A stretch of 25,870 bases of DNA from the IMG/VR virus record IMGVR_UViG_3300025018_000493, positions 1 through 25,870 of that record; one strand, 5' to 3'. A program made the position numbers and the translations under genes. Below the pieces are notes generated by a model that was not told where the DNA came from, did no database searches, and was given only the letters and a program-made list of their open reading frames with translations. Below are positions 1-25,870 of the stretch, in pieces (position 1 is the first letter of the stretch; each line of letters opens with the position of its first letter). The stretch is from a virus (Duplodnaviria > Caudoviricetes).

Positions 1-59
1 CCGAACTTCCTGTAAGACCAAAAGTAAAACGCATCACTTGGGGGGGCTCGGTGATGGTT

Positions 60-542
60 ATGGGACGAAAAGTGATCCCGATCGCGATAAAACAGGCTAG
101 GGGGACACACCGGCCCTGTCGAGATCGGGAAACTTACGTGGCGTCTTCAAAGAGACCGCTGCCGCCTGTCTGGTTGAACCGGCGAGCTGTGGGGATCTTT
201 CGGCACATGGTGCGGCGCCTCGAGGCGGTTGGGTTGGCTTCTGGGACACATACGGAAGCGCTGGCGCTTTTAGCCTGTCACATGGAAGAGGTTGAGCGGT
301 TCGACAAGATATTGAACGAGGTGGTTACCGTGGGTGGGGAACAACAAAACAACTACGTCTATAAGACAAACACCGCTACGGGGGCGGTTATCTTAAAGGA
401 AAACCCGGTGGTACGGCTGCGTGATAAGGCGGCGCGGCGCGTTCACTCACTGCTCACCGAGTTTGGTTTGACTCCAGCTTCCTCACAAAAGATCGGCGCG
501 AAGAAACAACTCAAGGGTAAGAATGAATTTGATGGTTTTTAG
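60..542 (+). CDS. terS: Phage terminase small subunit (P27-family-like)
   Basis: N-terminus MGRKVIPIAIKQARGT; C-terminal ENPVVRLRDKA...LLTEFGLTPASSQKI matches the NP....EFGLTP-SR pattern of P27-type small terminases. Abuts the large terminase. Start could be 51, 54 or 60. Confidence 0.88.
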   Translation: MGRKVIPIAIKQARGTHRPCRDRETYVASSKRPLPPVWLNRRAVGIFRHMVRRLEAVGLASGTHTEALALLACHMEEVERFDKILNEVVTVGGEQQNNYVYKTNTATGAVILKENPVVRLRDKAARRVHSLLTEFGLTPASSQKIGAKKQLKGKNEFDGF

Positions 543-2276
543 ATGACATACGTTGAGATCGCCGACAAGTATTGTGGTGACGTGCTTAGCGGAACGATCC
601 CGGCAGGAAACCTGGTAAAGCTCGCGTGTCGTCGTCACCTGAGAGACATCGCGCGCCAGGGTGATTCAGATTTTCCATATACATTTAACCCGGTGTTGAA
701 GAACGGCAGGGGAAAGCCCTACCGTCCTGCGGAACGGCGGTGTTCTTTCTCGGAGAAACTTACTCACGTTAAGGGAAAGTGGGCCGGGAAGAAGCTGAAA
801 CTCTCCCCGTATCAGGTCTTCATCCGGTGTGCTATTTGGGGGTGGGTCCGTAAGAAGGACGGCAAGCGGCGCTTCAATACCACATACATTGAGATCCCGC
901 GGAAGAACGGAAAGTCGATAGACGGGGCAGATGCGGGACTTTACATGCTGGCGGTAGACGGGGAAAAGGGTGCCGAGGTGTACTCGGGGGCTACCTCTGA
1001 GAAGCAAGCGCTGGAAGTCTTTCGACCCGCGTGGCAGATGGCAAACAATGCACCGAACCTTCGCGATCACTTTGGGATCTCTCTCTCGGGAAACCCAAAG
1101 AACCCGACGTGCATCTACCAGCTTTCCGACATGTCGCGGTTTGAACCGATCATCGGAAAACCAGGTGAGGGGTCGTCACCCCACCTTGCCATCATCGATG
1201 AGTATCATGAGCACCGGACCGCCGAGCAGTACGACGCGATGGAGACTGGCATGGGGGCGCGGGAGCAGCCGCTCATGCTGGTCATCACAACGGCCGGCAC
1301 GGACACCTCAACACCCTGCTATGACCTGCACGTTCGAGCGGTGAAGGTCTTGGAAGGGACGATTGAGGACGAGTCGTTCTTTGCCATCATCTACGGGATT
1401 GATGCCGAGGACGACTACCGGGATTTTGAGAACTGGAAAAAGGCGAACCCGAACTACAACGTGTCGGTGAACGCGGATTACTTGCAACGGAAATACCGCG
1501 AGTCCCTGACCAACGTCAGCAAGCAGAACATTAACTTCTGCAAGCACCTGAACAGGTGGATGAACGCCGGGGTCGCCTGGATGAACATGACAAAGTGGGC
1601 GGCCTGCGAGGACAAGTCGTTGCGCTTTGAAGATTTCAAGGGGCAGACCTGCTACGCCGCGCTAGACCTCGCGAGCAAGATCGATGTCTGCGCGGCGGTG
1701 TTTATCTTCGAGATGGAGCGGGGGTTCGCCACCTTCGGGAAGTACTACCTGCCGGAAGACACGGTCCAACTCGCGGGGAACGAGCACTATGCCAAGTGGG
1801 TGAAGGAGGGCTGGATCACCGAGACCTCCGGTGCCCGGACGGATTTCAAGTACATCGAGGACGACCTGAAGGTGCTCCATGCGGATTGCCCGATCGTGGA
1901 ACTTGGGTACGATCCCCGTGAAGCGACCTACCTGATCAACAACGTGGCCGAGTGGCTGGGCGTGGAGCGGTGCGTGGAGATCAACCAGGGACCGGCGCTG
2001 ATGAGTGAACCGATGAAGGAACTGGAGGCGCGGGTCGCTGACCAGAAGCTGTGGCACAATGGTGACCCGGTGATGACGTGGATGATGGGGAACGTCGTCA
2101 AGAAGCAGGGGCGGCAGTCCGGGCCGGTTAAGTACTACTACCCGACGAAAGAGAAAGCAGAGTTTAAGATCGACGGGCCGGTCGCCATGATTATGGCCCT
2201 ATCGAGGGCGATGCTGAAGCAGGGTCCGGCGGTCTCAGCATGGGAGCTTCCCGAAGCGCAAGTCCTGACGTTCTGA
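543..2276 (+). CDS. terL: Phage terminase large subunit (Terminase_1 / HK97-like cos-phage type)
   Basis: Walker A IPRKNGKS, Walker B AIIDEYHEH, coupling motif ITTAG, WKKANPN, nuclease acidic residues LDLASKID and KIDGPVA. Confidence 0.97.
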   Translation: MTYVEIADKYCGDVLSGTIPAGNLVKLACRRHLRDIARQGDSDFPYTFNPVLKNGRGKPYRPAERRCSFSEKLTHVKGKWAGKKLKLSPYQVFIRCAIWGWVRKKDGKRRFNTTYIEIPRKNGKSIDGADAGLYMLAVDGEKGAEVYSGATSEKQALEVFRPAWQMANNAPNLRDHFGISLSGNPKNPTCIYQLSDMSRFEPIIGKPGEGSSPHLAIIDEYHEHRTAEQYDAMETGMGAREQPLMLVITTAGTDTSTPCYDLHVRAVKVLEGTIEDESFFAIIYGIDAEDDYRDFENWKKANPNYNVSVNADYLQRKYRESLTNVSKQNINFCKHLNRWMNAGVAWMNMTKWAACEDKSLRFEDFKGQTCYAALDLASKIDVCAAVFIFEMERGFATFGKYYLPEDTVQLAGNEHYAKWVKEGWITETSGARTDFKYIEDDLKVLHADCPIVELGYDPREATYLINNVAEWLGVERCVEINQGPALMSEPMKELEARVADQKLWHNGDPVMTWMMGNVVKKQGRQSGPVKYYYPTKEKAEFKIDGPVAMIMALSRAMLKQGPAVSAWELPEAQVLTF

Positions 2277-2285
2277 GGAGATAAG

Positions 2286-2486
2286 ATGAAAACTGCCGAG
2301 GCCGTTCGGTCCCTGGTGGGGAGGGTGAGAGCGGGGTTTGACGTCCGCGACCTGATCGTCCTGTGCGGTCTGGTGCTGTTTGGGTACGGCCTGTACCTGC
2401 TCCAACCGTGGGTATCATTCACCGTGTGCGGAGCGCTGATCCTGGCGGGAGGCATCTTGATGGAGCGGAAACATGGGACTCGTTGA
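2286..2486 (+). CDS. Small membrane protein (two hydrophobic segments) between terminase and portal
   Basis: GAGGAG RBS upstream; LIVLCGLVLFGYGLYLL and VSFTVCGALILAGGILM. Similar small hydrophobic ORFs often sit at this position in HK97-like operons. Confidence 0.7.
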   Translation: MKTAEAVRSLVGRVRAGFDVRDLIVLCGLVLFGYGLYLLQPWVSFTVCGALILAGGILMERKHGTR

Positions 2487-3696
2487 CCGCCTTCGGCCAC
2501 AAGCTTCTCGGAGCATGTCTCCGACAGACGACCAGTGGTATTCTCCGGGCGGGGCGTTCTTCGGCGGTGCTGTTCCGACTTCAACCGGGGTGCCGGTAAA
2601 CTCCGACTCTGCCCTGCGTCTCTCAACGGTGCAGAGCTGCGTGCGGGTGCGCGCCTTCACGATCGCGATGCTGCCCTGTCACCTGATCGAGGTGGGTACG
2701 AAAGCCAGGGCTACGAACTACCAGCTCTATGAGCAGTTGCACGACCAACCGAACCCATGGATGACGGCTTGGGACTTCTGGGGCATGTGCGAGGCGCATG
2801 TCTGTCTCCGGGGAAACTTTTACGTCTACAAGGTAGGCCTTCCCGGCCGGCCGGTCCAGATGCTCGTTCCTCTTAGCGGAGATCGGGTCCAGCGCGTTGA
2901 GCAGCACGAGGATTACACGCTGACTTATCACGTGCGGGTCGGGGGCGAGGTGGTGCGGGTCCCGGGCGAGCGGATCATGCACTTCCGGGGGCTCACCCTG
3001 GACGGGGTAAATGGAGTGAATCCGATCGAGTACGCGCGGGAGACGATCGGGCTGGGGATGGCGAGCACGGAGTTCCTCGGCCGGTACTTCGGCCGTGGCT
3101 TGCACCCCGGGGCGGTGATCAAGCACCCGCTGTCGCTTAGTACCCAGGCGCATGCGAACTTGAAACAGGCTCTTACCGAGAAGTACGCGGGCCTGGGCAA
3201 GACGCACGAGCTGATGCTGATCGACGAAGGGATGGACATCGAGTTCCCGAAGGTGACGCTCGTGGACGCGCAGTTCCTCGACCAGATGAAGTTCAGCGAG
3301 GCGCAGGTCTGTGGACTGTTCCGCGTGCCGTTGATGCTCATCCAGAGCGGGGACAAGGCACCCACGTACGCGTCGGCTGAAGAGTTTACCCGGTCGTTTG
3401 CGATGTTCGGGATTACACCGGACGTTGTGAACTACGAGAAGGTCATCCGGCGTGACCTGCTGTCGCCCGAGGAGAGGAAGTTATACTACCCGAAGTTCTC
3501 CCTGGACGCGTTGCAGCGAGCCAACTTCCTCGACCGGATGCAGGGGTATCAGATCGGCGTGAACGCCGAGATCATCAACCCGAACGAGGCGAGAGAGCTG
3601 GAAGACAAGCCGCCGTACGCGGGCGGGAATACGTACCGCACGAGGACGAGCACGGTTAAAGAAGCGAAACCACCGGACGGGGGTAAGAAAAGATGA
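2473..3696 (+). CDS. Phage portal protein, HK97 family
   Basis: ALRLSTVQSCV, LHDQPNPWMTAWDF, LRGNFY, IMHFRGLTLDGVNGVNPI, DAQFLDQMKF..QVCGLFRVP, INPNEARELED; position after terL. Confidence 0.96.
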   Translation: MGLVDRLRPQASRSMSPTDDQWYSPGGAFFGGAVPTSTGVPVNSDSALRLSTVQSCVRVRAFTIAMLPCHLIEVGTKARATNYQLYEQLHDQPNPWMTAWDFWGMCEAHVCLRGNFYVYKVGLPGRPVQMLVPLSGDRVQRVEQHEDYTLTYHVRVGGEVVRVPGERIMHFRGLTLDGVNGVNPIEYARETIGLGMASTEFLGRYFGRGLHPGAVIKHPLSLSTQAHANLKQALTEKYAGLGKTHELMLIDEGMDIEFPKVTLVDAQFLDQMKFSEAQVCGLFRVPLMLIQSGDKAPTYASAEEFTRSFAMFGITPDVVNYEKVIRRDLLSPEERKLYYPKFSLDALQRANFLDRMQGYQIGVNAEIINPNEARELEDKPPYAGGNTYRTRTSTVKEAKPPDGGKKR

Positions 3697-4571
3697 GGCC
3701 GACCTATCGCAACGCTAAGAACGCACAGGCCGTTTCCCGGTTCTGGGGGAAGTCGCTGGAAAAGCCGGACTGGTACTCGGTGAAGGCGCAGTCAGACGAC
3801 GAGGCCGAGATCATGATCTACGACGTCATCGGCTGGCCCTACAACGATGCGACTGAGTTGGTTCGCGCGATCAACGGGATCAAGGCGAAGACGATCTTGG
3901 TGCGGATCAACTCTCCCGGCGGCGACGTGTTCGACGGCACGGCGATCTTCAACGCGCTGGCGAACCATTCCTCCCGGGTAGTGACCCGTGTCGAGGGGGT
4001 CGCTGCGTCGATGGGCTCGGTGCTGGCGATGGCCGGTAAGGAGGTCCAGGCGTACTCGAACACCATGCTGATGATCCACGATCCTTGGGTCCTGACGATG
4101 GGGAACTACCACGACTTGCGGGAGACCGCCGATCTCTTGGAGAAGATCGGCGGAAACCTGTTGGACATCTACCTCGGAAAGACGAAGACCGGGAAGAAAG
4201 AGATGAAGCAGATGATGGCCGACGAGACGTGGATGACGGCCAAGGAAGCCGAGGAGAAAGGTTTCGTCGACACCGTGCTGACCTCCGGTAAGGCGGTTAA
4301 GGCTCAGTTCGACCTGTCGATGTTCTCAAACGTTCCTGACTTACTCGCTCGGGAGGCGCGTCGCACGCCGACGGATCGCGAGTTGGAGAAGGCCCTGCGG
4401 GACGCAGGGGTTTCTCGTTCTGAGGCCAAGGCCCTGCTAGCGGGACGCCAGCAGGACCCCGAGGCGGAGACACTCCCTGCGGGACGCAGGGAGGAGACCG
4501 CGGTTGAGGAATGCGCTGGGATTGCGGCACTGGCAACAAAAATGACAACGCTATATCAACCTTGGAGGTGA
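3693..4571 (+). CDS. ClpP-like (S14) prohead maturation protease
   Basis: RINSPGGDVFDG, AASMGS (catalytic Ser), MIHDP (His), ETWMTAKEAEEKGFVD; ATGA overlap with portal. Confidence 0.95.
   Translation: MRPTYRNAKNAQAVSRFWGKSLEKPDWYSVKAQSDDEAEIMIYDVIGWPYNDATELVRAINGIKAKTILVRINSPGGDVFDGTAIFNALANHSSRVVTRVEGVAASMGSVLAMAGKEVQAYSNTMLMIHDPWVLTMGNYHDLRETADLLEKIGGNLLDIYLGKTKTGKKEMKQMMADETWMTAKEAEEKGFVDTVLTSGKAVKAQFDLSMFSNVPDLLAREARRTPTDRELEKALRDAGVSRSEAKALLAGRQQDPEAETLPAGRREETAVEECAGIAALATKMTTLYQPWR
4393..4493 (+). repeat. Three GCG-GGA-CGC-cored inverted repeats inside the protease 3' end
   Basis: CCCTGCG-GGA-CGCAGGG (4393-4409); CCTGCTaGCG-GGA-CGCcAGCAGG (4433-4455); CTCCCTGCG-GGA-CGCAGGGAG (4473-4493). 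Confidence 0.85.
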
Positions 4572-4577
4572 CGGGAG

Positions 4578-5900
4578 ATGGAAGAGCTTAAGAAGTTACT
4601 GGAGGCGCTCGCGAAGGCTCAGGAAGACTTCCGGGCAGCGACGGAGGAACGGTTCGAGGCGATCGAGCAGAAGGGACACGCGGACCCGCTGCTGACGGAA
4701 CAGGTCATGAAGATCGCGCAGGATGTGGGGAAGTTGGAGGGCCAGATCCAGGCCAAGACGCAGCAGCTCGACGCCGTCGAGAAGGCGGTCGCCTTGGCCG
4801 CCGCTCCTCCGGGGGGCGGGGGGAACAGGACGCCTCGGGTGTATTCTTCGATCGGGCACCAGCTGCTCGACGTGGCACGGGCGGCGAACCCGGACGTTTC
4901 CGGGAGCGCTCGCGCGGAGGCGATCGGCCGTCTCAGCAAGGTCCGCGCGGCGGCGACCGGCGCGAACGAGGGGATCCCGTCTGAAGGCGGGTTCCTCGTC
5001 GAGAAGGACATGTCCAACGTGTTGAGCGAGGCGGCCATCGCAACCGGCCTGCTCTCGCGGCGCTGCTTCCACATCCCGATCAGCGCGAACGCCAACGGGC
5101 TCAAGGCGAACCTGATGGACGAGACGAGCCGGGCGAACGGCTCGCGGTACGGCGGCATCCAGGTCTACCACGCTGCCGAGGCCGCCACCGTCACGGCGAC
5201 GAAGCCGAAGTGGCGGAAGTTCGAGATGGAACTGCACAAGCTCTTCGGCCTGATGTACGCGACCGACGAGCTGTTGCAGGACGCGACGGCGCTGTCAGCG
5301 CTGGTCAACCGCTGGTTCCCGGGCGAGTTCGGGTTCAAGCTGGATGACGTGATCGTCAGCGGTTCGGGAGCCGGCCAGGGACTCGGTATCCTCAACTCCG
5401 GGGCCACCGTCTCGGTGCCAAAAGAGACGGGGCAGGCCGCGGCAACCGTGGCGTTTGAGAACATCGTCAAGATGGACGCGAGGCTCTTGGACTCCTCGGA
5501 GAACTCCGCGATCTGGCTCATCAACCGGGACATCAAGCCTTCCCTGGCGACCATGACCCTGGCCGTGGGGACGGGCGGGGTGCCGGTGTACCTGCCGGCG
5601 AACGCCGCGGCAGGCCGGCCGTTCAACACGCTCTACGGGCGCGAGATGCTCTCCGTCGAGCAGTGCTCGACGCTGGGCACCGTCGGCGACATCATCCTCG
5701 CGGACCTGAACGAGATGGTGTTCATCGACAAGGGCGGCATCCAGTCGGCGGTATCCATCCACGTGCAGTTCATCTACGATGAGCAGGTCTTCCGGTGGAC
5801 GTATCGCTACGACTGCCAGCCGCTCCGGAAGTCGCCGTTGACCCCTTATAAGGGTAGCAACACGCGTGGGCCGTTCGTGACCGTGGCAACTCGTTCATAA
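4578..5900 (+). CDS. Major capsid protein, HK97 fold, with N-terminal coiled-coil (delta/scaffold) region
   Basis: Helical N-terminal ~75 aa, SEGGFLVEKD, AAEAATVTATKPKW, LHKLFGLMYATDELLQDA, GSGAGQGLGILNS, TLYGREM, GDIILADL; GGAGG RBS; position after protease. Confidence 0.96.
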   Translation: MEELKKLLEALAKAQEDFRAATEERFEAIEQKGHADPLLTEQVMKIAQDVGKLEGQIQAKTQQLDAVEKAVALAAAPPGGGGNRTPRVYSSIGHQLLDVARAANPDVSGSARAEAIGRLSKVRAAATGANEGIPSEGGFLVEKDMSNVLSEAAIATGLLSRRCFHIPISANANGLKANLMDETSRANGSRYGGIQVYHAAEAATVTATKPKWRKFEMELHKLFGLMYATDELLQDATALSALVNRWFPGEFGFKLDDVIVSGSGAGQGLGILNSGATVSVPKETGQAAATVAFENIVKMDARLLDSSENSAIWLINRDIKPSLATMTLAVGTGGVPVYLPANAAAGRPFNTLYGREMLSVEQCSTLGTVGDIILADLNEMVFIDKGGIQSAVSIHVQFIYDEQVFRWTYRYDCQPLRKSPLTPYKGSNTRGPFVTVATRS

Positions 5901-5932
5901 CCCATCAACAAAGGCCAAAGGGAGGAAATGAC

Positions 5933-6406
5933 ATGTTAGCGGAAAACTATAAGATCGTACCGATCATGAACAGCGCGGACGTTTCCACCGGAACGGACTG
6001 CGACAGCATCAACATGTCCGGTGCCCACAAGGCGACCTTGATCTTCACGTTCGGGGCCGTCACCACGGACATCACGTTCACGCCGAAGAGCGGCGCAACG
6101 GAAGGTGCAAAGACGACCGCCGTTCCTACGAAGTACGCCGCAGGTGGGGCGGTGATCGGCACGGCGGTCGCGGACAGCACGGCGTCCTGTGACGTCCTCA
6201 CGGCGTGGGCTGCCAGCACCACCACGATCAGCCTTGTGGCGGCTTCCAACAAGTTCATGGTCGTGGAGATCAACGCCGCGGATATGGCCTCGGGCGAGGA
6301 GTGGCTGACCGTGACGGTCGCCGCCGGCACTGGTGGCATCTGCCATGCGGTTGCGATCTTGGAGCCTCGTTACTCCAGCAACCGTTCCGGCACTGTTTTG
6401 AAGTAA
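5933..6406 (+). CDS. Probable capsid cement/decoration protein (jelly-roll, Bbp16-like)
   Basis: Immediately after the capsid gene with a strong GGGAGG RBS. Beta-rich small-residue sequence (DSINMSGAHKATLIFTFG ... VVEINAADM..GEEWLTV ... AILEPRY) resembles post-capsid cement proteins. Confidence 0.6.
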   Translation: MLAENYKIVPIMNSADVSTGTDCDSINMSGAHKATLIFTFGAVTTDITFTPKSGATEGAKTTAVPTKYAAGGAVIGTAVADSTASCDVLTAWAASTTTISLVAASNKFMVVEINAADMASGEEWLTVTVAAGTGGICHAVAILEPRYSSNRSGTVLK

Positions 6407-6416
6407 ATCACCTGAC

Positions 6417-6476
6417 GGGGCGGTCCTTCGGGGCCGCCCCCCTGATCCTTTCATCCGAGAGGATGGCCGAGAGGCC
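6417..6476 (+). promoter_or_regulatory. Intergenic stem-loop cluster (UUCG hairpin plus two GAGA-tetraloop hairpins)
   Basis: GGGGCGGTCC-TTCG-GGGCCGCCCC (6417-6440), CATCC-GAGA-GGATG (6452-6465), GGCC-GAGA-GGCC (6465-6476). Confidence 0.65.
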
Positions 6477-6490
6477 GGAAGGAGTAGAAG

Positions 6491-7231
6491 ATGAGCACGA
6501 AATCCAAGTGGATCAACGGCATCTTGACGTTTTTCGATGGTGGTACTTTCGAGACGGTGAGGCCCCTCGCGCCGTTCGTGTTCGAGGATGACTTCGAGGG
6601 CACGGTCATCAGGACCACGGCGGCAGGCGTCGCGGGCTGGACCGTGAAAGATACCAGCGCGGTCGGGGTGGCCCTCCCTGCGATCCTGGTGAACCAGCCC
6701 GGCGGTGTGGTCCGCCTTTTGTTGGATGCACAGAGCGAGAAACAAGAATCGGGACTGTATCTCGGCGATGCCTTGAACTTCAACATCGACAAGGGTCCGA
6801 TCTTCGAGTGCCGCGTGAATGTTGCTGTCCTCCCGACGGGGCAGGCCGAGGTTTACTTCGGGCTCGCGAACGCCTACGTCGAGGGGCCGATCGCAGAGGC
6901 GGATGCGGGGCCGACGGTCCACGCTTTCTTCTGCCTGGACGGTGCGGGCGCGGTCACGGTGCATACCGACGATACATCGAACGACAACGATGCCGTTGCT
7001 ACCGGCGTCACCGCCGTGGCAGGGACGTACAACATCTTCCGGATCGACATGACTACCCCGGCATCCGTGAAGTTCTACATCGACGGTGTTGGGGTTGCGA
7101 CGGGTACGACCTTTGACATGAGCACGGGGACGAACGTTGTCCTTCAGCCGTTCCTGATGGCCCACAAGGAAGCGGGGACCGGACTCGGGACGGCGGACGT
7201 TGACTACGTGCGGGTGTGGAGTCCTCGGTAA
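6491..7231 (+). CDS. Probable head-associated protein with concanavalin/LamG-like beta-sandwich
   Basis: FEDDFEG near the N-terminus, YNIFRID...VKFYIDGVGVATG, C-terminal ADVDYVRVW; GAAGGAG RBS; position in head cluster. Confidence 0.6.
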   Translation: MSTKSKWINGILTFFDGGTFETVRPLAPFVFEDDFEGTVIRTTAAGVAGWTVKDTSAVGVALPAILVNQPGGVVRLLLDAQSEKQESGLYLGDALNFNIDKGPIFECRVNVAVLPTGQAEVYFGLANAYVEGPIAEADAGPTVHAFFCLDGAGAVTVHTDDTSNDNDAVATGVTAVAGTYNIFRIDMTTPASVKFYIDGVGVATGTTFDMSTGTNVVLQPFLMAHKEAGTGLGTADVDYVRVWSPR

Positions 7232-7244
7232 CCAACTATTTGAC

Positions 7245-7275
7245 GGGGTCGGTCTTCCCGACGGCCCCTTTGTTT
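7245..7275 (+). terminator. Probable intrinsic terminator
   Basis: GGGGTC-G-GTC-ttccc-GAC-GGCCCC stem followed by TTTGTTT, just after the stop of 6491..7231. Confidence 0.55.
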
Positions 7276-7291
7276 CCCCGGAGGGGATGAG

Positions 7292-7738
7292 ATGAAAAAG
7301 TACCTCGTTGCAATTTCGATCCTTGCAATCTTCGCCGGGGTGGTCTACGCCGCGGATTCGTCGTCCATCGCGTATCGCGGGAACGATGCCATCCCAGATC
7401 GGTTCGGCGGGGTGATGCCGCTGGCGGGCAAGACTCCACGGACGACGATGATCTACGTCGATAATACCGCCAGTACGATTTCTACGCTCGTGGCAAGGGA
7501 CGGCGGGACGTATTTGGGCGGGTCCGATAACACGTTGACCCCCATAGCAGCCACCATCTCCTGCCCCACAACCGCGACGCGCTGGTCGTTCCAGACGACA
7601 CCCTCCGCAACGGTTGGTCATGTTCTCCCCGCGGACGGTTCGTGGCAGGTGTCGGGTCCGGACGCCATCGGGTATCTGAAGGGTTATGGGAACGCGGCTT
7701 CTGACAACGTTACCTGCGCCGTGACGCTCTGGTACTAG
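7292..7738 (+). CDS. Signal-peptide-bearing small beta protein in head module (putative decoration protein)
   Basis: MKKYLVAISILAIFAGVVYA|AD is a Sec signal peptide. ATISC...TRWSFQTTPSATVGHVLPADG resembles small phage head-region proteins. 2 Cys; GGAGGGG RBS. Confidence 0.7.
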   Translation: MKKYLVAISILAIFAGVVYAADSSSIAYRGNDAIPDRFGGVMPLAGKTPRTTMIYVDNTASTISTLVARDGGTYLGGSDNTLTPIAATISCPTTATRWSFQTTPSATVGHVLPADGSWQVSGPDAIGYLKGYGNAASDNVTCAVTLWY

Positions 7739-7747
7739 GAGACGCCC

Positions 7748-8698
7748 TTGAAGGTCACTCTCTACACCGCTCCGACGATTGAACCGGTATCCCTCGCAGA
7801 ACTGAAGTTGCACCTGCGGTACGACGGTGGAACCTTCGCCGACAACGTAGATAGCACGCAGTCCATCCCCCCCGGCTCCCATGCCATCGCCAATGACTAC
7901 ACAACGCACGTAGGTGCGTCGAAAGAAGTCCTCGGGTACTCCGCAATTGTCCTACTCGAGGCCGGCACGAACGCGGCGACCGGCACGGCGGACGTGAAGA
8001 TCCAGGAGTCCGATGACGACGCGACGTGGACCGATTGGGCTACCGGCGCGTTTACGCAGGTCACAACAGCGACGGATAACGCCACCTTTGAGAAGGCGTA
8101 CACCGGGACGAAACGGTACATCCGAACCGTAGCGAAGGTGCTGCTGGCCGCGTGCGAGTTTGGTACTTCGATCGTGCGGAACGCGGCGACCTCGGCAGAG
8201 GATGATCTTCTGAATGCCATCAATACGGCCGCACGGGAACACGTCGAGGACATCACGCGGCGGCAGATCATGACGGCAACGTGGGATTACTTCCTTGATG
8301 CTTTTCCATCAGGGAACGCGATCGTCCTTCCGTTCGGGAACCTCGCCTCCGTGACGAGTGTGAAGTACAAAGAGGATGACGGCGTCGAGACGACGATGGT
8401 CGTTACGACGGAGTACCTTGTCGAGACGAACGGGGAAGATTTCGGACGAATCGTGCTGCCGTACGGGGAGACGTGGCCGAGTTTCACCGCCTACCCGTCG
8501 AATCCCATTTCCATCCGATTCGTTTGTGGTTGGACGACGGCCGCGCTGGTTCCTGCGCGCATCAAGAGCGCGATCAAGCTCCTGTGCGCCGACATGTATC
8601 GCGGGCGGGGAGATGCGGTGATCGGGCAGTCGGTCGTGGAGAATAAGACGGCGGAGCGGCTTCTCGCATCATGTCGCTTGTGGGGAAACTTTGCATGA
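7748..8698 (+). CDS. Head-tail connector/adaptor (phiE125 gp8 / HK97 gp6-like) with ~120-aa internal insertion
   Basis: EPVSLAELKLHLRYD ... [insert] ... EDDLLNAINTAAREHVEDITRRQIMTATW, VPARIKSAIKLLCADMYRGR; TTG start with AGGAG RBS. Confidence 0.88.
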   Translation: MKVTLYTAPTIEPVSLAELKLHLRYDGGTFADNVDSTQSIPPGSHAIANDYTTHVGASKEVLGYSAIVLLEAGTNAATGTADVKIQESDDDATWTDWATGAFTQVTTATDNATFEKAYTGTKRYIRTVAKVLLAACEFGTSIVRNAATSAEDDLLNAINTAAREHVEDITRRQIMTATWDYFLDAFPSGNAIVLPFGNLASVTSVKYKEDDGVETTMVVTTEYLVETNGEDFGRIVLPYGETWPSFTAYPSNPISIRFVCGWTTAALVPARIKSAIKLLCADMYRGRGDAVIGQSVVENKTAERLLASCRLWGNFA

Positions 8699-9030
8699 CG
8701 CAGATTGGCAACCTTGACAAGCGGATCACGCTCGAAGCGTCAACGATGGTCGGGGACGGCATGGGCGGATTCTCTGCCTCTTGGATTTCAGTCCTCCCGG
8801 TGGGAACGACCATCTTCGCGGCGATCTGGCCGGTGTCGGCGACAGAGCAGATCCGGTCTGCGGCACCGACGATGGTTGCGACTCACCGCATACGCATCAG
8901 GTATCGTACCGTACTAAAGGCCTCCTGGCGTGTCCTCTACAACGGACGGTACTTCTCCATCGTGTCGATCACGGACCCGAACGAAGCGCACGAGTGGTTT
9001 GACCTCCTCTGTAAGGAAGTCATCGCGTGA
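8695..9030 (+). CDS. Head closure / stopper protein (SPP1 gp16-like)
   Basis: IGNLDKRITLE, DGMGG, FAAIWPVSATE, THRIRIRYR, WRVLYNGRYFSIVSI; ATGA overlap sets start at 8695. Confidence 0.92.
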   Translation: MTQIGNLDKRITLEASTMVGDGMGGFSASWISVLPVGTTIFAAIWPVSATEQIRSAAPTMVATHRIRIRYRTVLKASWRVLYNGRYFSIVSITDPNEAHEWFDLLCKEVIA

Positions 9031-9437
9031 AGAACCTCACCACTGCCATCTACGGTAAGTTCACTGGCTCCGCCTTCTCCACGTCTATCGGCGGGCGGCT
9101 CTATAAGTCCCGCGCTCCGCAGAATCCGACGTGGCCGTACGCGGTGTACTACCTCATCAGCGACGTGCCGAGAGACACATTCGCAGAGAAACTTGAGGAA
9201 GTCATCATTCAGTTCTCGATCTTCTCCGCAGCGTCCGGGTCCACGGAGATCGAGGACATCGTGACGAACCTGAAAGCGTTGTACGATAACTGCTTGCTCA
9301 CGGTCACCGGGAACACACACATCATGATGAACCGGCAGGGATCATCGTTGGCGAGCATCTCGGCGGACACGGAACTCGGCACTGGGGAATATTGGCAGGC
9401 GGATTTGGACTACGAAACCATCATGCAGAAAAACTGA
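9027..9437 (+). CDS. Tail terminator / tail completion protein (DUF3168-like)
   Basis: IGGRLYKSRAPQNPTWPYAVYYLISD, IQFSIFS, YWQADLDY; GTGA overlap with head closure gene. Confidence 0.85.
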   Translation: MKNLTTAIYGKFTGSAFSTSIGGRLYKSRAPQNPTWPYAVYYLISDVPRDTFAEKLEEVIIQFSIFSAASGSTEIEDIVTNLKALYDNCLLTVTGNTHIMMNRQGSSLASISADTELGTGEYWQADLDYETIMQKN

Positions 9438-9447
9438 GGGAGGGGCG

Positions 9448-9684
9448 ATGGCGATCGCGTGCAATAAAAACGTCGGCAAGGAGATATGCGAAATTCTCGG
9501 ACTCGACCTGATGAAAACAAGGAAGGTAAATCTTACATTTGAAGCCGACAGTCTCGTGATGGCGGGTGCGGCGTTCTATGTCGAAACAGAAGAGTACGAC
9601 AAGATCAAACTCATCTTGAAAAGATACAAGATGGTACCGATTGATTCCCTCCAGACCAAGTTTGCGGAGGACGGAAAAGAATGA
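9448..9684 (+). CDS. Hypothetical protein (78 aa)
   Basis: GGGAGGGG RBS; AT-richer than neighbours; ATGA overlap with next ORF. Confidence 0.65.
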   Translation: MAIACNKNVGKEICEILGLDLMKTRKVNLTFEADSLVMAGAAFYVETEEYDKIKLILKRYKMVPIDSLQTKFAEDGKE

Positions 9685-9866
9685 GGAAAAAGCTCTCGGA
9701 GATCACGCGGGCAGAGTGGATCGGAATAGTGTGGATCGAAGATAGCGAGATGGGCGGCGACGAAAGGACCTTTCTCGATGTGGGGAGGCGGACTCCCACA
9801 GAGGCGGCGCAGGCGCGGGAGGAATGGGATACCACGGCGGAGGAACGGGAATCATGCAAAGCGTAG
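9681..9866 (+). CDS. Hypothetical protein (61 aa)
   Basis: ATGA overlap with upstream ORF, GGAGG upstream, fills the gap before the methyltransferase. Confidence 0.55.
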   Translation: MRKKLSEITRAEWIGIVWIEDSEMGGDERTFLDVGRRTPTEAAQAREEWDTTAEERESCKA

Positions 9867-10468
9867 ACGAGATCATCAAGTTCGTTGAGGACGCCGGGTC
9901 GGACGATATACCGACGTTTGGCGGGAAGCGCGTCGGCGGGATCTTTGTCCAGCAGGTCCCCGATGAGATCGCCCCGTGCATACAGGCCATCCTCGAATCG
10001 GGGGAACCGATAAAATCATACCTGGAGATCGGGGTTGCGGCAGGGGGGACGACGTACCTGATGAACCACTACTTTCACCCGGAGACGATCGTGCTGGTTG
10101 ACACGAACGAACATCCGCGATGCGTCAACCGTCCGCAAGTGCTCGTGGGGATCAGGACGACGGAAGTGATCGGCAAGTCGGGTGATGATTCTGTGCGGGA
10201 TGCGGTCGTTGGCCTCGGGCACGTGTTCGACGCCATGATGATCGACGGGGTGCATTACTACGAGAACGTGAAGAAGGACGTGGAGATGTACGCCACCCTC
10301 CTTCGCGACGGTGGCTTCCTGATGCTCCACGACTCCGCTTTGCATCAATGGGGCGTACCCCGCGTGGTAGCAGAACTGAAGGAGAATCCCGCGTTCGCGT
10401 TCATCGGGGAGTGGACTTCGAAGACGATGACTTTGTGTGGAGTCGCGCTGTTTCAAAGGCTCGCATGA
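9854..10468 (+). CDS. Class I SAM-dependent methyltransferase (Methyltransf_24-like)
   Basis: Motif I YLEIGVAAGGT, FDAMMIDGVHYYENVKKD, LRDGGFLMLHD; GGAGG RBS before ATG 9854. Confidence 0.88.
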   Translation: MQSVDEIIKFVEDAGSDDIPTFGGKRVGGIFVQQVPDEIAPCIQAILESGEPIKSYLEIGVAAGGTTYLMNHYFHPETIVLVDTNEHPRCVNRPQVLVGIRTTEVIGKSGDDSVRDAVVGLGHVFDAMMIDGVHYYENVKKDVEMYATLLRDGGFLMLHDSALHQWGVPRVVAELKENPAFAFIGEWTSKTMTLCGVALFQRLA

Positions 10469-11199
10469 AGTTCTCTTTCGGAGTAATGACGAACGACATG
10501 ATGCGGTTGGACCAAGTGCTTCGTAAATCAGAACTGGATCCGGCCATTCCGTGCCACACGATAAAGAACCCGGACTCGGCGACGAAGGGGTTGAACAAAC
10601 TCCTTGAGGTCATTGAGGCCGAAGGCGCGGACGTTGCGGTGCTGACACATCACGACGTGTTCTACCGCAGCGGGTGGTTGAAGCAGGTCGAGGATCAGTT
10701 GCGGCTTCTACCGGAGGATTGGATCGTCGCCGGGGTAGTCGGCAAGGATCATGACGGGCATTACTGCGGGCGATTTCACGACATGAGGACGCCGCTGCAT
10801 TTCAACCGGACGGACGTTTCATATCCTCATCCGGTAGTCTGCTTCGACGAGTGCTGCATTTTCGTGAACATGAAGAAAGGATTTCGGTTTGACGAGACGC
10901 TCGAAGGGTTCGACCTGTACGGCACGATGGCGGTCTGCCTCGCGTGGGAGATGGGCGGGAGTGCTTGGGTGATCGACGCCTTCTGTGAGCATTACTGCAT
11001 GCGGAGTTTCCAATGGGTTCCCGACAAGATTTTCGAAGAACGCTTTATGTTTTTGCACAAAAGATTCCCTGATGCCCCACGGATCGACACGACTGTCCTT
11101 GGCATCCCGCAGAAAGGCGATCCACCCAGGTGGGATGTGGCGGAGGAAATGTTGCCTGAGCAAATCACGGCGAACAAGGAGGCGATGGCGACAAACTAA
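10465..11199 (+). CDS. GT-A fold glycosyltransferase-like protein (Glyco_tranf_2_5-like)
   Basis: SATKGLNKLL, VAVLTHHDVFY, WIVAGVVG, VVCFDECCIF, FDETLEGFDLYGT; ATGA overlap with the methyltransferase sets start at 10465. Confidence 0.75.
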   Translation: MKFSFGVMTNDMMRLDQVLRKSELDPAIPCHTIKNPDSATKGLNKLLEVIEAEGADVAVLTHHDVFYRSGWLKQVEDQLRLLPEDWIVAGVVGKDHDGHYCGRFHDMRTPLHFNRTDVSYPHPVVCFDECCIFVNMKKGFRFDETLEGFDLYGTMAVCLAWEMGGSAWVIDAFCEHYCMRSFQWVPDKIFEERFMFLHKRFPDAPRIDTTVLGIPQKGDPPRWDVAEEMLPEQITANKEAMATN

Positions 11200-11220
11200 A
11201 AGGTGGACAGTGAAGATTCC

Positions 11221-11251
11221 AAGGGTCGCCCTCCGGCGGACCTTTTCTTTT
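11221..11251 (+). terminator. Probable intrinsic terminator upstream of tail tube gene
   Basis: GGTC-GCC-ctcc-GGC-g-GACC hairpin followed by TTTTCTTTT. Confidence 0.55.
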
Positions 11252-11308
11252 ATGTGGCGCGTTTTGTGACGTTTAACCCTCAGACAAATACGATCAGGAG
11301 GAACGACA

Positions 11309-11725
11309 ATGAGTGCGATCGGCGGGCGGCTGGCTTCTGTGCGCTACGGAGCGAACTTGGTTGCAGGCATGGGCACGTGGACCCTCAGCGGTTTCGTCCC
11401 CGACGTTCTGGAGGCGACCGCGTTCGGAGACACGGTGAAGACGTTCGTGGAAGCGGGTATCGGCGACGGGGGGACGTTCTCGTTCTCCGGCAACTATGAT
11501 CCTGCGGACACGGACGGACAGGTCGCACTGAACGCGCTGGCGAACACGGGCGCGGAGTTGACGAACCTGTACTTCTACGAGACCACCAGCGTGTTCTGGC
11601 GGGTGGCGGCTGGTGGCAAGCTCATCATCACGAAGTTCGGCGGGATCCAGTTGGCGAAGAACGCCCTTGCTACGGTTTCCTTCGAGGGGAAGGTTTCCGC
11701 GAAGGCGATGGAGCGGGTTATCTAA
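11309..11725 (+). CDS. Tail tube (major tail) protein
   Basis: AGGAGG RBS; WTLSG..DVLEATAFGD..KTFV.AGI.DGGTFSFSGNYDPADTDGQ ... LATVSFEGKVS is a typical siphophage tube pattern. Confidence 0.88.
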   Translation: MSAIGGRLASVRYGANLVAGMGTWTLSGFVPDVLEATAFGDTVKTFVEAGIGDGGTFSFSGNYDPADTDGQVALNALANTGAELTNLYFYETTSVFWRVAAGGKLIITKFGGIQLAKNALATVSFEGKVSAKAMERVI

Positions 11726-11755
11726 CACAGCATCAGACCCCAACGGGGAGGAAAG

Positions 11756-12217
11756 ATGAGATTCGATCTATCGGACGACGCGAAGGGCGAGTGGTTCAAG
11801 TTCTTCCGGTCGGAGATCAAGGAGAACGGCGATGTGACGTACCTTGACCCGGAACCTGACGCCGGACGTGTCCGCATCCGTATCGCGGGCACGGACGTTA
11901 TCGAAAGCATCAGGGAGCAGACTCGAAAAGTCATCAAGGAGTTCGTGCTCAACAAGCAATCGCGCAAGATGGAGCGCGTGGAGTACGAGGATCAGACGCC
12001 GGAGCAGAAGAAGAAGGAAGGCGAGTTGATCTGGGATCACGCCATCCAGGGGTGGGAGGGGATCCTCGACAAGGACGGCAACGAGATCCCCTGTACCACG
12101 GAGAACAAGGTGAAGTTGATGGGTATCCCGCAGTTCGCCCGGTTCGTTGGTAGGTGCCTCCAGATCATCACCGGGGCGAACGCGGGGATGGCAGAGGATG
12201 AAATAAAAAACTCATAG
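11756..12217 (+). CDS. Tail assembly chaperone (G-like)
   Basis: Follows tail tube; AKGEWF, IQGWEGILDKDGNEIPCT.ENKVKL; ends in a slippery A-AAA-AAC. Confidence 0.82.
   Translation: MRFDLSDDAKGEWFKFFRSEIKENGDVTYLDPEPDAGRVRIRIAGTDVIESIREQTRKVIKEFVLNKQSRKMERVEYEDQTPEQKKKEGELIWDHAIQGWEGILDKDGNEIPCTTENKVKLMGIPQFARFVGRCLQIITGANAGMAEDEIKNS
12205..12211 (+). promoter_or_regulatory. Programmed -1 ribosomal frameshift heptamer A AAA AAC
   Basis: ATA AAA AAC TCA TAG; the -1 frame reads on (LIEVAEWRVDYQPNC...) in frame with 12235..12537. Confidence 0.8.
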
Positions 12218-12537
12218 AGGTCGCGGAATGGCGGGTGGATTACCAGCCCAACTGTGACGCCTGCCGCGACCTCTATGGGCGTCGTATCCCTCCGCAGGAC
12301 CCTCCCTGCGATACCTGCCGTCCGGTAATGCTCGATGAGAACGAAGACGCGATCACGCTGTACTCCATCGTCCAGAATCAGTGGATCATGGGGCAAGGTG
12401 GGCCGGTGGATATAAATCACTTGGCCGTCTGGGAAGCGATCGACCGGTACAGGGTTAGCAACGGTCCGGCTACTTTCAGGAAGATCCTCGCGCTGTCGCG
12501 ATGGATGCTGGAGCGGATCAACGAGAAAAGGGAGTAG
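12211..12537 (+). CDS. Tail assembly chaperone T segment (frameshift extension; DUF1799-like), with two CxxC motifs
   Basis: ENEDAITLYSIVQNQWIMGQGGPVDINHLAV resembles DUF1799-type T proteins; no strong RBS before GTG 12235; CDAC and CDTC. Confidence 0.75.
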   Translation, partial: LIEVAEWRVDYQPNCDACRDLYGRRIPPQDPPCDTCRPVMLDENEDAITLYSIVQNQWIMGQGGPVDINHLAVWEAIDRYRVSNGPATFRKILALSRWMLERINEKRE

Positions 12538-12539
12538 GG

Positions 12540-13004
12540 ATGCGCGTTGCCAACTGGAAAGCAAAAGAGATCTTCAGCCAGGTGCGCGAAGAGGCGATCG
12601 TCGCCGTCATCGGCGTGATGGACGATGTAGCGGCGGCGGCTAGGGCAAGATGTCCGGTCGGCACCGTCACGCGGTCGGGGGAAACAGTGCTTAGAATGGT
12701 ATCGTTCACTCCGACAAGGGGCCGCGGGAAGGGACAGTCGGTATCCTTCATGGGGAAACAATGGACCGGGCGGGAACCGGGCTCCTTGCGGGGTTCCATC
12801 CGCCGGGTTCTGAAGTCTGACCGTCCCGGTAATGTGCGCGTGTACGCCGGGAATGCAAAAGTAGTATACGCTCACATGGTTGAGTACGGGACTGCCAAGA
12901 TGTCCCCGCGTCCGTTCATGCGGTTCGCGTTTAGCGAGATGAAGAACGGACTCATCGACAGGATCGAGAAGGGCATCCAGAAGGTTCCTGAGGTGAAGAG
13001 ATAA
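12540..13004 (+). CDS. HK97 gp10-family tail completion protein
   Basis: ARARCPVGT...PGSLRGSIRR...YAHMVEYGTAKMSPRPFMRFAF; GGGAG RBS before ATG 12540. Confidence 0.88.
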   Translation: MRVANWKAKEIFSQVREEAIVAVIGVMDDVAAAARARCPVGTVTRSGETVLRMVSFTPTRGRGKGQSVSFMGKQWTGREPGSLRGSIRRVLKSDRPGNVRVYAGNAKVVYAHMVEYGTAKMSPRPFMRFAFSEMKNGLIDRIEKGIQKVPEVKR

Positions 13005-16000
13005 TGTCTGTCGGAAGTATTTTTTTAGAAATCGACCTCGACGCCTCCCGCTTTGAGCGCAACCAGCAGAAGCTCATCAAGAGCGCGACCACTACCTCCT
13101 TAAGCATCGAGAAGAACTTCCAAAACCTCGGCGTGAAGTCCGACGCGATCTACGAGGCGATGCGCCGGAGCGCAACCAACTCGCTGGAGATGATCAAGGC
13201 GAAATCTACTTCCACCGGGAACGAGATCGCACGGGCGCAGCAGGCGCACGCGGAGCAGATCAAGCGTATCAACGAGCAGCAGTTCGGTCACCAGGCGACG
13301 CTACTTGAAACCATGAAGAAGAACTGGCTTGCCACGACCGCCGTCATCACAGCGGCGTATTTCGCCGTGAGCAGGGCTTGGAATTTCGCGGAGCAGGCCG
13401 CGCAATATGAGCAGTCTCGTTCTGCGTTCCGGGGCATGGCGCAGAGCATGGGGGCCGACGCCGAAGAAGTGTTCGGCAAGATTAAGCGGCTCTCCAGTGG
13501 ACTGATCGACGATAAGGCCCTCACGCAGAGCATGAACACGGCGCTTTCTCTCGGCATCCCCATTGAGAAGCTCGGCGACTTGATGACAATCGCCCGGGCG
13601 AAGTCCAGAGACATGGGCATCACCGCGACGCAGGCGTTCGATGATATCGCCCGTGGTATCGGGCGGGGATCGCCGCTGATCCTCGACAACCTCGGGTTGA
13701 TGCTGAAGCTCGGGTCGGCGAACGAGGCGATGGCTGCCGCCGTCGGGAAGACGGTCGATCAGTTGACGGACAAGGAAAAGAAGCTCGCGATCCTGAACGC
13801 CACGATCGACGCGGGCAAGGAGGCCCTTTCCCGGCATAACCTGGAACTGCTGACGATGAAGGAGCGTTTGGACGCGCTGAAGGTGCAGATCACGGACATC
13901 AAACTCATCATCGGGGATGTTCTCCTTCGGCTTGGAGCGGGGTTGGTCGCCACGTTCCAGTCCGTCGCTTCTTTTGGGACGGCGGTAGCCGGGTTAATCA
14001 TGGGGCCGATCATAGCCCTTGTGTCGATCACGGATCATTTAGGCATTACGAAGGGGAAGGCGGAAGAGTACAAGATCGCGATGGATGCGATGGCGGCGTC
14101 AGCGCAAGACCTGGCGGAGAAGGCGAACAGGAACTTCGAGCTTATGAGGCTGGGCATGAAGGAGGTTTCCGCACCTGCCCCGCGGCGTGGTACGGGCGGG
14201 GACGACAAGGGGGACGGGGCCGACAAAGCAGCCGCGGAGATAGCGCGTAAGGCTCGCGAGAAGGAAGTCGCGAAGATGTGGGCCGAAGAGGGCAAGCTCG
14301 TCCACGACGCGCTGATGGCCGAGGCTGGAATGACGCAGGAGTACCACGACACCCTCCGCAAGTTGGACGACGAGGCGTGGGCGGAAGAGAAAAAGATGGC
14401 GGCTGCCATCGTGGAGTTGGACCGCAAGCGGTACGCTGAAGAAGGCGCGATCGCGATGGACGCCCTCGCCGCCGAGATGGGCATGACGCAGGAGTACCTA
14501 GATACCGTCCGAGGGATGAGGGACGCCGAGTTCGAGGCATGGAAGGAGATAAACGACCCCGCGGCGATGGCCGACTTCTACGACTCCATTGTCGGGTACG
14601 AGCAGGAGGCGCACGACCGGAAGGTCGCGCTGATCGAGGCCGAGCGGGATGCGAGGATTGCCGCCGGTATCGACGCAACCGCCGCCGCGAAGAAGGCCTC
14701 GCAGGAGATCGGGGAACTCGACCAGAAGATGTTCGAGAAGAAGGCCCGGCAGGTGTTCGATGCCGCTGGGGATATGGCCTACGCGTTCGACGCCATCGGT
14801 TCCATGTACGACAAGAACTCCGCCGAGTACGCAAAGATGCAGGAAGCGGCGAAGGCGATGATCGTCCTCCAACAGGCCGTCGCTGTCGCGAACGCCGTGG
14901 CCACGATCGCCAACCAGGGCCTCGGGGATCCCTATACCGCGTTCGCCCGCATCGCGGCGATGGCGGCGGCGATGGGGTCGCTGTTGGCCTCTGCCGGGAT
15001 GTCGTTTGGCGGTGGCGGGGCCTCTTCCGCCGCTGCGCTTCCCGCCTCCACCGTCCTCGGCGCGGAGGCAGGCACAGGGAGCGAGTCCATCTCAAAGTCG
15101 TTGGAACTTCTGGAGGACACCTACAACCTGGAATACCGGGAGTTGACCGGTATTCACAACTCCATGAAGGAGTTGAACACGAACATCACCGCGCTGGTGA
15201 CAAGCATCGTACGGACGGGGACGGTTGGTACCGGTGCAGGCATCTCGGGACTTGGTTTTGATCCCGGAAAAGCGCAACAGTGGGCGATGAGCGGGATGGG
15301 TAAGGCGTATGTATCCTCCATGAGTCCGATGAACTTGTTCGGCGGTCTGCCGTTTACGTTCATGGATAATAAGATCACGGATATCGCAAACAGATGGTTC
15401 AGCGACGCTATCGGCTCGATCTTCGGTGGCGGGACGTCGAAATCCTTGGAAGGCACAGGGATTGAGTTTAAGGGGCAGACCGTCGGCAGGATCATCGCCG
15501 GGGAATACATGGACGCGGTGTCGTACGCCCTCATCAAAACGGTGAAGGACGGGGGCTGGTTCCACTCGGATAAGACTTCTTATCAGACGATCTACAAAGC
15601 GTTGGACGGGGACGTGTCCAGACTGTTCCATCTTGTTTTCCAGAACATGAGCACGACGCTCGCGGAACTGGCGAAGGGTCTCGGATCGGATGTGGACGCA
15701 GTGCTCGCGTATCAGTTCAAGGGAGAGCGGATCAATCTGAAGGGGATGACCGGCGAGGAGATCGACAAAACACTCTCCGAATATTTCTCGAAGGTAGGTG
15801 ATGTGGCGGTCGAGGCTCTTTTTGGGGAACTTATTACTCAGTACCAGCAGCTGAACGAGGGCCTGTTCGAAACCGCCGCTCGTCTGGTGGTCGACAAGGC
15901 TATCGTTACCGAGATCCTGACGATGACGAATCAGGGGTTCCCAGGATCGACTGCGGCGGTCATAGCCTTCTCTGAAGCGATCATCAAGATGGCGGGCGGC

Positions 16001-17035
16001 TTGGAGGAGTTGCAGGATGCGGCCGCGACGTATTACGACAAGTTCTTCTCCGACGCCGAAAAGCAGGTGAGGTTGCAGGGGCAACTCTCCGATGCGCTGT
16101 CCGACTTAAATCTGTTCCTGCCGGCCACGCGGGACGGGTATCGCGCCATCGTAGAGGCACTTGACCTATCGACGGACGCCGGTAAGGAGGCGTACGTATC
16201 CCTGCTGAAGTGGTCCGGGGCGGCTGACGATTACTACTCCGCCGTCGAGGATGCAGCGGACGGAACGATCAAACTGACGGAGTCCCTGAAGAAGCAGTCG
16301 GCTGCAATCCAAGCGTGGCTGAACGACATCAACCTGTCCTCACTCGCGCCCGTCGTGTCCCGGGAGGCGTTTAGTGCGGAGTATGAGCGGCAGAAGACGT
16401 TGGCGACCGCTCCCGGCGCGACGGAAGGGGATCTCTCCTCCTTCTTGGGGTACGCAAAGGAATACCTTCAGTTCATGCGGACGTACGGCGGGGATTATCA
16501 GGCGGTGTTCGACGCCGTTGTGGGTGATGTTGCGCAACTCGGCGAGGTCAAGGACGCGCAGGTCGCGGCGATTCAAGCGGCGGATGCGGCGGCGCGGGAT
16601 GCAGCTGCGCGTCAGATCGAGATGCTGCGCCTGCAACTTGATCTGTTGTCCTCGCAGACTCCGTATTTGGAAGACATGCCGCGAGTAATAAGAACACTGA
16701 CGGAAGCCGATCGCATCGCGAGAGATGCTGCGGAATCCCGTTACATACCAGAGTACGCCATCGGCGGATTAACCTATGGTCCGTCGATGGCCGGGGAACG
16801 AGGGCAGGAGTGGGTCGTGCCGACCTATGAGCCGCAGCGTTCGCGGTTCCTGGAGAACGTGCCGCCGCAGTTTTGGGAGAACCTGCATGGGGGAGGGGTA
16901 TCGCAGGGCGGCGGGGGAGATATCACCGTGCGCGTGCCCGTGTACCTCGACGGGAAGGTGGTCGCGGACGTGGTGGCGAAGCACGTACAGAGAAACGCGA
17001 ATCTGGCCGATGCGATAAAGAGGGCGGTAAATTGA
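13004..17035 (+). CDS. Tail tape measure protein (1343 aa)
   Basis: VGSIFLEIDLD N-terminus, GIGRGSPLILDNLGL, long Ala-rich helical stretches, C-terminal YAIGGL..GP.MAGERGQEWVVP and VYLDGKVVA. Confidence 0.95.
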   Translation: MSVGSIFLEIDLDASRFERNQQKLIKSATTTSLSIEKNFQNLGVKSDAIYEAMRRSATNSLEMIKAKSTSTGNEIARAQQAHAEQIKRINEQQFGHQATLLETMKKNWLATTAVITAAYFAVSRAWNFAEQAAQYEQSRSAFRGMAQSMGADAEEVFGKIKRLSSGLIDDKALTQSMNTALSLGIPIEKLGDLMTIARAKSRDMGITATQAFDDIARGIGRGSPLILDNLGLMLKLGSANEAMAAAVGKTVDQLTDKEKKLAILNATIDAGKEALSRHNLELLTMKERLDALKVQITDIKLIIGDVLLRLGAGLVATFQSVASFGTAVAGLIMGPIIALVSITDHLGITKGKAEEYKIAMDAMAASAQDLAEKANRNFELMRLGMKEVSAPAPRRGTGGDDKGDGADKAAAEIARKAREKEVAKMWAEEGKLVHDALMAEAGMTQEYHDTLRKLDDEAWAEEKKMAAAIVELDRKRYAEEGAIAMDALAAEMGMTQEYLDTVRGMRDAEFEAWKEINDPAAMADFYDSIVGYEQEAHDRKVALIEAERDARIAAGIDATAAAKKASQEIGELDQKMFEKKARQVFDAAGDMAYAFDAIGSMYDKNSAEYAKMQEAAKAMIVLQQAVAVANAVATIANQGLGDPYTAFARIAAMAAAMGSLLASAGMSFGGGGASSAAALPASTVLGAEAGTGSESISKSLELLEDTYNLEYRELTGIHNSMKELNTNITALVTSIVRTGTVGTGAGISGLGFDPGKAQQWAMSGMGKAYVSSMSPMNLFGGLPFTFMDNKITDIANRWFSDAIGSIFGGGTSKSLEGTGIEFKGQTVGRIIAGEYMDAVSYALIKTVKDGGWFHSDKTSYQTIYKALDGDVSRLFHLVFQNMSTTLAELAKGLGSDVDAVLAYQFKGERINLKGMTGEEIDKTLSEYFSKVGDVAVEALFGELITQYQQLNEGLFETAARLVVDKAIVTEILTMTNQGFPGSTAAVIAFSEAIIKMAGGLEELQDAAATYYDKFFSDAEKQVRLQGQLSDALSDLNLFLPATRDGYRAIVEALDLSTDAGKEAYVSLLKWSGAADDYYSAVEDAADGTIKLTESLKKQSAAIQAWLNDINLSSLAPVVSREAFSAEYERQKTLATAPGATEGDLSSFLGYAKEYLQFMRTYGGDYQAVFDAVVGDVAQLGEVKDAQVAAIQAADAAARDAAARQIEMLRLQLDLLSSQTPYLEDMPRVIRTLTEADRIARDAAESRYIPEYAIGGLTYGPSMAGERGQEWVVPTYEPQRSRFLENVPPQFWENLHGGGVSQGGGGDITVRVPVYLDGKVVADVVAKHVQRNANLADAIKRAVN

Positions 17036-17439
17036 GCGCCGTTGAAATGTACGATTTTTTGGCCACGATCACCCCCGACTATAACGCCGCCATCGGCATC
17101 ACCCCGCAGGGGGTGGTGTCGGAGGAGTCGGCGAAGAACGGCATGGTCCACATGGGCGCGGACGGGTCCGAGGAACGGATCGCGTTCGGCACGGCATCCA
17201 TCTTCTACATCACGATCGGTTGGAACATCCTCTCTGAAGCGGACAGCGGGACTATTTTCGACTGGTACAACGATTCCGCGAAGGCGAACGGGATGCAACG
17301 GTCGTTCAAGTATGCGTTTGGAGACGGCCACACATATGTGGTTCGTTTTTCTAGCGAACTGTCGAGGTCAGGGCAGGCCATGTCGCGGCTGTCCATCCAG
17401 GGCGTGCGGCTCCGCGTATTAGGCCGGGTGGTCGATTAA
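17032..17439 (+). CDS. Probable distal tail protein (Dit-like)
   Basis: Follows TMP with a TTGA overlap (alternative start ATG 17047); WNILSEAD..TIFDWY...NGMQRSFKY...DGHTYVVRF. Confidence 0.65.
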   Translation: MSAVEMYDFLATITPDYNAAIGITPQGVVSEESAKNGMVHMGADGSEERIAFGTASIFYITIGWNILSEADSGTIFDWYNDSAKANGMQRSFKYAFGDGHTYVVRFSSELSRSGQAMSRLSIQGVRLRVLGRVVD

Positions 17440-20400
17440 TGGAAACCTTCAGCACTCGCCAACTGGCCTGCATTGCCTCGGCTAACAAGACGGTTACATG
17501 GAATTTTCGCATAACCGACAACCTCGACAACACCTATTACTGGTCCACCGGCACGCAGGCGTCCTCCGGTTCCGAGACGGTAGTCTCCGGTGCGCTCATG
17601 GCCCCCGGTTCCTACACGGGGTCGGAGTGGGAGCGGGCGCACACGTTCAAGATCGTCAACTTCGGCGGGATCACACTGCGGCGGTCGAAGTCGGAATCCG
17701 GCATCCACGCGCCGAACGATGTCTCCTTTTCCATCGTCAACAGTGGGAACGTGTTGGACGCCGTCAACTTCTCTGGCGGCACGGTCCGCATCGGCCTCGT
17801 GATCGACGACGGGTCGGGGAAGGAACTGTGCGGCTCGTGGCGGTTCCGCATCAAGTCGGCGTCGCCGTACGCGCAGCAGATAGACGTGACGTGCGAGGAT
17901 TTCTTGCAGGAGTACTTGCAGGGGTCGTATCCGAACACGCGGCTGATCTCCGACATCTTCCCGGTGGCGGACGGGGTGGCACCGGATAGCATGTGCATTC
18001 CGGAACCGTATGGGACGGCCTACATCCCCTTGCGGTCCGTGTACGCGGGAGCGGCCCGGTACTATATCCTCGGCGACCCGGCGAACACGTTCACGATCGA
18101 CGAGGTACGGTCCCCCCGGGAACTCGGTGCGAAGATTACGTGGACCTCGGCGGGGTTCACGTTCCAACAGTCCACCGTGGCGGACGGTGCCGCTGTCAAC
18201 TGGCGGATGTTCCAGGCGATGATCGCGGATGGGAATCCAGGCATCTTCATGTCGGGCGACCGCATCCTCGACGTGCCGACGAAGTTCCGGAGGTCGGACA
18301 CGCAGGGAGATTTGAAGACGAACCTCCTACTGTATTCGGAGCAGTTCGATAATGCGGCGTGGAATAAATCCAATGTTACGGTAAACGCAAACGCGACAAC
18401 AGCACCCGATGGCACGATGACCGCAGAGCGAATTACGCCGACAGGCGCGGGGTTATCGTTTGTAACTCAAGGTGTTACTGGAATTGTCGGGGTTGAATAT
18501 ACTTTCTCCGTGTATGCCAAGAAAGATATATCTGATCGGTTGATCTTCGAATGGCACTCCGCTACGTGGGCAGAAAACACACTCACAGTATTTGATTTAA
18601 CTAATGGCGTTGTCGTCAGCGGTGCGGACGGGGATGGGATTACTCCGGTAGGCAACGGGTGGTATAGATGCTATGGGAAAAGAACCGCGATAAGCACTAG
18701 CATCTCAAATGCTTTCTTCATAGACCAATATCCAACGGGGGGCGTTGGGAATAGTATTTTTTTGTGGGGCGCACAATGCGAAGTGGGAGAAAGTTCCTCT
18801 CCGTATATTCCGACGACCTCTGCGGCAGTGTCACAGTATTACATCAACCCCGCCGAGGTGATCCGGAGGGTGCTCCGCAACATGGGGCTGCTGGATTACG
18901 ATCTAGACCTCGCCTCCTTCGACGTGGCGAAAGAAACCTTCATCGCTTGGAACCTGAGATGGAACTTCGCGCTCTACTACAAGGAGGACCGGAAGGCCGT
19001 ACTGTCGCGGCTCCTCACCATGTGCCACTCGGCCCTCGTCATCGGCGAGAAGATCAGATTGCAAGTCCTGTCGAAGACATCGCAGGCGACGGTCACGAAC
19101 GCCGAAGTCCTAAAACCGCAGGGGCAGGACGTCGGACAGGATACGTTCCGGTACGTGGACGCCATCGCGGAACGAACCTCCGACAGCGGGTACGTTGCGT
19201 TCCAGCAAACGGGAGAATCGCAGGATCAGTTCTTGAAGATCCTCGTTCCCGCGAAGTCGGCGACGGACGTAAAAGACGGAGAGGTCATCACGTTCCCGGG
19301 CGTGCAGGATACGCAGCAGGTCCAGAAGCTCGGGACGCTCTACTATCAGCGGAAGTTCTTGAAGGCGGCGGACGTATCCTTCACCGGCAAGGGAACGCTT
19401 CTCGCGTTGCGGCCCGACGATGTCATCACCGTCAACTACGCCGACTACGGCGGGTCGTACAACGTCCTGATCGACGAGTTGACGATCAACCCGGACGTGT
19501 CCGTGTCCATCAGCGCGATCCGCTTCTCGGAAGTCCTCGATGATTGGGAGGACCTCGTTCCCGGCGCGATCACCATCGCCTCGGACACGCCGACGACCGC
19601 GTACTCACCCGTGATATCCGGTCCGGACAGCACGCCATCATCGGGCAACCTTCCGAATACGCTTCCCGGGCGGCTGCGAGTCGGGGCATCGACAAATTAT
19701 ATCCTCCTGGAACCTGCGTCTCCCCTGCGGGTGTCGCTGTATTCTGCCGACACAGAGCGGTTGCGGATCGGCAACCTGAACGGGTTCCTCGGCTACGTGA
19801 CGGACCTGTACGGCCTCGCCATCGGCAGCGCGGCGAAGTACCTCAAATATGATTCGACGAACGGTCTGCGACTCGGTGGTTCCGGTGTGGCGCGGATCGA
19901 ACTGGACCTGGAACTTGCCAGGATCTCCGTGAAGGATGCGACCGACGCGACGAAGACCGCGATGGGGTACCTCAACGGGCTGGCGAAGAACGACGGCACG
20001 GGGAACTGGGGTGCCGGGGATTATGGGTTCTGGGCGGCGGCGGGCGACAACCTGAAGATCGACGGGGACGCCGTCTACAAGTCCGGTGATTGGATCGTGG
20101 AGAACGACGGGTCGTATCTGATTCAGAACGCAGCGGCACAGACGATTATCCGGCTTGGAACTGTGTCCGGCGTGAAGGGGCTGTACATTTACGATGCGAC
20201 CTCTCCGACGCAACTGCTGCTGGCGAAGTTCGCCACGGACGGAATCTTTATCGGAGACGCCAGCAACTATTTCGAGTACACAACGGCTAACGCAAAGATC
20301 CAGGCGGGGTATACGGCCCCAGGAGACGATGATACGACTGCGGGGGCGGGGCTGAAGATCGACGCCGGGAAGATCGAAGCCTATGGCGGTGATCATACGT

Positions 20401-20969
20401 TCGGCGGCACAATCATGTCGTCGGATGGAAACTACATGGTGTTGATCGGGAAACAACTGACGGCCACCGGATTAACAAAGCGATATCCGCTGAACAATGC
20501 GACGAACATGACGGCAGATGGGCAAATCCATCTGTATCATTTTGAAACTACGGACTGGAAGGAATTGCTGGACTTAGGCACCTCTACGTTCGGATCAGAT
20601 GTAGGGGTTATTGGGGTCAGGATCAGAAACTCTCAAGTTGGCATTTATGCACAGGACATGACTGGGAATTGTACTTATGGCGAATACATCATATTACCAA
20701 GTAGTGTGGGAGGTACCGCTGGCTCCGCAGGCAAATTCATAAACTTACGCTCAGGTGAATCAATTGGCATTGAAGGGACAGGGAAATACGGGGGAAAATT
20801 CTCTGCAAAAACAGGCGGTGAAGGCGGCCCAATAGTGTTAGCCCCTTCGACAGATGCACCTGCTCCCTCTCACTCTGCTGAAAAAGGAACTCTCTGGGCC
20901 ACCTCTGCCTGTGTTCTTTACATCAATAAAGACGGATCGACCACATGGGAGAAGGTTGGAGCACAGTGA
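17439..20969 (+). CDS. Tail tip / hub-central fibre protein (1176 aa) with inserted carbohydrate-binding-like domain
   Basis: IPEPYG hub motif, NPAEVIRRVL, LALRPDDVITV, C-terminal beta-rich fibre region (ERLRIGNLNG; KGTLW...LYINKDGSTTWEKV). Confidence 0.8.
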   Translation: METFSTRQLACIASANKTVTWNFRITDNLDNTYYWSTGTQASSGSETVVSGALMAPGSYTGSEWERAHTFKIVNFGGITLRRSKSESGIHAPNDVSFSIVNSGNVLDAVNFSGGTVRIGLVIDDGSGKELCGSWRFRIKSASPYAQQIDVTCEDFLQEYLQGSYPNTRLISDIFPVADGVAPDSMCIPEPYGTAYIPLRSVYAGAARYYILGDPANTFTIDEVRSPRELGAKITWTSAGFTFQQSTVADGAAVNWRMFQAMIADGNPGIFMSGDRILDVPTKFRRSDTQGDLKTNLLLYSEQFDNAAWNKSNVTVNANATTAPDGTMTAERITPTGAGLSFVTQGVTGIVGVEYTFSVYAKKDISDRLIFEWHSATWAENTLTVFDLTNGVVVSGADGDGITPVGNGWYRCYGKRTAISTSISNAFFIDQYPTGGVGNSIFLWGAQCEVGESSSPYIPTTSAAVSQYYINPAEVIRRVLRNMGLLDYDLDLASFDVAKETFIAWNLRWNFALYYKEDRKAVLSRLLTMCHSALVIGEKIRLQVLSKTSQATVTNAEVLKPQGQDVGQDTFRYVDAIAERTSDSGYVAFQQTGESQDQFLKILVPAKSATDVKDGEVITFPGVQDTQQVQKLGTLYYQRKFLKAADVSFTGKGTLLALRPDDVITVNYADYGGSYNVLIDELTINPDVSVSISAIRFSEVLDDWEDLVPGAITIASDTPTTAYSPVISGPDSTPSSGNLPNTLPGRLRVGASTNYILLEPASPLRVSLYSADTERLRIGNLNGFLGYVTDLYGLAIGSAAKYLKYDSTNGLRLGGSGVARIELDLELARISVKDATDATKTAMGYLNGLAKNDGTGNWGAGDYGFWAAAGDNLKIDGDAVYKSGDWIVENDGSYLIQNAAAQTIIRLGTVSGVKGLYIYDATSPTQLLLAKFATDGIFIGDASNYFEYTTANAKIQAGYTAPGDDDTTAGAGLKIDAGKIEAYGGDHTFGGTIMSSDGNYMVLIGKQLTATGLTKRYPLNNATNMTADGQIHLYHFETTDWKELLDLGTSTFGSDVGVIGVRIRNSQVGIYAQDMTGNCTYGEYIILPSSVGGTAGSAGKFINLRSGESIGIEGTGKYGGKFSAKTGGEGGPIVLAPSTDAPAPSHSAEKGTLWATSACVLYINKDGSTTWEKVGAQ

Positions 20970-20992
20970 GAATATCTAAGGGAGAAAAGATC

Positions 20993-21157
20993 ATGAAGCA
21001 ATACGCAGTACCTGAAAAATTAGTTAATTCGATCCTGAATTATTTAGGTTCCAAACCCTACATAGAGGTCGCCCCGCTGATTGGGGCACTCGGCCAGATA
21101 CAGGAAATCCCGCCCGCTCCGCTCGCAGTCGTCCCGTCGGAAAACAAGGGGGAATAG
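20993..21157 (+). CDS. Small phage protein following tail fibre (54 aa)
   Basis: AAGGGAG RBS; VNSILNYLGSKPYIEVAPLI resembles small helical proteins often found after fibre genes. Confidence 0.65.
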   Translation: MKQYAVPEKLVNSILNYLGSKPYIEVAPLIGALGQIQEIPPAPLAVVPSENKGE

Positions 21158-21412
21158 ATGGCGATTATTACTGTCCATCACGGGTTGCGGGTGCTGACCG
21201 GTGGTGCTGCTAACGCCCTGGATGCCATCGACGGCAACTCGCTTCTCGACGGGGACGAGGCGGTAGTCATGTCGGGCGGGAACTATTACATCTTTCTGAT
21301 GGATGCTGTTTCCGGGGCGGCAGAGAACTCTCCTTACGTGATCGCGCCGGATACAAATGCCGGGACCAAACGATGGATTCTTCAGGCTCCGCCGGGGGTA
21401 ACTTATGCGTAA
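21158..21412 (+). CDS. Stand-alone 84-aa domain resembling tailspike/fibre N-terminal attachment modules
   Basis: LTGGAANALDAIDG..L.DGD ... AENSPYVIAPDTNAGTKRWIL; AAGGGGG RBS. Confidence 0.6.
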   Translation: MAIITVHHGLRVLTGGAANALDAIDGNSLLDGDEAVVMSGGNYYIFLMDAVSGAAENSPYVIAPDTNAGTKRWILQAPPGVTYA

Positions 21413-22448
21413 AGTAAAAATAATCGGTGCAATCGGACTAACGCTGTTTTTCTCTCTTTTGTTTTTACCCGCTGCGGGGGCGATCCCCTGGACGTTCGAC
21501 AATAATGTAACGGTCCAGGGCGACTTGACGGTTAATGGTTCCTTCAGTTTTCCTATCACCGACAACACCATCGTGGACGCCGATATTAACTCTGCCGCCG
21601 CGATCGATGCCTCCAAGATCGGTGGTGGGAACGTATCGACCACGGAATATGATTACCTGTCAGAAGTAACCAGCGACGTTCAGACGCAACTGGTCGGCAA
21701 GCAGGCTGGGTCTTCGCGGCTTACCAACCTGTCCTCCGGCACGATTCAGGACAACACGACCATCTACGATGATATTGTTTTACGATTCGGCACCGACAAT
21801 GATTTCACGCTCCGGTATAAATCCGCAGACGCTACGCTGATAATCGCACTCGACAACGGAGACTCGATGTGCACGTTCTCCAAGACGGGGAATCTGACGT
21901 GCACGGGAGAGGCTACATTCTTACAGTACAAGTCAGCGGGCACCGACAATGCCTACGGCATAAACGTGATGAACACAGAGGACCCAACCGGGGCGAATCT
22001 GGAGGGGGGGCTGTCCTGGTTCAACGGGACTTCCAACATTCCGAAGCAGCGGAACGCCGACAATACGGCAACGCTGGAATACCTTACCTCGGGTATCGCA
22101 AAGTTTTCCAAATGCACTACCATCGACAACGCTGTAGATGAAAGCGATTATCCACTTGAACGGTTCCAGCAAGCCGTCACGATCACAACGATTAAGGTGT
22201 ACTCGGTAGGGGATAACGTAGTTGGTGGATTGGATAAATGTACTGGGACTAACGGGGTCTGTTCTTCGGTGACGGCAGTTGATGCTGATATTACCGCCAC
22301 GGATGGTGTGGAAGCGTCTGATGACGGATCGCTTACCAACGGAGTGATAGCCGCAGGGAACAGGATTCGTTGGCATACGACGAGTCACACTGGGACGAAC
22401 ACTTTCGTTCAGGTGTGCTTCGACTATGTTATGGATTCGGTGAACTGA
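21405..22448 (+). CDS. Fibre-like protein with Sec signal peptide (347 aa)
   Basis: MRKVKIIGAIGLTLFFSLLFLPAAGA|IP; phage fibre motifs IVDADINSAAAIDASKI and VSTTEYDYLSEVTSDVQTQL; C-terminal beta-sandwich (IAAGNRIRW); 6 Cys. Confidence 0.78.
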   Translation: MRKVKIIGAIGLTLFFSLLFLPAAGAIPWTFDNNVTVQGDLTVNGSFSFPITDNTIVDADINSAAAIDASKIGGGNVSTTEYDYLSEVTSDVQTQLVGKQAGSSRLTNLSSGTIQDNTTIYDDIVLRFGTDNDFTLRYKSADATLIIALDNGDSMCTFSKTGNLTCTGEATFLQYKSAGTDNAYGINVMNTEDPTGANLEGGLSWFNGTSNIPKQRNADNTATLEYLTSGIAKFSKCTTIDNAVDESDYPLERFQQAVTITTIKVYSVGDNVVGGLDKCTGTNGVCSSVTAVDADITATDGVEASDDGSLTNGVIAAGNRIRWHTTSHTGTNTFVQVCFDYVMDSVN

Positions 22449-22450
22449 CG

Positions 22451-23002
22451 ATGAGGAAACTACTTCTCTCCATCCTGATCCTGTTACTCGCGTCCTCACT
22501 CGCCAATGCAGACGGCGTTATCAAGCGCAGAGTCGGCGGTGGCGGCGCGTCCTGCTCTACGCAGTCCTTCGATGTACAAAACACCGGGGGAGCGACAAAC
22601 ACCGAAGTCTTCTACATCGAACAGTACGCACAATCTTTCAAGCCCGGCGTCACCGGCGATCTATATTCTATATCGTTTGAGGTTGGTACGGCAGGGACGG
22701 AAAGATGGATAGAGGTAAGGGTGGGAACTTCTGCCAATCTCACTACCTATCTCGTACAAAAAGCGTCTTGTGCTGTCCCCGCAGGCATCGGCTATTTCGA
22801 GTGCATGTTTTCTACTCATCCCACCCTGACTTCTGGCACAACGTATTACGTTGGGTTCCAATCGTCGGACAGTTGGATAATGAAAGATGGATCTGCGACT
22901 TATGCTGACGGACAGGAGTTCTATGAATTAGCAACTGATTGGGACTTCACTGGCTCGGGAAACACGTGGGATCTCAACTTCAAAACGAAAATGTGTGACT
23001 GA
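22451..23002 (+). CDS. Secreted-type jelly-roll adhesin/receptor-binding protein (183 aa)
   Basis: MRKLLLSILILLLASSLANA|DG signal peptide, GVIKRRVGGGG linker, YAQSFKP...LTSGTTYYVGF...DLNFKT; 4 Cys. Confidence 0.72.
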   Translation: MRKLLLSILILLLASSLANADGVIKRRVGGGGASCSTQSFDVQNTGGATNTEVFYIEQYAQSFKPGVTGDLYSISFEVGTAGTERWIEVRVGTSANLTTYLVQKASCAVPAGIGYFECMFSTHPTLTSGTTYYVGFQSSDSWIMKDGSATYADGQEFYELATDWDFTGSGNTWDLNFKTKMCD

Positions 23003-23009
23003 GGGCGCG

Positions 23010-25870
23010 ATGAGAAAACTATTATATGTTTTAGTGGCCCTGCTCATATCTTTCGATGTGCAAGCCGCCCTCCTCACTGGACAGACACCGGGCAGTTATT
23101 CCCTCCCGTCTGGATGGTCGCTGATCCGGACGACAGACTTTGAGGGAACGAAGCCGTCTGATGAATATTGGGGGCGCTACCAAGGAACAAAAACATCCGC
23201 GATGGCACATGGAGGGACGTACTCCGTTGGTGGGCAATACAACAATGGGCAGGATGATATCGGTTGGGAAATACAAGCATCTCCAGTAGGTACCTTCAGC
23301 GAGATATATCTGTCGTATTACGAGTACACCGAATCGCAGGCCCTATTCAATGACGAGTATATTATTTCTGAATTTGGCCTTGACGGAGCGAACCAGCGGA
23401 TCTTTATAGATTGGTTTTGGGCGGGAGATTCCGCTGGGAACATGGGAATTAACGGGGCATACGCAACTCTGTCGTTTGTCAACGAACAGGGGCCGCCCGA
23501 TTACACCATCTACCCAAAATACGCCGCCGTGCCGAAGGGTGCATGGGTACAGTGGGAAATACATTTACGGCCTGCATCCGCAGCGGGGGTAAGTGATGGG
23601 TTTATCCGAGTTTATAAAGACGGAGTGATGTACGCTTCCTCTGAGAACAAGTCCTTTAACTACCGTTTTGGAAAGTCGGGTAACTCGACCTATGTAGTTG
23701 CTGGTGGCCTCTATAACCGGCTCGTCTGGATGAATGATTATCCAACATGCACCTCCTGTACGGACTTGGGAGTCGGTACAGACGCTTGCACGTCGGGGAT
23801 GGACTGGTGGTATCTCCCGTTCAGTTCCCCGGCATGTCCCCCTGCAACTCCAAACTTTAATAAATATTTCGATGACATCATCCTGATGAAGTTAACTGGA
23901 GCCGGAGGCGGGTACGATGCGCAACCTCCTTACACGACATCCCATGCCCCGCCCAAAGGTTCCACCGGCGTAGATAACGCCACGACGACTCATACGTTCA
24001 CGCTGAAGGACGACCGTACGGACGACGAAGGAACAACGCAATCCACCATCAGCATGACTGGACCGGATGGCACGAAGACCTGCACGACGGGCACTCCAAC
24101 GCTTACCTGCACGGGAACGCCCGCCAGTTACGCGATCACGTATCCAGGGATGTCACTGACCAACGATGAGGTTGCAAATTTCACCCTGACTGCGACGGAT
24201 GGTGCGGGGAACATCCTGAACGAGTCGTGGAGTTGGACGGTAGAATCAGCGGCTCCATCGACCCTCTCTATTACCACCACGACTTTACCTGATGGAACGG
24301 TTGGTACACCCTACAGTCAGACGTTGGCCGCTACCGGTGGTGCGCCTCCATATTTCTGGTCTATCGGAAGCACGCCATATGATCCGGGCTACCCTTACGC
24401 ACCAAGCACGACGATTTCTGGCGTGGCATGGGATTATGCCAATGTAGTCACTACCGGCCCGGGATCTGACTTGTGGCATACCGCGTGGGCTGGTGATAAC
24501 AATGTGTACATGACCTGGGGGGATGGCGGCGGCCCGGACGGAACGAACTTGATGTGCCGCACCCGCTTCGGGTTGGTGAGGGCGAACGGAACGCCTCCGA
24601 ACTTCACATGGACGGAGATATGGGGCTGCAAGGCGGACGGGACCGGGTGCGATGATTGGGGAGAAACGACGCATAGCGCAAGTTGTGACGCTCCTTACGG
24701 GGGAACGCTGTCGAGTTTCGGCGTACCCGATGTGCTGTTCGCTATCGACAATACCCTATATGTTGTCACGACGGCCGTCGCGAGCGCATTGATGAAAATT
24801 TCCTACTCCACGGATTTAGGGCAATCGTGGACTTCGGCTGGGTGGACCTGGGATACAGCCACCGGGTTTAATCCTTCCGGAATTGCATCGTTCGGTATGG
24901 GATATGCTGGAGCCAGAGATACTTACGTGTATATGTATGGAGGCAAGGGCGGGGATCTAAAAAACATCTATTTAGCCAGAGTTCCAAAGACGGAACTCAT
25001 GACGCAGGGGTCCTGGGAATACTTCACCGGCACGGCGGCGTCTCCCGCGTGGGGCACGTGGGCTAATGCGACCTCTATCCACTACGACGCAAACAGGGTC
25101 GGGGAGAGCACTCCTTATATTTACGATTATGTTGCGGCGAAGGTTCAATATTTTCCAACGATTGCAAAGTACATCATGACGGTCAACGGAGGACAGATCC
25201 AGCAACTAAGGATCTATGATGCTCCAGAACCATGGGGGCCATGGACTACTGTATATTATAACGATTTGTGGGGTGATTACGGTGTTACGAATGGCCTGTA
25301 CTACAACATCATCCCGAAGTTTACAAACGGAGCCGATACCGAGTTCTGGATGACGTTTTCAGGATACGATGTTCCAGTAAACTATGATAACTACAATCTC
25401 ATCAAAGGTACGTTTACCTTAGCGGGAGCGCCGCAGGCACCCCCAACTGGATTGGCGCTTTCAAGCGGGGGGATCATCTCCGGGACGCCGACTACTGTGG
25501 AGACAAAGGCATTCACGGTCACGGCGACGGATTCGGGATCGCCGCCTGCTACGGATAACCAGGCGTTGTCGATCACGATTAACGCATCGACGCCGACTGG
25601 CGACAATACCGTTACGATTACAGCCATTACGGACACGTGGACGAATAGCGGTGAACCTGACAGGAATTACAACGACAATGTGAGTTTGCGGATATACCAG
25701 TGGCCGTTTGGGGTGGTGACAAATCGCTCTCTTTTACAAATTGACCACTCTTCCTTGCCAGCGAATATCTCTATCACCTCCGCCGCCTTGGAAGTGTACC
25801 TGACCGGCCCGACCACGGATGAAACTGATCCCATGCCCGTGTATACATATCGGGTCACGGGAACGTTGCC
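23010..25870 (+). CDS. Large multidomain secreted-type adhesin/glycan-active protein, 3'-truncated (>=953 aa): signal peptide, lyase/LamG-like sandwich, Ig-like domain, split He_PIG Ig with inserted DUF4185-like beta-propeller, DNRLRE-like domain
   Basis: Manual translation from ATG 23010 (GAGGG upstream) is open to the window end. Segments: MRKLLYVLVALLISFDVQA|A; GAWVQWEIHL...DGFIRVYKDG...YFDDIIL; LSITTTTLPDGTVGTPYSQTLAATGGAPPY; GSDLWHTAWAGDNNVYMTWGDGGG; YSTDLGQSW; APEPWGPW; DTWTNSGEPDRNY...RSLLQID.SSLPAN.SITSAALEVY. Missing from the ORF track because there is no stop in the window. Confidence 0.88.
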   Translation, partial: MRKLLYVLVALLISFDVQAALLTGQTPGSYSLPSGWSLIRTTDFEGTKPSDEYWGRYQGTKTSAMAHGGTYSVGGQYNNGQDDIGWEIQASPVGTFSEIYLSYYEYTESQALFNDEYIISEFGLDGANQRIFIDWFWAGDSAGNMGINGAYATLSFVNEQGPPDYTIYPKYAAVPKGAWVQWEIHLRPASAAGVSDGFIRVYKDGVMYASSENKSFNYRFGKSGNSTYVVAGGLYNRLVWMNDYPTCTSCTDLGVGTDACTSGMDWWYLPFSSPACPPATPNFNKYFDDIILMKLTGAGGGYDAQPPYTTSHAPPKGSTGVDNATTTHTFTLKDDRTDDEGTTQSTISMTGPDGTKTCTTGTPTLTCTGTPASYAITYPGMSLTNDEVANFTLTATDGAGNILNESWSWTVESAAPSTLSITTTTLPDGTVGTPYSQTLAATGGAPPYFWSIGSTPYDPGYPYAPSTTISGVAWDYANVVTTGPGSDLWHTAWAGDNNVYMTWGDGGGPDGTNLMCRTRFGLVRANGTPPNFTWTEIWGCKADGTGCDDWGETTHSASCDAPYGGTLSSFGVPDVLFAIDNTLYVVTTAVASALMKISYSTDLGQSWTSAGWTWDTATGFNPSGIASFGMGYAGARDTYVYMYGGKGGDLKNIYLARVPKTELMTQGSWEYFTGTAASPAWGTWANATSIHYDANRVGESTPYIYDYVAAKVQYFPTIAKYIMTVNGGQIQQLRIYDAPEPWGPWTTVYYNDLWGDYGVTNGLYYNIIPKFTNGADTEFWMTFSGYDVPVNYDNYNLIKGTFTLAGAPQAPPTGLALSSGGIISGTPTTVETKAFTVTATDSGSPPATDNQALSITINASTPTGDNTVTITAITDTWTNSGEPDRNYNDNVSLRIYQWPFGVVTNRSLLQIDHSSLPANISITSAALEVYLTGPTTDETDPMPVYTYRVTGTL

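Follow-up and report, generated by a model that had tools for sequence, protein, structure and literature searches.

Tailed-phage fibres are made without leaders, and the particles that carry them are held to be completed in the cytoplasm. In the tailspikes of phage CBA120 and the gp37/gp38 adhesin of T-even phages, an anchor protein reportedly bears binding or enzyme subunits that are distinct proteins and can be exchanged; unlike the cassette described here, these systems are said to be leaderless and assembled in the cytoplasm. Filamentous phages do have a receptor-binding virion protein that is disulfide-bonded and exported by Sec, namely pIII, which differs from our cassette in retaining its membrane anchor and in being added during extrusion without lysis. 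Pfam and PHROG scans detected no homology between pIII and our proteins. Sec leaders do occur on tailed-phage genes: the Q-rule signal-peptide genes of Porphyromonas gingivalis phages carry them, and in the available part of that report these genes have no assigned function and are taken to modify the outer membrane of the host (PMC10367356); the proteins studied here lack the initial Gln. In Cellulophaga phage phi10:1 (KC821618), a run of leader genes (gp091-gp095) closes the siphophage tail module behind a small leaderless gene (gp090). The products of gp091-gp094 pass the leader test used below and are annotated as structural by MS, an annotation found in the record notes and compatible with co-purification; gp095 is a pectate lyase.

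The window, as we call the whole 25,870-nt stretch analysed here, comes from the virus record of an uncultured groundwater phage and contains a full head-tail morphogenesis module of the HK97-type siphophage kind. Predicted Sec-type leaders were detected by our own rule-based test on four of its 26 genes (Table 1). Three of them, hereafter A, B and C, are those listed in a preliminary description of this DNA, and their ORFs, N-termini and quoted motifs lie where it placed them; the fourth, in the head-neck module, had been overlooked, and its product matches no family. The A/B/C cassette lies distally in the tail module, after the tape measure protein (TMP) and tail hub genes, and the 3' end of g84 shares 8 nt with the start of A. 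The tail hub gene is the last large cytoplasmic tail gene upstream of the cassette; its product has extra domains and could bind receptors by itself, a point against the docking reading given below. Promoter and terminator scans of the window gave results at or below chance and are uninformative on operon structure.

Table 1. Positions of the leader-bearing genes, their neighbours and their main domains in the window
Position	Strand	Feature	Basis or remark
7292..7738	+	148 aa, 2 Cys, predicted leader	head-neck module; flanks: capsid-side genes vs head-tail connector
17439..20969	+	1176-aa tail hub / distal tail protein lacking a leader	phrog_5939 and phrog_1887 tail-protein matches
21158..21412	+	g84, leaderless, 84 aa	candidate cytoplasmic adaptor (inferred)
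21405..21482	+	26-aa Sec leader predicted for A	own rule-based test
21405..22448	+	A, mosaic fibre, 347 aa	
22104..22436	+	'WHTTS' domain at the C-terminus of A (residues 234-344)	predicted jelly roll, predicted socket for B
22451..23002	+	B, 183 aa	predicted 20-aa leader, beta-sandwich, 4 Cys
23010..25870	+	C, 5' part, 953 aa, 3' open at contig end	predicted 19-aa leader
24366..25442	+	DUF4185/GH183 module of C, residues about 453-811	inserted into He_PIG Ig domain

The leader test required a basic n-region, an uncharged hydrophobic 10-mer and small residues at -1/-3. As controls, none of 79 shadow ORFs passed when read from the first start; counting all their starts, 1 of 226 passed, and so did 1 of 339 in-frame start codons of 14 core genes. 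The cleavage sites IPW, DGV and ALL were placed by eye following the A-x-A rule, and the four window proteins show neither a lipobox nor a further transmembrane segment. True starts downstream of the hydrophobic segments, which the preliminary description had named as a possible objection, are lacking for B within its first 80 codons, and A and C offer weak candidates (TTG41 and GTG57; ATG65); the annotated start of A has no Shine-Dalgarno match. The leader of A, a departure from the tail-fibre norm, is conserved in 22 of the 25 closest homologues and in 100 of the best 150 representatives of its C-terminal domain. Among 36 non-redundant loci a leader was present on 22 of 26 5'-complete A genes and on 28 of 34 next genes, and leaders of canonical n/h/c shape precede hundreds of unrelated mature N-termini. 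Because many phages keep these leaders although the proteins behind them are mosaic, Sec export of A, B and C is very likely, and parts of the cassette would then probably fold outside the cytoplasm. A lipobox is found in three of 100 leader-bearing A relatives, and also in locus L010; such proteins would remain lipid-anchored.

A is predicted to be a mosaic fibre composed of a stalk, a swappable middle module and a C-terminal jelly roll. The fibre-shaft motifs previously reported in it are present, and its stalk is homologous to known tail fibres: residues 33-134 match the leaderless, T7-type PF03906/PHROG tail fibres P0039, P0043 and P0044, and the motif is also common to gp54 of Pelagibacter phage HTVC106P. 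Window A has no Pfam match, its Atlas feature matches are all under 0.9, and no recognised docking domain was detected at its N-terminus by Pfam, PHROG or comparison with leaderless proteins; its relatives carry mutually unrelated N-termini. The C-terminal domain is common, with 2,258 representatives after clustering at 50% identity, yet it has neither a Pfam nor a PHROG model, and no match to it, to C or to g84 was found in cultured phages. Single-sequence locus scans with A in viral or genome contigs returned nothing, an alignment query being needed. The domain was modelled with a pLDDT of 92. Its best structural match is the KHP40 cement protein (Z 9.5, rmsd 3.1, 106 aligned), followed by the C-terminal jelly roll of the phage 7-7-1 long tail fibre (9rkv residues 477-585, Z 8.9, rmsd 2.8, 102 aligned, identity 18%); these matches are middling and non-viral discoidin domains occur among them. 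By sequence, the domain profile matched no solved structure (best E 0.33), and the matches that Foldseek found in the PDB were all weak, to plant-virus coats and endospore appendages.

B is predicted to consist, behind its leader, of a disordered N-terminal G-x-V-I tag (residues 1-13 are disordered when modelled alone), a Gly linker and a PHR-like beta-sandwich. The top structural matches of its model are a baseplate chain of phi812 (Z 12.8, rmsd 2.6, 143 aligned) and a capsid chain of cyanophage A4 (Z 12.4), with esterase and PHR domains matching equally well. Tags of the B type were found in 19 of 34 loci, and protein P0012 joins an A domain and a B-type domain in one chain, the latter sharing 55% identity with a free-standing B. 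C is a putative modular glycan enzyme in which a lyase-like N-terminal domain, Ig-like domains, a GH183 insert and the start of a CBM96-equivalent region follow one another. Residues 573-751 match PF13810 (51.5 bits against a cut-off of 39.5), and this family, DUF4185, corresponds to the GH183 endo-D-arabinanases (PMC10115798). The insert is missing from the orthologues of loci L018 and L019, the former having a weak N-terminal PF14099 match and a CBM96 region; C matched no solved structure by sequence. Judged by eye, complete C proteins of relatives finish with a short Gly-rich tail and lack a membrane anchor, and the window C might possibly bear one, since its 3' end lies beyond the contig.

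Do these putatively exported proteins reach the virion? The g84 domain begins leaderless tail-region proteins in L066, L067, L069 and L070; in L068 and in the L036 A-family protein it comes after a leader. An Atlas feature search with g84 gave Phage_tail_beta leads only. L018 encodes an A 77% identical to that of the window over 257 residues, and the leader protein upstream of it matches the head-binding domain of the 7eeq tailspike at its N-terminus (E 9.7e-6) and ends in a beta-helix and a K1-lyase domain. In A-family proteins P0015 and P0017, Mtd_N lies directly behind the leader (residues 23-61). Leaders are also found on small structural-type proteins and on the adaptor-like protein of L068 (phrog_399, E 3.5e-15), a locus whose 881-aa protein matched no solved structure by sequence. 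A comparison of 112 A proteins with leaders, by their mature N-termini, against 695 leaderless proteins gave nine matches; a single one, L036 against L070, is a clear-cut instance of a docking domain. Docking domains behind leaders, folds matching virion parts and the phi10:1 precedent thus strengthen the virion branch of the earlier interpretation, and docking on virions is, granted export, the probable outcome as judged from sequence.

The cysteines give a more nuanced picture. The counts of 6, 4 and 10 reported for A, B and the 5' part of C were reproduced, as was their short spacing: 14 of the 20 lie no more than 12 residues from another Cys, compared with 7 of 53 in core genes, and 6 of 5000 shuffles reach 14. 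Enrichment as such was rejected, the contents of A, B and C (1.7, 2.2 and 1.0%) comparing with 2.1% in TerL and 3.3% in gene 10465. A contains Cys156/Cys166 in its middle module and Cys237/Cys338 and Cys279/Cys286 in its C-terminal domain. Among A-domain relatives, Cys237-Cys338 is complete in 40, single in 0 and absent in 109, the figures for Cys279-Cys286 being 74, 19 and 57; this co-gain and loss is clade-bound. The suggested relation between cysteines and leaders holds in a neighbouring family, where the pair occurs in 96 of 104 leader-bearing members vs 0 of 11 clearly leaderless full-length ones, and fails among the A-domain relatives, 44 of 100 leader-bearing ones being pairless, so that export does not imply disulfides. 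A leaderless version of A without the Cys pair, in L007, is a collagen tail fibre. Nor can disulfides be said in general to require export, given the virion disulfides of phages Milano and 7-7-1. Disulfides would then be an optional later gain and export the primary trait. The host Dsb system invoked previously was not borne out, DsbB being found in none of five candidate-host genomes (incomplete and not proven to be the host) and MauE in three of them, which makes MauE the better candidate periplasmic oxidase. Of the earlier interpretation, export has therefore stood, and the Dsb and disulfide part was overstated.

The reading we favour, with a probability of about 0.6, is that A, B and C form a receptor-binding cassette, exported and docking on particles at lysis. 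The three proteins would be expressed late and exported by the host Sec system, their leaders would be removed and they would fold in the periplasm, disulfides forming through a periplasmic oxidase or through air after lysis. Lysis would mix the compartments and allow docking on the cytoplasm-built particle. The N-terminal module of A, swapped between phage types, would bind a virion site, here possibly via g84; its jelly roll would be the socket into which B plugs through its G-x-V-I tag, and C, glycan-binding and glycan-cleaving, would plug in via its short Gly-rich C-terminal tail. We found no description of lysis-time joining of exported parts to the virus particle for any tailed phage. 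If true, tailed-phage morphogenesis would gain a second compartment and a final extracellular step, bacterial lectins and glycanases that are adapted to the periplasm and disulfide-bonded could serve phages as receptor-binding tips, and late-operon leader genes now classed as morons would be explained.

The distribution of the cassette bears on the alternatives. Dozens of other uncultured phages carry such leader-bearing cassettes, and the A-B-C order recurs in tail or head modules of sipho-, myo- and podophages: behind the genes for central tail fibre J and a short fibre (L001), behind those for baseplate and tail-fibre-N proteins (L008 and the plainly myophage L014), all three at places similar to that in the window, after capsid genes (L004) or between terminase and portal (L049). 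A-B-like pairs are also present in cellular loci: in L015 and L013, one Omnitrophota and one Deltaproteobacteria MAG, an A domain and a leader-bearing neighbour lie among surface genes including TPR, PMT and DUF11 genes. PF05065 is absent from the three MAGs behind L013-L015, where prophages of other types are possible. A secreted-factor role is therefore possible, and the cassette might be an adhesin on the surface of, or secreted by, the infected or lysogenic cell, serving attachment, receptor masking or as a decoy and never reaching the virion. The lipoprotein forms among A relatives, the phage-like Bdellovibrio fibres discussed below and the interpretation given to the Porphyromonas genes are in keeping with this alternative; we consider it unlikely in view of the head-binding and Mtd_N domains behind leaders, which have no clear cell-surface use, the co-oriented and tightly coupled genes within late modules, the anchorless complete C proteins and the rarity of the domain in the phylum of L014, where 2 of 401 genomes hold it. 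Capsid matches (best 49%, in 11 of these 401 genomes) are not diagnostic of the host, one phylum having been searched. Late export could also be followed by release at lysis of a free complex that cuts capsule or biofilm glycans without docking and helps progeny escape or reach new cells. The GH183, CBM96, beta-helix and lyase-like domains of C-type proteins would suit it and the late-operon position is compatible, but a fibre stalk and a virion-docking domain would be superfluous for a free enzyme, which, together with the leaders on small structural-type and adaptor-like proteins, makes it improbable. Usual cytoplasmic assembly, with leaders acting as uncleaved cytoplasm-facing tethers or bypassed by the weak downstream starts of A and C, is agreeable with virion disulfides in tailed phages for which the available text of the papers mentions no export, and is very improbable given the single start of B, the canonical leaders on unrelated proteins and the cysteine contrast of the neighbouring family.

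A far-reaching and doubtful extension is a widespread tag-and-socket system for assembling part of tailed virions outside the cytoplasm, with the jelly roll of A as a universal socket for short terminal tags on exported lectins and enzymes. This socket would also serve bacterial surface fibres, parts being traded between phage and cell, and, the parts being loose in the lysate, particles could take receptor-binding subunits from other phages or from the host, shifting host range with an unchanged genome.

Several described systems share individual features with this cassette. In Agrobacterium phages 7-7-1 and Milano, much as proposed for A, a trimeric jelly-roll-ended fibre binds small proteins and the virion is disulfide-rich (PMC12796354, PMC10811340, as far as available); unlike in the cassette, the disulfides link core virion proteins, and the term signal peptide does not appear in the available text on 7-7-1. 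The Bdellovibrio MAT fibres resemble A in being mosaic, phage-like and provided with a signal peptide, and their variable tips, beta-rich or TNF-like, contain disulphides (PMC10769870, in part). Compared by description, they are cell-encoded, and in the same source all 21 share a post-leader domain of about 130 aa and 13 end in S74, whereas A matches no Pfam family and lies in a phage late module. Phage phi10:1 encodes no sequence homologue of A, B, C or g84, its proteins are Cys-poor (0-2 each), its host belongs to the Bacteroidota and its leaders go unremarked in the record; the likeness lies in the arrangement, in which a siphophage tail module closes, as in the window, with a small leaderless gene and then a run of leader genes.

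The window is the entire virus record of 25,870 bases and encodes a single co-oriented HK97-type morphogenesis module made up of terminases, portal, Clp protease, major capsid protein, connectors, major tail protein and chaperones, as well as a tail hub of 1176 aa and, at the tape-measure position, a protein of 1343 aa. Behind the tail genes lie three neighbouring genes, A, B and C (together the cassette), whose coordinates and cysteine counts the preliminary description gave correctly. Leaders, meaning predicted Sec signal peptides, were called by our own rule-based test of N-terminal shape, which was positive in four of the 26 window genes: A, B, C and a short gene of the head-neck module. 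The test accepted 0/79 shadow ORFs at their first start, 1/226 over all their starts and 1/339 in-frame starts of 14 core genes. The signal peptides proposed earlier are upheld as to leader shape; as to start sites, B has no alternative start codon within 80 codons and A and C have weak ones downstream. Cysteines in the three proteins are clustered, 14 of 20 having another at most 12 residues away, compared with 7 of 53 for the core genes (6/5000 shuffles reach 14); they are not enriched.

Features of the window and of related loci (L numbers), with their coordinates
Feature	Locus	Coordinates	Remarks
A	window	21405-22448	6 Cys
B	window	22451-23002	4 Cys
C	window	23010 to contig end	10 Cys; 3' part cut off
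GH183/DUF4185 insert of C	window	24366-25442	residues about 453-811, inside He_PIG Ig domain
Leader-bearing head-neck gene	window	7292-7738	148 aa, 2 Cys
Concanavalin-like protein	window	6491-7231	246 aa, weak Laminin_G_3; downstream of capsid-side gene
Methyltransf_24 gene and Cys-rich gene	window	9824-11199	latter 233-244 aa, without family match; between tail completion and major tail genes
Leaderless gene between tail hub and g84	window	20993-21157	54 aa, without family match
Loose contig ends in run X1, at module borders	window	21570, 21869, 22117; 25649	within A; within C
Second-family member upstream of A	L004	9125-9613
Second-family member upstream of A	L005	6372-6788	weak link, 25%
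Second-family member upstream of A	L010	8092-8556
Lipoprotein-type leader on cassette protein	L010	9026-10327
Lipoprotein-type leader on cassette protein	L021	1540-2613
Lipoprotein-type leader on cassette protein	L006	9176-10327
Four leader-bearing genes within head-tail module	L068	2499-8331
A domain ending long repeat fibre, leader-bearing genes next	L015	123-4405	Omnitrophota MAG
A domain ending long repeat fibre, leader-bearing genes next	L013	490-3082	Deltaproteobacteria MAG

Aquifer and groundwater metagenomes contain nearly the same DNA (4 of 18 runs with at least half of the words, one run being possibly the source). Elsewhere in the window, the Methyltransf_24 gene and its Cys-rich neighbour have similar inserts at the same place in L072 and possibly serve virion or glycan modification; the concanavalin-like protein is a possible head decoration. 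At the place matching the leader-bearing head-neck gene, a 143-aa leader gene that looks unrelated is found in L072, and leader cassettes in L004 and L071.

Protein A found no match in Pfam and PHROG scans. The 52 homologues of A align to it block by block; of the 25 closest, 22 are positive in the leader test. Residues about 33-134 form a stalk common to leaderless T7-type tail fibres and to gp54 of Pelagibacter phage HTVC106P. The domain at residues 234-344 (the A domain, motif WHTTS) is the family marker, found in 2,258 representatives at an E-value of at most 0.001 and in 855 at 1e-10, and is C-terminal in nearly all of the best 150 listed. It is modelled as a confident jelly roll (pLDDT 92) with Cys237 and Cys338 on the first and last strands. 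Its best solved fold match is the KHP40 cement protein (Z 9.5, rmsd 3.1, 106 aligned), with PBSX XepA (9.4), an archaeal virus turret (9.2) and the C-terminus of the 7-7-1 long tail fibre (8.9, rmsd 2.8, 102 aligned) close behind; discoidin domains tie with these viral matches and all scores are middling. The best predicted viral match reaches TM 0.85. The loose contig ends within A in X1, a metagenome run with near-identical DNA, indicate that alternative A modules are present in that sample and, with the end in C, point to several swapped variants of both genes within it.

B has six homologues, most of them keeping all four cysteines, and is modelled as a beta-sandwich (pLDDT 80) whose residues 1-13 are disordered. 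Structural matches to the B model include a chain of the phi812 baseplate (Z 12.8, rmsd 2.6, 143 aligned) and one of the cyanophage A4 capsid (12.4), besides an esterase domain (12.5) and PHR domains. In C, DUF4185 and He_PIG score above their cut-offs, and the truncated C-terminus corresponds to CBM96 in the L018 orthologue. The DUF4185 insert is absent from the L018 and L019 orthologues. DUF4185 is GH183, a family of endo-D-arabinanases with one active member from a phage (PMC10115798); C carries a GH183-family module and is a predicted enzyme.

Alignment-based scans yielded 64 loci, of which 12 are viral, 3 come from genomes and 49 from metagenomes; five repeats, one of them the window, were set aside, loci without an A gene from the ORF caller were dropped, and dereplication left 36 including the window. 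In these, 22 of the 26 A genes with a complete 5' end pass the leader test, a count in which the L057 pass is spurious and the L023 miss reflects a long n-region. Where there is downstream room, the gene after A bears a leader in 28/34 loci and a G-x-V-I-type mature N-terminus in 19/34. The leader-bearing cassette is a real and widespread feature. It stands behind central fibre J and a short fibre gene (L001), behind baseplate and tail-fibre-N genes (L008, L014), behind capsid-side genes (L004) or between terminase and portal (L049); L014, in a Desulfobacterales MAG, is the sole prophage-type locus of the A-domain family found in a named genome. C-type proteins vary; 7 of 28 neighbours scanned carry domains of the CBM96, CBM5/12, beta-helix or lyase-like kind. 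Complete C-type proteins, judged by eye, have short Gly-rich tails at the C-terminus and no membrane anchor. One protein (P0012) joins the A domain to a domain that shares 55% identity with the free B of L028 but lacks B's leader and tag. In L007, the A protein has neither leader nor Cys pair and is a collagen tail fibre; its neighbours are leaderless as well. In ten loci (L037, L040, L043-L046, L050-L053), a leader-bearing A is followed by a 58-aa leaderless gene with a B-tag-like N-terminus and then by a 131-aa leader gene; the 58-aa protein is possibly a cytoplasm-to-exported linker. The L068 genes include an adaptor-like leader protein (phrog_399, E 3.5e-15) and, at the nozzle position, an 881-aa leader protein that matches no family and no PDB entry; export may extend to core tail parts.

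Export and disulfides can be told apart. The leader test is passed by 100 of the best 150 A-domain representatives. Cys237 and Cys338 are both present in 40 of these 150, both missing in 109 and found singly in none; for Cys279 and Cys286, the figures are 74 both, 19 single and 57 neither. On a tree built without the Cys columns the pairs are clade-bound, hence few independent events, and leaderless and leader-bearing members intermix in its pair-free part. The preliminary description had tied cysteine pairs to signal peptides: a pair is present in 56/100 leader-bearing proteins and in 7/35 without any leader sign (some of which look like fragments; 28/35 have none), six with a hydrophobic N-terminus and nine partial calls being counted apart, but 44/100 leader-bearing proteins have no pair. 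A second family of 122 sequences, absent from the window, gives a cleaner contrast: both cysteines are found in 96/104 members with a leader, whereas the 18 without comprise three fragments, four truncated or atypical-looking leaders and 11 others with the first cysteine in 0/11. Mature leader-bearing forms and leaderless forms begin alike. These counts indicate that export is the primary trait, disulfides following in some lineages. The disulfides predicted for the window proteins are 237-338, 279-286 and 156-166 in A and 35-182 and 107-118 in B. Milano and 7-7-1 virions are disulfide-rich (PMC10811340; PMC12796354), so paired cysteines alone are no proof of export. As for oxidation by a host Dsb system, in five candidate-host genomes (those of L013 and L014 and three with related capsid genes) DsbD was found in five cases, MauE in three and DsbB in none; MauE can replace DsbB (bioRxiv 10.64898/2026.03.05.709764).

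Leader shape, gene order, mosaicism, homologies and cysteine co-occurrence are direct observations. In the reading we prefer, with a probability of about 0.6 overall, A, B and C would be exported by Sec with cleavage of their leaders, fold in the periplasm and dock on particles at lysis, A as a putative trimeric fibre that also forms the socket, B and C being putative plug-ins by terminal tags. Export and cleavage are very probable; docking, once export is granted, is fairly probable. Several findings speak for docking on the particle. In L018, whose A (77% over 257 residues), B and C are closely orthologous to those of the window, the gene before A encodes a leader followed by a region matching a tailspike head-binding domain of solved structure (7eeq, E 9.7e-6) and, farther on, a beta-helix and a K1-lyase C-terminal domain. 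In two A-family proteins, P0015 and P0017, Mtd_N spans residues 23-61. The domain of g84, the leaderless 84-aa gene just before A, begins leaderless tail-region proteins and in L036 is located behind the leader of the A protein. In the cultured Cellulophaga phage phi10:1, gp091-094, not homologous to the cassette, are annotated as structural by mass spectrometry and pass the leader test, which the 13 other late genes tested fail. Fibres and tailspikes are able to attach in vitro to finished particles (T4, P22).

Other observations speak against the preferred reading: no member of the A-domain family was found among the cultured phages searched, two MAGs (L013, L015) have the A domain amid surface genes of the cell, a lipobox occurs in 3 of the 100 leader-bearing relatives among the best 150, the N-terminus of the window's A has no recognised docking domain, and C is cut off by the contig end. 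A cell-surface or secreted adhesin is an unlikely alternative. Less likely still is a free escape enzyme, for which the GH183 module of C would speak. That the leaders are unused is very improbable.

A full-text literature search, covering few subscription papers, found no description of Sec-exported fibres joining tailed virions. Leader genes of Porphyromonas phages are interpreted as membrane modifiers (PMC10367356). If true, the export-and-dock route would have no described counterpart in tailed phages; the window contributes a defined domain family across morphotypes, an A-B fusion, a pattern of terminal tags and counts that separate export from disulfides. The closest cellular analogue of the cassette is the MAT fibres (PMC10769870), of which it is not a member. 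Among phage systems, it would work like a branched receptor-binding complex, but one that bears leaders where such complexes are usually leaderless and cytoplasmic.
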